A stretch of DNA of 64,000 nucleotides from Candidatus Lindowbacteria bacterium RIFCSPLOWO2_12_FULL_62_27 (GTDB taxonomy: Bacteria > Lindowbacteria > 2-12-FULL-62-27), in the NCBI GenBank assembly GCA_001784175.1, contig MFPR01000004.1:372001-436000 (forward strand). Direction: 5' to 3'. This document shows, piece after piece, positions 1 through 64,000 of the stretch. Each line of letters starts with the position of its first letter. Within the stretch, counting starts at the first letter, position 1. A model generated the notes under the pieces. It searched no databases. It saw nothing but the letters and a program-made list of their open reading frames with translations, and was not told the DNA's origin. The translations under genes were made by a program, and so were the position numbers.

Positions 1-734
1 ACACAATGAGAGACACGGTCGAAAGCATCGATGTCGGCACCGACAAAAAGGGGGGCAGCATCGAAAGGATTTACTCCAAAAGTTTCCGGGATTTTTTTAG
101 CCGGACCTTTAAGTCCCTCGGAATCAAGATGGCAATGAATGAAATCCCGAAACTCAAGAGTCAATGGTTGAATGAAAGGCGGGCTGCTTGGATGAAGAAG
201 AATCCGGCAACGCCTGTGCCGAACCAGCGGGAACGTGCGTGGGAAGCATCATTTCCAAGACGTCTACAATTCGATATGGGCTATGGCGAAGACGTTGCGG
301 AGGTCAACCCCAAGAATGGCCCGTCGAGATTTGTTCGCGCCCAGCCTGTCAACGATCGGATTGAAGTTTGGACGAACGACGTCAGACAGGCGCAGATTCG
401 TACTGTGAAGAATCGGATTCTGTTTCGGCACATCCAGGACAATTCACCGCAGGGACGGACTCTTGAAAGAATTTTCCGGAGAAACGACATGATTCAGTTG
501 GATGCGGTTCAAAAAAGGGGGAGAAAAGGAATAACTGGAAAAAGTTACGAGGCCGGTGAATATATGGTCGTTAAAATCGAGAAAGGCGGAAAATTTACGG
601 CCGTTCCGGCGCACAGGGGGAAAGGCAGAGAAAATCAGCGCCAAGTTTCGCAGCGTGAAATCGCCAAACTGTGCGGGGTTTCGCTTTCTCCGAAAAGGCG
701 GAAGCCATCCCGCTCAACGAGCGAAAGCGGTTGA
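1..734 (+). CDS. cas9: C-terminal fragment (WED + PAM-interacting-like region) of a probable Cas9, type II-C-like; 5' end lies outside the window
   Basis: Frame is open from the window edge. Motif order matches the II-C Cas9 C-terminus as I recall it for NmeCas9: TMRDTVES (~HMETVKS), PRRLQF (~VKAVRV), NDRIEVW (~MVRVDVF), IFRRNDMIQL (~SLHPNDLVEV), then a basic tail. It lies upstream of cas1-cas2-cas4 and an array. RuvC/HNH are not visible. Confidence 0.7.
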   Translation, partial: TMRDTVESIDVGTDKKGGSIERIYSKSFRDFFSRTFKSLGIKMAMNEIPKLKSQWLNERRAAWMKKNPATPVPNQRERAWEASFPRRLQFDMGYGEDVAEVNPKNGPSRFVRAQPVNDRIEVWTNDVRQAQIRTVKNRILFRHIQDNSPQGRTLERIFRRNDMIQLDAVQKRGRKGITGKSYEAGEYMVVKIEKGGKFTAVPAHRGKGRENQRQVSQREIAKLCGVSLSPKRRKPSRSTSESG

Positions 735-785
735 CAAACTTGTTTTTCAACCGTCGGATCCGAACGACGCGCGGCACCCATCAAG

Positions 786-814
786 TTGACATCCCCGGCG
801 TCCGTACGGATACT
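786..814 (+). promoter_or_regulatory. sigma70-like promoter upstream of the DUF4160/DUF2442 pair
   Basis: TTGACA (786-791), 17 nt, GATACT (809-814). Confidence 0.6.
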
Positions 815-907
815 CAATTATCAGTTCAGACATACTCCCCGTCTTCCCATCGGGTCCTTCAGGATAGCCGAGACCAGGATGCCGGGTAGATTCTTTTTGG
901 AGGTCGG

Positions 908-1144
908 ATGCCGACGGTCTTAAGAAAGGGGCCGTATCGTTTTTTCTTTTTTGCCGGTGATCGCGGCGAGCCGCCGCACGTTCACGTTGAGCGTGACAAC
1001 AAGGTCGCCAAGTTTTGGCTGGAACCGGTTCGGTTGTGCGGGAGCGGGGGATTCTCACGGGCTGAAATTCGCCGGATACTCAAGTTGGTGTTCGCTTATG
1101 CGAGTGAATTGAAGGAGGCGTGGCATGCGTACTTCAACGGTTAG
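908..1144 (+). CDS. DUF4160 family protein (putative toxin of a DUF4160/DUF2442 TA pair)
   Basis: MPTVLR..PYRFFF..D..EPPHVHV...AKFWL family signature; GGAGG RBS. Confidence 0.85.
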   Translation: MPTVLRKGPYRFFFFAGDRGEPPHVHVERDNKVAKFWLEPVRLCGSGGFSRAEIRRILKLVFAYASELKEAWHAYFNG

Positions 1145-1454
1145 GACGGAAACGCCGCTTGCGGAAGACGTGACGCTGACGGCCGACACGATCCATGTCG
1201 ATTTGAGCGACGGCAGAACCATCTCCGCGCCGCTGGCGTGGTTTCCGAGGCTTCTAAACGCGTCGCAAAAGGAAAGAGACAACTGGCGGCTGATCGGCAA
1301 GGGACAGGGCCTGCATTGGGAAGACATCGACGAGGATATCAGCGTTGGGAATCTCCTGATGGGTCAGGCATCCGGCGAAAGTCAGCAGTCTTTCGAGAAG
1401 TGGCTCTCGGCAAGGAAACCCCGCCGTTCAACCTCACACGGACAGCGACGCTGA
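1125..1454 (+). CDS. DUF2442 family protein (putative antitoxin)
   Basis: V.LSDGR.IS.PLAWFPRL...G.GLHW.DIDEDIS signature; overlaps the DUF4160 gene. Confidence 0.85.
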   Translation: MRTSTVRTETPLAEDVTLTADTIHVDLSDGRTISAPLAWFPRLLNASQKERDNWRLIGKGQGLHWEDIDEDISVGNLLMGQASGESQQSFEKWLSARKPRRSTSHGQRR

Positions 1455-1473
1455 ATACAAAAAAGTGAATATC

Positions 1474-1502
1474 TTGAAATCCCGTCAACCGGACGGTAAA
1501 CT
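1474..1502 (+). promoter_or_regulatory. sigma70-like promoter for wHTH-TIR-cas1-cas2-cas4
   Basis: TTGAAA (1474-1479), 17 nt, TAAACT (1497-1502); GGAGG RBS before ATG 1550. Confidence 0.55.
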
Positions 1503-1549
1503 CGAGTCGTGAAAAGAAAACGATTCCGCTCGACATCGGAGGTGGCCGT

Positions 1550-1834
1550 ATGAAAAAGGAAATGACGGTTGAAATTCCGTTCGGGGACGAAGGATATTCC
1601 GTTTTGAGCCACTTGAGAAATCTTTTCGTCCATCCGCTGGGCGAAGGCATGCCTCATAACGACCTTTCACTTTCCACAACTACCGGCATTCGAATTCCGC
1701 GGCTACGGAAGATTCTGGCAGTGTTTGAAAAAAGTGGATTTGTCAGTATCGAGCGGTCAGGGAACTACCGATGGTTTATATGGATTGAGGGGGAGGGCCT
1801 TCAAGTGTGTGAGAAAATGATGAAGGCGGGATAG
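1550..1834 (+). CDS. small winged helix-turn-helix protein
   Basis: LS..TGI...RLRKIL..FEKSGFVS.ER pattern typical of wHTH; good RBS. Confidence 0.55.
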   Translation: MKKEMTVEIPFGDEGYSVLSHLRNLFVHPLGEGMPHNDLSLSTTTGIRIPRLRKILAVFEKSGFVSIERSGNYRWFIWIEGEGLQVCEKMMKAG

Positions 1835-1845
1835 GCGGAACGAAG

Positions 1846-2292
1846 TTGGTAAAGACTGTTTTTATCGCGCACGACTATTATGAAATAGGGGGCCGAAAAA
1901 GGAAGTACCGGCGTCTTATATCAACAGCCCTCAAACATACCGGCTTTCGTCCCACCTATGCCGATCACGCCATCCAAAACGTTTCAATATTGAAGGAAAT
2001 CATTCGGAAAATTAGAAACGCCTCTTTCTGCATTTTGGACATCACAGGCCGCAAAAAAAGTACGGCGCTGAATCTGAACGTTCTTCTGGAACTCGGGATG
2101 GCCTATGGCGCCGGCAGGCCGGCCTTTCTGATCTACGAAGAGCGGAGTGTCCATCCATCCCTCATCAAGGAGATTTCCGACCTGGGAAATGAATTGCACT
2201 TTCCCTACCGCGGCCTTAACGCACTTCCGATTCTAATCAGAAAAACCATTCTCGACGTTGTAAGGAGAAGCCGTCCCCGAAAGGGGCGTTGA
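1846..2292 (+). CDS. TIR-like / nucleoside 2-deoxyribosyltransferase-like domain protein
   Basis: VFIAH...AD...I..I..ASFCILDIT...N.NVLLELGMAYG.GRP..LI...SDL motif with the conserved Glu (ELG); TTG start. Confidence 0.7.
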   Translation: MVKTVFIAHDYYEIGGRKRKYRRLISTALKHTGFRPTYADHAIQNVSILKEIIRKIRNASFCILDITGRKKSTALNLNVLLELGMAYGAGRPAFLIYEERSVHPSLIKEISDLGNELHFPYRGLNALPILIRKTILDVVRRSRPRKGR

Positions 2293-2308
2293 CGACAAGC
2301 CGCCCCTG

Positions 2309-3487
2309 ATGCCCTTCTCCGACGCTCATCGCATCGAACCTCCCCCGCAGCAGATCAATTTGCTGACCGGCGAACCGGAAATGCCGTCCGCGCGGGTCGA
2401 ACATTTGCCGGTGGACGACGTCCCTTACACGCTGGAGGACGGCATCACGGTGGTGCAAAGCCCGTCGGGACTGACGGCGTCCATTTCGGGCAACGGCTGT
2501 CATGTCGGCAAACGAAGCGAGCGGCTGGTCATACGGAAGAAAGACGGCCGGGCGGTGTGGCAGATTCCGATGGCGCGCCTGCACGAAATCATCCTCGACG
2601 CGCGAGGCCTGTCGATCACGACCGATCTTCTGACGGCGCTGGCCGAACGGGGGATCCGCACCAGCATCATCGCGTTCAACGGCAAGCCGGTGGCGGAGAT
2701 CGCTTCGCCGCTTCTGACGGCCGTGGTCGAAACGCGCAAGGCGCAATTCGAGGCGCTGACCAACGGACGGGGACTGCGGCTCGCCAAGGCTGTTGTCGCC
2801 GGAAAAATCCGGAACCAACTGCGGCTTCTGAAATATTTCGGAAAATATATTTCCACTTCCCAGCCTGACCTGTTTTCCTCCCTGCAGGAGGACATCTCCG
2901 CAATGGATGACGCGCGGAGGGGGATAGAACAGGTCGCGGAAACCTCGCTCGACGAAACCCGCGCACAACTGATGGGCATCGAGGGACAGGCCGGGCAGAG
3001 GTATTGGTCCGCCGTCGGCCGGATCATCGGCGGGCGCGTACCGTTTCCGGGACGCACGCATCGCGGCGCATCGGATCCCGTCAACGTCATGCTGAATTTC
3101 GGATACGGCGTTTTGTATTCGCAAGTTTGGGGCGCGGTACATTTCGCGGGGCTGGAACCGTTCGCCGGATTTCTTCACACCGACCGGGCCGGCAAGCCCA
3201 GCCTCGTTTTCGACATGGTCGAGGAATTTCGCGCGCCGGTGGTCGACCGGACGGTCATTTCTATGGCGCAACTCGGCCAGGTGCGTGCGCTCAGGACGCC
3301 GGGAATGCTGGACGGCGATCTGAAAACGGAATTCCTGTCGAAACTCTTGGAACGCATCGACGGGACGGAATCCTTCGACGGCGGGAAATACAGAATTCGT
3401 TCGATTATTCAAAAACAATGCCGGCTGGCGGCGTCCTTCATTCGAGGCTCGATCGAGGAATATCGGCCGTTCCGGTTCAAGTGGTAG
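2309..3487 (+). CDS. cas1: CRISPR-associated endonuclease Cas1
   Basis: GKIRNQ, LMGIEG.A...YW, DPVN.MLNFGY, GL.P..GFLH, LVFDMVEEFR..VVDR. Confidence 0.97.
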   Translation: MPFSDAHRIEPPPQQINLLTGEPEMPSARVEHLPVDDVPYTLEDGITVVQSPSGLTASISGNGCHVGKRSERLVIRKKDGRAVWQIPMARLHEIILDARGLSITTDLLTALAERGIRTSIIAFNGKPVAEIASPLLTAVVETRKAQFEALTNGRGLRLAKAVVAGKIRNQLRLLKYFGKYISTSQPDLFSSLQEDISAMDDARRGIEQVAETSLDETRAQLMGIEGQAGQRYWSAVGRIIGGRVPFPGRTHRGASDPVNVMLNFGYGVLYSQVWGAVHFAGLEPFAGFLHTDRAGKPSLVFDMVEEFRAPVVDRTVISMAQLGQVRALRTPGMLDGDLKTEFLSKLLERIDGTESFDGGKYRIRSIIQKQCRLAASFIRGSIEEYRPFRFKW

Positions 3488-3491
3488 AACG

Positions 3492-3827
3492 ATGGCCGAC
3501 ATGCGCTGTCTCGTCGTCTATGACATCGAGGAGGACAAAGCGCGGACGAAAATCAGCGAGGCGTGCCTGGATTTTGGGCTGGAGAGAATTCAGATGAGCG
3601 CGTTTTGGGGACTCCTGTCGCGTACGCGCCAGCGCGAGCTCTATCACCGGATCAAGCGGCTTCTGGGGGATGGGTACGGGCGTTTCTTCATTCAGCCCAT
3701 TTGCGCGCACGACGAGGACACACGATTCATTCACGAACAGGGCGACCCCGGCGACCGGACGCTCCTGCGGTCGCTCATTGAGGAACAAAAGACGCGGGAT
3801 CAGGCGCGCGTCCTGAAATTCGAATGA
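3492..3827 (+). CDS. cas2: CRISPR-associated Cas2
   Basis: LVVYDI..DK.R.KI...C.DFGLERIQ.SAF; follows cas1. Confidence 0.95.
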   Translation: MADMRCLVVYDIEEDKARTKISEACLDFGLERIQMSAFWGLLSRTRQRELYHRIKRLLGDGYGRFFIQPICAHDEDTRFIHEQGDPGDRTLLRSLIEEQKTRDQARVLKFE

Positions 3828-4414
3828 CGCCGGCCGCTTCGGACATCGTCACGGTCAGCGATTTGAAACAGTTCGCCTTTTGCCCGCGCATCCCCTATTT
3901 TTCCAGAGTCATGCCGATCCGGCCTCCGGCCACGGAGCTGATGGAACGAGGTCAGCGGTTGGAGGAGGAATTTCGGCGGCTGGAGGTGCGGCGAAGCTTG
4001 GGCCGATACGGATGGGACCGGGCAACAAGACATTTCAGCGTATACGCGATGAGTGAATCATGCGGCATCGCCGGTCGGATCGATCTGGCGCTCGAACGCG
4101 ATGACGCCGTTGCCATCGTTGACGTGAAGGCGAGCGGGGGATTTGTCGGAGACAATCACCGGATGCAGGCGGCGGCGTATCAGGTATTGGCCGGCGAGCA
4201 TTTCGGCAAACCCTGTATTGGCGCGTTCATGTATTTTCTGGATCGCCGATGTGTGGAACGTCTGGAGCCGGACGCCGCATGGAACGAACGACTCCGGCGA
4301 GCAATAGACACCATTCGGGCCATGTCAACAACCCACGATTTCCCGCCCGCAACGGCACATCGCAAAGCCTGCGAGCAATGCGAATATCGCAATTTCTGCG
4401 GCGATGTATTCTGA
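3824..4414 (+). CDS. cas4: CRISPR-associated exonuclease Cas4
   Basis: N-terminal Cys (FCPR), GRID, VDVK, Q..AY, C-terminal C..C.Y...C Fe-S ligands. Confidence 0.95.
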   Translation: MTPAASDIVTVSDLKQFAFCPRIPYFSRVMPIRPPATELMERGQRLEEEFRRLEVRRSLGRYGWDRATRHFSVYAMSESCGIAGRIDLALERDDAVAIVDVKASGGFVGDNHRMQAAAYQVLAGEHFGKPCIGAFMYFLDRRCVERLEPDAAWNERLRRAIDTIRAMSTTHDFPPATAHRKACEQCEYRNFCGDVF

Positions 4415-4515
4415 TTTCGCAAATATCCCGGCAAATTTCGCAAGCTTGACGCTTGCGAAATGTGCCTCACTCATTCCGAACCCAACTCACACAGCTTCAT
4501 AACTGCGGAGCGGGA
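4415..4515. promoter_or_regulatory. CRISPR leader-like region with an 11-bp inverted repeat (4435-4445 / 4451-4461)
   Basis: Non-coding stretch between cas4 and the first repeat; ATTTCGCAAGC...GCTTGCGAAAT. Confidence 0.6.
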
Positions 4516-4769
4516 ATTGTAGTCCCGCTCAAAAAAAATTCAAGGGTGAAAGCAGATACTCGTCTCACAGAAGTCTCTGACAAATTTATTGTAGTCCCGC
4601 TCAAAAAAAATTCAAGGGTGAAAGCCATGGCCGCTCTCGCAAGCGGCGGGGGCCGCGGATTGTAGTCCCGCTCAAAAAAAATTCAAGGGTGAAAGTCACA
4701 ACATCCGTATGCGCTTGAATCCACTCTTTGATATTGTAGTCCCGCTCAAAAAAAATTCAAGGGTGAAAG
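4516..4769. CRISPR. CRISPR array: 4 identical 37-bp repeats ATTGTAGTCCCGCTCAAAAAAAATTCAAGGGTGAAAG and 3 spacers (35, 34, 37 bp)
   Basis: Repeats at 4516-4552, 4588-4624, 4659-4695, 4733-4769 with unique spacers; adjacent to cas genes. Confidence 0.98.
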
Positions 4770-4789
4770 ACGGGGGAACGGCGGATGGA

Positions 4790-4827
4790 CCCCCCTTTAT
4801 CCCCCCTTGTAAAGGGGGGAAAGAGGG
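4790..4827. repeat. REP-like palindrome / possible terminator between the array and the lysC 3' end
   Basis: TCCCCCCTT-GTA-AAGGGGGGA hairpin (4800-4820) with imperfect outer arms. Confidence 0.6.
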
Positions 4828-4840
4828 CGGTTATCCCCGG

Positions 4841-6112
4841 TCAGGCGCCGGCGGCGACGGGGGCTTGCCGGCCGAGTTCGAACGCGGCGTGGAGCCGGCG
4901 GACGGCCTCGTCGGCCTTGGACCGGCTGATGATGCAACTGACCTTGATTTCGCTGGTCGAGATCATCTCGATGTTGACGCCGGCCGCGGCCAGGGACTTG
5001 AACATCTTTGCGGCCACACCGGCATGGGACCGCATGCCGACGCCGACGATCGAGACTTTGGCCACGTCGTCCGAAAAGACAATGCTGCCGCCGCTCAGGT
5101 CTTTCAGCACCGGTTTCAGCCGCTCCACCGCGCGTTTAAGATCGGTGGAGGCGACGGTGAAGGCGATGTCGTTCTTGCCGATCTCGTGTTCCGACGAGGA
5201 CTGGACGATCATGTCGACGTTGATGTTGGATTCGGCCAGGCCGCCGAAGAGTTTCGCGGCGACGCCGGGGACGTCCGGCAGGTCAATGGCGGTGATCCGC
5301 GCCTGGTCCTTGTCGGCGGCCACGGCGCGGACAATGGGTCGTTCCATCATGGGTGTTTCTTCCTCCTCGATGATCCAACTGCCGGCGTTCCCGTTGAGGC
5401 TGGACCGCACGTGCAGGGGAATGTTGTATTTTTTGGCGAACTCGATCGACCGGTTCATCATGACCTTGGCGCCGAGCGAGGCCAGCTCGAGCATTTCGTC
5501 GAAATAAATCCGCTCGATCTTCCGCGCTTCCGGCACCACCCGCGGGTCGGCGGTGTAGATGCCGTCCACGTCCGTGTAGACCTCGCACACGTCCGCCTTG
5601 AGCGCGACCGCGAGGGCGACGGCCGTGGTGTCGGAACCGCCGCGGCCGAGGGTGGTGATGTCGTTGGAGGCGTCGAGCCCCTGGAATCCGGCGCAGACGG
5701 CGATGTTGCCGTTGGTGATTTCCTTCTGGAGCCGGGTGCCGTCGATTTCGACGATCCGCGCCTTGGTGTGGACGCTGTCGGTCCGGATGCCCAGTTGCGG
5801 CGCGAAAAACGCGGCGGCCTTCTCGCCTTCCGCCTGGATCGCCATTGCCAGAAGCGCGCTCGATATCTGTTCGCCGGCGCTCATGAGCAAATCCATCTCG
5901 CGGTCCGGCGGGTCCGCGTTGATTTTTTTTGAGAGATCGATCAGGTCGTCCGTCGTGTCGCCCATCGCCGACACCACCACCACGCAGCGGTTCCCCTCGC
6001 GCTTCTTGTCGATGATCCGCCGCGCCACGTTCTTCATCCGGTCGGGATTGGCGACCGAACTGCCGCCGAACTTCATGACGACGAGCGGCCGATGTTCTCG
6101 GTCGCCGGACAC
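4841..6112 (-). CDS. lysC: aspartate kinase
   Basis: VMKFGGSSV, VVSAMGDTTD, TLGRGGSDTTAV, ACT domains; GTG start inferred. Confidence 0.95.
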   Translation of the reverse strand: MSGDREHRPLVVMKFGGSSVANPDRMKNVARRIIDKKREGNRCVVVVSAMGDTTDDLIDLSKKINADPPDREMDLLMSAGEQISSALLAMAIQAEGEKAAAFFAPQLGIRTDSVHTKARIVEIDGTRLQKEITNGNIAVCAGFQGLDASNDITTLGRGGSDTTAVALAVALKADVCEVYTDVDGIYTADPRVVPEARKIERIYFDEMLELASLGAKVMMNRSIEFAKKYNIPLHVRSSLNGNAGSWIIEEEETPMMERPIVRAVAADKDQARITAIDLPDVPGVAAKLFGGLAESNINVDMIVQSSSEHEIGKNDIAFTVASTDLKRAVERLKPVLKDLSGGSIVFSDDVAKVSIVGVGMRSHAGVAAKMFKSLAAAGVNIEMISTSEIKVSCIISRSKADEAVRRLHAAFELGRQAPVAAGA

Positions 6113-6114
6113 GG

Positions 6115-7344
6115 CTAGAGGGCCTCCCGGGAATGGATGAATTTCTCCCGCAGGATCGTATGCGCCATGATCGGCCGCGCCGACCGGGCGGCCAGGCGCT
6201 CGGTGAATCGCGGCATGCCCCGCGTCAAAGGATGCTTCGAATCCCAGATCACATACGGCACCGGGTCGCTCGTGTGCGTGCCGATCGAACACGGGGTCGG
6301 ATGGTCCGGCATGGCGAGCACCCGGACGCGGTCGGGCCACCGGGACACTTCGGCCAGAATCGGCGCCACGATCTTGTGGTCGATCACTTCGATCATCTTT
6401 TTCTTCATGGCCGCGTTCCGGTCGTGACCCGCCTCGTCCGGCGCCTCGATGTGAAGGTACACCATCTCCTTCTGTTTCAGCTCCCGCAGCGCCGCCGTCC
6501 GCTTCTCGTCAAAGTCCGTGTCGTAATAGCCGGTGGCCCGCTTCAGGTTCACAACCGTCAGACCCACCAGCTTGCCCAGGCCGCGCACGAGGTCCACGCC
6601 GGAAACGACCGCGCCCGATACCCCGAACCGCTCGCGCAGCGTCGGAAGGCGCTTGCCCTCGCCCTGCGCCCACAGCCACATCATGTTCGCGGGACGCTTC
6701 CGGCCGCGGTTGAACGGATGCGCCTCCAGAACCTTTTGGGTTTTCATCATGATCTCCACATGCGGCAGGCTCGCGTACGGCTTCAGATGCTGCTGCACGT
6801 CCGAGCCGACCAGATCGTGCGGGCCGTCGAGATGCACCGACAGAAGCCGCGCCCGAAACGGCGCCGGCGCGCGCCAAGCCAGGGTGTGGCGGTAGCTCAC
6901 CCCGGTGTAGAGCCGCGCCTGGCTGCCCTCCAGCGATCCGTTCAGAACCTCGCGATTGACGACGGCAAGAAGCTTCTGGGCCTCTCGCGTTCCGATGTGG
7001 CCGGCGCAGTGGTCGACGATGAGGCCGTTCTTGACCGTGATGAAATTCGCGCGGAAATACAGCGTGTCGGGGCGCGCCGGAAGGCCGATCGACGCGGCCT
7101 CGATGGAGCCGCGCTGAAGCGGATACCGCGCGGGATCAAGTCCGAGAATCGACAGGTTCGCCGCGTCGCTGCCGGGCGTCACGCCCTTGGGAACGGTCCG
7201 GGCAAGGCCGACCGCCCCCTCGCGGGCCAGCCGGTCGAATCCGGGCGTCCGCGCAGCTTCAAGGGGAGTCTTGTTTCCGAGCGAGGGGACCGGTCGGTCC
7301 GCCATGCCGTCTGGAACAATAATCAGATACTTGGTCTTCAACAA
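6115..7344 (-). CDS. apgM: cofactor-independent phosphoglycerate mutase (ApgM family)
   Basis: DGMAD.P...LG.KTPLEAA.TP, GSD.ANLS, HIEAPDEAGH, DHPTP. Confidence 0.85.
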   Translation of the reverse strand: MLKTKYLIIVPDGMADRPVPSLGNKTPLEAARTPGFDRLAREGAVGLARTVPKGVTPGSDAANLSILGLDPARYPLQRGSIEAASIGLPARPDTLYFRANFITVKNGLIVDHCAGHIGTREAQKLLAVVNREVLNGSLEGSQARLYTGVSYRHTLAWRAPAPFRARLLSVHLDGPHDLVGSDVQQHLKPYASLPHVEIMMKTQKVLEAHPFNRGRKRPANMMWLWAQGEGKRLPTLRERFGVSGAVVSGVDLVRGLGKLVGLTVVNLKRATGYYDTDFDEKRTAALRELKQKEMVYLHIEAPDEAGHDRNAAMKKKMIEVIDHKIVAPILAEVSRWPDRVRVLAMPDHPTPCSIGTHTSDPVPYVIWDSKHPLTRGMPRFTERLAARSARPIMAHTILREKFIHSREAL

Positions 7345-7481
7345 CCACCCGCCTCACTGTAAACTGGCGCAGTGTATCATTGAGGGAGAAACAAATGCAA
7401 GGTCGCTGATAAAGCTGATACACTGGAAGAAGACGAATGGGGGTGGCGACGCCCTCTCAATATCTTGAAGGAGGAACGGAC

Positions 7482-7985
7482 ATGACTCGATGGCTGGCTT
7501 TGACCGTATGCGCGTGTCTCCTGGCGGTCGGCGTGCCGGCATTCGCCGGCGAGAAGGGTGAAGGAGGCAAAGGAGAGCACAAGGAGAAACACCACAAGGG
7601 CAAGATGGGCCTGACGGAGGAGCAGAAAGAAAAATTGAAATCGATCCAGGAGGAGCGCAAGGCCCTGATGAAGGAGAACCGCGAGAAGATGCGCGAGATC
7701 GGGCAGCGGTTGCGCGAGACGCTAAAAGCGGAAAAGCCGGACGATGCGGCGATCAAGAAAATCATCGCGGACATCAAGTCCCTCCGGGCCGACCGGCAGC
7801 GCAAGATGGACGCGCTGGAGACGAAAATGGAGGCGATCCTGACCCCGGCCCAGATGGCCCGGATGCTTATCAAAATGGGCGAGCGCGGCGGCGAGAAGGG
7901 CTGGAAAGACCGCGGGGACGGAGATCGCGGCGAACGCGGAGGCGGGCGCGGAAAACACAAACGCGAAGACCGGGCCGACGATTAA
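7482..7985 (+). CDS. Spy/CpxP-like periplasmic protein
   Basis: Signal peptide; LTEEQ and LTPAQ motifs; AAGGAGG RBS. Confidence 0.75.
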   Translation: MTRWLALTVCACLLAVGVPAFAGEKGEGGKGEHKEKHHKGKMGLTEEQKEKLKSIQEERKALMKENREKMREIGQRLRETLKAEKPDDAAIKKIIADIKSLRADRQRKMDALETKMEAILTPAQMARMLIKMGERGGEKGWKDRGDGDRGERGGGRGKHKREDRADD

Positions 7986-8899
7986 GCCTGAGGCGACGGA
8001 ACGCCCGCCAGGTCGAACACCATGCACTTGACGGAGCCGCCTCCTTTTTTCAGGAATTCCGAAACGTCCACCGTCACCATCTCCACGCCCGCCTCGCCGA
8101 TCCGCCGACGGAGTTCCTCCGACGCGGCGCCCGTCATGAACAGGTGCGGCCGATCGATCTCCGCCGCGAACGCGTTGGCCGCGTAGCACGCGGCGTCCGC
8201 ATCCGACAACGCGACCAAACGGTCCGCAGCCAAGGCGCGCAGTTTCTCCTGCGAGGCCCGGGTCAGCGCAGGCAGATACGCCAGCAGCCGCTCCCGGCGC
8301 GGGCCGAATGAACAGAGGCACGTGTCGCCGTGATAGTAGCGCTCGTCGCAGAGCTCCAGGTCCACGATCTCGCGCTGCGGCGTGATCGTTTTCAACACGT
8401 CGAGCGCGCGGCGATCCGACCGAAAGCCGTACACTCGTTTGTAAAAAGGAAACTGCCACGTCAGGACCGTCCGCTGCCGTTTGAGCGGGCCGTGGGTGAA
8501 GATCATCCGGTCCCCCCACGGAAAAAAATCGGCTTCGCCTTCGAACCGCACCCGGCCGCCGGCGAACGGCGTCACGTCGTATCCAAGCCCGCTGAAAAAT
8601 CTTTCGTAATGCGGGCGCTCCGGCGCTCGCGCAGGCAGGAGGTTGGCCGGATAAAACGTCCGGCCTTGCAGAATCCCGGCGTTGGCGGGATAGACCAGGC
8701 CGGGGCAGTCCGGCGACGGCGGCAGAACGTGAACCTCAACGCCGCTCGATCGGAGCTGATCGGCAAACACGGCCCACTGGCGTTTCGCCAAATCCCGGTC
8801 GACCCGCTTGCGCGCGCCCCATCGGGTGCGCGTGTGGGGGTTCGAGCCGTGGAGCACGGCGAAGTACTCGGGATCGCCCATCACGACCGCCGGGGTCAT
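7982..8899 (-). CDS. amidinotransferase / dimethylarginine dimethylaminohydrolase (pentein) family protein
   Basis: A..QW, FEGEAD, YYHGDT, SEFLK.GGGSVKCM. Confidence 0.8.
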   Translation of the reverse strand: MTPAVVMGDPEYFAVLHGSNPHTRTRWGARKRVDRDLAKRQWAVFADQLRSSGVEVHVLPPSPDCPGLVYPANAGILQGRTFYPANLLPARAPERPHYERFFSGLGYDVTPFAGGRVRFEGEADFFPWGDRMIFTHGPLKRQRTVLTWQFPFYKRVYGFRSDRRALDVLKTITPQREIVDLELCDERYYHGDTCLCSFGPRRERLLAYLPALTRASQEKLRALAADRLVALSDADAACYAANAFAAEIDRPHLFMTGAASEELRRRIGEAGVEMVTVDVSEFLKKGGGSVKCMVFDLAGVPSPQA

Positions 8900-10284
8900 G
8901 GCGCGGCGCGGCCGGCGACCGGATAGACGCAGTTGCGGATGGAGAAGCGCGCCGCGGGCCGGGCGTTGCCGCTTTTTTTCCGTCCCCCGAACGGCAGCCG
9001 CCCGGAGGCGCCGATCGTGCCGACATTCCAGTTCACGATCCCGTGCGTGGTTTCGTTCAGCATTTTTTCAAAGACGGGCCGGCGGCGCGTGAATACGGAA
9101 AGCGCCAGCCCGTAGTCCGTGTCCTCGACGCGCGCGATGGCTTCGGCCGCGTCGCCAAACGGATACAGCCCGACTTCCGGAACGAACAACTCCTCCGACG
9201 TGTACCGGCGCCGGCCCGGATAGCGGTCGAACCGGTGCGCGGACAGCCGCACGAAGTGACCGCGCGCCGTGTCGAATCGGCCGCCGGCCAGCAGGGGCCG
9301 GCCGCCCAGCCGGCGCGCTTCCCGGATCGCCGATTCGGCCCGGCACGCGGCGTCGGCCGAAATCAGCGGGCCGCAAAAAATTTCCGGATCGGCCGGGTCG
9401 CCCACTTGAAACGTTCGGGCCAGGGAAACAAATTTATCGCAAAATTCATCGAACGCCCCCCGCTCGACAAATATCCTGGACGTCGACGTGCATCGCTGGC
9501 CCGCCGTCGCAAACGCGCTCTGCGCGCATTCCGCGGCGGCCTGCGACAGGTCCGCGTCGGCGAACACGACCGCCGCGTTTTTTCCGCCCATCTCGAGCGC
9601 CAGCAGTTTGTCCGGCGGATCGTGCGCGATCGATTTCAGGCGCTGCCCCACGGCATAGGAACCCGTGAACAGGACCGCCGACACGTCCGGATGGGCCGCC
9701 AGACGCTCGCCCACGGCGCCCGGACCGCACACGACGTTCAACACGCCGCGCGGGAAACCGGCGCGGGCCGCGCAGTCCGCGTAGAGAAGACCGGTCCGGC
9801 AGGATTTGTCCGAGGGCTTGAACACCACCGTGTTTCCCGCGAGAAGCGCCGGCACGATGTGGCCCTGCGGCAGATGCAGAGGGAAATTGAACGGCCCCAG
9901 CACCGCGCAGACGCCGTAGGGCCGATACACGCAATAGGCGTCCGGTCCGGCGGCGGGCGCGGCCAACTCCAATTTGGCGGTTTCGAGTGTGACATCGATT
10001 TTTGACAGGAGAAGCTGCGCCTCCTCTCTGGCCTCCCGGATCGCCTTCCCGGTTTCCCTGCAGATCGACCAGGCAAGCGCGTCGCCTTGCCGGGCGAGAA
10101 TCTGCCGGAACCTGACCAGCGCGCGAACCCGGTGCGCCGGCGGCAGACACGACCACGCCCCAAATGTTTTTCGCGCCCGCGCCACCGCCGCGTCGGCGGC
10201 CGGCAGGCTCCATCGAAACACGCCGATGCGATCGGAGAGGTTCGCCGGATTGACCGACTGAATCTCTCCGTGTCCCGCCGGCAT
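8896..10284 (-). CDS. astD: aldehyde dehydrogenase, succinylglutamate-semialdehyde dehydrogenase-like
   Basis: GPFNFPLHLP.GHIVPALLAGNTVVFKPS, LEMGGKN, GQRCTS, GAS..LPFGG...SGN.RP; next to astA. Confidence 0.8.
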   Translation of the reverse strand: MPAGHGEIQSVNPANLSDRIGVFRWSLPAADAAVARARKTFGAWSCLPPAHRVRALVRFRQILARQGDALAWSICRETGKAIREAREEAQLLLSKIDVTLETAKLELAAPAAGPDAYCVYRPYGVCAVLGPFNFPLHLPQGHIVPALLAGNTVVFKPSDKSCRTGLLYADCAARAGFPRGVLNVVCGPGAVGERLAAHPDVSAVLFTGSYAVGQRLKSIAHDPPDKLLALEMGGKNAAVVFADADLSQAAAECAQSAFATAGQRCTSTSRIFVERGAFDEFCDKFVSLARTFQVGDPADPEIFCGPLISADAACRAESAIREARRLGGRPLLAGGRFDTARGHFVRLSAHRFDRYPGRRRYTSEELFVPEVGLYPFGDAAEAIARVEDTDYGLALSVFTRRRPVFEKMLNETTHGIVNWNVGTIGASGRLPFGGRKKSGNARPAARFSIRNCVYPVAGRAAP

Positions 10285-11300
10285 CAGAGAGGAAGCACTG
10301 CGGCCGGGCGGCCCCGCGGAAGCGACAGGAGTTTGAGGACCGCCGGGGACACCGCCACCTCCTTGTCCGAGACCTCGGCCGGCGCGGCGCAGGCGCGGAA
10401 ATCCGCGCCGGCGCCCGCGCCGATCAGCACGGCCGGCCCCTGGATCGGCCCTTGTTTAGGAACGGCCCGCAGGACCCGGCACCGCTTGATGAGGGTGACT
10501 TCGTCAAACCGCGCGCGCAGGTGCGGGCCGCCGTCGAAGGGACAGACCTCGTCGGTGTACCGAAAGCCGATGTGTTCCAGCATCTCTTTTGCCGGCCGCG
10601 TCTTCGGATGGACCGCGCCGATGAGCTTGCGGACTTTTTCCGGCAGAAGGTTCATGTAGAGGAGGGTGTGGGGGAAGAGGGAAAACATGAATTCCGCGTT
10701 GGTCCGGCACTTGGCGTTCGCCTCCTTGTAGTCCATGCCCGTGAATTTCTTGCCGATGTGCTCCCAGAACGGCGAACCTCCGGATTTGTCGAGCGGCGGC
10801 AGAAGCTCGGCGAGGATTTCCGGCCGATATTTGTCCGGATGCATCGCCATGTAGAGGAACCGCACGTACGAGATGAGTTTGCCGAGGCGGTCCGGATGCG
10901 ACCGGTATCGCTCGTCGAGGATGAGGCCTCCGATTTCGGTGATGCCCTCCGGGTTCCACTCGAGCTTCAAACACGTGTGCGTGAACCGCCGGTCCATCGT
11001 CCGGCTGTGTTTTTCGATGTTGATCAGCTTGAAACAAATGTGCGGCCGGTTCACGATCCCGTGCTTGTCGATGATCTGCGAAGAGCCGACCACGGCCCGG
11101 CGGCGGGGATCCTCCAGCACAAAGACGTAGTGCCCGAAGGTCCATGACTTTTTTCGCGCGGCAAACGATTCCACCGACCGCCGGATGATCTCGAGGATGA
11201 CGGACTCGTCGTACGGCAGGTTGATTGAGTCAAGCTTCCGGGCCAGCCGCATGAGGGCCGGCAGGTCGGCCGGCCGCGCCGGCCTGAGGAGCCAGGTCAC
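10284..11300 (-). CDS. astA: arginine N-succinyltransferase
   Basis: RPA...DL..L, Y.FVLED, TEIGGL.L, SPFW...G..F..MD..EA, PFDGGP; GTG start inferred. Confidence 0.85.
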   Translation of the reverse strand: MTWLLRPARPADLPALMRLARKLDSINLPYDESVILEIIRRSVESFAARKKSWTFGHYVFVLEDPRRRAVVGSSQIIDKHGIVNRPHICFKLINIEKHSRTMDRRFTHTCLKLEWNPEGITEIGGLILDERYRSHPDRLGKLISYVRFLYMAMHPDKYRPEILAELLPPLDKSGGSPFWEHIGKKFTGMDYKEANAKCRTNAEFMFSLFPHTLLYMNLLPEKVRKLIGAVHPKTRPAKEMLEHIGFRYTDEVCPFDGGPHLRARFDEVTLIKRCRVLRAVPKQGPIQGPAVLIGAGAGADFRACAAPAEVSDKEVAVSPAVLKLLSLPRGRPAAVLPL

Positions 11301-11328
11301 TCGCGGGGTTCCGGATGCGTCAGGCGGG

Positions 11329-12366
11329 CTACTTGCGCCTGGATTTGGATTTGGTCTTCGACGCCTTCTTCCGGAACTCCGGGATGATCTCCTTGCTGTA
11401 GGTCTCGACAATCCTCTCCTCCTCGCCGCACATGAGGTAGATGTTGAACTGGGTCATCCCGCCGGCCTCCAGCTCCCGGAGTTTCGCCACGTGCGCGTCG
11501 ACGTCGCCGATCACCGAAAACCGGTCGACGATCGCCTCGGGAATGAAATCGAGATGATCGGCGTCCTTGTCGGCGTGATGCCGGTAGTCGTAGCCCTTCC
11601 GGCCCTTGATGTAGTCGGTCAGCGCCTGCGGAACCTCCCCGCTGTGATACCGCTCGACGAGGTCCGCCACGTGGTTGCCGACCATGGCGGGAAACCACCG
11701 CACCTGGGCGCGGCACTTCTTGAGATCCTTCGAAATGAACACCGGCGCGGCCACCATGATCTCGATATCGCCGGCATCCCGGCCGCACTCCTTCGCGCCA
11801 TCGACAACCTGGCTGATGAACCATTTCACGAGAAAGGGGTCGGCGATCTGCAGGACAATCCCGTCCGCATGTTTGGCCGAGGCCCGCAGAACCTTGGGGC
11901 CGTAGCCGGCGATCCACATCGGCAGGGGATACTTTGGATTGGCCCAGTTGAACCACTGCTCCTTGCCCTCGTGCTCGACCTTCCCGCCCGCAGCCATCGT
12001 CCGGATTTTTTCAACCCCGGCCATCATCTCGTCCACCGTCGTCGGCTTGAACCCCATCACACGGCGCGAGCTGTCGCCCCGGCCGATCCCGCACACCGCG
12101 CGGCCCTTCGAAATCAGGTTCAGCGCCGCAAAATTGCTCGCGGTCACCGTCAGGTCCCGCACGGCCGGGTTGGTCACGCACGGCCCGAGCTTCACTTTCT
12201 CGGTCCCGGTCGCGAGGTAGGTCAGCATCGTGTAGCATTCTTTCCAGAGGATATGCGAATCAAACGTCCAGACGTACGAAAATCCGCCTTTCTCCGCAGC
12301 CTTGGCCAGTTTCATTGTCCGTTCCGGCGGGATGTCTCCTTTAAAGCAGATGGCAAACTCGAGCAT
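11329..12366 (-). CDS. LLM-class flavin/F420-dependent oxidoreductase (TIGR03842-like)
   Basis: WTFDSHILW, GPCVTNP, GIGRGDS, LQIADP, MVGNHVADLV; AGGAGG RBS. Confidence 0.8.
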   Translation of the reverse strand: MLEFAICFKGDIPPERTMKLAKAAEKGGFSYVWTFDSHILWKECYTMLTYLATGTEKVKLGPCVTNPAVRDLTVTASNFAALNLISKGRAVCGIGRGDSSRRVMGFKPTTVDEMMAGVEKIRTMAAGGKVEHEGKEQWFNWANPKYPLPMWIAGYGPKVLRASAKHADGIVLQIADPFLVKWFISQVVDGAKECGRDAGDIEIMVAAPVFISKDLKKCRAQVRWFPAMVGNHVADLVERYHSGEVPQALTDYIKGRKGYDYRHHADKDADHLDFIPEAIVDRFSVIGDVDAHVAKLRELEAGGMTQFNIYLMCGEEERIVETYSKEIIPEFRKKASKTKSKSRRK

Positions 12367-12501
12367 TGGGTTTCCTCCTGTTTTCAATGTGGAAAGGCTA
12401 TATATACTCCGCCAGAACCCATCTTTCAAGCATTTTGTGAACTCATCGACGCGAGAACATGCCACCGCCGGGACAGCCCCTCCAAGGTCTGGCGGCCGAA
12501 A

Positions 12502-15500
12502 TTATGCCTTGAGTACTTCGACCAATTCCGCGATGACTTTCAACTCGGCAGCCTCGGCGGCCGACAGAACCCTGGCCTCATATCTTGATTCGTCGCTGGA
12601 CGGTTTAAGCTCGATCTTTGTATGACGCCAGGAATCCCCCGGCGCGTCGATCTTCTCGCTTTCGTACACCTTAACGGTGTAGGAACCTCCGTGGTCCGGG
12701 TCCTCAATCGAATGGTGTTGAACGAGCAATACCCGTCCAGTCCGATCACCGACGACGGGCGTACGGAAAATACAATAAGACCCGTTTGGTATCCGAAGAT
12801 TCATCGATTCACCCTCTACCCTCGCCACAAAGAGCCCGCGGGCCGGTTTGGTTTTTCCCAGCGGTTGTATCCATGCTTCAGGCGTTTCTTCCGCCTCGAT
12901 TTCCCGCGCCTCTCCGAATTTTCCGGCGGCCGCTTTCAGCGAATACAGGGGAATACAGTTCTCAAACGGCCGCGCCTCCGCCTCGGATAGGACCCGGAAC
13001 GGTCGCGTGTCCACAGGTTCTTTTTCAACCCACTCATCCGCAATCAACTCCGCCTGTTCGAGCACGGTCTGCGTCGCCTTTTCCTGTTTGTCCGGCGGGT
13101 AGCCATATTTTCGGAGCACGCGTTTGACCAGGACACGGAGTTTAGCGCGCACCGATTCTCTGACCGTCCAATCGATCGACACGTTGCCGCGCACGGTCTG
13201 AACCAGCTCTCGCGCGATCGTCTTGAGCGTGTCGTCGCCCAGAACCTTGACGGCGCTGTCGTTGACTTCGAGCGCCTCGTAAAACGCGATTTCGTCATCG
13301 GACAATCCGAGCAATTCACCTCGACGGGTCGACTCGCGCATTTCCTTGGCCAATTTGATCAGTTCCTCGATCACCTGCGCGGCCTCGACGGCGCGGTTGT
13401 GATACGCCCGGATCGACCGCTCCAACATTTCCGCGAACGAACGCGACTGGACGAGATTTCGTTTGGAACGCGTCTTGATTTCTTCGGACAGGAGTTTTCG
13501 CAAAAGTTCGACGGCCAGATTTCGGTGCGGCATCGCGCGGACTTCGGCCAGAAATTCGTCCGACAGAATCGAGATATCGGGTTTCTTGAGGCCGGCGGCC
13601 GCGAAGATGTCCACGATCTGATCGGATGCCACGGCACGCGAGACGATCTGGCGAATCGCGTGATCGAGTTCGTCCACCGGCCGGGGTGGGCCGCCGGTTC
13701 CACCCATTTTGACCAGCGCCGACCGCACGGCCTGAAAAAACGCCACGTCGTCGCGGATTCGAAACGCCTCTACATGAGGCACGGCAAGGGCAAAAGCCTG
13801 TGACAGTTCCGTGACCGCTTTCATCAGCCGATCCCGGCCTTCCTCCTGTTTCAGAATATGCTCCTGCGCGGCCGGAAGGAGTGCCAAACGTTCCGCGGGC
13901 GTGCCGGCGGTCCAGAGCGTCCGATCAAATCCATGAAACAGCCCGCAACAAATCTCGTATTTTTCCTGCATCACGGCGACCGCCTCGCTCTGGTCGATGG
14001 CCGTCGCGCCCGTGCCGCCGCTTTCGGTGTAATCGGCAAGCGCGCGTTTCAAGTCATGGGCCAGGCCAAGGTAATCCACCACAAGGCCGCCGGGTTTATC
14101 CTTGAAGACGCGGTTCACTCGCGCGATGGCCTGCATGAGGCCGTGGCTGCGCATCGGTTTGTCGACATACATTGTGTGAAGGCACGGCGCGTCAAAGCCG
14201 GTCAGCCACATGTCGCGCACGATCACGATGCGGAACGGGTCGGTCGCGTCTTTGAACCGGGTGGCCATCTTCTCCCGCCGTGGTTTGTTGCGGATGTGCG
14301 TCTGCCAGTCGAGCGGATCCGTCGCCGAACCCGTCATCACGATTTTGATCGTCCCGCGCGTGTCGTCTCCGTCGTGCCATGCCGGGCGCATGGCCACGAT
14401 CGCTTTGTAGAGTTCGACACAAATCCGGCGGCTCATACAGACGATCATGGCCTTGCCGTCCAGCGCCTCAAGCCGCCGCTCAAAGTGCTCCACCAGGTCT
14501 TTGGCAATCAGCCCAACGCGTTTCTCCGAACCTACCACGGCTTCCAGCGCCGCCCACTTTGTCTTGAGCTTCTCTTTCCGCGAGACTTCCTCGCCCTCGG
14601 TCGCTTCGTCAAATTCCTCGTCCACCTTGGGCTTCTCACGTTCGGCCAGTTCCAGTTTTGCCAGCCGGCTTTCGTAATAGATGGGAACGGTCGCTCCGTC
14701 CTCCACCGCGCGCTGGATATCATAAATGCTGATGTAATCGCCGAACACGGCGCGGGTGTTGGCGTCGGTCTTTTCGATGGGCGTGCCGGTGAACCCGATA
14801 AATGAAGCGTTCGGCAAAGCGTCGCGCATGTGCCGGGCGAATCCGTCGATGAAATCGTATTGGCTCCTGTGCGCCTCATCCGCGATTACCACGATGTTGC
14901 GGCGGTCGGAGAGCAACGGATGCCGATCACCTTTTTCCTCCGGAAAAAATTTCTGGATTGTCGTAAATATCACGCCGCCGGACGCCACCTGCAGACGCTC
15001 CCGCAGTTGGGCGCGGCTCTCGGATTGAGCGGGCTTTTGCCGAAGAAGATCGTGACAGCGTGCGAATGTCCCAAACAACTGGTCGTCCAGATCATTTCTG
15101 TCGGTGAGCACCACAATCGTCGGGTTCTGCATCGCCGGATGGAGGATCAACTTGCCCGCGTAGAATACCATGGTGAGACTCTTGCCCGATCCCTGGGTAT
15201 GCCACACAACGCCACAGCGTTTGTCGCCTTTGGGGCTTGCGGCCTGTACCGTGGTATCGATCGCCTTTTGGACCGCATGAAACTGATGGTAGCCCGCCAT
15301 CTTTTTGAGAACCGTTCCGCCCTCTTCCTCCTCAAAAACGATAAAATGCCGGACGAGTTCAAGAAACCGCCGCCTGTCAAACACGCCGCGCATGAGCGCT
15401 TCCAACTGGGGCATAGTCGCCGGCGCCAAGTCCTCGCCCTCAATGGTCCGCCACGGCATGAACCGTTCCCGGTCGGCCGTCAATGTTCCGATCCGCGCTT

Positions 15501-16101
15501 CAAGCCCGTCGGAAATAATGAGCGCCTCGTTGAAAACAAAAAGCGAAGGAATCTGTTGTTTGTACGTCTGAAACTGGTTGAAGGCCGTCCAGATGGTGGC
15601 ATTCTCATCGGCGGGATTTTTGAGTTCAATCACGGCCAGCGGCAACCCGTTCACAAAAACAACTACGTCCGGCCGCCGATTGTGCTGACCCTCGACGACC
15701 GTGAACTGATTGACGGCCAGCCAGTCGTTGGCGGCGAGATCGTTAAAATCCACAAGCCGAACCCGGTCCCCCGCGATCGTCCCGTCCGTCCGGCGATACT
15801 CAACCTCGACACCGTCAACAAGCATCCGGTGGAACGCGCGATTGCATTGTACGGGCGACGCATGCGTCGCCCCTACGCGAATCACTTTTCGGAACGCCTC
15901 GTCAATCGCCTCCGCCGGGATTTCCGGATTGAGTTTCCGCATCGCCCGGCGCAGTCGATCCGGCAATATAGCCTCGCCGTAATCTTGCCGCTCTGCCGCC
16001 TCCTCGCCCGGAGCGATGTCCGGCCCGTGCAAAACGGCGTATCCGAGCTCACCAAACCACGCGAGCGTGGCGTCTTCGACGGTGGATTCGGTGAGGGTCA
16101 C
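12502..16101 (-). CDS. hsdR: type I restriction endonuclease subunit R with a C-terminal S24 peptidase-like domain
   Basis: [55 protein letters not shown]-terminal AAAG...GESM...TVK. Confidence 0.95.
15849..15876 (-). repeat. GTAG-type REP palindrome inside hsdR
   Basis: Minus strand GTAGGGGCGACGCATGCGTCGCCCGTAC; perfect 20-bp palindrome 15853-15872; encodes VGATHASPV. Confidence 0.75.
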
Positions 16102-16121
16102 GGCTTAATGAGCACGATCTG

Positions 16122-16601
16122 CTACGGAGCCTGCATCTTCCTAAACTTGGCCAGATACTCCGAAACGAATTCATCCCGATACTTGCAATCGATATTTTTT
16201 GAATCCAGCAGAGGTTTCAGTCTCGTATCGGTTGTCACGATGACGCACTTCTGAATGGTGAAATAGGCCTGGAGTATGTAGTGATCATCCGGATTGACTT
16301 GTTTCTGAAGGTCGCCCCATAACGGCTTCAGTTGCCCGGCTTCGATGCGTATGGTTTTGACGGAGTTTGACCAAAACTCGCTCCTATAAAACTTCGCGAT
16401 TTTCCGAAGTGTTGCGTCAAAGCCCGCATTTTTCCAAAAATTAAAGGTCTTCCGTTCAAACTTGCTTCCCTTGACGATAACTATCGGATTGCAAATCGTT
16501 CGAATGGCAAGCAGAAAGGCGGACGCTTGCTTCTGGCGCTCAACGCCATTCTCCCCCAAGAGGTCGGCCCATAACCACTCATCAAGGATCAAAGGCGACA
16601 T
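16122..16601 (-). CDS. PIN-domain-like protein
   Basis: N-terminal LILDE, PDDHYIL..Y and VIVTTD..L acidic motifs. Confidence 0.55.
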   Translation of the reverse strand: MSPLILDEWLWADLLGENGVERQKQASAFLLAIRTICNPIVIVKGSKFERKTFNFWKNAGFDATLRKIAKFYRSEFWSNSVKTIRIEAGQLKPLWGDLQKQVNPDDHYILQAYFTIQKCVIVTTDTRLKPLLDSKNIDCKYRDEFVSEYLAKFRKMQAP

Positions 16602-16613
16602 ATACCCAACTCA

Positions 16614-17798
16614 TTAGACGCCGGTGAATTTCTTCAAATCCTCGATCTCAGCCTCTATGAACGACGTAAGCCCTCCGTCAATTTGTCCCTTTTCATTAAT
16701 TTTTTGCGGCTGAAATTTCGTCGTCTTTTTTTCTTTGAGCGTGAGATAACAGCCTATGTCAGACGGACTCGCGATCCCTTCGGAAACAGCAGTCGCGATC
16801 GAGGACACAAACTGCTCACTGTGAGTGGTAAGGAGGACCTGTTTGCCTTCATCTTTGACGAACGCGCAGAGCGCCCTTGCAAAATTTCTAATGACAGTGG
16901 GGTGCAGATGAACCTCCGGCTCTTCAATCAAAACCGTGGAAATCTCCGGCCGGTAGAGCTTGGCCCACAAATAAACCACCTGATTAATTCCAAAGCCGTC
17001 ATTGATCAAATTGACGGGGATTCTCGATTGCTTGTCCGTGGTCTGCATGAATACAGTTGCGGTACCGGCGGGAGTGTAGGTGCGAAAATCCCGCCCAAAG
17101 ATATCTTCGAGATACGTCGAAATACGTCCGGCCATGTGCTGATCGTTGATGATGATGGACGCCACTTCGTCTTCCGACGTGGGCAGCGGAGAAATGGCAA
17201 CGGGCGTGTAATTGTATTTGAAAAATCCCCGTTTGTGCGGAACGATGTCGATGGCTTTCAGACGTTCCGGCACGGAATTGATCAAGGCGGCTATCTCCGC
17301 CGCTTTTTGCTGTTTTTCGGCAGTGGCATTTTTGGGAACCACCGATCCGCCAACGCCGTTCCAATTGATTGTGTATTCTTCGCCGCTGTCGGTATGGCTA
17401 AACGGAAAATTTTGATTGAGTCCATACGGAATAGCGACTTTGCCCTTCAGGTTTATAGAGGCGATTTGAAGCGATATGTCCGCCGACGCTTTCGACAAAG
17501 ACAGCCCGTATGAAGCTTCAACTCCATTTTTGGCGTAGCGGACGGAAAACTCGACGCTTCTCTTATCATCGTGATCAAAAACACAGGCATTCAAGCCGCC
17601 CATATCCATAAACCCGATATGGAAAAATCCGTCCACAGGTCTATTCGGGTTCAATATGAAATTTCGAAGCGTCATCAGAGAATAGAGGACAGTCGACTTG
17701 CCAGCCGCCGTCGGTCCGTAAAAGACGGTGATGGGAGACAGATTCAATTCCTCCGACTCTACTGAACGAAAATTCTTTAAACTAATTTTTGTCAGCAT
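16614..17798 (-). CDS. ABC/AAA-type ATPase (AAA_15/AAA_21-like)
   Basis: LKNFRS, Walker A GPTAAGKST, DGFGINQ, Walker B LIEEPEVHLHP, TTHSE. Confidence 0.85.
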   Translation of the reverse strand: MLTKISLKNFRSVESEELNLSPITVFYGPTAAGKSTVLYSLMTLRNFILNPNRPVDGFFHIGFMDMGGLNACVFDHDDKRSVEFSVRYAKNGVEASYGLSLSKASADISLQIASINLKGKVAIPYGLNQNFPFSHTDSGEEYTINWNGVGGSVVPKNATAEKQQKAAEIAALINSVPERLKAIDIVPHKRGFFKYNYTPVAISPLPTSEDEVASIIINDQHMAGRISTYLEDIFGRDFRTYTPAGTATVFMQTTDKQSRIPVNLINDGFGINQVVYLWAKLYRPEISTVLIEEPEVHLHPTVIRNFARALCAFVKDEGKQVLLTTHSEQFVSSIATAVSEGIASPSDIGCYLTLKEKKTTKFQPQKINEKGQIDGGLTSFIEAEIEDLKKFTGV

Positions 17799-17901
17799 GG
17801 TTCATCTCCTTCCAAAGTCGAATACTACCACAATGGCAGTCCTTGGTTATATTTATTTTACAACCACCCGGCAATCATTGGGCGCCAGATTCGTTACGAC
17901 G

Positions 17902-18573
17902 TCACCCACGTGATTTTTTCCGAACCCGGTAGAGCCGCTCCGTAAAACCGCCCTCCTGCTGGAAGGCGGCGGCCTGTGCCGCGATCTGACGGTCCAGCAG
18001 GGAGACCGCGACTCCGATCAAAACAAGCGCCGCGTTGGCGGCGAACCCCGGATATATGGACTGAATGGACGGTATGGACTTGGATGAAGGATTTTGGCTT
18101 TGTCCATTCTGTCCATCCCGTCCATATTCTGATTTGGCTGTCTCCTTGACCCAGGCTGCCACTTCGTTGGCGGTGACACAGCGGCGCGCCACCAAGTCTT
18201 TTCGCCGGGGGTCATCCGGCGTCCAGAGCGCCAGTTCACGCTGCCGCAGAAAATCCTCGTAGTCCAGCCGGAGCTCCTCCAAGCTGGCGCGGGCCACGTT
18301 GGTCAGTTTGATCTCCATCTTCTTCGATGTGCCCGACACCTGACTGCCCTCGGCGATATTCTGGACGCCCGACCGCGCCGCCTGCACCATCTGGTCGTGG
18401 GTGCGGCTGCGCTTGTCGACGTACCGGTCACAGAATCGAACGGTCACATCATAAACCAGTTGCGAGATCTGGAACGATTTGAGTTTGCGGTAGCCGCCGT
18501 GTTTGGGGATCAGAGAATCGGGCTCTTTATTCCGTCCAGATTGCCCATTTCGTTGATGTTTTTCCGCCGTCAT
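17902..18573 (-). CDS. four-helix-bundle protein with suffix domain
   Basis: GGYR.L.SFQ, DQMVQAARSG.QNIAEGS, ARASLEEL..DYEDFL, EGGFTERLY. Confidence 0.85.
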   Translation of the reverse strand: MTAEKHQRNGQSGRNKEPDSLIPKHGGYRKLKSFQISQLVYDVTVRFCDRYVDKRSRTHDQMVQAARSGVQNIAEGSQVSGTSKKMEIKLTNVARASLEELRLDYEDFLRQRELALWTPDDPRRKDLVARRCVTANEVAAWVKETAKSEYGRDGQNGQSQNPSSKSIPSIQSIYPGFAANAALVLIGVAVSLLDRQIAAQAAAFQQEGGFTERLYRVRKKSRG

Positions 18574-19841
18574 GCCGGCGCCTCTGCAAATTTTTCCGCG
18601 GCTCCCACCCGAATCTCCCCCGACAACAGCTTCGGCAATAGCGCGTCCCGGATGGCAGCGAGGGTGCGGGATTCGAATAGATTTGCGGAGATTCGATTTA
18701 ACAATGGCTCAACAGACCGATCAAATGCTTGAGCCTGCGTTACAGGTGGAACTAATGCTTTTACCGTCGTGAAAGTTTGCCGCGTGATTGTCGAAAATAC
18801 TGTGCCGTGGGTCTGCTGCTGGAGATCTCCAACCACTTTTCGCAAGGAATAGTACGTGAACAAGTCGGGATAGCCATGCGTACCCCGAACACCATAGCAT
18901 GACTGGTTCATTGCCATAGGAACGGCCGTCAATGCCAGTTTGCCGACCGTCCCTCTCGCCGTTATTATCGTTGTTCCCATGGGCAGAATTTGAGTTGCGC
19001 TACTTTCAACGCCTGCCGCCGCGATGTGTCGTTTCGTGTCGATGACAAAAACATCGTGATCGTTCGGCGCATCTTCCACTGAGTACCATGGAATATTCCC
19101 GTCCCAATATTCAGTCACTGATGTTTTCGGTGTACCCCCGCTTAGGATTTCGATCGATTCGTTGATAACGCCTTCACGCCACCCCCTCGGAACCTCTCCG
19201 ATTTCAGAATCCTGAAACGACTCCGGAAACAGCGCGGCGGTTTCGGGGTCCATGCCGGCTGGGGCGCGGCCCTCGGCCTTGGCACGGACGGGGTCGAAGT
19301 CCACGAACCACGATTTGAAGATCGCCCGGGCCATGGCCTCCAGCGTCTCGTTCATCTTGCGGTTCAATTCGATCTTGTCGTCCAGCGCGCCCAGAATGTG
19401 GGCGATGGCGCGTTGGTCGTTCACCGGGATGTCCGGGAATGGAATAGAAGAAAGCTGCTGAGACGATACATTTGGAAATGTTGAACCTGTTGCCTGCGCC
19501 AACAGGCTTGGTAGCGAGTCTTCGATCACGGCACGGATCAACGGCTGAAGTTCAGGCCAGCTCTTATGACGGATCGCGGCGACACCCCGACCAATCGCAT
19601 ATTCTTGGTCTGCCCAGTTCATTCGACCTGTTGTAGACCCACGGACACAAAATAGGATGTCACCATGGAGCGCATGTTTGCGTACATCCGACGTGTACTG
19701 AGCCGGCAATGGATGATGCGGCCCGAATTCCGTAGGCCCGTTCAGGAGGGGCAGCCCTCTTCGTTCAGAAAATACGGTATTCCCCGGCGGGGACTGTCCC
19801 ATGATAATGTCCGCAACGTCAGAGAGATTTTCACCCCCCAT
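18570..19841 (-). CDS. hsdS: type I restriction-modification specificity subunit S
   Basis: Two TRDs (MGQSP; GGTP.T....YW); LDDKIELN..MNETLEAMARAIFKSWF; RDALLPKLLSGE. Confidence 0.95.
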   Translation of the reverse strand: MGGENLSDVADIIMGQSPPGNTVFSERRGLPLLNGPTEFGPHHPLPAQYTSDVRKHALHGDILFCVRGSTTGRMNWADQEYAIGRGVAAIRHKSWPELQPLIRAVIEDSLPSLLAQATGSTFPNVSSQQLSSIPFPDIPVNDQRAIAHILGALDDKIELNRKMNETLEAMARAIFKSWFVDFDPVRAKAEGRAPAGMDPETAALFPESFQDSEIGEVPRGWREGVINESIEILSGGTPKTSVTEYWDGNIPWYSVEDAPNDHDVFVIDTKRHIAAAGVESSATQILPMGTTIITARGTVGKLALTAVPMAMNQSCYGVRGTHGYPDLFTYYSLRKVVGDLQQQTHGTVFSTITRQTFTTVKALVPPVTQAQAFDRSVEPLLNRISANLFESRTLAAIRDALLPKLLSGEIRVGAAEKFAEAPA

Positions 19842-20056
19842 ACTCGACCTCCTTGGGAGTGTCTTTGAGCTTTGTCGCCGACATTTCGATCATGCCTTCT
19901 TTCGCCGGTAATCGTTTTTGTCGATGCAGGCGTCGTACAAGGCGCGGTCAAATTTGATAAAAAAATAACCCCGTCGGAGGCCCTTCGGCTGATCCTTCGG
20001 GGAGCAAGTGATGAATCCATTATCGGCTGTGATAAGGAATTGGTCAAGAATCATTT

Positions 20057-21163
20057 TCACTTCCCCAATTCCTTCTCGATTTCCTCGATGGTTGGAAGCG
20101 ACCCCTTCAGTTCCTTGGGCAGCGACTTGACGATTTTTGTTTCCCACTGCGCCACGCCGACGGGTTTTTTGAGGTCGCGCAGGGCGTATTCCACGACGAG
20201 GCGATTTTTCGAGCGGCAGAGGAGCAGTCCGATCGTGGGCTTGTCGTCGGGATGTTTCAGAAGATCATCCACCGCCGAAAGATACATGTTGATTTGGCCG
20301 ACGAAGCCCGGCTCGAACGCGCCGGCCTTCAATTCGATGACGACGTAACAGCGGAGTTTGAGGTGGTAGAACAGAAGGTCGAGACGGAAGTCCTGATTGC
20401 CGACCTCCAGCGGCACCTGGCGTCCGACAAACGCGAACCCCGCGCCCAGTTCCAACAGGAACTTCTGCAGATGCTCCATGAGCGCATGCTCGATCTCGAC
20501 CTCGCGGCGGTGGTCGGCGGTTCCGAGGAAGTCGAAGAGGTACGGATCCTTGAAGACCTGCGCGGCCATGTCCGACTCGGCCGGCGGCATCGTGAGCGCG
20601 AAATTGGTGACGGCCTTGCCTTGGCGTACGTGGGCGTGGCCATCGATCTGAAGGCACAGGATGGGCTGGCTCCAGCCGTGACGTTGTGTCTGCTCGGCAT
20701 ACCAGAGGCGAGTATCCCTGTCGTTTAGGCGTTCGATCAGGGCAATGTTTTGCCTCCACGGCAATTGTGCAACGACCCGTTGCACAATTGACTTGTTCGG
20801 CCATGCCGCCGCGAAGGCGCGCATGTATTTAAGATTTCGAGGTGAGAATCCCTTCATATCCGGAAATGCCTCACGAAGATCAACGGCAAGACGGTCGATG
20901 ACCTTTGCTCCCCATCCAGCCTTGTCCTGGCGATCCAGAATCTCCCGGCCGATATCCCAATACAGCGTCACCATCGCGGCATTGGCGGCAAGAACGGTTC
21001 GCAACCGCTCCCGGCCGATACGCTCTTTGATCCTCCGCAAGACCTCGGCATAGTCCTTGGGCAAAGCCGCGCGCAGCAGCGCCACGGGAAATGACGCTTC
21101 ACTGCGCGTGCGTCCGAGGGCGAGACGCTTCTTCATATCCGCGTTCCGCTTCTTACCAGCCAT
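20057..21163 (-). CDS. DUF1016 / YhcG-family PD-(D/E)XK nuclease
   Basis: [52 protein letters not shown]. Confidence 0.9.
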
Positions 21164-22751
21164 ACCCCAGCCCCTTGATATTCTTGTAAATCTCTTTTTC
21201 CAGCCGCGCGGATTCAGTAAACTGTTTCGATAGTTCCGACGTCAGCCGTTTCATCTTTTCCTCAAACGGCTCGCCGTCGTCCTCAATTTCTTCCGCGCCC
21301 ACGTAACGGCCGGGCGTGAGCACGTGGCTGTGCTTGCCGATCTCGTCGGCCTTTGCCGCCTTGCAGAATCCGGCCACGTCCGCGTATTTGCCGGCGCCCT
21401 TGTCGCCGCGCCATGCGTGGTACGTTCCGGCGATGCGGGCAACGTCTTCAGTTGTCAGTTCGCGGTGGACTCGGTCGATGAGACGGCCGAGTTTCCGGGC
21501 GTCGATGAAGAGCGTCTCGCCGCGGCGTTCGCGGAATCGCTTGTCCGCCTTGTTGCGCGCGATGAACCAGAGGCAGACCGGAATCTGCGTCGAATAAAAA
21601 AGCTGGCCGGGCATGGCCACCATGCAGTCGACGATGTCGGCTTCAATCATGTTTTTTCGGATTTCTCCTTCGCCGGACTGGTTCGATGACATGGAACCAT
21701 TGGCCAGAACAAATCCGGCCAGGCCGTTCGGCGCCAGATGATGGATGAAATGCTGGACCCACGCGAAGTTGGCGTTGCCGGCCGGCGGAACGCCAAACCG
21801 CCAGCGCGGATCTTCGCGCAGGCGATCGCCACCCCAGTCGCTGTCGTTGAACGGCGGATTGGCGAGGACGTAATCGGCTTTGAGATCCTTTTGCAGATTG
21901 CGGTGAAAGCTGTTTGCGTGTTCGGCGCCGATGTTGCTGTCGATGCCGCGAATGGCAAGATTCATCTTGGCGAGCCGCCACGTCGTCGGGTTGGATTCCT
22001 GGCCGTAGATGCTGATGTCGCCCACCTTGCCGCCGTGAGCCTCGACAAATTTTTCGCTCTGAACAAACATTCCGCCGGAGCCGCAACAGGGGTCAAACAC
22101 GCGGCCCTTGTAGGGCGCCAGCATTTCAACAAGCACCTGGACAACACAGCGCGGCGTATAGAACTGTCCGCCTTTCTTGCCTTCGGCGCTGGCGAACTGT
22201 GAAAGAAAATATTCGTACACGCGCCCGAGGATGTCCTTCGAGCGATTCTCTTTGTCTCCAAGGCCGATCGTTCCGACAAGGTCGATCAACTCACCGAGGC
22301 TCTGCTTGTCGAGTGCCGGCCGGGCGTAGTCTTTGGAGAGGACGCCTTTGAGAGACGGATTGTCGCGTTCGATGGCGACCATCGCATCATCAACGAGTTT
22401 GCCGATCTTGGGCTGTTTGGCGTTGTCCTGCAAGCGCGCCCAGCGGGCCTCTTTGGGAACCCAGAAAACATTCTCCGCGCGGTATTCATCCGGGTCTTCC
22501 GGGTCCGTACCTCGACTTTTTGCCGAGACGAGTTTTGTGTGAAGTTCTTCGAAGGCGTCGGAAATATATTTCAGGAAAATAAGCCCGAGGGCGACGTGTT
22601 TATATTCGGCAGCGTCCATGTTGTTTCGGAGTTTGTCCGCAGCGGACCAAAGGGTCGCTTCAAACCCGAGGTTGGCCGACCCGACCGTGCGTGTCAGCAA
22701 ATCCTTCAATTGCTGCGGAACCCTCAATGGTTTGGCCTTTGGCCGAGACAT
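21153..22751 (-). CDS. hsdM: type I restriction-modification methyltransferase subunit M
   Basis: [29 protein letters not shown]. Confidence 0.97.
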
Positions 22752-22853
22752 GATCTCTCTATATCTTAAATTTGCTCTTTCGGCCAAGTGACGCCTTATT
22801 GGATAAGGTCAAAAGAAAACCTCGTTTTTCTCTCTGGAAAACCTGAAGTCAAG

Positions 22854-23807
22854 TCACCGGCGCCCGGTTTCCAGCGCGGGGTCCGAAAACAGAAACGCGA
22901 TGATCGACCGGACGATGGAGTCGACGATGTCGGATTTTTCCGATTTCACGTGCGTCGTGCTCATCCAGCGAATCTGTTTCGGTTCCTTCGCGCGATCATA
23001 GAGCGATTGCGCCGATTCGGGCGGGAAATATTTGTCGTGGGTCGTCGCCAGAATCACCAGTTCCCGCGGGGCGATCCGGTCGACATAGCGCACCGGATCG
23101 AACGTGCCGAACAGCCATTCGGACAGCACGGCATACACCTCCACCGGGTGGCCCTTTTCTCGAAACCTCCGGTATCCTTTCACCAGCACCGGGAAATTTC
23201 CGCCGCCATGGACCACCAGCATCTTTGAAATCCGGGGATCCAGCGCCGTATGGATGGTGCCGAAAAAGGATCCCAGGCTGGCGCCGACCACGAACATTTG
23301 CGAAGCGCTCAATCGCTCGCGGTCGACCAGAAAACTCGTCGCCAGGATGCCGCCGCCGACCACGGCATACGCGTCCGACCGGACGGTCCAGGGGAACCGG
23401 ACGTATTCCAAAAACTTCCGCGGGCGGCGATACGGATACTGCACCGCACAGACCACCAGATCGGACCGGTCCGGGATGAGGTCCAGAATGACGGCTTTGG
23501 TTTTGACGCCCGCGTACAACACCAGAACCTTGTAGGGATCCGACAGCCGCCGGGGACGGCGATACAGGCAATCGACGAGATATTCGCCGCGCGTGTTATA
23601 CAGTTTCAACTCGTGGATGATCGATGTGTCGGTTTCGCGGGTCGATACCGTCTCGACGCGGCCCAATTCACCCGCGACGTCGAGAAAAACGCCGGTCTTG
23701 TCGAGATTCAGATACCACACCACCGTCGCAACGCCCCCACCGGCGCACGCCGCGCACAGGAGCGTCCATAGAAACGCCTTTTTCAGAAATCCCGGCACGC
23801 TCTTCAT
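22854..23807 (-). CDS. alpha/beta hydrolase-fold protein with N-terminal membrane anchor
   Basis: G.S.G nucleophile elbow (GASLG), D...P, C-terminal His. Confidence 0.7.
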   Translation of the reverse strand: MKSVPGFLKKAFLWTLLCAACAGGGVATVVWYLNLDKTGVFLDVAGELGRVETVSTRETDTSIIHELKLYNTRGEYLVDCLYRRPRRLSDPYKVLVLYAGVKTKAVILDLIPDRSDLVVCAVQYPYRRPRKFLEYVRFPWTVRSDAYAVVGGGILATSFLVDRERLSASQMFVVGASLGSFFGTIHTALDPRISKMLVVHGGGNFPVLVKGYRRFREKGHPVEVYAVLSEWLFGTFDPVRYVDRIAPRELVILATTHDKYFPPESAQSLYDRAKEPKQIRWMSTTHVKSEKSDIVDSIVRSIIAFLFSDPALETGRR

Positions 23808-23811
23808 GTCA

Positions 23812-25200
23812 TCAATAGATCGTCACAATCTTGGTTCCTGGAAAATAAAATTTCAGGATTTGCGCACAGGTCAGCCCCTGCTCAGCCGCCGACTTGGCGC
23901 TCCACTGCGACAGACCCACGCCATGGCCCCAGCCCCGGCCCTGCACACCCAGACGGCCGTTCTTGTATGAGAAATCCGTCCAGAGCAGCGACCGGAGGCG
24001 GTCCGGGCCGATGCTCAGCCGGAATTTGCCCGCCGGGACGGTGACCCGGCCGCGCGTGCCCGTCAGCGACAGAAGCCGGACGCGGCCGCCGGCGGTCTTC
24101 TCGGCCACTTCGAAATTCCGGAGCCGGCCGACCTTCGCACGCGCGCTCCGGTCGAGCGCTTTCAGAATTTCCGGCTCGTCGAATTCCGCCTCCCATGACG
24201 CCCGCGGCGATGCGCCCGAGTATGGATCAGGTTTCGAGATCAGATACGGATAGGCGCGGCCCCAAATATCCCCCGACGATTCCAGCGTCCCACCCGACTC
24301 CGAATGAAAGACGGCTTCGATCAATTCCCCCCCGTACGTCAACACCTGGCCGCGCGTCGCGTCGACCGCCGCGGACGACCGCGGATCCTCCGAGGACCGG
24401 CCGCGGTACACCTGGATCGAAACGTCCGACGCGAGTCTTACCGGCCGTCCCGACGACGACCGCGCAAGGTCCATCCGGCGGAGCACAAACGTGCGGGACG
24501 CGACCGCCTGGGCCTTCAGCGCCTCCTCCGGCCACCCGGGGCCGACTTCATTTTTCAGGACGCCGTAGAGGTACTCCTCCACAGGAAGAGAATTCACAAG
24601 AACGAGTCGACCTTTCTCCACGGATATCTCCATTTTCCCGCGAAAGCTGCGCCCATTGAACCGCGATTCCGGCGGGAGAAGATAGGGCGATTCCACGCGC
24701 CGGCCGTTTTTCAAGACCGCCTGGCCCGACCGCGAGAACCGGTCGCGGTTGACGGTCAGCGTCTGGCCCGATCCGATCTCGATCTGCACCTCAGGCCCGG
24801 CCGTCCTGCCGACCGGGGCCGCAACCGGCGGCGCGTAGGTCTGAAGCAGAAACCGGCTCTCGGCCGCCCACTCGGAGTTTGGCGTGACTGCATCCAGCGC
24901 GGATTTCGCGTCGGGCCACCGGCCCTGTTTGCAGAAAACGAATCCGAGCACGAAGAGATATGCGTCCCGGTCCTCGCCCCGGGCCGTTTTCAGTTCCGCC
25001 TGGATCTTCTGCTCCGCTTGTTCGTATTTTTTCGCCTCGATCAATTCGAACACGGCGCGCGCCGGCCCGGCCGGCGTCGGAGACGCCGGCACTTGGGGCG
25101 CCGGAGGCGCTGACCCGGCACCGGCCACCGCCGGCGAGACCAGCGCCAGCCCCACGACGAAAACGGCGAGTCTCGAAACCGCCAAAAATGTCAGCCGCAC
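23812..25200 (-). CDS. SpoIID/LytB-domain protein with TPR-like segment
   Basis: EEYLYGV...E, ALKAQAVASRT, QVYRG, G.GHGVGLSQW; signal peptide. Confidence 0.9.
   Translation of the reverse strand: MRLTFLAVSRLAVFVVGLALVSPAVAGAGSAPPAPQVPASPTPAGPARAVFELIEAKKYEQAEQKIQAELKTARGEDRDAYLFVLGFVFCKQGRWPDAKSALDAVTPNSEWAAESRFLLQTYAPPVAAPVGRTAGPEVQIEIGSGQTLTVNRDRFSRSGQAVLKNGRRVESPYLLPPESRFNGRSFRGKMEISVEKGRLVLVNSLPVEEYLYGVLKNEVGPGWPEEALKAQAVASRTFVLRRMDLARSSSGRPVRLASDVSIQVYRGRSSEDPRSSAAVDATRGQVLTYGGELIEAVFHSESGGTLESSGDIWGRAYPYLISKPDPYSGASPRASWEAEFDEPEILKALDRSARAKVGRLRNFEVAEKTAGGRVRLLSLTGTRGRVTVPAGKFRLSIGPDRLRSLLWTDFSYKNGRLGVQGRGWGHGVGLSQWSAKSAAEQGLTCAQILKFYFPGTKIVTIY
25067..25119. repeat. 53-bp double-hairpin intragenic repeat, copy 1
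   Basis: CCGGCCGGCGTCGGAGACGCCGGCACTTGGGGCGCCGGAGGCGCTGACCCGGC; recurs near 32320 and 60723. Confidence 0.9.
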
Positions 25201-26381
25201 AGCGGCAGCGCCTCCCGCACCGTGATGAAGGAACCCGTGACAACCATCCGGCCGTTTTCCGGGAGGCGGCGCATCGCGGCGGACCAGGCGCGTTTCATCG
25301 GCGCGGGAGGATGGACGTCGATCCCCCGCGCCCGGGCGAGCCGGAGGAAGGGCCTCCAGAGCCGCATCGGTTTGGATCTCGCGTGGGCCAGGCGGATCAA
25401 TCGAACGGAGTCGCCGCAGCCCAAGTGAGGCAGAATTCTTTCCTCGCCACGCTTTTGCCGCTGCATGCCCAGAAGAACGGCCAGAGGACGCTCCGGGAAT
25501 TTCTTGCGCAGATACGCGAACAGCGCGCCCAAGGCCTGTTCGTTATGGGCGACATCCAGCAAAACGGAACGGCGCCACTCGAACCGCCCTGGGAGCGATG
25601 CGCGGCGAAGGCCAGCACGCGCCACGGCAGGACGAAAGTCCGATTTCAAGATTTTCCTGGCGGCCAGAAGCGCCAGTGCGAGGTCCGATCCGTAGATCTC
25701 CGCCGGCAGCCGGCCGGAATGAATCCGACGCGTGGACAAGAAAACAGGACGCGCGCGACACGTGGCCGCCACACGGCGGATGGCCAGACGCGCGGCCGTC
25801 GGTACGGGGCCGACAAGAAGGGGACGGGCCCGGCGGGCGATGTGAGCTTTGTCCCATGCGATTTTTTCAACTGTCCGGCCCAGAAACTCCATATGATCAA
25901 GCCCGATGGTCGTCAGAATGGACAGACGGGGATCCGCGGCGTTCGTCGCGTCCCACCGGCCGCCCATCCCGACCTCCATCACCGCCCACGCCACTTCGTG
26001 TTTCGCAAAGAGCCGGTATGCGAGGAACGTCAGAAACTCGAATTCCGTGAGCCGCACCCGCATCTCCGACAGAAGCGCCCGTTGGGACGCAACCTCCCGC
26101 GAAAACTCGGCCGCCCCCACGGATCGGCCGTCGATTTCGTAACGTTCCCTGAACGACCGAAGATGCGGCGAGGTGTACAGACCCACGCGCCGCCCATGCG
26201 CCAGCAGGATCTCCGACAGAGCCTTCGCGCAGGTGCCCTTGCCGTTCGTCCCGCCCACCAGCACCACGCCGTACCGGCGGTCCGGCCGGCCCGCGCGGTG
26301 GAGCGCCGCGCGGATCCGCTCCAGCGACGGACGGATTCCCCGCTTGGCGAGATGGTCCAGATACGTTGCGGGATTCTTCAC
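25191..26381 (-). CDS. folC: folylpolyglutamate/dihydrofolate synthase
   Basis: GTNGKG, YTSPHL, EVGMGGRWDATN, DVAHN; GTG start overlapping the accD stop. Confidence 0.92.
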   Translation of the reverse strand: MKNPATYLDHLAKRGIRPSLERIRAALHRAGRPDRRYGVVLVGGTNGKGTCAKALSEILLAHGRRVGLYTSPHLRSFRERYEIDGRSVGAAEFSREVASQRALLSEMRVRLTEFEFLTFLAYRLFAKHEVAWAVMEVGMGGRWDATNAADPRLSILTTIGLDHMEFLGRTVEKIAWDKAHIARRARPLLVGPVPTAARLAIRRVAATCRARPVFLSTRRIHSGRLPAEIYGSDLALALLAARKILKSDFRPAVARAGLRRASLPGRFEWRRSVLLDVAHNEQALGALFAYLRKKFPERPLAVLLGMQRQKRGEERILPHLGCGDSVRLIRLAHARSKPMRLWRPFLRLARARGIDVHPPAPMKRAWSAAMRRLPENGRMVVTGSFITVREALPLCG

Positions 26382-27214
26382 AGCCAGGAAAAAATCTTGA
26401 TCAGCGTGGGTCGGACATCCTTTCGAGGAAGTACCATATCGAGAAATCCATGCTCCAGCAGAAACTCGGCCCGTTGAAATCCCGCCGGCAGTTTCTGCCG
26501 GATCGTCTGCTCGATCACCCGCGGGCCCGCAAACCCGATGAGCGCGCCCGATTCGCCGATCAGGACGTCGCCCAGCATCGCGAAGGACGCCGTCGTCCCG
26601 CCCGTCGTCGGATCGCACAGCAGGCTCACATACGGCCGCCGGCAGGCGCGCCGGTACCCGGCCACGGCCGCCGAGGTCTTGGCCATCTGCATCAGCGAAA
26701 AGATTCCTTCCTGCATGCGCGCGCCGCCGGACGAGGTCACCATCAGGACCGGGAGAGACTTCTCAGCCGCGTATTCGAATGTCCGCGCCACGCGCTCCCC
26801 CACCACCGTCCCCATGCTGCCGCCCATGAATCCGAATTCCATCACGCCCATCGCGGTCTCCATCCCGCCCAGTTTCCCCACGCCGGTCACGATCGCCTCC
26901 CGCGCGGACGCGTCTCCGGAAAGCTTGTCGCCGTAGCCCGGAAATCCCAGCGGATTGGCCGGCCGGATGTCCATGAACATCGGCTCAAACGCGCCGGCAT
27001 CCACGAGAACCTGGATCCGCTCGTCCGCCGACAGGCGCATGTGATAGGCGCAGTGGTGGCACACGCGGAGGTTCTTGATCAGCGTTTCCTGCAAAATGAG
27101 TTCCTTGCAGTTCGGACACGACTCCCATTTCGCGCCTTCCGGACCCGCCTGGATGGCCGGCGGTTTCGATACATTTTTGATGATGGTGTATTGATGCTTC
27201 TTGAACCACGCCAT
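26378..27214 (-). CDS. accD: acetyl-CoA carboxylase carboxyltransferase beta subunit
   Basis: C4 zinc finger, FMGGSMG.VVGE, SGGARMQEG, GFAGPRVIEQT. Confidence 0.97.
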   Translation of the reverse strand: MAWFKKHQYTIIKNVSKPPAIQAGPEGAKWESCPNCKELILQETLIKNLRVCHHCAYHMRLSADERIQVLVDAGAFEPMFMDIRPANPLGFPGYGDKLSGDASAREAIVTGVGKLGGMETAMGVMEFGFMGGSMGTVVGERVARTFEYAAEKSLPVLMVTSSGGARMQEGIFSLMQMAKTSAAVAGYRRACRRPYVSLLCDPTTGGTTASFAMLGDVLIGESGALIGFAGPRVIEQTIRQKLPAGFQRAEFLLEHGFLDMVLPRKDVRPTLIKIFSWL

Positions 27215-27223
27215 GGCGCAATC

Positions 27224-27982
27224 CTAGATGGCCGGCGGCCGAATGTCGATGCTCCGGCGAAGCTCCCTCAACAGCCGGCCGAACGGTCCGAGTCCCCGCC
27301 GAAGCGCCTCCAGCGCGGCGGTGCCGACGATCACGCCGTCCGACAGGCGCGCCAGCCGCGCGGCCCATGCGCCCGACCGCACGCCAAATCCGACGTAGAC
27401 CGGCGCGTGAGACACGCGGCGGATCGCCCGGACCCGGCCCGCAATTTCGCGTTCGGCGGCGGCCGACAGGCGCGCTCCGGTGATCCCGCGAAGGCTGACC
27501 ATGTAGATGAACGCGCCATCCCGCGCCGCATCCGCCACGCGGGCCAGCCGGTCATCGGCCGTCGTCGGCGCGACGAAGGGGACCAGATAAAATCCGCGCG
27601 GACGGAACGGCAGATACGTCACGAGTTCCTCCGCCGGCACGTCCGGCAAAATACAGCCGGCGAATCCTGCCCGGCGGATTTCCCCGAACGCGCCCGCCCA
27701 ACCCCGGACAAACAGAGGGTTCGCGTACGTCATGAGCGCCCGAGGCAGTCCCGGCGGCAGGCGCTGCGAAAGATCGAGGGCCCGGTCGTAATTCATTCCC
27801 GCGCGGATGGCCGCGCTCGACGTTTTCTGGATCGTGGGTCCGTCGGCGATCGGATCGGAAAACGGCAGGCCGACCTCCAGAAGGTCCGCGCCTTCCTCCG
27901 CCGCAACCTTCGCCGCCTTCAAAAACGTCGCGCGGTCCGGCCAGCCGGCCGTGAGATACACGACGAGGGATTTACCTGGCAT
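27224..27982 (-). CDS. trpA: tryptophan synthase alpha chain
   Basis: [29 protein letters not shown]. Confidence 0.97.
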
Positions 27983-29162
27983 GATCGAACAGCCTCGGAA
28001 TGTCCTTGTCGCCGCGGCCCGACAAATTGATGATCACGCGGTCGGCCCGCCGGTATCGGCGGCGCTCCTTCCAGAAGCCCGCCACCGCATGGGCGCTCTC
28101 AAACGCCGGCGGGATGCCCTCCAGGGTCGTCAGCCGGTGAAAGGCCTCCAGCGCCGCGCGGTCGCTCACCGCGAAGTACCTCGCCCGGCCGGTTTTTTTC
28201 AGGTAGGCGTGCTCGGGCCCGACGCCGGGATAGTCGAGACCGGCCGCGATGGAATGGACATCGGCGACGTTGCCGTCCGAATTCGAAAGCAAGAACGACT
28301 GCGATCCGTGCAGAATGCCGGGGCTGCCGCGCGTCAGGGTCGCCGAATGCCGGCCGCTCTTCAGGCCCGTCCCGCCCGCCTCCACACCGATCAGGTCCGC
28401 GCGCGTTCGAAGAAAAGCGTAGAAAATTCCCATCGCGTTGGACCCGCCGCCCACACAGGCATAGATCGCGCGCGGCGGCCCGCCGGCCTTCCGGCGAATC
28501 TGCCGCAGGGCCTCGCGGCCGATCACCGCCTGAAAGTCCCGGACCATCATCGGATACGGGTGCGGGCCCGCGACGGAACCGATCAGATAATACGTCGTCT
28601 CCACGTTCGTTACCCAGTCCCGCAACGCCTCGTTCATGGCGTCCTTCAATGTCTGCGACCCCGCCGTCACCTCCCGCACTTCCGCGCCCAGGAGTTTCAT
28701 CCGGAACACGTTCGGGGCCTGCCGCTCCACGTCTTTGGCGCCCATGTAGATCGTGCAGGCAAGTCCGAGTTTCGCGCAGACCGTCGCCGTCGCCACGCCG
28801 TGCTGGCCGGCGCCGGTCTCGGCGATCACCCGCCGTTTGCCCAGACGCCGCGCAAGAAGCGCCTGGCCGATGCAGTTGTTGATCTTGTGCGCGCCGGTGT
28901 GGCAAAGGTCTTCCCGCTTCAAATACACCCGGCACCCGGCCGCCTCGGATAGGCGGTCCGCCCGGTACAGGGGCGTCGGCCGGCCCGCAAAATCGGCCAG
29001 GAGCGCGGCCAATTCACGGCGAAATGCGCGGTCACGCCGCACTTTCCCGTATCCCGCCTCCAGCTCGAGGAGCGCGGTCATGAGCGTCTCGGGCACAAAC
29101 CGGCCGCCGAACGGGCCGAAATATCCGCGCCGATCGGGCAGAGACGGCAGTGGATGTTTCAA
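27972..29162 (-). CDS. trpB: tryptophan synthase beta chain
   Basis: [43 protein letters not shown]. Confidence 0.98.
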
Positions 29163-29166
29163 TATT

Positions 29167-29832
29167 TTAATGAACAGGAGAGGGAATAGACGCGATGCGG
29201 TGCAGGAGTTCCTGAACTTTGGCCGGATCCTTCACGCCCGGCGTTGTTTCGACGCTCGACGAAACGTCGACCGCGTAGGGATGGACCACCCGGATGGCCT
29301 CTTCCACATTCTCGACGTTGAGCCCGCCGGCCAGAATCAGCGGCATATCCGGGAACGCCTCCCGTATCGCGCAGGCCACTCGCCAGTCAAACCCCTCGCC
29401 AGACGCGGCGGAATCCAGGAGAATGCCGCCGACATGCGGAACATACGGCGCGATCTTGTCAGGCCCGAATCCGTTTTTGACCCGAAAGGCCTTGATGAGC
29501 CGGTTTTTGGGAAGCGCCGCGCAATACTCGGGCGTTTCCTGGCCGTGAAGCTGAATGTAGGACAAGCCGCAGAGTTGGGCCACTTTTTTGACCTGGCTGG
29601 CCTTTTCGTCCACGAAGACGCCAACCGCGTGTACGAACGGCGGCATATCCTCGATCCAGGCCTTGACCTGCGCGCCGACCACCGCCCGGGGAGACCCGTC
29701 GTAGAAAATGAACCCCACGGCATCCACTCCCAGCCGCGCCACTTCCTTGAGACTTGCGCGGTCTGATACCCCGCAAATCTTGACTTTGGGACCAAAGCTC
29801 CTGCAGGAGCCCGCCGAACCCATGAACGGCAT
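29167..29832 (-). CDS. trpF: phosphoribosylanthranilate isomerase
   Basis: VKICG, GFIF..SPR, QLHG.E, ILAGGL, VDVSS.VE. Confidence 0.95.
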
Positions 29833-29969
29833 GGTTCGATGACTGTAGCTAGGGGAGCATGGTCTGGCAAGTGCCAGAGCGCGGTTCCGAGGGAAAAAAA
29901 CTGCCGCCCAACCGTCTATATATATACATACATATATTATATAGAGTCCGGCGTTTCTTGCCGGAGGGC

Positions 29970-30050
29970 TTGCATTTGGCAAAAAGGGGGCATATACTCC
30001 GGGTGATTGTCTTACCCAGCGAATGCGTGGGCCGGTCCCACGCATTTTGT
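29970..30050 (+). promoter_or_regulatory. rimP-nusA-infB promoter and leader hairpin
   Basis: TTGCAT, 17 nt, TATACT (29970-29998); 10-bp hairpin 30022-30046 followed by Ts. Confidence 0.6.
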
Positions 30051-30074
30051 ATTGTTATGGGAGGTTTGGCGGTC

Positions 30075-30533
30075 ATGGTGGGAGTGGATCGGTTGGAAAC
30101 GGAAATCGCGCCTCTGGCGGAACAACATGGGCTTTCGGTGTATGACGTCGAGGTCGTCCCCTACGGTCGGGCGACGCTCCGGGTGTATGTGGAGCGCGCC
30201 GGGCAGCCGGGCGTGACCGTCGGGAATCTGGAAGCCTTCGCGAGGGTGTTGATCCCCTATTTGAATTTGAAGGCCCTGTTTCCCCGGGAGGGGCACGTGG
30301 AGGTTTCCTCGCCGGGGATGAACCGGAGGCTGCGTCGGCCGGCGCATTTTACGGCGGCGGTGGGCGAGCGGGTGGGCGTAACGGCTGTGGCCGGCGCCAC
30401 GGGCAAGACGAGCGTCACCGCGAAACTTCTGTCCGTGACGGACGAAGGCATCCATCTTGAGAGCGACGTTTTGCCGTTTGTCCCGTTTGCGGACATCGTG
30501 CGGGCCCGCCTCGACCCGGACATCCGAATCTGA
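30075..30533 (+). CDS. rimP: ribosome maturation factor RimP
   Basis: LRVYVE, EVSSPG..R.L; precedes nusA. Confidence 0.9.
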   Translation: MVGVDRLETEIAPLAEQHGLSVYDVEVVPYGRATLRVYVERAGQPGVTVGNLEAFARVLIPYLNLKALFPREGHVEVSSPGMNRRLRRPAHFTAAVGERVGVTAVAGATGKTSVTAKLLSVTDEGIHLESDVLPFVPFADIVRARLDPDIRI

Positions 30534-32185
30534 TGCCGCCGTCCACCAAGCGCAAGGCGAAACTCTCGGTCGACCAGGAAGCGCTGCTTCAGGCGATCGA
30601 CGAGATCGAAAAGGAAAAGGGGATCGACCGCGAGACCATGTTTCTGGCGGTCGAGGCCGCGCTGGTTTCGGCCTACCGCAAGAACCACGGCGTGACCTTC
30701 AACCTCGACGCGCGCGTGGACCGCAAATCCGCGGAGATCACTTTCCACCGGTTTCATATCATCGCCGAAACGGTCGAAGACCCCGAGCTTCAGATCACGC
30801 TCGAGGACGCGAAGAAACAGGCGGACGATGCGGAACTTGGCGGCAAGGTTTATTCCCCCCTGGTCTTCAACGTCGAGGAGTTCGGCCGGATCGCCGCGCA
30901 GACCGCCCGGCAGGTCCTGGTCCAGCGGATCCGCGAGGCCGAGCGCGACCTTTTGTACGAGGAGTACCGGACGCGGGAGGGAGAGGTCGTCACGGTGATT
31001 GTGCAGAAGGTGATCGGCGACAAGGTGATTCTGAATCTGGACAAGGTCGAGGCGATCATGCCGTCGAAGGAGCAGATCCCGCGGGAAATCTACAATGTGG
31101 GCGACCGGATCAAAGTATACGTGGTGCGCGTCCGGAAGGGTCTCCGGGGCCCGCTGATCATCGTGTCGCGGACGCATCCGAAACTGGTGGAGAACCTGTT
31201 CAAGATGGAGATCCCGGAGGTCTTTGACGGGCTGATCGAGATCAAGGCCATCGTGCGCGAGGCGGGGGTCCGGACCAAGATTGCGGTCAAATCGAACGAC
31301 GCGAACATCGACCCCATCGGCGCCTGCGTCGGCGTCCGCGGCAGCCGCATCCGGACCATCCTCAAGGAGGTGCCGGGCGAAAAGATCGACATCGTGCCCT
31401 GGAGCGAGGAGATATCGACCTTCGTCAAGAATGCGCTCTCGCCCGCGCAGGTCACCAAGGTCCGCCTCCAGGACGACGGCCGGACCGTCCAGGTGGTCGT
31501 ACCGGACAACCAGTTGTCGCTCGCGATCGGCAAGAAGGGCCAGAACGCGCGGCTGGCCGCGAGGCTGACGAGGATGCGGGTCGACATTTACAGCGAGACC
31601 GACTACGCGGAGATCGCGGCGAAGGCGGCGAAGGAGGCGGCGGCGAAGATATTTGTTTCGACCGCCGACCTGCAGAAGGAGCTGCAGAGGATTGCGGGTG
31701 TCGGCCAGAAGGCGTCGGAGGCGCTGACGAAAGCCGGGTTCAGCCTCCAGAAACTGTCCGAGTCCAAGCCCGAGGATCTCGTCGAGGTCGAGGGGATCGG
31801 CGAGAAGCGCGCCGTGAAGATGATCGAGGCGGCGAAGAAAGTATACGAGGAAGTCCAGGCTGAACGCCGGGAGAAGGCCGAGCAGGAAGCGGCCGGAGCG
31901 AAGGCGGAAGCGGAAGCGCCGGCCCCCGAGGCGCCGCCGGAAGAGGGGAAACCGCCGGCGCGCAAGGGCAAGACGAGGACCAAGAAAATCGAGATCGAGG
32001 AGGAGGCGGCGAAAGAGAAGGAGATCGCCGAAAAAGCGCCCCCGATGACCTTCGAGGAGGCCCTGAAACTGTTCTCGAAACGCCTGGGAGAGTCGAAAGC
32101 GGCGGAGGAGAGCGGCAAAACGGACCGGAAGAAAAAAGAAAAAGATGAGAACGATTCCGGCTCCGAGGAGGGCGACGACCGATGA
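30533..32185 (+). CDS. nusA: transcription factor NusA
   Basis: FGRIAAQTA.Q, SRTHP, REAG.RTKIAV, GACVG.RGSR, LAIGKKGQN.RLA. Confidence 0.98.
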   Translation: MPPSTKRKAKLSVDQEALLQAIDEIEKEKGIDRETMFLAVEAALVSAYRKNHGVTFNLDARVDRKSAEITFHRFHIIAETVEDPELQITLEDAKKQADDAELGGKVYSPLVFNVEEFGRIAAQTARQVLVQRIREAERDLLYEEYRTREGEVVTVIVQKVIGDKVILNLDKVEAIMPSKEQIPREIYNVGDRIKVYVVRVRKGLRGPLIIVSRTHPKLVENLFKMEIPEVFDGLIEIKAIVREAGVRTKIAVKSNDANIDPIGACVGVRGSRIRTILKEVPGEKIDIVPWSEEISTFVKNALSPAQVTKVRLQDDGRTVQVVVPDNQLSLAIGKKGQNARLAARLTRMRVDIYSETDYAEIAAKAAKEAAAKIFVSTADLQKELQRIAGVGQKASEALTKAGFSLQKLSESKPEDLVEVEGIGEKRAVKMIEAAKKVYEEVQAERREKAEQEAAGAKAEAEAPAPEAPPEEGKPPARKGKTRTKKIEIEEEAAKEKEIAEKAPPMTFEEALKLFSKRLGESKAAEESGKTDRKKKEKDENDSGSEEGDDR

Positions 32186-34437
32186 GAATTTTTGAACTTG
32201 CCCGCGAGATCGGCCGCAGCTCCAAGGAGATCATTCAGGAGGCGGCACGGCAGGGGATCACGCTCGCCAACCACATGGTCGCTGTGCCCGAGGAACTCGA
32301 ACGCAGCCTCCGGGCCGGCGTCGGGCCGGCGTCGGAGACGCCGGCACTTGAGGCGCCGGAGGCGCTGATCCGCGACGCCGGCACTTGGGGCGCCGGAGGC
32401 GCTGACCCGGCCGGCGCAAAACCGGCGGCGGCGCCTGTGACGCAGCCCGCGCCCACGCCCGTGACCAAGCCCGCGCCGGCAGTTGCGCCCCCGGTGGCTG
32501 CAACGCCCGCGCCCACGCCGAAGCCTGCGCCGAAGCCTGCGCCGACGCCCGCGCCGGCGCGTAAACCCGCGCCGCCCGCGGTCGCACCCGCGCCGGCGGC
32601 GAAGCCTGCGCCGCCCGCGGTCGCGCCCACGCCGGTCGCCAAAGCCCCCGCTCCGAAACCCGCCGTCCCGTTGAAAAAACTGGCGTTGCCCTTTCCGCTC
32701 CGCGTCGTGGATCTGTCGAAGGCGATCGACCGGCCGGCGGCGGAACTCGTGGGAAAACTCATGGGGATGGGCATGATGGTGTCCGCCAACGCCCCGCTCG
32801 ACCGGGACGCGGCCTTGCTCCTCTCAAACGAATACGGATATGAATTGGAACTCAAAGAGGAGGAAGCCGAGATTCCCGTCAGCCCCGTCGAGGAGACCGA
32901 GAAGGAGGATCCGAAGAATCTTCTGCCCCGGCCCCCCGTCGTCGTCGTGATGGGGCACGTCGACCACGGCAAAACGTCCATCCTCGACACGATCCGGCAC
33001 ACTCAGGTCGCCAAGGGCGAATTCGGCGGGATCACCCAGCACATCGGTGCGTACCGCGTGAAACTTCCGAACGGAAAATACATAGCGTTCCTCGACACGC
33101 CCGGCCACGAAGCCTTCACGGCCATGCGCGCGCGCGGCGGAAACGTTGCGGACATCGCGGTCCTGGTCGTCGCGGCCGAGGACGGGGTCATGCCGCAGAC
33201 GGTCGAGGCGATCAGCCACGCCCGGGCGGCGAAATTGCCGATCATCGTCGCCATGAACAAAATCGACAAACCCGAGGCCGACCGCCAGCGCGTCCTGAAG
33301 GGCCTGTCGGATCACGGGCTCAACCCGGAGGCCTGGGGCGGCGACACGGTGGTGGTGGAGGTTTCGGCGGTGAAAAAAACCGGAATCGACACGCTTCTCG
33401 ATATGATCGACCTTCAATCCGAAATGCTCAGTCTTAAGGCCAACCCGGACCGGCCCGCGACCGGAACGGTGATCGAATCGAAGCTGGAACGGGGACGCGG
33501 GCCGACCGCCACGGTCCTCGTGCAGAAGGGGACGCTGCGCGTGGGCGACATCTTCGTCTGCGGGTCGACCGCCGGCAAGGTCAAGGCGTTGATCGACGAA
33601 AACGGCAAGCGGATGGACCAGGCAGGTCCGTCCACGCCCTCGGAGGTTCTGGGATTTCAGGAAGCGCCCCAGGCCGGCGATCGTTTCAACGTGGTGGCGG
33701 ACGAGAAGACGGCCAAGGACATCGCCGAAGGCCGCGGATCGAGACGGAAAGACATGGCGCGCCGAAAGGCCGACGGGCCCCTGACGCTCGAGGCGATGAC
33801 GGAAAATTTGCGGGAGGGCGAAAAAACCGTTCTGCCACTCCTCCTCAAGACCGATGTGCAGGGCTCCCTCGAAGCGATCCGGGACGCGCTGGAGCGTCTT
33901 CGGAACGACGAGGTGCCGATCCAGGTCCTCCACGCGGCCCTGGGCGGGATCACGGAGAGCGACGTCCTTTTGGCCGCGGCCTCCGGCGCGACCGTCCTCG
34001 GCTTCAACGTCCGGCCGGACGAACGCGCCACCGCAACGGCCGATCGGGAAGAGGTGGATGTCCGGACGTATCGGATCATCTACGATCTTCTGGACGACGT
34101 CAAAAAAGCGGTGACCGGCCGGATGGCGCCCAAGACCGAGGAGCGGGTCATCGGCATGGCCGAGGTACGCAACGTATTCAAGATATCTCGGTTCGGCACC
34201 GTCGCCGGCTGTTTCGTCAAGGAGGGCAAGGTGGAGCGACGCGGGAAGATCCGGGTGGTGCGGGACGGCGCGATCGTGTACGAGGGGAAGATCGGCTCGC
34301 TCAAGCGGTTCAAGGACGATGTGCGGGAAGTCGAGAAGGGCTACGAGTGCGGGATCCTGATCGAAAACTACAACGACGTCAAAGTGGGCGACATACTAGA
34401 AATCATTCTGATTGAGGAGATGGCCCCGACCCTGTAG
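32182..34437 (+). CDS. infB: translation initiation factor IF-2
   Basis: [31 protein letters not shown]. Confidence 0.98.
32311..32414. repeat. tandem (one near-full plus one partial) copies of the 53-bp intragenic repeat in infB
   Basis: GGCCGGCGTCGGAGACGCCGGCACTTGAGGCGCCGGAGGCGCTGATCCG followed by GACGCCGGCACTTGGGGCGCCGGAGGCGCTGACCCGGCCGG. Confidence 0.9.
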
Positions 34438-34450
34438 GGGCGGTCCAGCC

Positions 34451-34747
34451 GTGGCCTCGGGCCGACTCATGGGATTCCGCCTCAGATTCCAGTTCCCGGA
34501 CTGCCGGACCCTGAAGGATCGCCGGAGCCGGGTGGCAAGCCTGATCCAGTACGCGAAGGCGCGGCACGGATTTTCCGCCGCCGATTTCAGCGAGCCGCTC
34601 CAGCCGGATTATGCGGAAGTCGGGTTCGCCGCGGTCGGCCGGACCGTCGAGGAGATTCGCGGCCGGCTGGACCGCGTGATCGGCGCGGCGGAGAACAAAG
34701 GCGAAACGCATCTTCTGGGCGTCGAGGAATTCGCGCTGGAGGACTGA
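34451..34747 (+). CDS. DUF503 (YlxP-like) protein
   Basis: TLKDRRS.V.SL; conserved position between infB and rbfA. Confidence 0.7.
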   Translation: MASGRLMGFRLRFQFPDCRTLKDRRSRVASLIQYAKARHGFSAADFSEPLQPDYAEVGFAAVGRTVEEIRGRLDRVIGAAENKGETHLLGVEEFALED

Positions 34748-34748
34748 C

Positions 34749-35114
34749 ATGCGATCGAAAGAAACGCGGATCGAACGGATGAACAAACAGCTCATGCGGG
34801 ATTTCTCCGACATCATCCGCACCGAACTCAAACTGCCGGAGTCGTTCAAGCTCCTCTCGGTCACCCGCGTGACCATGGCGCCGGACCAGTCCATGGCCAG
34901 GGTGTACGTGAGCCACCTGAAGGAGGGCGAAACGGCCCCGGCCGTGACCGCGCTCAATGCGAGGGCCTACGAAATCCGCGAATGCCTCATGCCGCGCCTC
35001 GCCTGGCGCAAGATCCCCACGGTGTCCTTTCACGAGGACGATTCTCTCAAACACGGATTCGAACTCATCCGGAAAATCGAGAGCCTCACCCGGCCCCCGG
35101 AGGCTGGCCCGTGA
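34749..35114 (+). CDS. rbfA: ribosome-binding factor A
   Basis: SVTRV...PD.S.ARVYVS, P..SF..D.S. Confidence 0.93.
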   Translation: MRSKETRIERMNKQLMRDFSDIIRTELKLPESFKLLSVTRVTMAPDQSMARVYVSHLKEGETAPAVTALNARAYEIRECLMPRLAWRKIPTVSFHEDDSLKHGFELIRKIESLTRPPEAGP

Positions 35115-35980
35115 GACCCTTTGGGATTCTGCCGATCCACAAACCGGCCGGATGGACTTCCCACGACGTCGTGGCCTTTGTCCGCAAGCGCTACAAATAC
35201 CCGAAAGTCGGCCACTCCGGAACCATCGACCCCTTCGGGACCGGCCTCTTGCTCCTCTGCGTCGGGCCCGCCACCAAACTCGCGCCGCATCTCGCCGATC
35301 TCTCCAAACGATACCGGGTCACGGTCCGGCTGGGCGTGACGACCGACACCTATGACATGACCGGCAAGGCCGTAAGCACGGCGGAGGTCCCGCCGGAGGT
35401 CGCGGACCGCATCGGGCCGACGATCATGAAATTCGTGGGCGAACACGACCAGGTGCCGCCGATGTATTCGGCGATCAAGATCAAGGGCAAGCCGATGTAC
35501 GAGCTGGCCCGGCAGGGCATCACAGTGACCCTGCCGCCGCGCCGGATCAAGATTTACGAGATCGTGATGGGCGAGATCAAACTTCCCCGCTTTTCCTTCG
35601 AAGTCCAGTGCGGCCCCGGCATGTATGTCCGCAGCCTCGCGCACGACGTCGGCCAGAATCTGGGATGCGGCGCAGCAGTGGAGGATTTGGCGAGGATCCG
35701 GATCGGAGATCTCACCCTGGACCGCGCCGTCGATCCAAAACAGCTTCCGGCCCAGCCCGTGATGCTGTCGCCCGACCAGCTCCTCACGGCGTGGCCCAAG
35801 GTCCGCCTGGGGGAACTCGAGGCGGGATTCGTGGCCGGCCATCCGATTTCTCTTTCCGTGTTGTTCGATCGGCCCGCGCTCGACACCGGCCAACTGGTGT
35901 TCGCCGTCGGCCGAAACGGGCTCTGCGGCTTCGGGGAAGTCAAGGGCGGCAAGATCCATCCGAAAGGCGCGTTTGTCTAA
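35111..35980 (+). CDS. truB: tRNA pseudouridine(55) synthase
   Basis: KP.GWTSHDVV, KVGHSGT.DP, PPMYSAIK..G. Confidence 0.95.
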   Translation: MRPFGILPIHKPAGWTSHDVVAFVRKRYKYPKVGHSGTIDPFGTGLLLLCVGPATKLAPHLADLSKRYRVTVRLGVTTDTYDMTGKAVSTAEVPPEVADRIGPTIMKFVGEHDQVPPMYSAIKIKGKPMYELARQGITVTLPPRRIKIYEIVMGEIKLPRFSFEVQCGPGMYVRSLAHDVGQNLGCGAAVEDLARIRIGDLTLDRAVDPKQLPAQPVMLSPDQLLTAWPKVRLGELEAGFVAGHPISLSVLFDRPALDTGQLVFAVGRNGLCGFGEVKGGKIHPKGAFV

Positions 35981-36884
35981 GCAGGCGTATGTGATGGCCA
36001 TCGGCATATTCGACGGCGTCCACCGGGGCCATCAGGCGATATTGCGCACGGCGCAAAAAGAGGCGCGGCGGCTCCGCGCGGCGCCGGCGGCGCTGACGTT
36101 CCCGGCCCATCCCAGCCGCGTGTTGAATCCCGGCCGGCCGGTGCCGCTGTTGCAGTCGTTCGAGCAGCGGTGTGACTGGATCCGCCGGTATGGGATCAAT
36201 TGGATTTTCCCCTTGCATTTTACGAAAAGTCTGTCTAAATTGACTCCCGCCGAGTTTGTGGATCGGCTGCTCTTTCGAAAGTGGAACCTCCGGGGCGTGG
36301 TGGTCGGCCGGGATTTCCGGTTTGGCCATCGCCGGGCCGGAACCGTTCGGACGCTGCGCGATCTCCTCGCGCGGCGAGACGCACAAGTCTTTTCGGTCGA
36401 TCCGGTCCGGTGCGGGGGCGGGGTGGCGCAGAGCACCGCCGTTCGCCGGCTTCTCCAGGCGGGCCGCCTTCCGGATGCGGTCCGCATGTTGGGCCATCCG
36501 TTCGAGCTGGCCGGCAGGGTCGTAAAAGGCGCCGGCATGGGACGCCGGCTCGGCGCGCGGACGATCAATCTGCGGCTCGAGAGCAATCTCATGCCGCGGC
36601 ATGGCGTTTACGCCGGGTGGCTCCGGCCGGCGCGTGGTTCCAAGCGGCCCATAGTGATGAACCTTGGCGTGGCGCCGACCGTTCACAGGGGCCGGGGTGT
36701 TCGATTGGAAACCCATGTTCTGGATGGGCGGCCGGTCGGGTTCAGGCCGGGGATCCGCCTGACGGTGGAAGTGGCCCGGTTTCTTCGGCCGGAACGGAAA
36801 TTTTCGTCGCTGGCGGCGCTCAGGCGCGCGATTCAGCGGGACATTCGGCGGGCGAAAAAAGAAATGAGGAATAAAAGAGACTAA
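35973..36884 (+). CDS. ribF: bifunctional riboflavin kinase/FAD synthetase
   Basis: IG.FDGVH.GHQ, VG.DF.FG, G.G..LG..T.N, ETH.LD. Confidence 0.95.
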   Translation: MSKQAYVMAIGIFDGVHRGHQAILRTAQKEARRLRAAPAALTFPAHPSRVLNPGRPVPLLQSFEQRCDWIRRYGINWIFPLHFTKSLSKLTPAEFVDRLLFRKWNLRGVVVGRDFRFGHRRAGTVRTLRDLLARRDAQVFSVDPVRCGGGVAQSTAVRRLLQAGRLPDAVRMLGHPFELAGRVVKGAGMGRRLGARTINLRLESNLMPRHGVYAGWLRPARGSKRPIVMNLGVAPTVHRGRGVRLETHVLDGRPVGFRPGIRLTVEVARFLRPERKFSSLAALRRAIQRDIRRAKKEMRNKRD

Positions 36885-37148
36885 ATGGAAAAGAAAGCAA
36901 AAGAGAAAGTGATCGGAGACTACAGGGTGCATGACACGGACACCGGGTCCGCGGATGTGCAGGTGGCGCTCCTCACGGAGCGGATCAAATCGCTCACGGA
37001 GCATCTCCAGGCACATCCGAAGGACCACAGCTCGCGCCGCGGCCTTTTGCGGATGGTCGGCCGGCGCCGCCAGCTTCTGAGCCACCTCAGAAACAGCGAG
37101 CTGGGCCGGTATCGAAACGTCGTCAAGCGCCTGGGTCTTCGGAAATAA
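36885..37148 (+). CDS. rpsO: 30S ribosomal protein S15
   Basis: [28 protein letters not shown]. Confidence 0.98.
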
Positions 37149-37361
37149 GTTCGAGTCTCCTGTCTCTGCGAGACAGGCCAATTTCGGGGGAGAGTGGGAA
37201 CCGGAAAGAGATTGCCGTATTTTAGGCAAGCGGCCATGTGAAGTGTCAATTGTAGATTGCGGACCATCCGGCCGGGTGATCCGCAATCAACAGTTGACGC
37301 CACGTTCGCGTTCCCTTAAAGGTTTCCACTCTCCACCTTGATCAATGGAAAGGAACCACCC

Positions 37362-39656
37362 ATGAAAGAAGTATCACTTGAAATCGGAGGGCGCACGCTG
37401 ACCCTCACCCAGGGCCTCGTCGCCAAACAGGCCAACGGCTCCGTCCTGGTCCGCTACGCCGACAGCCTCATTCTCTCCTGCGCGTGCGCGGAACCAAAAC
37501 CGGAGGAGGGCAAGGATTTTCTGCCGCTCACCGTGGAATACCGCGAGAAGACCTACTCCGCCGGAATGATTCCGGGCGGATTCATCAAGCGCGAGGGCCG
37601 GCCGTCGGACCGCGAGACGCTGGTGTGCCGGCTGACCGATCGGCCGCTGCGGCCGCTGTTTCCGGAAGGATATTTCAACGACGTCCAGATCGCGACCTAC
37701 GCCATTTCGACCGATTTGAGTTCTCCGCCGGACGTCATGTCCATCATCGGCGCCTCGACTGCGCTTTTGGTGTCCGACATTCCCTTTACGACCGCCGTCG
37801 GCGCCGTACGGGTGGCGCGGCTGAACGGGCAGTACAAGATCAATCCCTCGACCGAGGAGATCGATGCGGCCGAGCTGGAGCTGGTCGTGGCCGGGACCCG
37901 GACCGACATCGCGATGGTGGAGGGCGCCGCGCGGCAGGTTTCCGAGGACGTGGTGCTGGAGGGGCTGAAACTGGCGCAGGCCGAGATCGCGAAAATTTGC
38001 GAGGCCCAGGAGACTCTGCGGCGGGCCGTGGGCAAACCAAAGGCTGCAGTGATTTCGCCGGCCAAGACCGCCGGACTGTCGGCGCTCGTGGAGGAATCGG
38101 CCGCGGCGCGCCTGTCGAAGGCGCTCGTAATCCCGACGAAACTCGAGCGGTACGCCGAGGTCAACAAAATCGAGGATGAGACGCTGGCCGCCGCCGCCGG
38201 AAAACTCGGCGTGGAACGGGAAGCCATCGAGCTGGAGGCCAAGGGTATTCTCGAAGACATCAAGAGCCGCATTGTCCGCGCGAATATTCTGGAGCGCAAA
38301 CAGCGCAACGACGGCCGCGGGCTCGACGACGTCCGGCCGATCGACATCAAGCTCGGGTTTCTGCCGCGCGCCCACGGCTCGGCCCTCTTCACGCGGGGCG
38401 AGACCCAGGCCCTCGCCGTCGTGACGCTCGGCACGGCCGACGACGAGCAGCGGATGGACGACGTCTACGGCGAGCGGTCGAAACGGTTCTATCTCCATTA
38501 TTATTTTCCGCCCTTTTCCGTCGGCGAAACCGGCCGGTACGGCGGGCAGGGCCGGCGCGAGATCGGGCACGGCATGCTGGCCGAGAAATCGCTGCGGTCG
38601 TTGCTTCCGACCGAAATCGATTTCCCCTACGCCGTGCGGCTTGTGTCAGACATTCTGGAGTCGAACGGCTCCTCGTCCATGGCCTCGGTCTGCGGCGGGT
38701 CGCTGGCGCTCATGGACGCCGGCGTGCCGGTGCCGGCCCACGTCGCGGGCGTCGCGATGGGCCTCGTGAAAGAGGGAGACCGGGTGGCCATCCTGACCGA
38801 CATCCTCGGCGACGAGGACCATCTGGGCGACATGGACTTCAAGGTCGCCGGGACGCGGCAGGGCGTGACGGCCATTCAGATGGACATCAAAATCGGCGGG
38901 ATTTCCGTCGACCTCATGCGGATGGCCCTCGAGAAGGCGAACCGCGCGCGGTTGCACATTCTGGAAAAAATGGAAGCCGCCATCTCCAAGGCCCGGCCGG
39001 ACATTTCGCCCTACGCGCCCCGCGTGTTCATGATGACCGTGCCGAAGGACAAGATCGGCGACATCATCGGGCCCGGCGGCAAGAACATCCGGGCCATCAT
39101 CGAGGAGACCGGCGTCAAGATCGACATCGAGGACGACGGCACCGTGCGGATTTATTCCGAAGACGAAAAAAGCGCGTCGGCTGCAAAGGAACGCGTCCAC
39201 ATGATGATCGCGGAACCGGAACTCGGCCGCGTTTACCAGGGGAAGGTCGTCCGCGTGGTGGAATTCGGCGCGTTTTGCGAACTCATGCCGGGCCACGAGG
39301 GACTCTGCCACATCTCCGAACTTCAGGAGGCCCGCACGGAACGGGTGGAGGACGTCCTGAAGGAAGGCGACATCACGCCCGTCAAGCTGATCGAAATCGA
39401 CCATCTCGGCCGATTGCGCCTCTCGCGCGTGGCCGCGATCCGCGAAATCGAGGGCAAGCCGCCGTTGCCGACAAGACCTCGCGGCGGCGATCGCGGAGAC
39501 CGCGATGGCGACCGGGGACGCCGGCCGGACCGCGGCGACAGGCCTCGCTTCGACCGCGGCCGGTCTGACCGCCCGGACCGCCGTAGCGACCGCCCACGTG
39601 AGGGATACCAGGGCGGCCGGCCGGGAGGCCCGACCCCCGTGAACACGGGAGCCTGA
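37362..39656 (+). CDS. pnp: polyribonucleotide nucleotidyltransferase
   Basis: RAHGSALFTRGETQ, RREIGHG, ESNGSSSMASVC, GDMDFKVAG, KH and S1 domains. Confidence 0.98.
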   Translation: MKEVSLEIGGRTLTLTQGLVAKQANGSVLVRYADSLILSCACAEPKPEEGKDFLPLTVEYREKTYSAGMIPGGFIKREGRPSDRETLVCRLTDRPLRPLFPEGYFNDVQIATYAISTDLSSPPDVMSIIGASTALLVSDIPFTTAVGAVRVARLNGQYKINPSTEEIDAAELELVVAGTRTDIAMVEGAARQVSEDVVLEGLKLAQAEIAKICEAQETLRRAVGKPKAAVISPAKTAGLSALVEESAAARLSKALVIPTKLERYAEVNKIEDETLAAAAGKLGVEREAIELEAKGILEDIKSRIVRANILERKQRNDGRGLDDVRPIDIKLGFLPRAHGSALFTRGETQALAVVTLGTADDEQRMDDVYGERSKRFYLHYYFPPFSVGETGRYGGQGRREIGHGMLAEKSLRSLLPTEIDFPYAVRLVSDILESNGSSSMASVCGGSLALMDAGVPVPAHVAGVAMGLVKEGDRVAILTDILGDEDHLGDMDFKVAGTRQGVTAIQMDIKIGGISVDLMRMALEKANRARLHILEKMEAAISKARPDISPYAPRVFMMTVPKDKIGDIIGPGGKNIRAIIEETGVKIDIEDDGTVRIYSEDEKSASAAKERVHMMIAEPELGRVYQGKVVRVVEFGAFCELMPGHEGLCHISELQEARTERVEDVLKEGDITPVKLIEIDHLGRLRLSRVAAIREIEGKPPLPTRPRGGDRGDRDGDRGRRPDRGDRPRFDRGRSDRPDRRSDRPREGYQGGRPGGPTPVNTGA

Positions 39657-39663
39657 TCGGTTT

Positions 39664-41898
39664 ATGACCCGCCGGCATCTCGTCGGCGCCAGTCTCATCT
39701 TGCTCGGCCTCATGCTGGCCGTCAGTCTGGCCAGCTACACCGAAACCGATTGGCCGCAATCCTCGATCCCCCAGGTTCAGAACCTCTGCGGGAGATTCGG
39801 CGCGTACGTCTCTTACTGGCTGGTTTTATTTTTCGGCCGCACTGCGTGGTTCGGGCCGCTCGCCGCAATCTGGATCGGTGTCCTGCAGATCCGCGGCGTG
39901 GACGACGCGAAATCCGCGACGCCCCACTGGCGGCAGCCCGCCGTGTCCATGGCGCTCCTGTTCTGTTTCCTGAGCGGCACGCTTCACCAGATCTGGCCGG
40001 AACGCGGCGGGCCCGGCGGAACCATGGGCGCGTGGCTCAATGACCGGCTGCAATACGTCTTTGGCGGCGTCGGAACGGCCTTCATCCTGTTTTTTGCGGG
40101 CATGATCGGCGCGGCGGGGCTCCTGCCGCAGAAATATTTGAAGAGGGCGGCGGATCACATGAAAGCGTGGCCGCAGCGCCTATGGACGCAGGTCAAGGAC
40201 ATGGTCGCCGCTCGCCGCGGGCAGCGCCCGCCCATCCCCATCAGGCCGGTGACGCAGGTGGAAGCGGTGGAGAGTTCACCGGTCATCGCAGAATCGGCGA
40301 CGGCCGCGCCGGTACAGACGCCTTTCGTGATGAAAACCATTCCCTTCCCCGGCCCCGCCGCCAAACCGCCGACGGTCTCGAAGCTGCCGGCGCCGGAACC
40401 CGTGCCGGACTTCGAGACCCCGGAGGAACGCGAATTCCAGAAATCCCTCGCGAAATATCGCACGCCCCCGCTCGAACTTTTGAAGTGGCCGCCGGACACC
40501 GACATCGGCCAGGACCAGAAAGTGCTGCAGAACGCCGGCCAGATCCTCGAAAACACTCTGAAAAATTTTGGGATCGACGCGCAGGTCACGCAGATCGTCC
40601 CGGGGCCCACCGTCACCCTCTACGAAGTGCTTCCGGCGGCCGGCGTGGCCGTCAACCGGATCGCCGCGCGCGAGGCGGACCTCAAACTCGCGCTGGCCGC
40701 AAACGCGCTGCGGATCGTCGCGCCGATTCCCGGCAAGTCGGTCGTCGGCGTCGAAGTACCGAATCCCAAACCCGCCCTCGTCAAAATCCGGGAGCTTCTC
40801 GCGTTCGAAAAATTTACGCCGGGGTCCTTCACGCTGCCCTTCGCGCTCGGCAAGGACATTCTCGGCAAGTCGGTCATCGTCGATTTGCAGAAGATGCCGC
40901 ACGTGCTCATCGCAGGCGCGACCGGGTCCGGGAAATCCATCTGCGTCGCGAATCTCCTCATCACGCTCCTCTACCGCATGACGCCCGCGCAGCTTCGGCT
41001 GATCCTGATCGACCCCAAGCGCGTCGAGCTGTCGGTGTTCGGCGAGATCCCGCATCTTCTGGCGCCGCCAATCCTCGACGCCAAGGACGCGTTGCGCGCG
41101 TTCAAGTGGCTGACCACCGAAATGGAAAGCCGCCTCAATACCCTGTCCGACAGCGGCGCCAAGAAAATTGAAAGTTACAACCTCGAACAGGAACGGCTGG
41201 GACTTGCGCCCATGCCCTACATCGTGCTCGTCGTCGACGAACTCGCCGACCTCATGCTGGCCGACCACCGCTCGGTCGAGGACGCGATCACGCGGCTGGC
41301 GCAACTGTCCCGCGCGGTCGGCATTCACCTCGTGCTGGCGACCCAGCGGCCCAGCGTCGACGTCATCACCGGACTCATCAAGGCCAATATGCCGGCCCGG
41401 ATCGGGTTCAAGGTTTCCTCGCAGTTCGATTCGCAGACCATCCTCGGCGCCAAAGGCGCCGAGTCGCTGGTGGGGCGCGGCGACATGCTGTTTCAATCGC
41501 CTCACGATCCCAACCCCATCCGCCTGCAGGGCGCGTACGTGGACGAGGAGGAAATCCACCGCGTGGTCGATTTCATCCGCGGCCAGATGAAACCGCTCTA
41601 CGCCGATCTTGACAGCGTGCCGGACAACCTGATGGTCGCCGTGGACGCGGACGTCTCGAGGGCGATCGGAGAAAGCGCCGAAGAGATCGATCCGCAGTTG
41701 TACGACGCGTCCAAACGATTTATCATCCACATTCGAAAGGGGTCGACCTCCATGCTGCAGAAAAAATTCCGGATCGGGTTCAACAAGGCCCAAAAGATCA
41801 TGGAAATGCTGGAAAAGGACGGCGTGGTCGGCCCTCACAAGGGACCCACGCCGAGAGACGTGCTGGTCGGCCCCCCCAGTCCGGTGGCGGAGGAGTAG
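39664..41898 (+). CDS. ftsK: DNA translocase FtsK
   Basis: N-terminal TM segments, AGATGSGKS, DELADLM, ATQRPSVDV, gamma domain. Confidence 0.97.
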   Translation: MTRRHLVGASLILLGLMLAVSLASYTETDWPQSSIPQVQNLCGRFGAYVSYWLVLFFGRTAWFGPLAAIWIGVLQIRGVDDAKSATPHWRQPAVSMALLFCFLSGTLHQIWPERGGPGGTMGAWLNDRLQYVFGGVGTAFILFFAGMIGAAGLLPQKYLKRAADHMKAWPQRLWTQVKDMVAARRGQRPPIPIRPVTQVEAVESSPVIAESATAAPVQTPFVMKTIPFPGPAAKPPTVSKLPAPEPVPDFETPEEREFQKSLAKYRTPPLELLKWPPDTDIGQDQKVLQNAGQILENTLKNFGIDAQVTQIVPGPTVTLYEVLPAAGVAVNRIAAREADLKLALAANALRIVAPIPGKSVVGVEVPNPKPALVKIRELLAFEKFTPGSFTLPFALGKDILGKSVIVDLQKMPHVLIAGATGSGKSICVANLLITLLYRMTPAQLRLILIDPKRVELSVFGEIPHLLAPPILDAKDALRAFKWLTTEMESRLNTLSDSGAKKIESYNLEQERLGLAPMPYIVLVVDELADLMLADHRSVEDAITRLAQLSRAVGIHLVLATQRPSVDVITGLIKANMPARIGFKVSSQFDSQTILGAKGAESLVGRGDMLFQSPHDPNPIRLQGAYVDEEEIHRVVDFIRGQMKPLYADLDSVPDNLMVAVDADVSRAIGESAEEIDPQLYDASKRFIIHIRKGSTSMLQKKFRIGFNKAQKIMEMLEKDGVVGPHKGPTPRDVLVGPPSPVAEE

Positions 41899-41901
41899 GG
41901 A

Positions 41902-42756
41902 ATGGAAACTCAGAAACTCGCGCAGCTTTTGAAATCAAAACGCGAAGCCGCGAAGCTTTCAGTTCCCGCGGTGGTGGAGCGGACGAAAATCAAGCGGTCC
42001 TACATCGAGGCCATGGAATCCGGAGACGCGGCGGCCTTCGGAAGCATGGTTTATTTCCGAAACTTTGCAAGAACGTACGCCAAATTCCTCAGAATACCGG
42101 AACCCGACATCCTTGCGCTCCTGGGAGAAACCGGGTCTGCGGCCGAGGAGAAACCGGCGCCCGCCGAGGCGACACCGGAGACCGCCACCGCACCCGCGAA
42201 CGCGCCGCTCTCGCCGGCTGGCCGGCGGAACATGTCCAACGCGCTCATTCTGGCCGCGCTCCTTGTCGCCGCCGTGGGAATCGTCTGGCTCATGAAATCC
42301 GGCCTGAAGAACTCGGAGCAGCAGCCGATACGGGTCGTTGCTCCCGCCGATAACCTCTCCGTGGAAACGGACACGTCAGCGCCATCCCCGCCGACGGCGT
42401 TCCTCGCCGACACCGGCGCGACCGCGGCGCCGGCAACGCCGGGAGTCCACACGGCGGAACTGCAGGCCGTTTCCGAAGTATGGCTGTCGTGGGAAACGGA
42501 ACGGGCGCGGTCGCAGAAACTTCTCCGCGTCAGGGAACGCCAGACGGCCTCGTTCGAAAAAAATCTGCGGCTCATCGTCGGAAACCCCCTCGGCCTGAAA
42601 TTGACGGTCGACGGCGCCGAGGTCGGTCTCGACACCGGCCGGGTCTACGACCGGATCTTCCGGTTCGAGGAGGATGGCCGCCTCGTGATTGAACCGACGA
42701 CCGCCGCCACCCTCCGGCGGTTTCAATCGAGCGGCCAGCCGGTCCGAACCCCATAA
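41902..42756 (+). CDS. rodZ: RodZ-like HTH / DUF4115 membrane protein
   Basis: N-terminal HTH (TKI...YIEA.E, F.R.YA), one TM segment, GN..G..L.VDG. Confidence 0.75.
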   Translation: METQKLAQLLKSKREAAKLSVPAVVERTKIKRSYIEAMESGDAAAFGSMVYFRNFARTYAKFLRIPEPDILALLGETGSAAEEKPAPAEATPETATAPANAPLSPAGRRNMSNALILAALLVAAVGIVWLMKSGLKNSEQQPIRVVAPADNLSVETDTSAPSPPTAFLADTGATAAPATPGVHTAELQAVSEVWLSWETERARSQKLLRVRERQTASFEKNLRLIVGNPLGLKLTVDGAEVGLDTGRVYDRIFRFEEDGRLVIEPTTAATLRRFQSSGQPVRTP

Positions 42757-43379
42757 TCTCCTTACGCCAGATTCCGAATCTCCTGACGGCCCTGCGCCTC
42801 GTCTTGTCCCTGTTTTTCCTGGTCGCCGAGGCGTTTGAAACCATCCTCACCGCGCAAATCCTCGGACTTGGCCTCTTTCTGCTCGCGTCCCTCACGGATA
42901 TTTTTGACGGTATCCTCGCGAGACGGTACGGCGCGGTCACGCGCCTGGGAAGGCTCATGGACCCGATCGCCGACAAAATCCTCGTCGCGTCCGCGCTCAT
43001 CATTTTCGTCAACTCGCCCTTCGTCAAAGTCCCCGCGTGGCCGGTCGCGCTGATGATCGCGCGCGAATTCGCCGTGACCGGCCTGCGTCTTTTGGCGGGA
43101 GCCGAAGGCGTCACGCTGGGCGCGGAAGCCAGCGGAAAATTCAAGACCATCATCCAGATGGTCGGCCTCCACTATATTCTCATCGTCGCCATCGTCGAAC
43201 ATTGCATCCGGGACGGCATGCTCCTCGCGCTCGCGCCGTACATGAAGGACGCGCATTTCGGCGTCTACATCTTCGTCTTCGTGATGACGGCCGCCACCGT
43301 CTATTCCGGCATCGATTACCTGATCAAGAACTATCGATACCTCTCGTCCGAGGGCGGGCCGGGCACGCCGTCTGAATGA
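42753..43379 (+). CDS. pgsA: CDP-diacylglycerol--glycerol-3-phosphate phosphatidyltransferase (start non-canonical or uncertain)
   Basis: IPN.LT..R, TD..DG..AR....VT..G..MDP.ADK, REF.VTGLR, GK.KT..QM. Confidence 0.9.
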   Translation: MISLRQIPNLLTALRLVLSLFFLVAEAFETILTAQILGLGLFLLASLTDIFDGILARRYGAVTRLGRLMDPIADKILVASALIIFVNSPFVKVPAWPVALMIAREFAVTGLRLLAGAEGVTLGAEASGKFKTIIQMVGLHYILIVAIVEHCIRDGMLLALAPYMKDAHFGVYIFVFVMTAATVYSGIDYLIKNYRYLSSEGGPGTPSE

Positions 43380-43395
43380 GTAATTATTCAGGTAT

Positions 43396-43518
43396 CCCCC
43401 CTCTCCCGCCAGAGGCGGGAGAGGGTTGGGGTGAGGGTGGCAATCCACGGTCGGCGCCAGCCGCACCCCCCTCACCCGAGCTTCGCTCGTCCTCTCCCCC
43501 CTTCGGGGGGAGAGGAGG
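43396..43518. repeat. composite REP/BIME-like palindromic element
   Basis: CCCTCTCCCGCC-AGA-GGCGGGAGAGGG; GGGTGAGGG...CCCTCACCC; CCTCTCCCCCC-TTCG-GGGGGAGAGG. Confidence 0.7.
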
Positions 43519-43533
43519 TGAATAGATACCTGA

Positions 43534-44022
43534 ATGATCGACCGGAGTTGTGTTTGGATGGCAACGCTGTTCGGCGTGGGTTACATCCCGAAAATTCCAG
43601 GCACCGTCGCCTCGCTGGTCACGCTACCGGCCGTTTATTGTCTCCTGAAGGCAGGCCTTCCCGCGTATGCGCTGGTATGTCTGCTGACCATCCTGCTCGC
43701 CGTCGGAATTTGCGCGCGCGCCGCGCGTGTCCTCGGCGCGGCGGACCCGCATGAGATCGTGCTGGACGAAGTCGCCGGCCAGATGACGGCGTGTATTCCC
43801 CTCGCTTGGATGCAGGCGCCGGCCGGGAGGACGTGGGCGCTCTTGTTCGTCTTTTTCGCGCTGTTCCGCCTGTTCGACATCACCAAACCGGGGTTTGTCG
43901 ATAAGGCCCAGGAATTGCCGGGCGGATGGGGAATCGTGATGGACGACATCGTGGCGGGCCTGCTCGCGGCGTGCACGGGCTGGATCGTGTATGCGGCCGC
44001 GCGCGCGTTGACGGGCGGCTGA
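43534..44022 (+). CDS. pgpA: phosphatidylglycerophosphatase A
   Basis: G.G..P..PGT, DP.EIV.DEVAG, FRLFDI.KP, GG.GI..DD. Confidence 0.93.
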   Translation: MIDRSCVWMATLFGVGYIPKIPGTVASLVTLPAVYCLLKAGLPAYALVCLLTILLAVGICARAARVLGAADPHEIVLDEVAGQMTACIPLAWMQAPAGRTWALLFVFFALFRLFDITKPGFVDKAQELPGGWGIVMDDIVAGLLAACTGWIVYAAARALTGG

Positions 44023-44723
44023 TGCGCGTTCGGCTGGACCTCGCGTACGTCGGCACGCGCTACGCGGGCTGGCAGCGCCAGAGCAGGGCGCCAAGCGTTC
44101 AGCAAACTCTGGAGCTGGCGCTGAGCCGCCTGTACAACCGGCGAATCACGATCGCCGGCGCCGGCCGGACCGACGCGGGTGTCCACGCGGCGGGGCAGGT
44201 GGCGCATTTCGACGTGGAGTCCGCACGACCGGCCGTGAAGGACCTCCCATGGATTCTCAGCCGAATGCTCCCGCCGGACATCGCCGTCTTGCGTGCGCGG
44301 AAGGTCAGCCCGGTATTTCACGCGAGGCGCCGGGCCACTTGGCGCACGTATCAATACCGGATTCTCACCTCAAAAATCCCTGACCCGTTCCGCGGCCCTT
44401 ACGTGTGGCATGTGCCGTGGGCGGACAAACTGGACCTCGTCCGGATGCGGCGCGCCGCGCGCGGGTGGCTCGGCACAAAAGATTTCGCGGCATTCGCAAT
44501 CTGTGTCCCCAAGGGCCGCAGGACGCGCCGACACATGCGAAAAATCGTCCTCCGCCGCGCCGGCGACGAACTCCGGCTCACCTTCGTCGCCGACTCCTTC
44601 CTCCACCGCATGATCCGCCGGATGGTCGCCCTCCTCGTCGCAGTGGGCGGCGGCAAAGCCCCCCGCCGCCCGGATTTCACCGCGCCACCGGGCGGGTTGT
44701 GTTTGACAAGGGTTCAATATTGA
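44022..44723 (+). CDS. truA: tRNA pseudouridine(38-40) synthase
   Basis: AY.GT.Y.GWQ.Q, AGRTDAGVHA.GQ, FHAR, FL..M.R. Confidence 0.95.
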   Translation: MRVRLDLAYVGTRYAGWQRQSRAPSVQQTLELALSRLYNRRITIAGAGRTDAGVHAAGQVAHFDVESARPAVKDLPWILSRMLPPDIAVLRARKVSPVFHARRRATWRTYQYRILTSKIPDPFRGPYVWHVPWADKLDLVRMRRAARGWLGTKDFAAFAICVPKGRRTRRHMRKIVLRRAGDELRLTFVADSFLHRMIRRMVALLVAVGGGKAPRRPDFTAPPGGLCLTRVQY

Positions 44724-44842
44724 GATATCGGCGACAGGAAGGCCTATTTGTCGGTCGATGGGGCCGGGTCGATGGTCGATGGGGCCGCTCTTGACTTTTT
44801 GACTTTTCAAGTTCCAAGGACATTTCTGATTTTTAATATTTG

Positions 44843-45763
44843 TTACCTGGTTGCCGGTCTCAGAATGTCCCCTCTTTTCGGTACCGTATCCGAAATCGCC
44901 GCGCCCACCGCGTACTGGTCCTTGAGGTCCTCGACCCGCACGAGGCCGATGCGAGCTTCCGTGACCGCAAGCTGGACACCGCTCGTCGGGTCGATGACGG
45001 CCTCGCCCGGCCGGTAGAGTCCGAGCTGAAGGCCGAGGTGGAGGCCGTCCTCGGCGCCCGCCGCGATGTAGACTTTGCCGTCCTCGCGCACGCCCGCGAC
45101 GCGCGTTTCCCAGGGGATGGCCGAGAATTTTTCCAGGACGAAATTCACTGATTTTTTGATCGCCTCTTTCGAGGCGCGGCCGACCGCGCTGGAATTGAAC
45201 ATGGCCGTGCCCACCAGCGTGGATCCCGTCCTGACGCCCGCCGCCAGATCCCCGCCCGTAGCCGACGCCTCCACCACCCGGCTGGCGATCACCTGCGCGG
45301 TCGCGACGTCCAAGAGCTTCACTTCGAGCATCGCCTTCGCGCGCCGGATCCGAAATCCGCCGCCGCGTCCCTCGGTGAGCGTGCCGATCAGCGCGTCCTC
45401 TTCGGAGCCGACGCTCAAGGCCTTGATCGACAAGAGGAGCCGGGCCGGGATGATTCTTGAACTCACGCCGCCCTCATTCCAGAATCCCGGGTCCGCACCG
45501 CGCGCCTGTTCCGCCTGGACTTCCGTCAGGCTGCCGCGTTCTAGAACAATAAACCGGTTGGCCTTGAGCAACTCCGAGGTGAGAAGCTCCGTAAGACCCG
45601 CCTGCAAGTTCCCGCCGCCCTCGACCGGAACGACCGCCAGGCGAATCTTCAGGGGCGACTCCGGCGCATGCACAGCAACGTGCCGGCGCGAGGCCGACCT
45701 CGGGGTTTCACAGCCGGCCGCAGCGAATATCAAAATGCCCGCGAGACATAAGGTTCTCCACAT
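44843..45763 (-). CDS. CsgG/FlgT-like lipoprotein
   Basis: Lipobox AAGC; L.E.L...L....RF.VLER; C-terminal beta domain (DP.SG..L). Confidence 0.65.
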   Translation of the reverse strand: MWRTLCLAGILIFAAAGCETPRSASRRHVAVHAPESPLKIRLAVVPVEGGGNLQAGLTELLTSELLKANRFIVLERGSLTEVQAEQARGADPGFWNEGGVSSRIIPARLLLSIKALSVGSEEDALIGTLTEGRGGGFRIRRAKAMLEVKLLDVATAQVIASRVVEASATGGDLAAGVRTGSTLVGTAMFNSSAVGRASKEAIKKSVNFVLEKFSAIPWETRVAGVREDGKVYIAAGAEDGLHLGLQLGLYRPGEAVIDPTSGVQLAVTEARIGLVRVEDLKDQYAVGAAISDTVPKRGDILRPATR

Positions 45764-45815
45764 GCCGATGAATTCTTATCTTGAACGCGCGCGAAACGCA
45801 AAGCACACTCCTGGC

Positions 45816-47450
45816 ATGTTTCGGCTCCGTTTGAAACTCCTCGCGCGGTTCCTCTCTCCCGTTCGAACGGTCGAGGGCCGGCGAAACTGGCTCGTCATCG
45901 GCATTTTTCTTCTGTTCGTGTCCCTGACGTCGCACATGTCGGCCCGGCTGTTCGACACGCTGCGCCTGACGCCGGAAATCGGCACGGCCCTGACGTTCCG
46001 CGTGGTGGCGATGGCGAATTTGTCGTTTGCGGTGATGCTGGTGTTTTCGAGTATCGTCACGGCCGCGCTGATCCTCTACTCGAATCCCGAAAACGAAATG
46101 CTGATGGCGCTCCCGATTCCCGCGCCGAAAATTTTCGCGCTGAGGTATCTGGAAAGCATGGCCGCGAGCGGCTGGATGGTGTTTTTGTTCGGCACGCCGA
46201 TCGCCGCCGGCCTCGGACGCAGTTTCGTCGCGGGCTGGGAGTATGTGCCCCTCGCGGCCCTGGCGCTGCTCGGCCTGACGGTGCTGCCGACGGCGCTGGG
46301 CGTTTTCATTCTGATCGCCGCCTTTGTCTGCATCCCGCGGCACCGGGCCAAAGCCCTCCTGTTCCTGGTCGGCGCGCTGGCCGCGTACACGATCGTCGCC
46401 TTCGCCAGCCGCGTCGACATCGGCGTCCTGTTTAAAATGGAGTTCGATCCCGCGCTCCACCTGCCGGCCGTCCTGAGCGCGATTGAAATTCCCTCGCATC
46501 CCTTCACGCCCGACACCCTCGCCGCGCAGGCGCTGTCGGCCTGGGTGAAAGGCGAGATGCCGGCCGCGTGGAAGAACCTGGGACTCTTGTGGGCGGAAAA
46601 CGCCGTGGGCGTTCTTTGCCTGATGGCCGCCGCCTATCCGCTGTATCTCAGAGGCTGGGCCCGCAGCGAACAGCGGGACGTGACCGTTCGCGCGCTGATC
46701 CCGTTTTCGAGCCGGCGCGTGCGGGGCCGGCCGTTTCTCACGCTGTGTCTCAAGGACCTCAAACTTCTCTTCCGAAACGTCGCCGAATGGACTCAGTTGC
46801 TGGTGCTCCTGACGCTGATCTTCGTGCAGGTCGTCAACATCCGGGACCTGCCGCTGGACCAGGTGTACCTGAAAAACTTCGTGTCCTTTGTCAATCTCGC
46901 CATCGCCGGACTTCTCGTCGTGGCGGTGTCGGTGCGATTCGTCTACCCGGCGTTTTCGTTCGAGGGACAGAACGCCTACCTTCTGAAAACCCTGCCGATG
47001 TCCGCGCGCGATGTCCTGGGCGCCAAATTCTGGACCCATGCCGGCCCGCTCCTCATTCTGTCCCAGCTCCTCCTGTTCGTCACGAACCGGCAGACCGGCG
47101 TATCGACGTTCTTTTTCGTGTTTTCCCACACCGTCAGCGCCATCCAGACGCTGGCCATCGTGATGATGGCGATCCACGCGGCGCTGGCGATGCCGCCGCA
47201 GAGCCGCAGTAGTCTCGAACGCGCGGCGGGATCGACCGGCGGGCTGTTGTTCATGATTCTGGGATCCCTCTATATCGCCGCCTGCATCGCGTTTTTCACG
47301 GCGCCGATCTACAAACTGCTGCTCACGGTTCCGCTGAGCCGCGAGCTGGCGGGACCGCTCCTGGCTACCTTTTCCCTGTTTGTGCTCGCCCATGTGCTCT
47401 ATGTGTGGATTTGGAGAAAATCTTCCATCCGAATGCTTCACGAGTTATAG
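45816..47450 (+). CDS. putative ABC transporter permease (multi-TM)
   Basis: Many TM segments; L.ALP.P, KDLK...R, FS.EG....L.TLP. Confidence 0.7.
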   Translation: MFRLRLKLLARFLSPVRTVEGRRNWLVIGIFLLFVSLTSHMSARLFDTLRLTPEIGTALTFRVVAMANLSFAVMLVFSSIVTAALILYSNPENEMLMALPIPAPKIFALRYLESMAASGWMVFLFGTPIAAGLGRSFVAGWEYVPLAALALLGLTVLPTALGVFILIAAFVCIPRHRAKALLFLVGALAAYTIVAFASRVDIGVLFKMEFDPALHLPAVLSAIEIPSHPFTPDTLAAQALSAWVKGEMPAAWKNLGLLWAENAVGVLCLMAAAYPLYLRGWARSEQRDVTVRALIPFSSRRVRGRPFLTLCLKDLKLLFRNVAEWTQLLVLLTLIFVQVVNIRDLPLDQVYLKNFVSFVNLAIAGLLVVAVSVRFVYPAFSFEGQNAYLLKTLPMSARDVLGAKFWTHAGPLLILSQLLLFVTNRQTGVSTFFFVFSHTVSAIQTLAIVMMAIHAALAMPPQSRSSLERAAGSTGGLLFMILGSLYIAACIAFFTAPIYKLLLTVPLSRELAGPLLATFSLFVLAHVLYVWIWRKSSIRMLHEL

Positions 47451-47459
47451 TAGCCGCTC

Positions 47460-48479
47460 ATGACGGAGACGCTGATCGATATAGGTGGACGGCTCGTTGG
47501 CCCGGGCCGGCCGTGTTTCATCGTGGCCGAGGCCGGGATCAATCATAATTCCGACCCGGCGCTGGCCGACCGAATGGTGGACGCCGCGGCGGAATCAGGC
47601 GCGTCGGCCATCAAATTTCAGACGTTCAAGGCCGACCGGCTGGTCGCGCTGACGAACGCCGAATCGCAGCACGCATTGCTCAGCCGGTATGAGCTTTCCG
47701 AGGACCTGCACCGCCGGTTGCAGGCTCGCTGCAAAATCCGGAACCTGATTTTTCTTTCCACGCCCTTTGACGAATCAAGCGCCGACTTTCTGGAATCTCT
47801 CGGCGTGCCGGCATTCAAGATCGCCTCCGGCGACTTGACGCACCCGGGACTGCTCGCGCACGTGGCGCGGAAACGCAGGCCCATGATTGTCTCGACCGGC
47901 ATGGCGACCCTGGACGAGGTGGCGGCGGCGGTCGGGACCATCCGGGCTGCCGGAAATTCCGATATCGTGCTCCTTCATTGCGTCAGCAACTACCCTGCGC
48001 GGCCGGACGAATCGAACCTGCGCGCGATGCAGGCGCTCCAGCGCGAGTTCGGCGTGCTGGTGGGCTTTTCAGACCACACGCCCGGCGTGGACGTGGCGCC
48101 GGCCGCGGTGTCCATGGGCGCGTGTGTGATCGAAAAACATTTTACCCTTGACCGGGATCTCCCGGGGCCCGACCATTCCTTTTCGCTTAATCCTGCCGAC
48201 CTCGCCGAGCTGGTCAGGCGCGTCCGCGTCGTTGAAGCTGCGCTTGGGGACGGGCAGAAACGGCCAACGGAATCCGAGCGGCTCACCGCCCGCGGCGCCC
48301 GCAAGAGCCTCGTCGCGGCGCGTCTCATCGCCGCCGGCAGCCGCCTCACGCGTGAGGTCATCGCGATCAAACGGCCCGGCACCGGCCTGCCGCCCGGCCG
48401 GCTGGACGAAGTTGTGGGTCGCCGTGCGAGAGTCGACATTCCGGAAGGCGCGCTTTTAACCGAGGAGATGTTTCAGTGA
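47460..48479 (+). CDS. neuB: N-acetylneuraminate synthase family protein (NeuB-like)
   Basis: AEAGINHN, IKFQT, STPFD, KIASG, HCVS.YP, SDHT, EKHFTL, SAF domain. Confidence 0.9.
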   Translation: MTETLIDIGGRLVGPGRPCFIVAEAGINHNSDPALADRMVDAAAESGASAIKFQTFKADRLVALTNAESQHALLSRYELSEDLHRRLQARCKIRNLIFLSTPFDESSADFLESLGVPAFKIASGDLTHPGLLAHVARKRRPMIVSTGMATLDEVAAAVGTIRAAGNSDIVLLHCVSNYPARPDESNLRAMQALQREFGVLVGFSDHTPGVDVAPAAVSMGACVIEKHFTLDRDLPGPDHSFSLNPADLAELVRRVRVVEAALGDGQKRPTESERLTARGARKSLVAARLIAAGSRLTREVIAIKRPGTGLPPGRLDEVVGRRARVDIPEGALLTEEMFQ

Positions 48480-49993
48480 GCGCATACGGAATCCGAATCC
48501 GATCGGATGTTCAGAACCCTTGGAAATCCCGGGTGGCCATTCTAAGCCCGAACGTCATGGGCCTCATCCAGGGCATCAACCGGGCCCAGCCGGGTCTGGG
48601 GATGATGTATCTGGGCGCGGTCCTCGAAAGCCGGGGCCACGAAGTGTTTCTGCGCGACTGCGCCGCCGAAGGCTACGAGCGGCAGATCCCGCTGGACGAC
48701 CGGATGATGGTGATCGGCGAATCGGATGACCAGATTGAAGCATACCTGAGAGACGTGCGTCCGGAATTCGTCGGGATCACGATCCTCTTCTCCAATCTCG
48801 CGCCCCAGGCCCACCGGATCGCCGCCCTCTCCAAAAAAATGCTCCCGGCCGTCCCCGTCATCATCGGCGGCAATCATGTGAGCGCCAAAGCCGAGGAGAT
48901 GATGCAGGCCGACGCGCACATCGATTTTGCGATGGCGAAGGAATGTGACTTCACGTTCGCGACGTTCATCGAGCGCCTCAAATCCGGCGGTGATTTCAAA
49001 AGTGTTCCCGGCGCCATTTACCGGGAGGGCGCCCGGATCGTGCGGAACCGCACTGCGGCCATCGTTTCCCGGATGGACGATCTGCCATTCCCGGCGCGAC
49101 ACTTGATGAACATGGAAAAATATTTCCGGATCGGCAAATTCCACAATCCGTTTTCGAAACATCCCCGCGTCGCCAACGTCATGTGCTCCCGCGGCTGCCC
49201 CGAAAAATGCACCTTCTGCACCACGCCCGAAATGTGGGGCAGCACCATCCGCTGGCGCTCGCCGCGGAACGTCGCGGATGAGATCAAGCACCTGATCGAC
49301 GACTACGGCGTCGGCGAAATCCAGTTCGAGGACGACACGCTGACGCTGAACCGCGTCAAGCTCCTGGAACTTTGCGATCTTATCGAACCCTTCCATATCA
49401 AATGGAACACGGTGAACGGCATCAAGGTCAACTATCACTCCAGCGATCCGGCGGTGCAGGACCACATGTTTCAACGGATGGCGGACGCCGGCTGTTACCA
49501 GGTCTGCCTCGCAATCGAGTCGGGGAACCAGGAACTGCTCGACACCCTCGTGCGGAAAAATCTGAATCTCTCGGTCGTGCCGCAAACCATCGCGGCGGCC
49601 AAAAAGGCCGGCATCCAGGTCCACTCGTTTTTCATGGTGGGATTCCCCGGCGAAACGGTGGAGGACATGGAGTCGACGGTCGCGTACGCCGAAGGCCTCG
49701 ACCTCGACAGCTATTCCCTGTCCCTCTACAACCCCCTGCCCGGCACGCCGCTGTTCGACCACGCGAAACGAAACGGCCATCTCGTGGACGATTTCCGCGA
49801 GGACCGGATCCTGTACGCCAAGTCCAACATCAAAATCCCGGGCGTGGCCCCGGAGGAAGTCGAGCGGCTCGTGTCGGAATGGAACAAGCGGCTGAACGGC
49901 AAAGCGCTCACGAAAAACCCCCGGGGCTTCGAGGAACACTACGGCCGTTTTCTGCGCGAAAACGACGTCAGTATTTTTCAGAAGAACTCGTAG
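48476..49993 (+). CDS. B12-binding radical SAM protein
   Basis: GG.H, SRGCPEKCTFC, IESG, FMVGFPGET. Confidence 0.92.
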   Translation: MSAYGIRIRSDVQNPWKSRVAILSPNVMGLIQGINRAQPGLGMMYLGAVLESRGHEVFLRDCAAEGYERQIPLDDRMMVIGESDDQIEAYLRDVRPEFVGITILFSNLAPQAHRIAALSKKMLPAVPVIIGGNHVSAKAEEMMQADAHIDFAMAKECDFTFATFIERLKSGGDFKSVPGAIYREGARIVRNRTAAIVSRMDDLPFPARHLMNMEKYFRIGKFHNPFSKHPRVANVMCSRGCPEKCTFCTTPEMWGSTIRWRSPRNVADEIKHLIDDYGVGEIQFEDDTLTLNRVKLLELCDLIEPFHIKWNTVNGIKVNYHSSDPAVQDHMFQRMADAGCYQVCLAIESGNQELLDTLVRKNLNLSVVPQTIAAAKKAGIQVHSFFMVGFPGETVEDMESTVAYAEGLDLDSYSLSLYNPLPGTPLFDHAKRNGHLVDDFREDRILYAKSNIKIPGVAPEEVERLVSEWNKRLNGKALTKNPRGFEEHYGRFLRENDVSIFQKNS

Positions 49994-50016
49994 CAATCGA
50001 AATCCACGCCGTTTCG

Positions 50017-51738
50017 TTGCCCCTCCGCCTTCTTTTTGTTGTTCATGGCCTGCCGATGGGAAATGCATCCGGGGGCGTGGAGGTTTATACATTTTCGTTG
50101 GCCGAAGAGTTGGCGAGGCGGGGGCATCACGTTCTGCTCTTCTGCCCGAAATTGAAAGGCGCTTCGCCGCCGCCGATGAAGGGTGTGTCCGTATGTTTTG
50201 CGCCTGATCGTCCGGCGGAATCGCCTCTTTTGAATCTGACCGATCCGGCCGTGGAAACGGCGTTCGAGGATGCCGTGGTCAAATTCAAACCGGATTTGAT
50301 CCATATCCATCATTTGAAAGGGCTGGGCGCGGGCATCCTGTCGGTTTGCCGTGACCGGCATTTACCTTACATGGTCACCCTTCACGATTTTTGGGCATTT
50401 TGCGATCATGTTCATTTGTATCCGGGCGCGGGCGTCAGAACCTGCACGGATTCGGAAGACGGACGAAAATGTGAGAACTGCTTCCTGCATGTCCATTTTC
50501 GCGGGCTGACCGCCCGGCGGAAGAATGTCCGCCCGGTGTCTGATTTTATTCGTCTTCGCCGGCGCTTTATTCTGGATGCGCTTCTTTCCGCTGAATGTTT
50601 GATTGCGCCGTCAGAATTTGTGCGGAAAAGATTTCTTGCCGAATGGAAGGAGTTGCGATCCAAAATCATTCTTGTGCGGAATGGGATTGTCCCCGTTTCG
50701 GCGGCCGCGCGAGCCCCTCGCCATCCGCCGATTTTCGGTTTTTTTGGCGGCATGTCTGAAGTCAAGGGACTTTCGGTTCTCCTGAACGCCCTCGAAAGTT
50801 TGCCGCATCCGCCCCCGCTTCAGATTTACTCGGCGGACCGGTCCATCCTGATGAACTGGTTGAGAACAGAAAAATACGATGCATCCCTTGGGCGATCCCT
50901 TCGCGTCCGCGGCAAATTTCAACGCCGGCATCTGAACCGGATTCTGTCGGGGCTGGACGTTGTCGTTGTCCCATCCTTTGTCGAAACTTTTTCTCTGGTG
51001 GCGGCGGAGGCGTTGAGCGCAGGCAAGCCTGTCATCGCGTCCAGAGCGGGGGCGCTCGGCGAAATGATATCCGATCGTGTGAACGGGGTTCTATTCAGCC
51101 CGGGCAATTCCATGGAATTGGCAAACTGGATCGGTCGATGTGTCTCGAATCGTCGCTTTTTAAATCGTCTGCGAGTCTCCGATTCCATTCGAACGGTTCA
51201 TGACGCCGCGACAGAAATGCTGCAGATCTATTCGAAAACCCTCATGCGGGGAATTCCCATCCATCCATTTGCCCGGAGGCAGCATCTTCACCTACCCAAA
51301 AAAATTTCGGACAAATTCACGTATCTCAAAAGCGCGCACCGAATCATGCAGCAGGCGGAGATGTTGAGATCTCAAGGGCAATTGAACAAGGCGATAACGC
51401 GTTACCAACGCATTCTACGGAATGATCCATCCCATATTATTGCCGGATACCGCCTGGCCATTTGTTATTTTGAAGCGGGCGGTTTGGCGGCGGCTGAAAT
51501 CATGTTCCGAAAAGTCCTGGACTTGATATCCCGCCTATCCATCAAGATCAGCACGGAGGCCTATGAAGCCAGTTCGGCATTTTATCTGGCGCAGATCAGG
51601 TTGAGACACAAGGACGCGGGTGACGGAATCCGATGGCTTGAACATTGCTTGAAAATTATCCCTTATCATCACCGCGCCCGGACGCTTTTGGCGCGTATCA
51701 ATATTTCTCCCTCGTCAGACATTTCAGATATCCGTTGA
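50017..51738 (+). CDS. glycosyltransferase family 4 with C-terminal TPR repeats
   Basis: GGVE.Y, TLHDFW..C, ETFSLV..EA...G.PVIAS; start inferred. Confidence 0.85.
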   Translation: MPLRLLFVVHGLPMGNASGGVEVYTFSLAEELARRGHHVLLFCPKLKGASPPPMKGVSVCFAPDRPAESPLLNLTDPAVETAFEDAVVKFKPDLIHIHHLKGLGAGILSVCRDRHLPYMVTLHDFWAFCDHVHLYPGAGVRTCTDSEDGRKCENCFLHVHFRGLTARRKNVRPVSDFIRLRRRFILDALLSAECLIAPSEFVRKRFLAEWKELRSKIILVRNGIVPVSAAARAPRHPPIFGFFGGMSEVKGLSVLLNALESLPHPPPLQIYSADRSILMNWLRTEKYDASLGRSLRVRGKFQRRHLNRILSGLDVVVVPSFVETFSLVAAEALSAGKPVIASRAGALGEMISDRVNGVLFSPGNSMELANWIGRCVSNRRFLNRLRVSDSIRTVHDAATEMLQIYSKTLMRGIPIHPFARRQHLHLPKKISDKFTYLKSAHRIMQQAEMLRSQGQLNKAITRYQRILRNDPSHIIAGYRLAICYFEAGGLAAAEIMFRKVLDLISRLSIKISTEAYEASSAFYLAQIRLRHKDAGDGIRWLEHCLKIIPYHHRARTLLARINISPSSDISDIR

Positions 51739-52414
51739 AATTGGCCGTCAGCAGGTACCGCTCGCGGGACTTGTCGATGCAGAACCGGCGATTTTCCCGG
51801 AGGAATACGTCGATGGCCTGCAGCGGCGAATTGGAATTGCCGCGCCGCCGGCCCATGAATCCCGGCAGGCCGTCCGTGGTGTCTTCCACAATCAGATAGC
51901 TCGGGTGGCGCACGAGGTCCGAATAATTTCGAAGATCCCGCAGGACCGCATCCTTCGTGTGGTCCGCGTCGTGGATGACCAGCGTGCGTTTCCCTTTGCA
52001 GCGCCGGTGCACCTCCCGGATGATGCGCGGATCGGCAGCGTCGCCCGTGAGTTCAACGATCCGCCGGTGTTTCGCCGTCATCCGGTCGCGGGTGATGTCG
52101 AGGGCGAGGACGACGCCGTGTTTGAGCGCGTCGCAGATGCCGGCGAGAAAGAGCGCGCCGCCGCCGCTCTTGTTCCCGATCTCCACGATCACGTCCGGCC
52201 GCACCTCGTAGAGGATTTCCTGGTAGATCCACGCGTCCAGCGGATTTTTCAGGGCGCGGTGGCCGAGCCACCGGCTCTGAAAGCCGACGATGTTGCGGTG
52301 AAAGTAGTTGATCCAGTCCATGAGCGTCACGTTCATGAACTCGTCCGGGCTGGCCACGCCGGGATACCGGACGCGCTTCAGGCGCCGCTGTTCCGCGCGC
52401 TGCCGCCGAACCAT
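51698..52414 (-). CDS. CmcI / cephalosporin hydroxylase family methyltransferase
   Basis: WLG....K.PLD.W.YQEI...RPD.IVEIG..GG, YLIVED. Confidence 0.85.
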   Translation of the reverse strand: MVRRQRAEQRRLKRVRYPGVASPDEFMNVTLMDWINYFHRNIVGFQSRWLGHRALKNPLDAWIYQEILYEVRPDVIVEIGNKSGGGALFLAGICDALKHGVVLALDITRDRMTAKHRRIVELTGDAADPRIIREVHRRCKGKRTLVIHDADHTKDAVLRDLRNYSDLVRHPSYLIVEDTTDGLPGFMGRRRGNSNSPLQAIDVFLRENRRFCIDKSRERYLLTANFNGYLKCLTREKY

Positions 52415-52416
52415 AT

Positions 52417-53097
52417 TCAGGCGGTCCTGCCCTTTCGTTCCAGAAATATCCGCGCCGACTCGGCCAGTTCCAGATCTTCCGGAAAATTCACGTCGATCGA
52501 TTCGAGGGAGTTCATGACATAGAGATACGGTCGCGGGCCGAACCAGTACCGCCACTGGATCTGGTCGGACTTGCGGGCGATGAAAATCGCGTCGTTGATC
52601 GAGTAGAGCGGCTTGATCTCATTCGTGTACGGGTGCCAGCGGCCGAACCCGAAAAACAACGGCCGGCCGGCGTCATCCAGCAGGTACTCCTGGACTTTCT
52701 TGACGCCGACCAGGCTGTCGTATTTCCCCAGGTTGGACAAATACGCGCTGACCGCATCCGAATAGCGGCCGAAGATCGGGCCTGTCACGAGCGTCCACGC
52801 GACGTGCGGGTCGCCCGGCACCGTTCCCATGATGCTGACCACGACCTCGTCCCAGCGCGGCCCGCCGGTGCACATGACGGGGTCGCGCGGAAGAAACTTC
52901 ACGCCGCACTCCTCCGATATCTCCCGCGCGCGCGCGCTGTCGCTCGACACATAGATTTCCTTGAAACATCCGGCCGCCTTCACCTGCCGTATTTTGTAAT
53001 GCAGGAGGGTCGGCATGTCGCCGAAGGGCTGGAAATTTTTCCCCTTGATGCGCGAGGAGCCGTCGCGCACGGGAATGACGGAAACCACATGGTCCAT
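52417..53097 (-). CDS. acylneuraminate cytidylyltransferase family protein
   Basis: IPVR.GS.RI..KN, VSSD, ESID....D. Confidence 0.85.
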   Translation of the reverse strand: MDHVVSVIPVRDGSSRIKGKNFQPFGDMPTLLHYKIRQVKAAGCFKEIYVSSDSARAREISEECGVKFLPRDPVMCTGGPRWDEVVVSIMGTVPGDPHVAWTLVTGPIFGRYSDAVSAYLSNLGKYDSLVGVKKVQEYLLDDAGRPLFFGFGRWHPYTNEIKPLYSINDAIFIARKSDQIQWRYWFGPRPYLYVMNSLESIDVNFPEDLELAESARIFLERKGRTA

Positions 53098-54179
53098 CAG
53101 CGCGGCACGAGTTCCTTCTCGACCGGCGCCGGCAACGAGAGATTGTACTGCCGGCCGAGTTTCTGAAATTCGGTCCAGTCCGCGGCCGAAAGCGGAATAC
53201 CTGCGGCGCGCCGGATTTGAAGCACGTGCTTCTCCGGATCGCCGGGCGCCATCACAGGAATCGCCCCATTCAACCGGGGCTCGCCGCGAAGTTCGTCCAT
53301 CAGGGATTTCAGCCGCGTTTTGAATACGGCGACGGGCTGGAAATTCGAAATATTGATCGCCATGAAAAAATGGCCGAGATCGCGGCGGGTTTCCGGCGGG
53401 ACATCGAACATCGGTTTGATGTGCACGCCGTACGGCATGCCGGTCAGGAGGCTGCAGAGAATCTCGACCATCAGCGCCAGACCATATCCCTTGTATTCAC
53501 CGATGGGCGTGAGGGACCGCGCGGCCGCAGGGTCGACCGTCGCGCACCCCCTCGAGTCCGCCGCAACGCCGGCCGGAAGCGGCTCCTGCCGTTCCCGATA
53601 CTGGCGGATCTTGTTCCATGAAAACGAACTGCAGGACATGTCCAGACAGAAGGGCGCCTCGCCAAGGCAGGGCGCGACAAAGCAGATGGGATTCGGCCCC
53701 AAATAAGGCTGGGTGCCGCCATAAGTTTGGAGCAACGCGTCCGAGTGTGTGAACGCGAGGCCGATCATGTCCGCCTCGGCCGCGAGGAATCCGAAATACG
53801 CGGCGGCGCCGAAATGACTCGAGTGCTGAACCGCCACCGCGCCGATCCCGCACTCCCGTGCCATCTCGATCGCGTGCTTCATCGCCTCCGCGCCCGACGC
53901 GTGGCCAAACGTATGATCGGCGGCGAGGACGCCGCAGGACGGCGCGCGCCGGGCAAACTTGTACGCCGGCCGGCCGTTCACGCCGCCGGCCCGGAGCGTC
54001 CGGACGTAATGGGGAAACAATCGAACGCCGTGGGAATCGACGCCGCGCAGTGACGTTTGCGTGAGACTTTCCGCCACATGCGCGGCCACGCTTGGATCGG
54101 CGGATTCGGCGCCCAGGACATCGATCATCCACCGGCGCAGGGGTTCCGCCGGAAGATTCGTCATTGTGGCTATTTCCAA
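53097..54179 (-). CDS. Ldh_2 family dehydrogenase (sulfolactate/malate/ureidoglycolate type)
   Basis: RGVDSHG, HFGAA, G.NP, LDM, G.YKGYGL...VEIL. Confidence 0.88.
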   Translation of the reverse strand: MEIATMTNLPAEPLRRWMIDVLGAESADPSVAAHVAESLTQTSLRGVDSHGVRLFPHYVRTLRAGGVNGRPAYKFARRAPSCGVLAADHTFGHASGAEAMKHAIEMARECGIGAVAVQHSSHFGAAAYFGFLAAEADMIGLAFTHSDALLQTYGGTQPYLGPNPICFVAPCLGEAPFCLDMSCSSFSWNKIRQYRERQEPLPAGVAADSRGCATVDPAAARSLTPIGEYKGYGLALMVEILCSLLTGMPYGVHIKPMFDVPPETRRDLGHFFMAINISNFQPVAVFKTRLKSLMDELRGEPRLNGAIPVMAPGDPEKHVLQIRRAAGIPLSAADWTEFQKLGRQYNLSLPAPVEKELVPR

Positions 54180-55528
54180 GTGCGGAGCAGTTCGGCGGCG
54201 ACCTGAAACCCTTCAACGTCGCGCACCTCGATGGACATCCGCGGGTCGCTCATGTCGAGAAGCCCGACCCGGTCGCCAAGCAGGCGGCCCTCGCGCAAAA
54301 AGAAGGGGTGCGTCACGCACCCGAGGGCCTTGATCCCGACACGCACCGGATGGCGGTACTTGCGGCGCATGAATCCCTCGTCGATCCTCCGGTACTCGCC
54401 GTTTCCGTCGATCCAGCACGTGTTGAATTCGCCGCGCGCGGGCAGGACCGTGTCGAATCCGCCGCGGACGAGATGCAGGATGAGCTGGTCGATGAGATCG
54501 GGCGGGCGGAACGGATAGGTGATTTCCATGGAAACCACAAGATCGGGCAGGATGCCGTTGTCCTCGATGAGCGAGAGGCTGTGCTGGAGGACTTTTTCGA
54601 AATCGACAAACTCCTTCGAATACATGGGATCGCGCAGAAAGGGCGTCTCCGCGCCGGCTTTGCGGGCGAGGTCCGCCGTCTCGGGGTGATCCGTCGCAAC
54701 GACCACGTGCTTGACATAGCGCGCGGCCCGGGCGCGCTCGACGGTGTAATCGATGAGCGGCCGGCCGCCGACCACCGGCACGGTTCCCGCGACCGGAATG
54801 ATGGCGACGACATTCATTTTGTCGACATCCGGAAAATTATTGTCCACCCGGAACTGCTCGCCGGGCAGGGACTCGAGGACGTCGACCACGTTGGAACACC
54901 GCCGTGCGTCCCGGTCATGATGGAGGCCGTGGTAGTGGAAGACCCGCGCATCCGGCTCGTACACGATCCGGTAGCCGGCCTTGAGAACCTCCTCGGCCCA
55001 CATGCGGTCCTCGATGTGGAGCACGCGCTCGTCGAACGGGAATTTTTCCCAGACGCGTTTCGGAAAAACGCTGTTGGCGTTGTGGAAAAAACTGTCCTTG
55101 ACCTGGACCCGCCGGTCGAGACCAAAGATGTTCAGCATGTCTCGTTTGTCGAAATCGGTGCTGAAGGCCATCGGCTCCTGGCGGCCGTAGACGGCGGCGC
55201 AGTTTTCGATCTCGGAAAAATTCCTCAGAAGCGCCGACATCCACCGCTCGTTCACCGGAATGCAATGGGCTGAGAGGCTCACGATGTACTCGCCCTCAGC
55301 CTCGCGAATCCCGGCGTTCAACGCCTGCCCGGGCCGGTACGGATCGATGGTGACGATCTTTCGGACGCCGACCGACCGGGCCTTCTCAACGGTCTTGTCG
55401 GAACTTCGATTGTCGACCAGGATCACCTCAAAGTTCTTATAATCCTGATGAAACACCTCGCGGAGGCACGACGAGACCCAGCGTTCCTCATTTTTCGCGC
55501 GGATGACGATCGAAACGAGCGGATTCAT
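54170..55528 (-). CDS. GT2 glycosyltransferase fused to a cytidylyltransferase-like domain
   Basis: SIVIR.KNEE, VD..S.D.T, LSAH, ED..W; C-terminal G.PLI.YT, VATD, PFLR, T.PFR. Confidence 0.8.
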   Translation of the reverse strand: MNPLVSIVIRAKNEERWVSSCLREVFHQDYKNFEVILVDNRSSDKTVEKARSVGVRKIVTIDPYRPGQALNAGIREAEGEYIVSLSAHCIPVNERWMSALLRNFSEIENCAAVYGRQEPMAFSTDFDKRDMLNIFGLDRRVQVKDSFFHNANSVFPKRVWEKFPFDERVLHIEDRMWAEEVLKAGYRIVYEPDARVFHYHGLHHDRDARRCSNVVDVLESLPGEQFRVDNNFPDVDKMNVVAIIPVAGTVPVVGGRPLIDYTVERARAARYVKHVVVATDHPETADLARKAGAETPFLRDPMYSKEFVDFEKVLQHSLSLIEDNGILPDLVVSMEITYPFRPPDLIDQLILHLVRGGFDTVLPARGEFNTCWIDGNGEYRRIDEGFMRRKYRHPVRVGIKALGCVTHPFFLREGRLLGDRVGLLDMSDPRMSIEVRDVEGFQVAAELLRTWK

Positions 55529-55581
55529 GTCCAGCCCCCCTCTCCTTGACACTCATCATGCGCCTATATAAACATTTTTTC

Positions 55582-56313
55582 ATGCTGGTAGCACTCGTGC
55601 AAGCCCGGATGGGTTCCCACCGGCGGCCGGGAAAAGTCCTTGCCGACATCGCCGGCCGCCCCATGTTGTGGCATGTCCTTCATCGCCTTCGCAACGCCCG
55701 CCGGCCGGACCGGATCGTGGTGGCGACGTCCACCGCCCAGCAGGACGATGCGATCGTCCGGCTGTGCGAAGAGGCGCGGATCGAGACATTCCGTGGAAGC
55801 GAGCACGACGTTCTGGATCGGTACTATCGGGCGGCGCTGGCGTGTAAAGCCGACGGCGTGGTGCGGATCACGGCCGATTGCCCCCTGGTCGATCCCGGCG
55901 TGGTGGATCAGGTCGTCTCCGTTTTTCAGGCCGCGAAATACGATTATGTTTCCAACACGATCCATCGCACGTTTCCTGTGGGACTCGACGTGGAGGTTTT
56001 CTCTTTTGCGGCCCTGGCCCGCGCCTGGAAGGAAGCGGAGGCGGAGGATCAGCGGGAACATGTGACGCCTTATTTTCGGGCAGCGGGCGACTTCGTCCTG
56101 TCCAACGTCGAATGGACCGGCGGGCCGGGCCTTCAGGATCTCCGGTGGACGGTGGACTATGAGGCGGATCTGGCGTATGTGCGTGAAATTTATCGCGAAC
56201 TCTATGACGGCGGCGCCGTGTTTCTGTTTTCCGATATTCTCAACCTGATCCGCCGGCGGCCTGATCTGTTCAGAACCGGGCGCCCGGCCGGGAGCGAAGT
56301 CCAGGCCATTTAG
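55582..56313 (+). CDS. SpsF-like cytidylyltransferase
   Basis: QARMGS.R.PGKVL, GSE.DVL.RY, RITADCP, REHVT, RWTVD. Confidence 0.9.
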   Translation: MLVALVQARMGSHRRPGKVLADIAGRPMLWHVLHRLRNARRPDRIVVATSTAQQDDAIVRLCEEARIETFRGSEHDVLDRYYRAALACKADGVVRITADCPLVDPGVVDQVVSVFQAAKYDYVSNTIHRTFPVGLDVEVFSFAALARAWKEAEAEDQREHVTPYFRAAGDFVLSNVEWTGGPGLQDLRWTVDYEADLAYVREIYRELYDGGAVFLFSDILNLIRRRPDLFRTGRPAGSEVQAI

Positions 56314-56314
56314 G

Positions 56315-56857
56315 TTGGACGCGCGGAATCCCAAAAAGACCATCCTGGTTATCCGTACCGCCCCTGTGGCCCACTGCGTGCAAATGGTTCAATTCTTGAG
56401 AAAAAACGGATGCCCGGATCACGAGACGCATTGGATATGGATCAGCCAGCCTTCCGTGGAAAAGGACCTGCTCCGGGCTTGTGGCGGAACGGACATGGAG
56501 GTTCTGAGGTATGAGGATGGGTCCTTCACGCAGGGGGGCCTGAAAAAATTATGTGGAGAACGTTTCAGGCGCGAGCGAATCGATGCGGCCTATGTCGTGT
56601 TCAATAATTCCGAGGGTGCCGGTTATTTTCAGATTATCCGGTTTTTGTCCGGTCTCAACATTTTGAGGATGGTCGGTTGCGCGCCCGTCTGTCGGTTTGA
56701 AGAAATCAAGCCGGTCAAATTTGTTCTTCGCAGAATATCGGACACATGCCGATGGATCCTCGAATGGCCTTTGGTCCTGGTGGCCGTGCCCATCCTCCTC
56801 TTGTACTATTCGGCGATGTTTTTGCGTTCGCGGCTCCGCCGGAGTCCAACCGGATGA
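56315..56857 (+). CDS. hypothetical membrane protein
   Basis: ORF tightly packed between co-directional genes; C-terminal TM segment. Confidence 0.55.
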   Translation: MDARNPKKTILVIRTAPVAHCVQMVQFLRKNGCPDHETHWIWISQPSVEKDLLRACGGTDMEVLRYEDGSFTQGGLKKLCGERFRRERIDAAYVVFNNSEGAGYFQIIRFLSGLNILRMVGCAPVCRFEEIKPVKFVLRRISDTCRWILEWPLVLVAVPILLLYYSAMFLRSRLRRSPTG

Positions 56858-57999
56858 CGGCGGTGTTGGATTTCCTGCTGGTCTGGTCGATCCTCGTGAT
56901 CGTCCGGCTTCTCCCCATTCGGTTCAGACTGTTGCCCGGCCATATCGGGCATCTGGCGCTGAATACCGAGGTCTGGTTACGGCGGAGGGCCGCCGGGAAC
57001 AATGGCCGCCGCGAGTTTTACGTTCTCTTCGGCATCCAACCGGCCAACCGGCAGATTCTGACCATGGTTGGCCGGCGAATGCCCGTGTGGGAGGGACGAT
57101 GGCCCACGCGGATTCTTCAAGCCCTGATGCGGCTGGATCCAAAGATTTGTCCGAAAATTCCGGGCGGCCATGGTCTTCGATCGTGGGAGGTGATGGACCG
57201 CATCGGCCCGCAACTGTATTTTACGAAAGACGAAAAGCGGCGGGGTGAGACGCTGTTAAAGGCCATGGGCATCAGGGCAGGCGGGGCTTTCGTGTGTTTT
57301 TTTGCCCGCGACAGCGCATACCAGGACGCGGTCCGGCCGTTTGCCTCCTCCGAGGGGTGGACCTATAATGATTTTCGAAACAGCAGCATTGAAAATTACC
57401 TGCCGGCGGCGGAGATGCTGGCCGATCAGGGGATCTGGGTGGTCCGCATGGGCGCGGTGGTCCAAAAATCCATACAGAGCAGGCATCCAAAGGTCATTGA
57501 CTACGCCACCGGATACAGGTCGGATTTCGGCGACGTGTACCTGATGGCGCATTGCAAATTCTTTCTGGGTGATACCTCTGGAACGTTCACCCTGGCCTCC
57601 ATCTTTGACGTGCCATGCGCGCTGGCAAATTTCGCGCCGCTCCATGCGCACGGCGTGTTGGGCCGGCGTGACCTGTTCATCCCCAAGAAATACCGGCATG
57701 CCGCGCAAGACCGCTTCATGCGATTCTCCGAGATTCTTGCCGTGGAGGCGGATGACTGGCACCCCGCCGGGCGGTATCGGGCGGCGGGGATCAGCGTTGT
57801 CGAAAACAGTTCCGACGAGGTCCTTGAGCTGGCGGCGGAGATGAATGCGCGGCTGGATGGCAGGTGGGTGGCCGGCGGCGAGGACGGAACATTGCAGGAT
57901 TGCTATCGCGCGCTTTTTTCCCCCGGCCAGCCGGTTTCCGGTTTCACCTCACGCGTGGGCGCCGGATTTCTCCGGCAAAACAAGGCACTCCTCGCATGA
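56854..57999 (+). CDS. TIGR04372-like putative glycosyltransferase
   Basis: IGHLA, VC...RD..Y, RN..I..Y, VVRMG, C.FF.G..SG. Confidence 0.8.
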   Translation: MTAVLDFLLVWSILVIVRLLPIRFRLLPGHIGHLALNTEVWLRRRAAGNNGRREFYVLFGIQPANRQILTMVGRRMPVWEGRWPTRILQALMRLDPKICPKIPGGHGLRSWEVMDRIGPQLYFTKDEKRRGETLLKAMGIRAGGAFVCFFARDSAYQDAVRPFASSEGWTYNDFRNSSIENYLPAAEMLADQGIWVVRMGAVVQKSIQSRHPKVIDYATGYRSDFGDVYLMAHCKFFLGDTSGTFTLASIFDVPCALANFAPLHAHGVLGRRDLFIPKKYRHAAQDRFMRFSEILAVEADDWHPAGRYRAAGISVVENSSDEVLELAAEMNARLDGRWVAGGEDGTLQDCYRALFSPGQPVSGFTSRVGAGFLRQNKALLA

Positions 58000-59724
58000 T
58001 CAATCCACCGGGATGAACCAGTCATCACACCGGCCGCAGAGGGGGCTTGCCTCCGTATATTGACCTTCACGATGCGCCTCTCGATGAGGGCGCATCCGGT
58101 TCCAAGCCTCCAGAAACGATAGAATCTCCATCACATTTCCCACGCTCGTTTCGGAGGCAGGGTTGAACATGCGATCGCACAGGACGATGCTGCCGTCCGT
58201 CTTGACAAATAACGTGTTCGACATCCGGCGGCAGGGGAACCGCTTGAGAGGCGTAAAATTCGTCAGCCGGTGGTCCGGATTCTGTCCCGCATGGGTCGAG
58301 GCGCCCTGAATGACCAGATGCTCCACCATGTGGCCCTCGTCATAAAAGGTGCGCACGGCCGCGATCTCATTGTCAAACGTAAAATCCCTGCCATACCGCT
58401 TGATCCATTTCTTCCGCGTCATATGAGAGGACATGAACGCATCCACATGATCCTCGAGTTCGGCGATGAGCGTCGTTGTCAGGATGATGACCGGCCCAAT
58501 CATAAAGGTCAGGTTGCTTCTGGGCCGCGCTCGTTTGAGTTCCAAGAGACGATCGATGTTGCGTTTGACGGTCTGAAAATCCCCGGCGGGCCGGATCTTG
58601 AGGTAGTGGGGCTCGTCCACCGCGTCCAGGGACACCATGATCGACGCGACGGGGCCGCGCGCCATGTGTTCGGCGATGTCCCCGCCCATCAACCGACCGT
58701 CCGTATAGCAGTGAATACCGGGCATCACAGGATATTTTTTCGTAAACACGTCCAGGAGGCGCAACACCTCGGCGTACTGCGGATGTTGCAGCGGTTCGCC
58801 CAGCCCGGCCAGGTGGACGTTCTCGACAAAGCCGGCATCCTGGGCAAACAGCTCGAATATTCGTGAAAATATTTCGATGGACATATAGGAGGGATACACC
58901 GCCGGTTTTTTCCAGTGATTCAGGGGAGAGTACACCGGGGGAACGTCGTTGACGGATGAAATCTCAATCCAGGCCGATTTCCGCCCTGCAGGGATCACTA
59001 CATCCGTCGTTTCCAGCAACGTCGACAGCCGGTCGATGCTCAAATCTGAAAGGGCTGTATCGAGTTTTCCGATCACGGTCCGATAGGCGTTCACCGCAGA
59101 CGGTGTACACCGCTCGAACAAGAGAGGATACCCGAGAGGACGCCCACGGCGTTTCTCAATTTCAGCCCGGAAAGGGCCGGATAATAACTTAAAGGGGCTT
59201 CCCAGTAATGCGAAGGCGGTGTGAAACGTCATCATGGGGTCGGGCGCCTGCTCCATGAGACTGATCACGTTTTCCAATTTTGGAATCATGGATTGATGAA
59301 AGAGAACCATCTCCCATCCCGGCCAGACGATATTGACAGCCGCCGGATGGTTGTCCTGGACCGCCTTTGAAAAAGTGAATTTGAATGTTTCGTCATCAAA
59401 AAAAGTTGAAAAATTGGGGCGAAGTCCGGCCAGCCAGGGTGTGTTCAGCCCCTGCAGGGCGGACAGATAGAAACGGAATTCCGCCGCTGGATATTGGGAT
59501 GGGCGGTCCTTGATCAGAAGAGGGGTGATCGGCCGCCGAATGTCCCGCATCGCCGCTTCACACGCCTCCCGGGTCTGCGGAACAACCGCCGCAAGGAGGG
59601 GGCCGATTTCCCCGCATGTCCCGGCCTTTTTGACGGCCGCCACGAACAGGTTCTCATCCCCGATTGGTTCAAACCACACCGGATCCACCGCCGGAATCAA
59701 CAAACTAACCTGTGCCATTTTCAA
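58000..59724 (-). CDS. degenerate radical-SAM-like + SPASM domain protein (spiro-SPASM-like)
   Basis: G.GEPL.HP, SLDA..Y..IR, C-terminal PC......DG....C ... C..CDDW; lacks CxxxCxxC. Confidence 0.65.
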   Translation of the reverse strand: MKMAQVSLLIPAVDPVWFEPIGDENLFVAAVKKAGTCGEIGPLLAAVVPQTREACEAAMRDIRRPITPLLIKDRPSQYPAAEFRFYLSALQGLNTPWLAGLRPNFSTFFDDETFKFTFSKAVQDNHPAAVNIVWPGWEMVLFHQSMIPKLENVISLMEQAPDPMMTFHTAFALLGSPFKLLSGPFRAEIEKRRGRPLGYPLLFERCTPSAVNAYRTVIGKLDTALSDLSIDRLSTLLETTDVVIPAGRKSAWIEISSVNDVPPVYSPLNHWKKPAVYPSYMSIEIFSRIFELFAQDAGFVENVHLAGLGEPLQHPQYAEVLRLLDVFTKKYPVMPGIHCYTDGRLMGGDIAEHMARGPVASIMVSLDAVDEPHYLKIRPAGDFQTVKRNIDRLLELKRARPRSNLTFMIGPVIILTTTLIAELEDHVDAFMSSHMTRKKWIKRYGRDFTFDNEIAAVRTFYDEGHMVEHLVIQGASTHAGQNPDHRLTNFTPLKRFPCRRMSNTLFVKTDGSIVLCDRMFNPASETSVGNVMEILSFLEAWNRMRPHREAHREGQYTEASPLCGRCDDWFIPVD

Positions 59725-60802
59725 TCATCTCCCACGACAAAGGTGTCCCCTCGTCAATATTGCGGCTGGCGGTCCGGCCGAGGATGGAGGGGTAATACCG
59801 GCAGGGAAGGCCGTGGCCCGGGCGAATCGTTTTGATGTTGTTGGATCCGAAGGCTTCTCCCTGGTGGATGGCCCGAACCGCGAAAATGGACGGGCGGAAC
59901 CGGATGTTGACCTCTTCGTCCTCGTTCGGCCCGTACCGCACGCCTCCCATGGCCCTTTCAGTTTCCCGGACCGATTGAACCAGTTGTTTGAATTCGGCGG
60001 GTTCCATGGAAAACGCCGCGTCCGGCCCGCCCAGGGATCTCGACAGTGTGAGATGTTTTTCGATGATCGTCGCCCCCAGCGCCACCGCCGTGACTGCGGC
60101 GACGGATCCCAGCGTGTGATCGGACAGTCCCACCGGCCGGTGGAAGGCAGCCTGCATGTCCGCCAGTGTTCTCAGATTCATTTGATCCAGCGCGGCCGGG
60201 TAGGCGCTGGTGCATTTCAACAAGGCGATCTCCCGGGCGCCCACCCGGTCCAGCGTGACGACGGCCTCCTGTATTTCATCGCGGGTGGCCATTCCCGTGG
60301 AGACAATGACGGGCTTGCGGGTTCGGCCGATATGTTCCAGCAAATTCAAATCAACAATTTCGAACGATGCGATTTTGTAGAGCGACACGCCCAGCCGTTC
60401 CAGAAAATCCACGGCGGTTTCGTCGAACGGCGTCGAAAAGAAATCGATCCCGACTTCCTCGCATTTCTGTTTCAGCCTGGGATGCCAGTCCCACGGCAGA
60501 TATGCTTTTTGATAGAGATCGTACAGCGTCCGGCCCCTCCAGGGGGAATTTTCCGGCAATTGAAACCAGGCCGATTTGGAATCAAAGGTGATCGTGTCCG
60601 GCGTGAAGGTTTGAATTTTGACGGCGTTGGCGCCGGCGCCCATGGCCGCATCAATCAGTTGAAAGGCCACGTCCAATTTCTGGAGATGATTGGCGGACAG
60701 TTCCGCGACAATATAAACGGGGCCGGCCGGCGTCGGAGACGCCGGCACTTGGGGCGCCGGAGGCACTGACCCGGCCGGATCGAATTTATCAGGCGGGGTC
60801 AT
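59705..60802 (-). CDS. pseI: pseudaminic acid synthase-like (NeuB family)
   Basis: AELSANH, K.QT.T.DTIT, PW.WH, KIASFE, LKCTS.YP, GGPD..FS.EP. Confidence 0.85.
   Translation of the reverse strand: MTPPDKFDPAGSVPPAPQVPASPTPAGPVYIVAELSANHLQKLDVAFQLIDAAMGAGANAVKIQTFTPDTITFDSKSAWFQLPENSPWRGRTLYDLYQKAYLPWDWHPRLKQKCEEVGIDFFSTPFDETAVDFLERLGVSLYKIASFEIVDLNLLEHIGRTRKPVIVSTGMATRDEIQEAVVTLDRVGAREIALLKCTSAYPAALDQMNLRTLADMQAAFHRPVGLSDHTLGSVAAVTAVALGATIIEKHLTLSRSLGGPDAAFSMEPAEFKQLVQSVRETERAMGGVRYGPNEDEEVNIRFRPSIFAVRAIHQGEAFGSNNIKTIRPGHGLPCRYYPSILGRTASRNIDEGTPLSWEMIENGTG
60723..60775. repeat. 53-bp double-hairpin intragenic repeat, copy in the pseI 5' end
   Basis: One mismatch versus the 25067-25119 copy. 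Confidence 0.9.
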
Positions 60803-61703
60803 GGCTCGGCGCCAAGCACGCGCGATCCGCACTGCCGCACGCCAATTTCTCCAGCACACACTCGCGGATGCCCGCGGGATCCAGACGGATCATCCTGCGG
60901 AGATCCTGGACCCTGCCGTACCAGACGCAAAATTGATCGGGCAGCCCATGATACGACACCGACAAATTTTGGATTTCACACACCGCTTCGTGGAGACCGA
61001 AGGCGTCGTGAACCACAAGAATCCTTGTATGCCGGAATTTCTCAATCAACTCTCTATCAATAGGCTTGATCGTATGGAAATAGACCAGATTGACATCCAG
61101 ATCCCGGCAGGCCTCGAGAACATTGCCGAGGATGGGACCGGCCGTCATCACCGTGAGGTCCGACCCATTCTCCTTGAGGGCGACACCCTTCCCGAACTGA
61201 ACCGGAAGATCGATGTCATGGGGATGGTCGGACAGGCGGAAATAGGTGGTTTTCCGGTTGTTGTACTGGCTGCGCAAGAGCACGTCCACCTCTTTTTTGG
61301 ACCCGGGCTGAACGACCTCGAGGTCCGGCAGCAATCTCAGGATCGCCAGATCGGAGTAACAATGGTGAGTCGCGCCGTCCCATGCATAATCGAAAGTCGC
61401 CCCCGCCGTTACGATGTTCCCCGCAAAACGGTTGTAACACATGTCGTCCTTGATCTGCTCATAGCTTCTTTCAACAAGAAAGGGCGCGATCGTGTGGACG
61501 ATTGGAAAAAAGCCCTGCGCGCTCAAGCCCGCCGCCACGCTGACAAGCGTATTTTCACAAATGCCCATATTAAAGAAACGGTCCGGGTGTTTTTCCCTGA
61601 AGTCATTAAAAAGGTAAACACTGATATCGCCAAAGACGAGGACGATTCTGTCGTCACGCGCGGCCATATCCATCACCGTCGCTTTAAACTGTTTCCGCAT
61701 CAA
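60789..61703 (-). CDS. transketolase C-terminal (pyrimidine-binding) subunit
   Basis: RFFNMGI.E, ER..EQI, G.THH...D, YFRL. Confidence 0.88.
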   Translation of the reverse strand: MMRKQFKATVMDMAARDDRIVLVFGDISVYLFNDFREKHPDRFFNMGICENTLVSVAAGLSAQGFFPIVHTIAPFLVERSYEQIKDDMCYNRFAGNIVTAGATFDYAWDGATHHCYSDLAILRLLPDLEVVQPGSKKEVDVLLRSQYNNRKTTYFRLSDHPHDIDLPVQFGKGVALKENGSDLTVMTAGPILGNVLEACRDLDVNLVYFHTIKPIDRELIEKFRHTRILVVHDAFGLHEAVCEIQNLSVSYHGLPDQFCVWYGRVQDLRRMIRLDPAGIRECVLEKLACGSADRACLAPSHDPA

Positions 61704-62466
61704 GCTCGTCCATCAATTTTTGGAATTCGGCTTCGCCCGGAGAGCGGCGATGCCATGCGAATATGTTCTCGGCCAATGTCCTGCAGCCGTATCCCTTGAT
61801 CGTATTGGCAACGATCACCTTCACCCCTGACGCGCGTCTTGAAAGCGCCTCCTTCAGCGCCTCCACATCATGGCCATCGACTTCGATTGAGTCACACCCG
61901 AACGACCGAAATCGCTCAACGGGATTGGGGATCGGCAGGCAACGCTCCTGGGAACGGTTGTTGTCGAAGAGGATGGTGAAATTGTCAAGGTCGAGATTTG
62001 ACGCCACCATCACCGATTCCCACACGGTTCCCTCGTTGGATTCGCCGTCGCCAATGAGGACAAGCACCCGCCGATCCGACTTCTTGAGTTTCAGGCCAAG
62101 CGCCATGCCCACGCCCACCCCGATGCCGTGGCCGAGAGAACCGGTTGAAACCTCAACACCCGGTACTTTAAGCCTGTCAGGATGACAGCCGAAGTCCGAA
62201 CCGAATGCACCATAGGAGTGCACTTTTTCAACATCGAAATAACCGAAATGGGCCAGAACACAATACAGTCCCAGCGAGGCGTGGCCCTTGCTCAAGATTG
62301 AGATATCGCGTCCTTCCCAAGACGGATTGGCCGGGTCATGACGGATCGTCTGGTAGACGCCGTAGAGCATTTCGACAACTGAAAAGCAGGTCGGGATATG
62401 TCCATGCCCGCTGGCCTTGGAAATCCGCAGGATATTCCTGCGAATTTCCCTGCACGCGGCAATCAT
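61684..62466 (-). CDS. transketolase N-terminal (TPP-binding) subunit
   Basis: LSKGH, STGSLGHG, GDGE.NEG..WE, VDGHD, T.KG.G. Confidence 0.9.
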   Translation of the reverse strand: MIAACREIRRNILRISKASGHGHIPTCFSVVEMLYGVYQTIRHDPANPSWEGRDISILSKGHASLGLYCVLAHFGYFDVEKVHSYGAFGSDFGCHPDRLKVPGVEVSTGSLGHGIGVGVGMALGLKLKKSDRRVLVLIGDGESNEGTVWESVMVASNLDLDNFTILFDNNRSQERCLPIPNPVERFRSFGCDSIEVDGHDVEALKEALSRRASGVKVIVANTIKGYGCRTLAENIFAWHRRSPGEAEFQKLMDELDAETV

Positions 62467-63683
62467 TTCATTCGACCCGCCGGTTCGAGATCTCCCCGCG
62501 GCGCCGGGACCCACTCGCCCTGCAATTCCAGCGAGTGATGGACGGCTTCGACGACCGCCGTCGACGGCAAAGCGGCCCGGAATGTCGGGCGGCAGGCCGC
62601 CAAATCCGCCGGCCGGAGGCGGCCGGTCTTCAAGGTGGCAACATCCTCGATGAACTGCCGGATGCTGCGGTATCCGTAGCCTCCGAATCGCGGCGCGCCG
62701 TCGGGGCCGGGCAGGATCGAGGAAAAGTACGGGTTCGGAACGGACACGGGCTGTCCGTCCAGAGCGAGTTCCAGGCCGCGATTTTTTTGATCGCTGTCGC
62801 ACCGGCCCGCCGAACCGATGAGCGAAATTTTCTGATCCGACATCGCCGTCGTGGAATCCGGATCAATCCAGTTGAGCGCAAAGGTCGAGACAAACCGGTT
62901 GCCGGACGGCTCCTCCCATTCGACCATCGCCTGAATCGAATCCCACGTGTCAATGCCCCGCCCGGCCAGCCATCCCTTCTGGCCGACGGCCATCGCCCGC
63001 ACCGGCAGGGCGCCGGTCAGGAAATGGAGGAAATCCGCGTAGTGGACGCCGAGATATTGAAAGACGTTTGTCTGCGCGGCCCATGATTTGAAAAGCGTTT
63101 GAGGCACCATTTTTTTCTGGCTGAAGGCCACGGCCGCATATCGCAACTGCCCGAGCCGGCCGTCCCGGACGAGTGACTTGAGAAACAGGTTGGCCTCGTC
63201 CCAGCGCTTGTGGAATTCGACCGCGCCGTGGACCCCCTTCGATTCCGCCGCGTGGACCAGCCGGACGGCCTCGGCCACGGTTGGAGTGAGCGGCTTGACG
63301 ACAAGACAATGGACGCCGGCATCGATGAGATGGGACGCCAGATCAAAATGCGTTGCGTCCGGCGTCACCACGATCGCCGCGTCAAACCGGCCGCGGGAAA
63401 GCGCCTCGCGATACGCCTGCGGGTCGGTTCCCGCGCGCGGCACGCCGTCGACCGAGAGCCGCGTCCCGAGCCGTTCGTTCAAGGCTTCGAGTTTTCCCCG
63501 GAGGATTCTGACGCTGGACGCAGCCGTCGCCGCCACCGTCACTCGATCGATGAGCCCGTCCCGGTGGCACTCCGCCACCGCCGGCAACACCGTCCCATAC
63601 CCCTCCATCCCGCGGCCGCACACATAGACGCCCGCGCCAATCACCAGCACGTTTACAGCATCCATATCAAGCGCTGCCATCAT
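62463..63683 (-). CDS. Gfo/Idh/MocA family oxidoreductase
   Basis: VIGAG, V.TPD..H, VKPL, FHKR.D, YLGVHY.D. Confidence 0.85.
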   Translation of the reverse strand: MMAALDMDAVNVLVIGAGVYVCGRGMEGYGTVLPAVAECHRDGLIDRVTVAATAASSVRILRGKLEALNERLGTRLSVDGVPRAGTDPQAYREALSRGRFDAAIVVTPDATHFDLASHLIDAGVHCLVVKPLTPTVAEAVRLVHAAESKGVHGAVEFHKRWDEANLFLKSLVRDGRLGQLRYAAVAFSQKKMVPQTLFKSWAAQTNVFQYLGVHYADFLHFLTGALPVRAMAVGQKGWLAGRGIDTWDSIQAMVEWEEPSGNRFVSTFALNWIDPDSTTAMSDQKISLIGSAGRCDSDQKNRGLELALDGQPVSVPNPYFSSILPGPDGAPRFGGYGYRSIRQFIEDVATLKTGRLRPADLAACRPTFRAALPSTAVVEAVHHSLELQGEWVPAPRGDLEPAGRMK

Positions 63684-63727
63684 AATGAATGCCCGGACAA
63701 GTTACAAGGCGGTTCCGCCGCATCCCA

Positions 63728-64000
63728 TCACATCCGGTCGGACTCGGTGATCTGCTCGACGAGCCTGACATAGTCCGGGCCTGAGAGCCGAAAGAACGCT
63801 TCAAAGTATCCCGCGCCGCCGGCAAGCCAGCTTCGGTGGCTGTTCGTGCCCGACGTGCAGTGGACGTAGTCGAAGGCGGCCGACTGGGATTTGAACATCG
63901 CGATGGCCTTGCGTTTTTTCTCCATCCAGCCGGTGATGTCGACCAGGACATTCGCGGGCAGGGTGGACCAGATTTCGTAGGCGTAGACGGTGATCGGGCG
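63728..64000 (-). CDS. PIG-L family deacetylase, C-terminal part (gene runs off the window)
   Basis: YEIWS.L..N..VDIT...EKK..A...F.SQ ... EAF. Confidence 0.7.
   Translation of the reverse strand, partial: RPITVYAYEIWSTLPANVLVDITGWMEKKRKAIAMFKSQSAAFDYVHCTSGTNSHRSWLAGGAGYFEAFFRLSGPDYVRLVEQITESDRM

Follow-up and report, generated by a model that had tools for sequence, protein, structure and literature searches.

A predicted subtype II-D CRISPR-Cas locus with Cas9d, tracrRNA and lodger genes in an uncultured bacterium

The effector and the adaptation module

The window analysed here is a 64,000-nucleotide stretch of an assembly from an uncultured bacterium, a MAG with 94% completeness and 1.09% contamination. 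Its first 4,769 positions carry the 3' end of cas9d, four accessory genes, cas1, cas2, cas4 and a CRISPR array, and ORF, profile and repeat searches found every item where the earlier note had placed it. The window coordinates leave out about 77% of the effector gene together with the tracrRNA gene and its promoter, all of which lie upstream. The truncated ORF on the plus strand (1..734; open at the window start, 3-734) contains 243 codons, corresponding to codons 801-1043 and the WED/PI end of a 1043-aa protein, and the whole gene (L002:9603-12734, window -2397..734) begins 2.4 kb upstream of the window. The earlier note regarded this ORF as a II-C-like Cas9. When the upstream sequence was added, the motifs of RuvC-I (D21), RuvC-II (E452), HNH (D570/H571/N594) and RuvC-III (H723/D726) were all present, which confirmed a Cas9, and the catalytic and Cys/His residues were invariant across an alignment of 17 sequences. 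In agreement with the note, the protein is not an ordinary II-C Cas9: TIGR01865 gave 81 bits, below its cut-off of 100, and the locus has cas4. II-B was rejected, with only 12.8 bits for TIGR03031 (cut-off 399).

The effector passed the NCBI Cas9d model NF049971 (452 bits, cut-off 375), and the locus was therefore assigned to subtype II-D. In a PDB sequence search, the six best matches were Cas9d chains (E 5e-21 to 1e-18), and the best 50 Foldseek matches of the fold model were all Cas9, with the II-D enzyme NbaCas9 (9k32, E 4e-22) at the top. Considering that the former II-C2 variant is now folded into subtype II-D, according to the available text of PMC12669027, and that the protein passes the Cas9d model, the earlier guess of a II-C2-like system related to ARMAN-type metagenomic Cas9s was close. 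The closest non-self relative of the effector in a search of 5.8 billion clusters was 44% identical. The sister genome (L006) carries its own Cas9d with less than 31% identity to that described here, although its Cas1 is 92% identical and its repeat and anti-repeat are the same.

The adaptation genes are also on the plus strand. The cas1 gene (2309..3487) encodes 392 aa matching PF01867 (234.8 bits, residues 59-326) and TIGR00287 (233.9 bits), cas2 (3492..3827) encodes 111 aa matching PF09827 (55.4 bits) and TIGR01573 (47 bits), and cas4 (3824..4414) a 196-aa PD-(D/E)XK nuclease with a C-terminal Cys cluster (TIGR00372, 96 bits, cut-off 65). The Cas1 translation contains the strings GKRSERL and GKIRNQ, and its N-terminal extension of about 58 aa is common to its relatives of about 410 aa. 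The earlier note took Cas1 and the GAAAG repeat end for class-1-like and proposed a possibly chimeric system. Such a system would be a new hybrid outside the established subtypes, formed when a II-C-like Cas9 acquired both cas1-cas2-cas4 and a repeat of class-1-like origin. The NCBIfam models of I-G, I-C and I-D indeed scored higher for Cas1 (169-153 bits) than the type II NMENI model (73 bits), and the genome also encodes a type I-G Cas4/Cas1 fusion. However, the class-1 subtype models were all below their own cut-offs, the top PADLOC profiles were Cas1_II (251 bits) and Cas4_II (134.7 bits), and the co-resident I-G Cas1 stood far apart, on the longest branch of the Cas1 tree. In addition, the same module occurs next to Cas9d in unrelated MAGs, again with this repeat end and spacer length. 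The closest Cas1 relatives share contigs with Cas9d, and Cas1 shares 44-47% identity with its counterparts next to Cas9d in L008, L010 and L015. Among the 62 best Cas1 matches tallied, 13 were on a contig of exactly the same length as one with a Cas9d match. In the tree, the Cas9d-linked Cas1s were not resolved into one clade apart from RT-fused Cas1s. The GAAAG end is common to nine related Cas9d loci and is the reverse complement of the crRNA 5' CUUUC rather than a class-1 3' handle. Repeats of 37 nt and spacers of 34-37 nt, listed as an oddity, turned out to be typical of related Cas9d loci and of NsCas9d as described in the available part of PMC12339737. Finally, the definition of II-D in PMC12669027, as far as its available text goes, comprises a Cas9 relative, cas1-cas2-cas4 and a tracrRNA. 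As such, the terms atypical and chimeric do not suit a cas1-cas2-cas4 module beside a Cas9 relative, which is normal for II-D, and the hybrid is very unlikely.

Genes lodged between cas9d and cas1

Four genes on the plus strand separate cas9d from cas1. The DUF4160 gene (908..1144) encodes a 78-aa toxin-like member of a DhiT-type pair (PF13711, 63.3 bits) and is preceded by a promoter-like site at 786-814, and the DUF2442 gene (1125..1454), which encodes the 109-aa antitoxin-like partner (PF10387, 72 bits), overlaps it by 20 nt. In the available text of PMC8198452, dhiTA of Dickeya dadantii is a DUF4160/DUF2442 pair with the toxin gene first, and the pair here shares both Pfam families, the toxin-family gene in first place and the overlapping frames. 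In contrast with DhiT, the DUF4160 protein scored only 16.7 bits on the NF048015 toxin_DhiT model (cut-off 100) and is a putative toxin. The sister genome keeps the DUF2442 gene only, in a 72% identical copy at a different position.

The wHTH gene (1550..1834), with a promoter-like site at 1474-1502, encodes a 94-aa small winged-helix, ArsR/MarR-like DNA-binding protein that is 86% identical in the sister genome. No match to this protein was found in Pfam, NCBIfam or PADLOC; the call agrees with the earlier one and comes from Atlas matches only (features 0.94, structure TM 0.78 to HTH_20/MarR clusters). The next gene (1846..2292, 148 aa; 88% identical in the sister genome) had been described as TIR-like, which its Pfam match to CAP12-PCTIR_TIR supports (PF10137, 26.1 bits, cut-off 24.7) but its fold does not. 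The PADLOC TIR effector profile gave 22.9 bits. When its model (pLDDT 89.6) was searched with Foldseek, the best match was MilB (4ohb, E 6.7e-6, TM 0.72), followed by NDT, BcmB and DNPH1, and true TIR domains were listed from rank 39 onward only. Judged by the fold rank of the model, the protein is not a canonical TIR NADase, and its nearest folds are NDT, the MilB/BcmB CMP N-glycosidases and DNPH1. The NxNVxxELG motif (E82) is conserved, with N78, E82, G84 and Y121 invariant in 20 sequences. NDT, MilB-BcmB, DNPH1 and the CAP12-Pycsar 'TIR' proteins (PF05014, PF10137) have a flavodoxin-like fold and the Glu of this motif, as here, and among relatives it either stands alone, with about 150 aa, or is joined to further domains; identity between the protein here and solved superfamily members is 12-21%.

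The wHTH gene, the N-glycosidase-like gene, cas1, cas2 and cas4 form a tight run, and sequence evidence indicates that the winged-helix regulator and the NDT/MilB/DNPH1-like nucleotide N-glycosidase probably head the cas1-cas2-cas4 operon. The two genes, and perhaps the DhiTA pair, could be functional ancillary CRISPR parts, where the wHTH protein might regulate the adaptation operon and the N-glycosidase-like protein might serve as a back-up effector that degrades nucleotides. The first gaps in the run are just 12 and 17 nt, the catalytic-type Glu is conserved, and both genes stand beside cas1 in the sister genome with 86-88% identity despite the changed effector and DUF2442 position. Against this, tblastn found the accessory proteins absent from the other 15 Cas9d loci and from 18 non-self Cas1 loci, cas9d is directly followed by cas1 in L008, L009 and L010, and the N-glycosidase-like protein has only three close homologues in 5.8 billion clusters. 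Since the two genomes carrying the pair are close kin, co-inheritance suffices to explain the shared genes, and we consider an ancillary role improbable. The four inserted genes seen in the earlier note are real, and they are lodgers specific to this lineage, including the DhiTA-type pair.

The tracrRNA gene, the array and the crRNA strand

The tracrRNA gene was predicted on the plus strand directly upstream of cas9d (about window -2588..-2408). Its 14-nt anti-repeat, TTCAAGGGTGAAAG (L002 9412-9425), is on the cas9d strand, 191 nt upstream of the cas9d start codon, and is preceded by a sigma-70-like promoter on the same strand (window -2622..-2594, L002 9378-9406; GTGACA-17-TATGAT, 10/12), the -10 box of which ends 6 nt before the anti-repeat. 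We scanned 17 related loci, 10 of which have an array, and all 10 contain an anti-repeat of 12-20 nt that matches the same repeat end, on the cas9d strand and 127 to about 260 nt upstream of cas9d. In the alignment of 10 tracrRNA sequences, the TGAAAG-AAGCC and AGGGC motifs were invariant and formed the only consensus stem, GCCC/GGGC; covariation was absent from this consensus structure. The stem fits the 4-bp nexus stem of the Cas9d sgRNA described in the available part of PMC11903963. The tracrRNA fold had a z of -3.2, and the RNA, about 180 nt long, would begin at the anti-repeat, continue as a structured scaffold and end no more than about 10 nt before the cas9d ATG. The tracrRNAs of relatives terminate in a hairpin and T-run on the cas9d strand. 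No terminator was found between the predicted tracrRNA end and the cas9d ATG, so that the tracrRNA may double as the cas9d leader.

The array (4516..4769) consists of four identical 37-nt repeats (4516-4552, 4588-4624, 4659-4695 and 4733-4769) and three spacers of 35, 34 and 37 nt, as found by repeat search. On the plus strand the repeat ends in GTGAAAG, as in related Cas9d loci, and the repeat was found nowhere else in the 4.39-Mb assembly except for the 14-nt piece upstream of cas9d. A leader-like spacer (4415..4515) between cas4 and the first repeat is conserved in L006 and L027. Because the L006 array has a degenerate terminal repeat at the end far from cas4, we infer that the cas4-side end is the insertion end, where Cas1-Cas2-Cas4 would add spacers.

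Given a plus-strand tracrRNA, the crRNAs are expected from the minus strand, which is also suggested by L008 and L014, where the array is upstream of cas9d and reads CTTTCA when taken in the cas9d direction. Read on the minus strand, the repeat CTTTCACCCTTGAATTTTTTTTGAGCGGGACTACAAT holds a promoter-like site, TTGAAT-16-TACAAT, with a 9/12 consensus match. This site occurs in all four repeats, where shuffles gave an expectation of 0.2 per region; by the same criteria, one of nine distinct repeats of related loci passed, with L008 and L014 as near misses. The site ends where the repeat meets the spacer, so that short crRNAs would begin a few nucleotides inside the spacer, in the order 5'-spacer-CUUUCACCCUUGAA...-3'. 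Read-through from the convergent aspartokinase gene could be an alternative source of the minus-strand transcript, and, as RNase III is encoded in the genome, crRNA processing may also occur.

The opposite polarity would have plus-strand crRNAs transcribed from the cas4-side leader and a minus-strand tracrRNA upstream of cas9d. The 14-bp repeat:anti-repeat pairing is strand-symmetric, and the AT-richer conserved leader, like the position of the degenerate L006 repeat, points to spacer insertion next to cas4. However, the promoter before the anti-repeat is on the plus strand, and the scaffold motifs and terminators of relatives are on the cas9d-strand side of the anti-repeat. Furthermore, a plus-strand crRNA would pair through the repeat 3' end, 23 nt from the spacer, unlike the Cas9d guides in the available parts of PMC11903963 and PMC12339737, and would conflict with the 5' anti-repeat rule (PMC6546382). 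Opposite polarity is therefore highly improbable, and minus-strand crRNAs are the preferred reading.

Self-matching spacer and comparison with known systems

Spacer 2 (4625..4658, minus strand) matches G000:C20:107614-107647 over 34/34 nt, in the bacterium's own cobalamin operon, inside a gene for a class I/II aminotransferase that is flanked by cobQ-like and cobS genes. The 3' flank of the target in crRNA sense is CGGAAGG, and this single known protospacer suggests NGG as a candidate Cas9d PAM; other Cas9d use other PAMs, according to the available part of a 2026 preprint. In the proposed mechanism, the 14-bp crRNA:tracrRNA duplex would load Cas9d, which would cut DNA beside the 3' PAM. The perfect self-spacer and the tiny arrays raise the possibility that interference or adaptation is off. 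A silenced or decaying system, in which the genes are intact and interference is off through an anti-CRISPR, repression or absent crRNA expression, would explain both observations. It accords with the 34/34 chromosomal match flanked by CGG, with an array of three spacers here and, in the sister genome, one of two spacers and a degenerate repeat, and with the locus sequence being unchanged in contigs of four DNA runs, spacer 2 being covered in at least one (run X2). On the other hand, the catalytic residues and the four cas ORFs are all intact, the target contig is linked to the locus contig by MAG binning alone, and the self-site may not be cleavable because the PAM at hand is a candidate from one protospacer. 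Silencing is thus possible but rather unlikely; it is compatible with the II-D reading and not exclusive of it.

Taken all together, sequence and model evidence makes it likely (about 0.85) that this uncultured bacterium carries a complete subtype II-D CRISPR-Cas locus with Cas9d, tracrRNA, cas1-cas2-cas4 and an array. The four lodger genes, an effector unlike that of the sister genome and the spacer matching its own chromosome are unusual, and the predicted tracrRNA gene with its counterparts in related loci, the predicted crRNA strand with its promoter-like repeat sites, the effector difference from the sister genome and the self-matching spacer are new here.

Compared with described II-D systems (Aliaga Goltsman 2022, PMC9755519, and the available parts of PMC11903963, PMC12339737 and PMC12669027), the locus shares cas1-cas2-cas4, long spacers and a repeat length of about 37 nt but has four extra genes between cas9d and cas1. 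RuvC/HNH, an Arg-rich bridge helix and Cys/His clusters are present in both the solved Cas9d and the effector here, whereas Cas9d-MG34-1, NsCas9d and NbaCas9 are 736-762 aa against 1043 aa, and sequence similarity is limited to three short stretches. Among solved structures, no member of the effector's large clade was seen. The predicted tracrRNA is likewise long and structured with a short GCCC/GGGC nexus stem, with anti-repeat pairing of 14 nt here and 17-18 bp in the solved guides. Repeat-embedded promoters are known from the type II-C systems of Neisseria meningitidis and Campylobacter jejuni (Zhang 2013; Dugar 2013; both cited in the available text of PMC5965381). There, as here, each repeat has a promoter-like element whose -10 box lies where the repeat ends, crRNAs start inside the spacer and the array is read toward the cas genes, which is a prediction for our array. 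This locus differs from those systems in having cas4 and in its below-cut-off TIGR01865 score. The former II-C2 'Cas9c2' of ARMAN/Micrarchaeota (900-1050 aa, with cas1-cas2-cas4; PMC9755519), compared by description, has the same cas9-cas1-cas2-cas4 order and size range, but its hosts are DPANN archaea, whereas the locus here is bacterial.

Effector and layout of the locus

The open reading frame truncated at the window edge (window 3-734) is the 3' end of a larger ORF at L002:9531-12734, where L002 denotes contig positions 360001-377000; subtracting 12000 from an L002 position gives the position in the window. The start codon is likely the ATG at L002 9603, giving a Cas9d protein of 1043 aa; the NCBIfam match starts directly after this ATG, and the segment ahead of it is the tracrRNA region. 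The protein passed the NCBI Cas9d model NF049971 (452 bits, cut-off 375), and failed both the general Cas9 (Csn1) model TIGR01865 (81.1 bits, cut-off 100) and the II-B model TIGR03031 for Cas9/Csx12 (12.8 bits, cut-off 399.4). The RuvC-I, bridge helix, HNH and RuvC-III elements that the earlier note had proposed to look for upstream were all found in the full ORF. RuvC-I is GIDFG with D21, an Arg-rich bridge helix occupies residues 54-77, RuvC-II is ITIEFP with E452, the Cys4-type HNH carries CVYC557, D570-H571 and N594, and RuvC-III is NHAQDA with H723/D726. In a 17-sequence alignment, D21, E452, D570/H571/N594 and H723/D726 were invariant, as was a Cys/His cluster, C274/C277/C368/H371, and the protein also carries CPHC464 and CPSC498. 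Zn-ribbon motifs (PMC9755519) and a CCCH site (PMC11903963) have been described for II-D Cas9d, and the present protein, judged by its sequence, appears to possess the Zn-ribbon or Cys/His motifs of II-D in the REC lobe and near RuvC-II.

The best six solved chains by sequence were Cas9d structures (8zq9/9auf, 9k32, 8w2z, 8w2s, 9lgi and 8zdr), which aligned with our protein over three short stretches and nothing more. The full-length fold model was mediocre (pLDDT 71, pTM 0.42) with TM-scores against solved Cas9s of ~0.25, so the Foldseek result was used for ranking alone. The 50 listed best matches were all Cas9, in agreement with the earlier reading of the truncated ORF, and the first was the II-D enzyme NbaCas9. 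That II-D enzymes lead both the sequence and the fold comparison is indirect support for a place on the deep, separate branch of Cas9d in the Cas9 tree. Among 5.8 billion protein clusters, 48 matched the protein (best non-self identity, 44%), and most of these relatives are 950-1100 aa long, their sources being MAGs of Terriglobales, Nitrospirae and the like. While a search of genome contigs with the single Cas9d protein returned no relative, an alignment-based scan returned 15 loci. The protein belongs to a clade of large Cas9d (~1000-1100 aa) which, as far as is apparent, has neither a solved nor a tested member.

All the other elements listed in the earlier note were present as well. These are a DUF4160 gene (window 908-1144; Pfam, 63.3 bits), a DUF2442 gene (window 1125-1454; Pfam, 72 bits), a 94-aa wHTH ORF without a family match (window 1550-1834), a 148-aa "TIR-like" ORF with a marginal PF10137 match (window 1846-2292), and cas1 (window 2309-3487), cas2 (window 3492-3827) and cas4 (window 3824-4414), all three matched by family models. 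The CRISPR array (window 4516-4769) has four identical 37-nt repeats and spacers of 35, 34 and 37 nt; it went unreported by Tandem Repeats Finder and was recovered by another repeat search. The locus was identical in contigs from four DNA runs, with no spacer polymorphism among them.

GC-rich palindromes with the core CCCCTTG[CT]AAAGGGG stand at both ends of the CRISPR locus (L002 9016-9050 and window ~4790-4830), and contig depth in public data is several-fold higher there. Since the core has 17 copies in the assembly, it is a dispersed repeat and not a locus-specific border. A palindromic element of ~140 bp, belonging to the GGGAGAGG family, lies directly upstream of the tracrRNA promoter (L002 ~9196-9340, window -2804..-2660). 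This element is also multicopy, as contigs of four runs are deep there and often break off, leaving loose ends at 9213-9215 and 9258-9262. The only Rfam matches were sub-threshold, miRNA-like ones on a palindrome upstream of the tracrRNA promoter. Two long joints, linking 9049 with 16804 and 9259 with 16788, were considered as an empty site and rejected because their sides measure 22 and 20 nt and lie inside the multicopy flanking repeats.

Predicted guide RNAs and their transcription

The sole piece of repeat near the locus outside the array is TTCAAGGGTGAAAG at L002 9412-9425, on the cas9d strand and 191 nt ahead of the cas9d ATG. A promoter-like site, GTGACA-17-TATGAT with a 10/12 match, ends at L002 9406, so that tracrRNA transcription would begin at this anti-repeat. 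When 17 related loci were scanned, 10 had arrays, and each of these ten carries an anti-repeat of 12-20 nt, which matches the same end of the repeat and lies on the cas9d strand, 127 to ~260 nt upstream of cas9d; nine came from the anti-repeat scan, and the tenth had been listed in L007 as a "fifth repeat copy" (283-306). Aligning the ten regions from the anti-repeat onward, TGAAAG-AAGCC and AGGGC were common to all. The only consensus stem given by RNAalifold for these regions, GCCC/GGGC, is formed by these two motifs, invariant over its 4 bp and with no covariation in the consensus structure; Cas9d guides have been described with a nexus stem of 4 bp (PMC11903963), which it fits. The 191-nt region matches no Rfam family and folds better than shuffles (z -3.2). 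In several relatives, the region closes with a hairpin and a T-run on the cas9d strand; here the GC hairpin has no T-run behind it, and the tracrRNA may therefore extend into cas9d. Considering the anti-repeat, the promoter and the conserved scaffold motifs, in a layout that is the same in 10/10 array-bearing relatives, the locus appears to encode its own tracrRNA. With the guide-RNA parts now defined, reconstitution of this Cas9d is possible.

With the predicted tracrRNA on the plus strand, the crRNA must come from the minus strand of the array. This polarity is supported by two related loci, L008 and L014, in which the array lies upstream of cas9d and reads CTTTCA on the cas9d strand, and by the known geometry of Cas9d guides, where the spacer-proximal part of the repeat must pair (PMC11903963, PMC12339737, PMC6546382). 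The GAAAG end of the repeat, which had been regarded as class-1-like, is thus the complement of the crRNA 5' CUUUC.

On the minus strand, all four repeats contain TTGAAT-16-TACAAT, with the last six bases of the repeat as the -10 box; four such promoter-like sites were observed compared with 0.2 expected in shuffles. The same arrangement of repeat-borne promoters is known from Neisseria and Campylobacter II-C systems (PMC5965381), whereas here it is predicted. By the same formal criteria, one of nine distinct related repeats bears such a promoter, hence the feature is not general to the clade. Alternatively, minus-strand transcripts of the array could arise by read-through from a convergent aspartokinase-like gene (window 4841-6340, minus strand), whose end is 72 nt away from the last repeat of the array. 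Given this alternative, the single independent 9/12 match and the 1/9 occurrence among related repeats, the repeat promoter is a prediction only. RNase III is encoded in the genome.

The sister locus and the self-targeting spacer

The phylum is represented by four species genomes in the collection, one being the sister genome G002, which has a related locus (L006, contig C51). When L006 9397-16164 was compared with L002 9369-16685, amino-acid identities were 92% for Cas1, 93% for Cas2, 89% for Cas4, 86% for the wHTH protein, 88% for the N-glycosidase-like protein (the 148-aa ORF) and 72% for the DUF2442 protein. At the DNA level, the tracrRNA promoter, the 14-nt anti-repeat, the wHTH and N-glycosidase-like genes, cas1-cas2-cas4 and the leader are kept at 88-95% identity, and the 37-nt repeat is identical. 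An island of 63 bp with 95% identity covers the tracrRNA promoter, the anti-repeat and the following AAGCCC; from its end up to the wHTH gene, the two genomes show no DNA similarity. The tracrRNA scaffold of G002 is unrelated to that of our locus, and the G002 tracrRNA folds no better than shuffles (z -1.5). The Cas9d of G002 has 998 aa and the catalytic motifs, but it shares 27-31% identity with our Cas9d over two segments, falls short of the NF049971 cut-off with 222 bits, and shows 24-36% identity to each of 47 other Cas9d proteins by best local alignment. In L006, the DUF2442 gene is at another position and DUF4160 is absent, and the genes flanking the two loci are not syntenic.

The simplest reading of this comparison is cassette replacement. 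We consider it about an even bet that tracrRNA scaffold and cas9d were exchanged as one cassette between two II-D systems, with the break directly behind the conserved GAAAG-AAGCCC junction. Since the repeat and scaffold motifs of our locus resemble those of the relatives of its own Cas9d (L009 and L012), we infer from these motifs that the incoming effector would be that of G002. If the exchange is true, the conserved junction would be a recombination point at which a host could swap its effector, for instance to escape an anti-CRISPR, and keep its spacer memory. Should both loci be functional, one repeat:anti-repeat duplex would serve two Cas9d proteins that are very distant from each other, and guide specificity would lie wholly in the scaffold. 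A literature search on exchange of effectors or tracrRNA modules, which was not exhaustive, found no such swap described. The sister loci are a natural experiment on the modularity of Cas9d guides, as repeat, anti-repeat and adaptation genes are shared and scaffold and effector are unrelated; the pair is directly testable and relevant to the design of orthogonal or exchangeable Cas9d guides.

Spacer 2 of our array (window 4625-4658) matches another contig of the source assembly, C20:107614-107647 (L022 3614-3647), at 34/34 positions; contigs of at least one DNA run, X2, cover this spacer. Its target belongs to a cobalamin-biosynthesis operon and falls within a class I/II aminotransferase gene that has cobQ-like and cobS genes on its two sides, and the crRNA would be antisense to the aminotransferase mRNA. 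Read in the crRNA sense, the protospacer is followed on its 3' side by CGGAAGG, whose CGG fits the NGG PAM reported for several Cas9d including MG34-1 (PMC9755519, PMC11903963); other Cas9d use an NRC PAM according to the abstract of a 2026 preprint. The 5' flank, CTTTCA, is the same as the first six bases of the repeat, which may be chance. Spacers 1 and 3 had no exact match in viral contigs, and spacer 2 had no match in the genomes G001-G003 at up to 3 mismatches. The two G002 spacers matched their own array alone and nothing in the source assembly. An intact Cas9d together with a perfect self-target suggests that the true PAM is missing at the site, that interference is silenced, or that an inhibitor exists, and such a combination is a classic signpost for anti-CRISPR hunting; the Cas9d literature consulted mentioned no anti-CRISPR that acts on Cas9d. 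If the cassette exchange is true, the perfect self-targeting spacer would point to an undiscovered Cas9d inhibitor in this genome.

Inserted genes, adaptation module and subtype

The domains DUF4160 and DUF2442 make up the DhiTA toxin-antitoxin pair, which has been validated in Dickeya, where the toxin gene leads (PMC8198452). In our locus, the DUF4160 gene likewise precedes the DUF2442 gene and overlaps it by 20 nt, with a promoter-like site at window 786-814, so the order of the genes looks DhiTA-like; the NCBI DhiT equivalog model NF048015 was not reached (16.7 bits, cut-off 100). For the 94-aa protein, the winged-helix assignment comes from Atlas features and structure alone. As for the 148-aa "TIR-like" protein, PF10137 is just over its cut-off and a Glu (E82) is invariant within NxNVxxELG in 20 homologues, but the model (pLDDT 89.6) is nearest in fold to MilB, BcmB, nucleoside 2'-deoxyribosyltransferases and DNPH1, and true TIRs appear from rank 39 on. 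A sensitive search gave 129 cluster representatives at E <= 1e-3, many of them fused to larger proteins, of which 7 reach 1e-10, and close homologues number just 3. Our best guess from the modeled fold is that it may act as a nucleotide N-glycosidase. By tblastn, none of the four inserted proteins was found in the other 15 Cas9d loci or in 18 non-self Cas1 loci, and cas9d directly adjoins cas1 in three related loci (L008, L009 and L010).

Subtype II-D unites the former II-C2 variant, with small archaeal Cas9s, and the "early" small Cas9s; its loci encode a tracrRNA and have cas1, cas2 and cas4 in common, the Cas1 being monophyletic (PMC12669027). II-D Cas9s of 600-1050 aa with Zn-ribbon motifs, and arrays with tracrRNAs, have been described (PMC9755519), and the NsCas9d array has four repeats and ~37-nt spacers (PMC12339737). 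The adaptation module of II-D, cas1, cas2 and cas4, is complete in our locus. II-C is defined by cas9-cas1-cas2 without cas4 and by TIGR01865, and here cas4 is present and that model stays at 81.1 bits (< 100); for II-B, TIGR03031 gives 12.8 bits against 399.4. The top PADLOC profiles were Cas1_II for Cas1 and Cas4_II for Cas4, and Cas1 shares 44-47% identity with the Cas1 adjoining Cas9d in L008, L010 and L015. Among the best 62 of 120 listed Cas1 matches, with the G002 protein left out, 13 had a longest contig exactly equal in size to that of a non-self Cas9d match (n=47), so these Cas1s very probably lie on Cas9d contigs. Because the Cas9d-linked Cas1s are ~410 aa long, the N-terminal extension that had been taken as a class-1-like trait is a trait of the family.

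More distant Cas1 relatives (27-42% identity; metagenome contigs L030, L032, L034, L035 and L036) are mostly reverse-transcriptase-Cas1 fusions of 700-870 aa, and RVT_1 and Cas1 were both found in 5/5 fused ORFs checked. In a Cas1 tree of 32 rows, the RT-fused Cas1s nest among the Cas9d-linked ones on long branches and weakly supported forks, and this tree did not resolve the monophyly of II-D. A metagenome scan with Cas1 recovered the contig of the window itself, a single 84% fragment and a set of distant Cas1s, most of them RT-fused, none of which had a Cas9d in the stretch examined. Elsewhere, the source assembly encodes another adaptation enzyme, a Cas4g/Cas1g fusion of type I-G (C6:52155-53030, L024 805-2514; 670 bits, cut-off 560), beside a HerA-like ATPase fragment, and the organism thus has a class 1 system too.

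The earlier note had proposed a chimeric, II-C2-like system related to ARMAN-type Cas9. The II-C2 likeness was close, as this variant now falls within II-D (PMC12669027), but the chimera very probably does not stand, since the cas1-cas2-cas4 layout is the rule for II-D, the PADLOC profiles are of type II and the nearest kin of Cas1 sit beside Cas9d. What had looked like a hybrid has meanwhile become textbook classification. The locus keeps a moderate interest through the possible exchange of its effector cassette, the promoters predicted within its repeats and the spacer against its own genome. Taken all together, what had seemed an atypical or chimeric type II system is an ordinary CRISPR-Cas locus of subtype II-D, of a known kind with a new, uncharacterised member of the large Cas9d.

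Follow-up and report, generated by a model that had tools for sequence, protein, structure and literature searches.

Type II-D effectors (Cas9d) form a deep branch of the Cas9 tree and are under development as compact genome editors. The subtype is defined by Cas9d together with a cas1-cas2-cas4 module, as set out in excerpts of PMC12669027, where II-D pre-crRNA processing is described as unresolved, since DPANN hosts lack RNase III. In excerpts of the Cas9d papers, the guides are engineered sgRNAs and 'promoter' refers to expression constructs only; among the matches listed, the main-text passages of the Cas9d and II-D literature describe no II-D repeat promoters, natural crRNA starts or trailer-end reading of arrays. 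Type II-C arrays are described in passages of PMC4607530 as running antisense to the cas genes and converging on them, with a −10 box (gnTAnaaT) at the 3' end of the repeat, and with decay of the proximal repeat. [quoted passage not shown] A sequence-only reading of the present locus had invoked Neisseria II-C repeats that end in TACAAT and act as internal promoters, and this precedent is described in the relevant parts of PMC4607530, PMC3656092 and PMC12477760, the N. lactamica repeat ending in TACAAT. For the array analysed here, we lean towards a self-promoting organization of the II-C kind within a II-D system, as judged from sequence comparison.

Locus and subtype

The window is the whole 64,000-nt stretch of contig MFPR01000004.1 (Candidatus Lindowbacteria bacterium RIFCSPLOWO2_12_FULL_62_27) that was analysed, and its features are collected in Table 1. 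The whole Cas9d protein (P0001, ~1035–1067 aa, varying with the chosen start) scored 452 bits on the NCBIfam Cas9d model NF049971 (cut-off 375) and 81 bits on a generic Cas9 model, below the cut-off of 100, and matched three HNH Pfam models and the RRXRR Pfam model. In an alignment of 22 homologues, the columns of D45, H595, N618, H747, and D750, the presumed RuvC and HNH catalytic residues, were invariant or nearly so. Cas1 scored 73 bits on the type II Cas1 model, below the cut-off of 120. The interval between cas9 and cas1 contains a DUF2442 gene and a short ORF that gave a marginal match to a TIR domain. Since Cas9d scored above its cut-off and is accompanied by a cas1, cas2, and cas4 module, we assign the locus to type II-D and not to II-C. 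The host genome encodes RNase III, so classical crRNA processing could operate.

Table 1. Features of the locus in window coordinates. Minus-strand elements are given in descending coordinates; transcription starts within spacers are predicted from the position of the −10 box and the II-C precedents (5th or 6th spacer nucleotide).
Feature	Position	Strand	Remarks
cas9d, 3' part	3–734	+	frame continues upstream of the window; start ~L002 9603 (window −2397)
cas1	2309–3487	+	PF01867, E=1.4e-69; TIGR00287, 233.9 bits
cas2	3492–3827	+	PF09827; TIGR01573
cas4	3824–4414	+	TIGR00372, 96 bits (cut-off 65); PF01930 and PF12705
cas4-side flank, likely acquisition leader	4415–4515		transcription-downstream end of array
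repeat 1	4516–4552	−	handle 4552–4539, −35 4543–4538, T8 4538–4531, −10 4521–4516; adjoins leader, last in transcription direction
spacer 1	4553–4587	−	35 nt; predicted start from repeat 2 promoter ~4582–4580
repeat 2	4588–4624	−	handle 4624–4611, −35 4615–4610, T8 4610–4603, −10 4593–4588
spacer 2	4625–4658	−	34 nt; predicted start ~4653–4651
repeat 3	4659–4695	−	handle 4695–4682, −35 4686–4681, T8 4681–4674, −10 4664–4659
spacer 3	4696–4732	−	37 nt; predicted start ~4727–4725
repeat 4 ('extra' repeat)	4733–4769	−	handle 4769–4756, −35 4760–4755, T8 4755–4748, −10 4738–4733; first in transcription direction
G/C-rich palindromic element	4790–4830		between converging aspartokinase gene and array; without T run
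aspartokinase gene	4841–6340	−	PF00696 and ACT domains; converges on array, ends 71 nt away

The array consists of four identical 37-nt repeats. Read on the minus strand, the repeat begins with a 14-nt handle (nt 1–14) and contains TTGAAT (nt 10–15, preceded by 9 nt), a run of eight T (T8, nt 15–22) and, after a gap of 16 nt from TTGAAT, TACAAT (nt 32–37), which ends on the last base of the repeat; T8 starts after 14 nt of repeat, and its first T is shared with the −35 hexamer. These motifs are directly visible in the reverse complement and match exactly the layout given in the sequence-only reading (TTGAAT, 16 nt, TACAAT at the very end, T8 14 nt in). Next to the array, the 4790–4830 element carries a 19-nt core that occurs 14 times in the genome, with a similar copy upstream of the tracrRNA; no terminator-like site was found in it by consensus scan, and it is a possible insulator. 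Minus-strand transcription from outside the array has only one source nearby, the aspartokinase gene beyond this element.

Transcribed strand

An exact 14-nt anti-repeat was located on the cas9 (plus) strand outside the window (L002 9412–9425, window −2588 to −2575), ~190 nt 5' of the cas9 ATG, and a duplex scan of 10.5 kb on both strands gave no other strong partner for the repeat beyond the array itself. It is complementary to nt 1–14 of the minus-strand repeat, with a duplex energy of −22.9 kcal/mol. For comparison, 54 related loci were retrieved using an alignment of Cas9d homologues as query; a search with a single Cas9d protein as query had found no relative. Approximately 49 of the 54 (read from the list) have an anti-repeat on the cas9 strand, followed directly by a scaffold with the same starting motif, the two sitting 120–250 nt before cas9, the exceptions being L014, L037, L039, L049, and L013, in which a one-base variant of the motif is present. 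At least seven handle variants, this one included, are each paired with their own anti-repeat.

The 32 distinct tracr loci align over ~170 nt, with G-U pairs and a few compensatory pairs (RNAalifold on the gappy 407-column alignment gave 12 consensus pairs), and several have T-rich ends after the last scaffold hairpin. The G-U pairs would be A-C on the opposite strand. Rfam searches gave no family above threshold, and sub-threshold matches fell only on a long palindrome upstream of the tracrRNA.

According to passages of PMC6546382, type II arrays can be oriented by a tracrRNA that has its anti-repeat 5' and its scaffold 3', with the spacer-adjoining base of the repeat paired. Given this rule and the anti-repeat geometry at this locus, the crRNAs are very probably minus-strand transcripts, antisense to the cas genes. 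The earlier claim of array transcription against the direction of the cas genes thus gains support from the anti-repeat geometry and from the covariation of repeat and anti-repeat in the relatives.

In a classical layout, plus-strand transcription would begin in the cas4-side leader or enter by read-through of the cas operon, and the minus-strand motifs would be irrelevant. The cas4-side flank is A+T-richer and conserved, as a leader would be, and the plus-strand repeat ends in GAAAG, a repeat end that common orientation tools take as 'forward'. However, the anti-repeat would then pair with the 3' end of the repeat, beside the following spacer, which is unlike the Cas9 guides in the passages of PMC6546382; the tracr scaffold, −10 box, and T-rich ends are all on the cas9 strand, with the scaffold 3' of the anti-repeat; and no plus-strand promoter-like site was found in the leader by consensus scan. 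Such a layout is therefore very improbable, and minus-strand transcription is retained in what follows.

The tracrRNA is preceded by a promoter-like sequence of its own. In 24 of the 32 distinct tracr loci, a TANNNT starts 25–27 nt before the junction of anti-repeat and scaffold, and other positions in the 70 nt upstream have at most two TANNNT each, except for the TAGAGT of the anti-repeat itself at −11. With this control, the tracrRNA appears to be driven by sigma70-like −10 boxes in these hosts. At the present locus, the predicted tracr promoter is GTGACA-17-TATGAT (10/12 matches, L002 9378–9406), directly 5' of the anti-repeat. [quoted passage not shown] A start at this base would restrict the crRNA:tracrRNA helix to 13–14 bp, with the tracr 5' end flush, and with the helix limited in this way, T8 would begin exactly at the end of pairing.

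Promoter-like sequence of the repeats

By consensus scan, four minus-strand sites were found, one in each repeat, each with 9/12 matches and without TG extension. The 'complete' sigma70 promoter of the sequence-only reading was thereby reduced to a moderate match (4/6 and 5/6, spacing 16). TACAAT is directly preceded by A and C, not by a 'gn' or 'TGn' extension, and the −35-like TTGAAT stands at 16 nt instead. Between 4300 and 5000, five promoter-like sites were found (the four repeat sites and one unrelated plus-strand site), compared with 0.2 ± 0.5 in shuffles, and the scan gave no other minus-strand promoter-like site in this interval. The repeat sites, being four copies of a single sequence, represent a single event. 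In 200,000 composition-preserving shuffles of the repeat, a site was present in 1.1% on the given strand and in 2.2% on either strand, and a site ending within the last 2 nt in 0.26%; among random 37-mers drawn at the base composition of the genome (61% G+C), the proportion with a site on either strand was 0.2%. The match is thus unlikely to be due to chance, although not extremely so.

Conservation was assessed on 17 distinct full-length repeats, obtained using a custom array finder with two arrays added, and each oriented by its anti-repeat. L028 (26-nt consensus), L047 (partial, two copies), L049 (two copies, probably a chance match), the duplicates L011, L041, L025, L053, and L009, and L008, which belongs to another family, were left out. 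A −10 box of at least 5/6 (A2 and T6 required) within 8 nt of the 3' end was present on the crRNA strand in 10 of the 17, and on the opposite strand in none (shuffle expectation, 0.5). Each of the ten hexamers extends to the last base of its repeat, and they vary only at position 3 (TACAAT in seven, TAAAAT in two, TATAAT in one). In L060 and L050, a weaker hexamer stops 7 nt before the end of the repeat, and L059 is without a terminal hexamer and has TGGTATAAT at nt 10–18. Since the relatives share ancestry, the ten are not ten independent events. A looser TANNNT test did not separate the strands (12/17 on the crRNA strand, 9/17 on the other), because of the TAGAGT in the handle. The −35 is found only in the repeat of this window and in the identical repeat of G002, a genome of another genus in the same family, the other 16 distinct repeats failing the 8/12 test.

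Array L008 of G002 was tried as a further example and rejected, its anti-repeat placing the crRNA on the strand opposite the promoter-like motif; promoter-like motifs do arise by chance.

The first cut of Cas1-Cas2 is made at the leader-side end of the repeat, that is, at the terminal hexamer. Since the hexamer is also at the leader-side repeat end, its conservation may reflect integration, not transcription. The likeness to a promoter would then be incidental, with ATTGTA, the plus-strand form of the hexamer, serving as the site of the Cas1-Cas2-Cas4 integrase and the −35 arising as a by-product of drift in the handle. This is unlikely in our estimate, with a minority chance that deserves weight: the hexamer coincides exactly with the junction of leader and repeat, the −35 is confined to one lineage and falls inside the tracr-pairing handle, and the sense-type arrays of the family have no valid −10, the four that lie upstream of cas9 (L013, L036, L051, and L055) ending in TGAAAT or TGTAAT, without the essential A2. 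Against it, the hexamer varies only at the position that is best tolerated in −10 boxes.

If the hexamers were incidental, minus-strand precursors would have to come from read-through of the aspartokinase gene or from a weak promoter beyond 4770 and be cut by RNase III or another RNase. This route to crRNAs is likewise unlikely, though worth considering, given that RNase III is present, and that the aspartokinase gene is on the same strand and ends close to the array, with no canonical terminator between them. In contrast, the helix with the tracrRNA, at 13–14 bp with a flush tracr 5' end, seems to be a poor RNase III substrate. From sequence and from the analogy with II-C, each repeat is probably a working promoter, and further evidence against an incidental likeness comes from the ends of the arrays.

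Array polarity

In type II arrays related to this one, decay of the terminal repeat has a largely consistent direction: the deviant end repeat is transcription-upstream in nine of ten arrays (L007, L019, L024, L028, L042, L013, L051, L055, and L050), the exception being L056, a rearranged locus in which the array abuts a truncated cas9. L007 is the array of G002 with a repeat identical to that of this window. In L007 and L042, the decayed repeat has kept its −10 half and lost its handle half. Since the array in this window has no decayed repeat, its polarity rests on G002 and on the more distant relatives. Shared spacers were not informative for the polarity of acquisition, only duplicate records having spacers in common.

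The cas4-side flank is ~92% identical to that of G002 (~93 of 101 nt, by our own alignment count) and 95% identical over the last 60 nt, compared with ~87% for the adjoining coding end of cas4. Its last 8 nt are complementary to nt 23–30 of the repeat and form a hairpin in the fold (z = −2.4). The far flanks of the arrays in this genome (G000) and in G002 are unrelated. The acquisition leader is thus most likely the cas4-side flank, as judged by this conservation, and since it lies transcription-downstream, a promoter in it cannot serve the array.

These observations also bear on the incidental view of the hexamer. The decayed upstream repeats keep the −10 half and lose the handle half, which counts against that view, as does the difference between the distal flanks of G000 and G002, which makes a fixed promoter outside the array unlikely. 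Repeats that carry their own promoters would be explained by the same geometry, given that a leader promoter cannot serve the array.

crRNA 3' ends

T8 begins at nt 15, the first unpaired base after the tracr helix. The sequence-only reading had proposed that the corresponding U8 could define crRNA 3' ends, each unit then being nearly self-contained. In the consensus scan, no terminator-like sites were found, and no hairpin stands before U8, which is thus no ordinary terminator. Folds of the three primary transcripts predicted for the array were no better than those of shuffles (z = 0.08, −1.30, and 0.77). As a self-sufficient 3'-end signal, U8 is therefore not supported.

A run of at least three T in nt 11–24 is present in 10 of 11 distinct antisense repeats (L041 being a duplicate of L010), and the run of eight is identical in two genera (this genome and G002). 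The stronger form of the proposal, in which U8 is the 3'-end signal and each unit is a promoter-guide-handle-terminator cassette that stops at the U-tract of the next repeat, draws on these two findings and on the coincidence of the T8 start with the end of anti-repeat pairing. It is nonetheless doubtful, given the missing hairpin and the shuffle-like folds, the short runs of the relatives (only three or four T after the handle), and the absence of a run in sense-type repeats; the A/T run could instead be a mid-repeat anchor for the integrase or the spacer of the promoter.

One possibility is that U8 is a single-stranded tail, shortened by trimming. As part of the self-promoting array that we prefer, trimming or cleavage of the single-stranded U-rich tail is the most likely route to the 3' end, and pausing or termination at the U-tract is less likely.

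Oligonucleotides can replace the terminator hairpin in vitro. By analogy, the 5' end of the tracrRNA might anneal to the handle of the nascent crRNA, and the helix, ending at U8, might act as an intermolecular intrinsic terminator in trans, an idea that we regard as improbable. Setting both ends of the crRNA by transcription, without an RNase III step, would follow from it and is equally speculative. If such a terminator were present across II-D in a shorter form, it would explain guide maturation in II-D hosts without RNase III, and self-promoting arrays that are read backward would be suggested as ancestral to Cas9 systems.

Proposed mechanism and implications

[quoted passage not shown] Since this promoter ends at the 3' end of the repeat, polymerase would start ~5–8 nt inside the next spacer. 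The product would be a primary crRNA with a 5'-triphosphate and a guide of ~27–31 nt, whose transcript continues into the next repeat, and its 3' end would form in or just past U8, where the duplex stops. The tracrRNA would be a primary transcript too, from its own promoter directly 5' of cas9. New spacers would enter at the cas4-side flank, the transcription-downstream end of the array.

If II-D arrays are read antisense from repeat promoters, native guide ends become predictable from sequence alone. The anti-repeat would then replace leader-based and repeat-based rules in orienting II-D arrays, and with this in assigning spacer targets and PAMs, and a layout of the II-C kind would no longer be confined to a single subtype. 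In practice, the benefit is modest, and a clear precedent exists for the mechanism; guide biogenesis in II-D becomes directly testable through this array.

Activity of the system

With three spacers, one of which is a perfect self-match, and unrelated genes between cas9 and cas1, the system may be idle. In a decaying or silenced system, the promoter and U-tract would no longer be under selection. Spacer 2 matches contig C20 of the same genome at 107614–107647 (34/34 nt), within a class I/II aminotransferase gene that has cobalamin genes on either side, and a perfect match to a chromosomal gene of the cobalamin operon fits decay, as do the small number of spacers, the DUF2442 and TIR-like ORFs between cas9 and cas1, and the state of the G002 locus, which has two full repeats and one decayed repeat and a tracr without part of the conserved scaffold. 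Decay is, however, improbable as an account of this array: all four repeats are identical, the cas9d, cas1, cas2, and cas4 frames are open, family-wide invariant residues such as D45, H595, H747, and D750 of P0001 are retained, and the repeat and leader are conserved across two genera.

The self-match on C20 is followed in the minus-crRNA sense by a 3' flank of CGG, which fits the NGG PAM given for some Cas9d in the excerpts of the Cas9d literature, and not the NRC of the ~950-aa Cas9d lineage; since one PAM site cannot decide, the flank was not used as evidence on the strand. No protospacers were found in viral contigs, which were searched with the core of each of the three spacers.

Relation to described systems

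For intrinsic terminators, the likeness is the run of eight U, and the difference is that no G+C-rich hairpin stands upstream in cis; here, a single stable helix ends at the U-run, and it is intermolecular, with the tracrRNA.

For the characterized II-D systems (Cas9d-MG34-1, MG102-2, NsCas9d, and Deltaproteobacteria Cas9d), the effector is of the same family, with RRXRR and HNH matches, and the tracrRNA has a long scaffold 3' of the anti-repeat, as it does here. In the excerpts of the corresponding papers, spacers are also ~37 nt, the NsCas9d locus also has four repeats, and cas1, cas2, and cas4 are present in some loci; the published duplexes are 17–19 bp, and here the duplex is 14 bp.

For type II-C (Neisseria meningitidis and Campylobacter jejuni), the differences are in the components. 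The effector here is Cas9d, and cas4 is part of the adaptation module. The tracrRNA, with its large scaffold, is encoded immediately 5' of cas9, and its duplex with the crRNA is 13–14 bp with a predicted flush tracr 5' end, compared with 24 nt in the passages on C. jejuni. The repeat is without the g/TG extension, with a −35 in its place in the comparison, and T8 follows the handle. The likenesses are in the layout. As in II-C, the array is downstream of and antisense to the cas genes, a −10 box occupies the 3' end of the repeat (TACAAT in N. lactamica and GGTAAAAT in C. jejuni, as given in the II-C passages), and the repeat that decays is the first in the direction of transcription, with acquisition in II-C described at the last repeat.

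Leader–repeat junction and spacer 2

The junction between the leader and the adjoining repeat is spanned by a G+C-rich 8-bp hairpin that arises from complementarity between the leader's final 8 nt and repeat nt 23–30, and the loop holds the −10 hexamer TACAAT. The counterpart in G002, a genome of another genus of the same family with an identical repeat, is a 7-bp hairpin.

Spacer 2 is perfectly identical over 34 nt to a site in the genome's own chromosome, within a class I/II aminotransferase gene neighboured by CobQ, CobS, CobT, CobU and CbiB genes, and the flank of this site, read in the sense of a minus-strand crRNA, is CGG. The match could reflect self-targeting, a site tolerated as non-PAM, or assembly from a mixed population.

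Elements bordering and within the block

The tracr–cas–array block is bordered on both sides by similar G/C-rich palindromic elements, whose 19-nt core pattern occurs 14 times genome-wide, and which may be REP-like elements or insulators. The longer palindrome beside the tracr promoter has repeat-end-like termini, ...TAATTGAAAG and its reverse complement, and its comparison with Rfam gave sub-threshold microRNA-like matches only. Within the block, a DUF2442 gene and a 148-aa ORF lie between cas9d and cas1 (table); two small ORFs are found at the same interval in G002.

Coordinates of features at the Cas9d locus and in other loci (L002 numbering extends upstream of the window)
Feature	Coordinates	Remarks
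DUF2442 gene	window 1125–1454	between cas9d and cas1; 72 bits
148-aa ORF	window 1846–2292	between cas9d and cas1; marginal CAP12/Pycsar-type TIR match, 26.1 bits against a cut-off of 24.7
Leader–repeat junction hairpin	window 4508–4537	
Spacer 2	window 4625–4658	
Spacer 2 target	G000 C20:107614–107647	L063 10614–10647
Bordering palindromic elements	window 4790–4830; L002 9005–9050	
Palindromic element, ~145 bp	L002 9197–9342 (window −2803 to −2658)	directly upstream of tracr promoter
G002 tracr region	L007 9448–9520	
Second Cas9 locus of G002	L008 1054–1098 and 5496–5859	contig C122
Nitrospirae locus	L050 1–310	
Related Cas9d locus	L059 13896–14225	

Other loci

The tracr promoter and anti-repeat of G002 are identical to those of the present genome, its scaffold immediately past the anti-repeat junction is without the conserved AG(A/G)CGCC segment, and the score of its Cas9d falls short of the family cut-off. 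G002 also carries a second, different Cas9 locus, with an array of 36-nt repeats and 30-nt spacers that is read in the sense orientation, and an anti-repeat of about 25 nt immediately 5′ of cas9.

The L059 repeat is without the terminal −10; on the crRNA strand, its nt 10–18 form a perfect extended −10 (TGGTATAAT). The Nitrospirae locus has an antisense array upstream of cas9, and its tracr anti-repeat lies in register behind a decayed repeat, resembling the terminal repeat of the array; this in-register arrangement is consistent with the idea that anti-repeats are derived from repeats.

Follow-up and report, generated by a model that had tools for sequence, protein, structure and literature searches.

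Three unrelated genes of the window, the whole stretch of 64,000 nucleotides analysed here, carry copies of the same short repeat. The first encodes a protein with a SpoIID domain (23812..25200, minus strand; 462 aa as the longest ORF; Pfam SpoIID at aa 196-289, E 1.7e-25). Copy 1 of the repeat unit lies at 25070..25117 on the plus strand and matches the family consensus throughout (0 mismatches). On the minus strand it supplies codons 28-44 of the SpoIID-like protein, directly after the signal peptide. This segment is missing from the SpoIID-like orthologues in two related genomes, G002 and G003. The second host is infB (32182..34437, plus strand), which encodes IF-2 (751 aa); in this gene the element precedes the IF2_N domain (aa 173-221) and falls in the variable N-terminal region. 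Here we find a composite of 96 bp, or 32 codons (32314..32409, plus strand), in which an inner unit (32325..32372, plus strand; core 32326-32372, 2 mismatches) has split the first hairpin of an outer unit (32314-32324 plus 32373-32409) within its GGA loop, so that CGG lies on one side of the inner unit and the third base of the outer loop on the other. The centroid fold of the composite shows this nested arrangement, and the IF-2 proteins of G002 and G003 are without 28 aligned residues at the site.

The third host is a NeuB-family sugar-acid synthase (59705..60859, minus strand; longest ORF 384 aa; Pfam NeuB at aa 68-307, E 1.7e-93), with copy 3 (60726..60773, plus strand, 1 mismatch) at the 5' end of this NeuB/PseI-like ORF. 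The likely start of the gene is the ATG at 60802, overlapping the stop of the upstream gene (60789), and the conserved start of the NeuB/PseI family (VYIVAELSANH) comes right after the element. Since the element is upstream of that conserved start, this copy may belong to an N-terminal extension starting at ATG 60802, or to the leader. An earlier note on this DNA had pointed to near-identical sequence at the three places and to a peptide beginning GS(A/V) in the SpoIID-like and NeuB/PseI-like ORFs. We see the same, with two nested units in infB, which reads the other strand of the unit relative to these two ORFs, and in two frames.

We define the unit as one G followed by a 47-nt core, 48 bp in all and about 80% G+C. 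It consists of a hairpin with a 9-bp stem, a 7-nt linker, a hairpin with a 5-bp stem and a 7-nt tail. The hairpins are on the same strand, both have GGA loops, and their stems share one design, GGCG(T/C)C-GGA-G(A/G)CGCC. The two-hairpin fold proposed earlier is recovered: the plus strand folds as single-stranded DNA at -19.7 kcal/mol (z -1.95). Among 69 distinct units, 43 stem cells are doubly compensated; in 1000 shuffles the mean is 4.2 and the maximum 11, so that none comes up to the observed number. As this covariation in both stems shows, the stems are kept by compensatory change.

The length of the unit corresponds to 16 codons. Five of the six frames are stop-free; four of these five give predicted peptides rich in Gly, Ala, Ser and Pro, the fifth is Arg-rich, and the sixth frame has a TGA. 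Frame use among the genic copies is uneven (22/15/12/10/3/0; chi-square p 9e-6), and in the sister genomes the same four frames account for 39 of 41 copies. Insertions read in the Arg-rich or the TGA frame are purged. Because the unit offers stop-free, Gly/Ala/Ser/Pro-rich frames, its insertions survive in coding DNA, probably as extra loops, even in essential enzymes.

The earlier note had proposed a genome-wide count of the copies and of their genic share. A Hamming scan of the 4.39-Mb genome (G000) with the 47-nt core, allowing up to 12 mismatches, gives 70 family matches, 47 of them with 2 mismatches or fewer. Chance is excluded, since the reversed sequence gives 0 matches at up to 14 mismatches. 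Copies wholly within called ORFs number 62 (about 89%), with 1 partly within and 7 outside, in a genome that the same gene caller scores as 86.9% coding. The suggestion that the element lies near the N-terminus of its host proteins is right for the three copies in the window and wrong for the genome, where copies occur anywhere in ORFs. There, 12 of the 62 are in the first decile of the host ORF, which may place them upstream of the true start because our crude caller takes the longest start, and another 12 of the 62 are in the last decile.

The host genes are functionally unrelated and include trmD, gltX, carA, infB, lepA and dnaG. Pfam domains are found in 52 of 60 host ORFs, many with a domain on both sides of the insert, and there are copies inside the envelopes of TrmD, GltX, CarA, PIN, SQS_PSY, LolA_like, hexokinase and other domains. 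The predicted TrmD insert (aa 112-127) forms a coil between a helix and a strand, with pLDDT below 50 at 114-126; this AlphaFold model, built on an alignment of 6 sequences, is of no more than moderate quality (mean pLDDT 65), so that the loop reading of the insert is weak.

Orthologous proteins provide evidence that these segments were inserted. Six genes with copies inside domains were compared with orthologues from sister genera, and in five of these (TrmD, GltX, CarA, a LolA-like protein and a CO-dehydrogenase flavoprotein) exactly 16 codons are missing from the orthologues. The sixth, SQS, has a less clean gap. Furthermore, none of the 23 comparable filled sites of G001-G003 is filled in G000, and the site that is empty in C37 of G000 is filled in a relative with 92% DNA identity. 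The segment is thus not ancestral; its ancestral presence in orthologues is what the earlier note had named as grounds for giving up its proposal. That proposal, a recent and independent insertion of a miniature repeat into unrelated genes, donating a predicted peptide, is borne out by the empty orthologue sites and the lineage-specific positions. We think it very likely that the unit is a mobile element.

A different view would be that the unit is a selected module, i.e. a peptide linker or an RNA or DNA structural signal, kept for a function in the host rather than as selfish DNA. Strong sequence conservation across four genera, the maintained stems and the lack of any depletion from genes all agree with this. 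Against it, host genes with no function in common read the unit in four different frames and from either strand, with unrelated peptides as the result. The seven copies outside ORFs and the 23 sites that are not common to the genera also speak against a host function, and we regard this view as highly improbable.

The element is specific to this small candidate phylum. It is present in all 4 genomes of the phylum within our collection, with 57, 31, 7 and 1 pattern matches, and a pattern search of 37 other genomes gives 0 matches. G001 carries a single degenerate copy. In a collection of about 185,000 species genomes an exact 24-mer occurs in only two other records, and none of the records with the element is from outside the phylum. 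The unit is near-identical across genera whose proteins are only 55-76% identical. The earlier description of the element as possibly undescribed has held up: an Rfam scan of 24950-25250 with E up to 1, a distant-mode search of a plasmid collection and an exact 24-mer search of viral contigs produced no match, and we found no description in the literature.

Repeats of this type can be products of assembly or binning, which was also raised in the earlier note. The contigs in short-read graphs do break inside the element: they end within the repeat, none bridges a whole copy, and among the joints listed none skips the 48 bp. That said, the junctions between flank and element recur with 0 differences in contigs from 4 runs; these come from 3 studies and may include one data set twice. 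The copies have unique contexts and keep their host frames open, and the element recurs at other sites in the three other genomes and in additional metagenome records. We give practically no credence to an artefact.

The junctions of the insertions are informative about how the unit moves. An insertion always adds 48 bp, whether the repeat at the junction is 1 nt or 13 nt long. The junction homology (1-13 nt, median about 6) is always the same sequence and is partly pre-existing in the target; it is 2 nt or less in 8 of 48 copies. The left flank of these 48 copies reads (C)(C/G)G, with G at -2 in 48, C at -3 in 40 and C at -4 in 34, and the right flank reads G, C, C, G and G in 40, 34, 34, 34 and 28 copies, respectively. 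The ordinary target is the position after (C/G)G, mostly CCG^GCC(GG). The interior of the unit is better conserved than its terminal CCGG positions, which pre-exist in empty sites. Besides these, there are six nested copies (4 in G000, 1 in G002 and 1 in G003), every one of which is inserted between the CGG and the A of the GGA loop, at the same phosphodiester bond and in the orientation of the outer copy. As nested junctions are ambiguous by at most 1 nt, there is no target duplication.

These observations bear on whether the unit is an ordinary MITE, shortened from a DDE-type insertion sequence of which the assemblies contain no full copy, and moved as double-stranded DNA by way of palindromic CCGGCCGG termini that are direct and inverted repeats at once. 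The termini can indeed be read as short inverted repeats, and insertion sequences are often missing from metagenome bins (G000 is 94% complete). A MITE of this type should leave a fixed-length duplication of variable target sequence, whereas the junction repeats here are of one sequence and vary from 1 to 13 nt with the same 48 bp added. The less conserved CCGG ends, already there in the empty sites, count against it too, as does the failure to find a solo left half or a parent element. An origin as a DDE-type MITE is very unlikely.

A further explanation is spread by templated copying, without any transposase. Here a nascent or broken end with CCGG-type microhomology would anneal to another copy during replication or repair, copy one 48-nt period and switch back. 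Each unit is bounded by a direct repeat of up to 10 nt (CCGGCCGGCG), the outer parts of which pre-exist in the empty targets, CCGGCCGG is frequent (1742 occurrences), and junction homology of 1-13 nt is like that of microhomology-mediated events. Moreover, some copies form head-to-tail tandem arrays with an exact 48-nt period and private mutations in common, so slippage does occur and the arrays arise by local multiplication of copies. On the other hand, the 8 of 48 copies with at most 2 nt of junction homology, and the nested insertions with 1 nt, count against such a process, as do the six nested insertions that have struck the same phosphodiester bond in hairpin loops. The compensatory upkeep of both stems has no role in templated copying, and a unit that is near-identical across genera with proteins of 55-76% identity also tells against it. 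We judge copying of this kind to be unlikely as the explanation for the spread of the family.

The explanation that we prefer, and consider probable as a whole, is that of a non-autonomous miniature mobile repeat of 48 bp, specific to the phylum. From the two similar hairpins on the same strand, the absence of duplication, the orientation-specific insertion and the compensated stems, we infer that the unit would move in single-stranded, folded form and would be handled by an HUH/Y1-type enzyme of the IS200/IS605 or RAYT-like kind, supplied in trans. The attribution to an HUH/Y1-type enzyme, taken by itself, is tentative, and somewhat less probable than not. An IS608-type mechanism accounts for the conserved left flank and not for the conserved right flank. 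The range of junction homology, with its median of about 6 nt, also fits a homology-guided process.

A cognate RAYT has, by definition, its own repeats at its flanks. G000 has eight RAYT-like Y1 genes, and the earlier note had suggested mobilisation by an HUH/RAYT transposase, recognisable as a RAYT or IS200-like gene flanked by copies. In that form the suggestion is not supported: no copy of the unit is within 3.7 kb of any of the eight, and seven are flanked by other repeats, five on both sides and two on one side. The sole RAYT-like gene without flanking repeats of its own is L001. Across the four related genomes it shows some correlation with the element: G002 and G003 have L001 orthologues at 59-76%, and in G001 (88% complete), with its single degenerate copy, the best match is only 38%. 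No similar hairpins lie beside L001 itself, and its orthologues in G002 and G003 have neither a unit nor a half-unit within 1.5 kb. In G000, with its 94% complete assembly, we found no Y1 TnpA bounded by the ends of the unit, no parent element and 0 solo first-hairpin halves.

Some other candidates were considered and rejected. An ORF located between two inverted copies (C20:63421-64383) is membrane-protein-like, has no Pfam match and lies in a transporter/cytochrome-maturation neighbourhood; it is not a transposase. A GG crossover by a serine recombinase (IS607-type) requires a 2-nt repeat that the nested junctions do not have. The arrays are head-to-tail units with no spacers, hence not CRISPR-like, and the copy number is far too low for a DNA uptake sequence.

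The closest parallel in behaviour is with the Rickettsia palindromic elements (RPE), reportedly described by Ogata et al. 2000. In both cases a palindromic repeat is found in frame in many unrelated, intact and often essential genes, is missing from orthologues, encodes a conserved peptide that is tolerated as an extra segment, and has no linked transposase. RPE are about 100-150 bp long and AT-rich and belong to an obligate intracellular alphaproteobacterium; according to the review PMC10969869, nearly half of their insertions are in ORFs. The present unit is 48 bp long and about 80% G+C, uses four frames, nests in itself, forms arrays, has about 89% of its copies in ORFs and belongs to a free-living uncultured phylum. 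It is RPE-like in behaviour, and set apart by length, composition and host phylum we do not claim it as a member of the RPE family.

Short hairpin repeats within ORFs are also found in the GTAG/CGTC super-families of REPs. According to Di Nocera et al. 2013 (PMC3733652), these are mostly intergenic and often form inverted pairs, with an unpaired terminal tag; some are wholly in ORFs (Opitutus terrae, R. conorii), dimers encode 20-30 aa, and the hosts include tRNA synthetase and replication or repair genes. The same paper gives CGTC-class REPs no dedicated transposase, a further likeness to our element, and describe stems that start with A/T pairs, loops of 4-5 nt and a CCA tail. Our unit differs from the REPs so described in its 3-nt loops, its two direct hairpins, its mostly intragenic copies and its lack of the unpaired terminal GTAG/CGTC tag, as it begins at the foot of a stem and has CGTC within the stem. 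In REPIN/REP-RAYT systems (PMC3333891, PMC8266576), a domesticated Y1/HUH transposase present in one copy is believed to move the hairpin repeats as single-stranded DNA. The hairpin repeat and the eight RAYT-like Y1 genes of this genome resemble such a system. In contrast, none of these genes is flanked by the element, and only 7 of the 70 copies are outside called ORFs, where REPs are predominantly extragenic.

Gene-less derivatives of IS200/IS605 elements, of the PATE type, are also known. The 'peel and paste' elements themselves (PMC3201880, PMC5027513) have subterminal hairpins at both ends on the same strand, no target duplication, and orientation-specific insertion by a short motif. Our unit likewise has same-strand hairpins near both ends, duplicates no target and inserts in a specific orientation, next to what may be a short motif; it has the look of a left-end and a right-end hairpin put together with nothing in between. 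It differs in that no TnpA with these ends was found and the right flank is conserved too. At the left end the cut falls at the hairpin's foot, which leaves no space for a 5' guide, and the single-stranded intermediate is putative here.

A bolder reading takes the unit for a single-strand transposon reduced to its minimum, 48 nt in which the left-end and right-end hairpins are fused, existing beside a 24-nt single-hairpin form. It would be kept active across the phylum by an unlinked domesticated Y1/HUH enzyme, for which the L001-type RAYT-like gene without repeats of its own is a candidate. The unit would aim at exposed GGA loops and CCG^GCC sites in coding DNA, continually supplying 16-residue loops to essential proteins. 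The full version of this reading is doubtful. If true, few known mobile elements would be as small as this unit, which would at the same time be a natural source of insertions in proteins.

Two further analyses concern the folding of the targets and the orientation of the copies. Reconstructed empty targets fold at -11.7 kcal/mol compared with -10.3 for 600 random CCG^GC sites (p 0.014). The cut site itself is no more unpaired in ordinary targets than in control CCG^GC sites (0.32 vs 0.27, p 0.28), so nothing clearly marks the ordinary targets as hairpin loops. The orientation of the element relative to GC skew is at best 30 vs 18 (p 0.11); skew is unrelated to gene orientation here (953 vs 956 genes) and is therefore unusable as a proxy for the direction of replication.

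Selfish repeats inserted in frame are familiar above all from Rickettsia, and have been regarded as an oddity of reduced genomes. The present element, much smaller and GC-rich, does likewise, and more thoroughly, in a free-living uncultured phylum, leaving trmD, gltX, carA, infB, lepA and dnaG unbroken. With its exact length, lack of duplication, nesting and site differences between sister genera, it is a clean system for studying how a gene-less repeat moves, and its predicted inserts would show how proteins gain loop insertions. There is also a warning for annotators and for those who align proteins, as 16-residue segments of this type yield spurious cross-matches. In our orthologue searches, for example, they caused weak secondary matches between unrelated proteins.

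The near-identical stretches that the earlier note had placed at three positions in the window are all present, and each is built from a 48-bp unit of 16 codons with two GGA-looped hairpins. The copy at 25070-25117, in a SpoIID-like ORF (23812-25200, minus strand), matches the family consensus exactly, the copy at 60726-60773, in a NeuB/PseI-like ORF (59705-60859, minus strand), is one base off it, and the stretch at 32314-32409 in infB (32182-34437, plus strand) holds two units, one nested in the loop of the other's first hairpin. As the note had it, the first two ORFs share the peptide GS(A/V) followed by 14 further residues; infB reads the opposite strand. The two hairpins were also recovered: the plus strand folds that way as single-stranded DNA, with -19.7 kcal/mol. 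The z-score of this fold against shuffles is a modest -1.95, because the surroundings are GC-rich throughout. C-GNA-G triloops are unusually stable. In metagenome contigs the summed word depth peaks at 28676-29009 and 33018-33351 of the window (753 and 276, against about 8 elsewhere); these peaks are likely conserved gene segments common to other organisms in the samples and not element copies.

The comparison with orthologues, from three sister genera and two distant genomes, bears out the proposal that the segment is a recent insertion. Exactly 16 residues are absent from the orthologues of five host proteins (TrmD, GltX, CarA, a LolA-like protein and a CO-dehydrogenase flavoprotein), and each insertion adds 48 bp at the DNA level; for squalene synthase the gap is less clean. 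Of the window's own hosts, the SpoIID-like protein carries the segment in a variable region that follows the signal peptide, and its orthologues in two sister-genus genomes, G002 and G003, do without it; the IF-2 proteins of these two genomes lack 28 aligned residues relative to the infB host. NeuB homologues start immediately past the element, which is only putatively coding in the NeuB/PseI-like ORF. In the reverse direction, the loci fetched from the three sister-genus genomes hold 42 copies, 39 of them in frames that stay open for 150 aa or more. Five of these hosts have no match in the genome under study and 11 no alignment spanning the site; at the 23 comparable sites, the element is never found in the counterpart (0/23). 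Furthermore, one site that is empty here is filled in a metagenome relative with 92% DNA identity. The 48-bp unit therefore inserts recently, independently and with an exact length.

The copy number that the note had proposed to establish was taken from an ungapped scan, with a 47-nt core, of the 4.39-Mb draft assembly, in whose 44 contigs the window occupies C4:372001-436000. There are 70 places with at most 12 mismatches (11, 26 and 10 of them with zero, one and two mismatches), and the reversed core finds no match at up to 14 mismatches. Independent read support for the element is limited to graph contigs. A short form of 24 nt, the second hairpin alone, occurs at 14 further places, e.g. 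C4:264196, C19:33706, C38:12659 and C40:72432. It keeps the head and tail of the full unit, lies mostly within ORFs, and either derives from the full unit by deletion or is a separate single-hairpin family. The first hairpin alone is found nowhere in this genome.

Genes were called by simple codon log-odds, with long ORFs as the training set; the caller always takes the longest start and leaves true starts uncertain (2788 ORFs, 86.9% coding). Of the 70 copies, 62 lie fully in ORFs, one partly and seven outside. The element does not avoid genes, since the share of copies in ORFs is no different from the coding density (binomial p 0.86). Twelve of the 62 in-ORF copies fall in the first decile of the ORF and 12 in the last, and part of the former may lie upstream of the true start. 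Pfam domains were found in 52 of 60 scanned host ORFs, with three more left unscanned. The structure model of TrmD is of moderate quality only. The insert lies inside the domain envelope of TrmD (aa 112-127), GltX (aa 201-216) and CarA (aa 44-59), as well as a PIN protein, squalene/phytoene synthase, the LolA-like protein, hexokinase and others, and at linker positions in kinases, a sigma-54 activator and a hybrid histidine kinase. One ORF (C12:27534-28721) carries Oxidored_molyb at aa 37-172 and P-II at aa 282-389 with the element between them (aa 223-238), and may represent two genes fused across an element.

Frame use among the 62 in-ORF copies is far from uniform (22, 15, 12, 10, 3 and 0; chi-square p 9e-6), with three in the Arg-rich frame and none in the TGA frame. 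The element survives in four benign frames, in which translation of the inserts is putative. A copy at C4:287068-287114 lies over an ORF end and is read in the sole stop-containing frame, so that its TGA terminates a PMT_2/TPR protein gene.

The hairpin structure is under selection, with stems kept by compensation. Among 104 units from the four genomes, 69 of them distinct, there are 43 doubly compensated stem cells over nine pairs and several pair types, a count inflated by related copies; none of 1000 column shuffles reaches it (mean 4.2, maximum 11). That the compensated pairs are of varied types speaks for a real constraint on the stems. Apart from one C/T position, there is almost no variation in loops, linker and tail.

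The ends of the unit are known to 1 nt from six nested copies: four in the genome under study (the infB copy, C33:71410, C4:477991 and C26:135178), one in G002 and one in G003. The nested unit spans 48 nt, beginning with the G at the foot of the hairpin 1 stem and ending with the tail's final G. It interrupts the C-GGA-G loop in hairpin 1 or hairpin 2 of an older copy, between CGG and A, and has the same orientation as that copy. With the junctions fixed this closely, there is no target duplication. For ordinary insertions, 48 well-preserved copies were compared. To their left, all 48 have G at position -2 and 40 have C at -3; to their right comes G,C,C,G,G,C,G, matched position by position in 40, 34, 34, 34, 28, 28 and 25 copies, beyond which the sequence is random. 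This makes CCG^GCCGG(CG) the preferred target. It is similar to how the unit itself begins, and the empty sites of orthologues already contain part of it. Thus the unit targets hairpin loops and CCG^GCC, without duplication. The palindrome CCGGCCGG, the preferred landing site, occurs 1742 times in this genome, by our own arithmetic roughly five times more often than base composition alone predicts.

From the two like hairpins on one strand and the lack of duplication we infer that the unit may be handled in trans as a single strand, in the manner of HUH enzymes. Both features match IS608 as described in the abstracts of PMC3201880 and PMC5027513. A live alternative is that homology-guided copying moves the unit, which would fit the conserved right flank and the variable homology at the junctions (repeats of 1-13 nt and one of 22 nt, median about 6).

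For HUH-type handling, the note had proposed looking for a RAYT/IS200-like transposase flanked by element copies, and no such gene was found. Eight diverged genes of the Y1/HUH type, 288-331 aa in length and with HUH and Tyr motifs, are present in this genome, all of them at least 3.7 kb away from any copy. All have the NCBIfam REP-associated tyrosine transposase as best match, only one above the cut-off. Five are flanked on both sides by AT-richer repeats of their own, in inverted pairs (C1:98904, C24:14266, C24:56871, C36:20349 and C44:3871), and two on one side (C22:14991 and C43:154972); the repeat differs from gene to gene, with 6-19 genomic occurrences. Because these seven genes (loci L002-L008) carry their own, differing repeats, several REPtron-like systems coexist, and their repeats have no sequence kinship to the 48-bp element. 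The eighth gene, L001 (C41:78407-79321; L001:1474-2388), has no flanking repeats and no hairpins similar to the element's beside it. Its orthologues in G002 and G003 (59-76% identity) have no element units nearby. The best match in G001, the third sister-genus genome, is 38% identical, and G001 has a single degenerate element copy. The association of L001 with element abundance is a lead from four related genomes only.

These four genomes are the entire phylum as represented in the genome collection. A 32-nt pattern with at most three mismatches occurs 57 times in the genome under study, 31 in G002, seven in G003 and once in G001, with no match in 37 other genomes. Within the species-genome collection, just two other records contain the exact 24-mer; it occurs in no viral contig, and at 65 metagenome loci, many from the same organism. 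Head-to-tail arrays in ORFs of G002 (L017, L020, L126, L129, L130 and L138) hold two, three or more units that recur every 48 nt exactly, and are read as 16-residue protein repeats. The array-private mutations, together with lineage-private unit variants, point to amplification within each lineage.

The note had called the element possibly undescribed, and a non-exhaustive literature search found no description of it. The family lacks the defining features of REPIN-RAYT systems and of GTAG/CGTC REPs. In the MITE review PMC10969869, prokaryotic MITEs are described as normally AT-rich and intergenic, with Rickettsia palindromic elements as the extreme case. In behaviour, the 48-bp element is the same as these Rickettsia elements and also matches the intragenic REPs listed in PMC3733652 (Di Nocera et al.). 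The family differs from known elements in size, composition, in-gene share, self-nesting, arrays and host.
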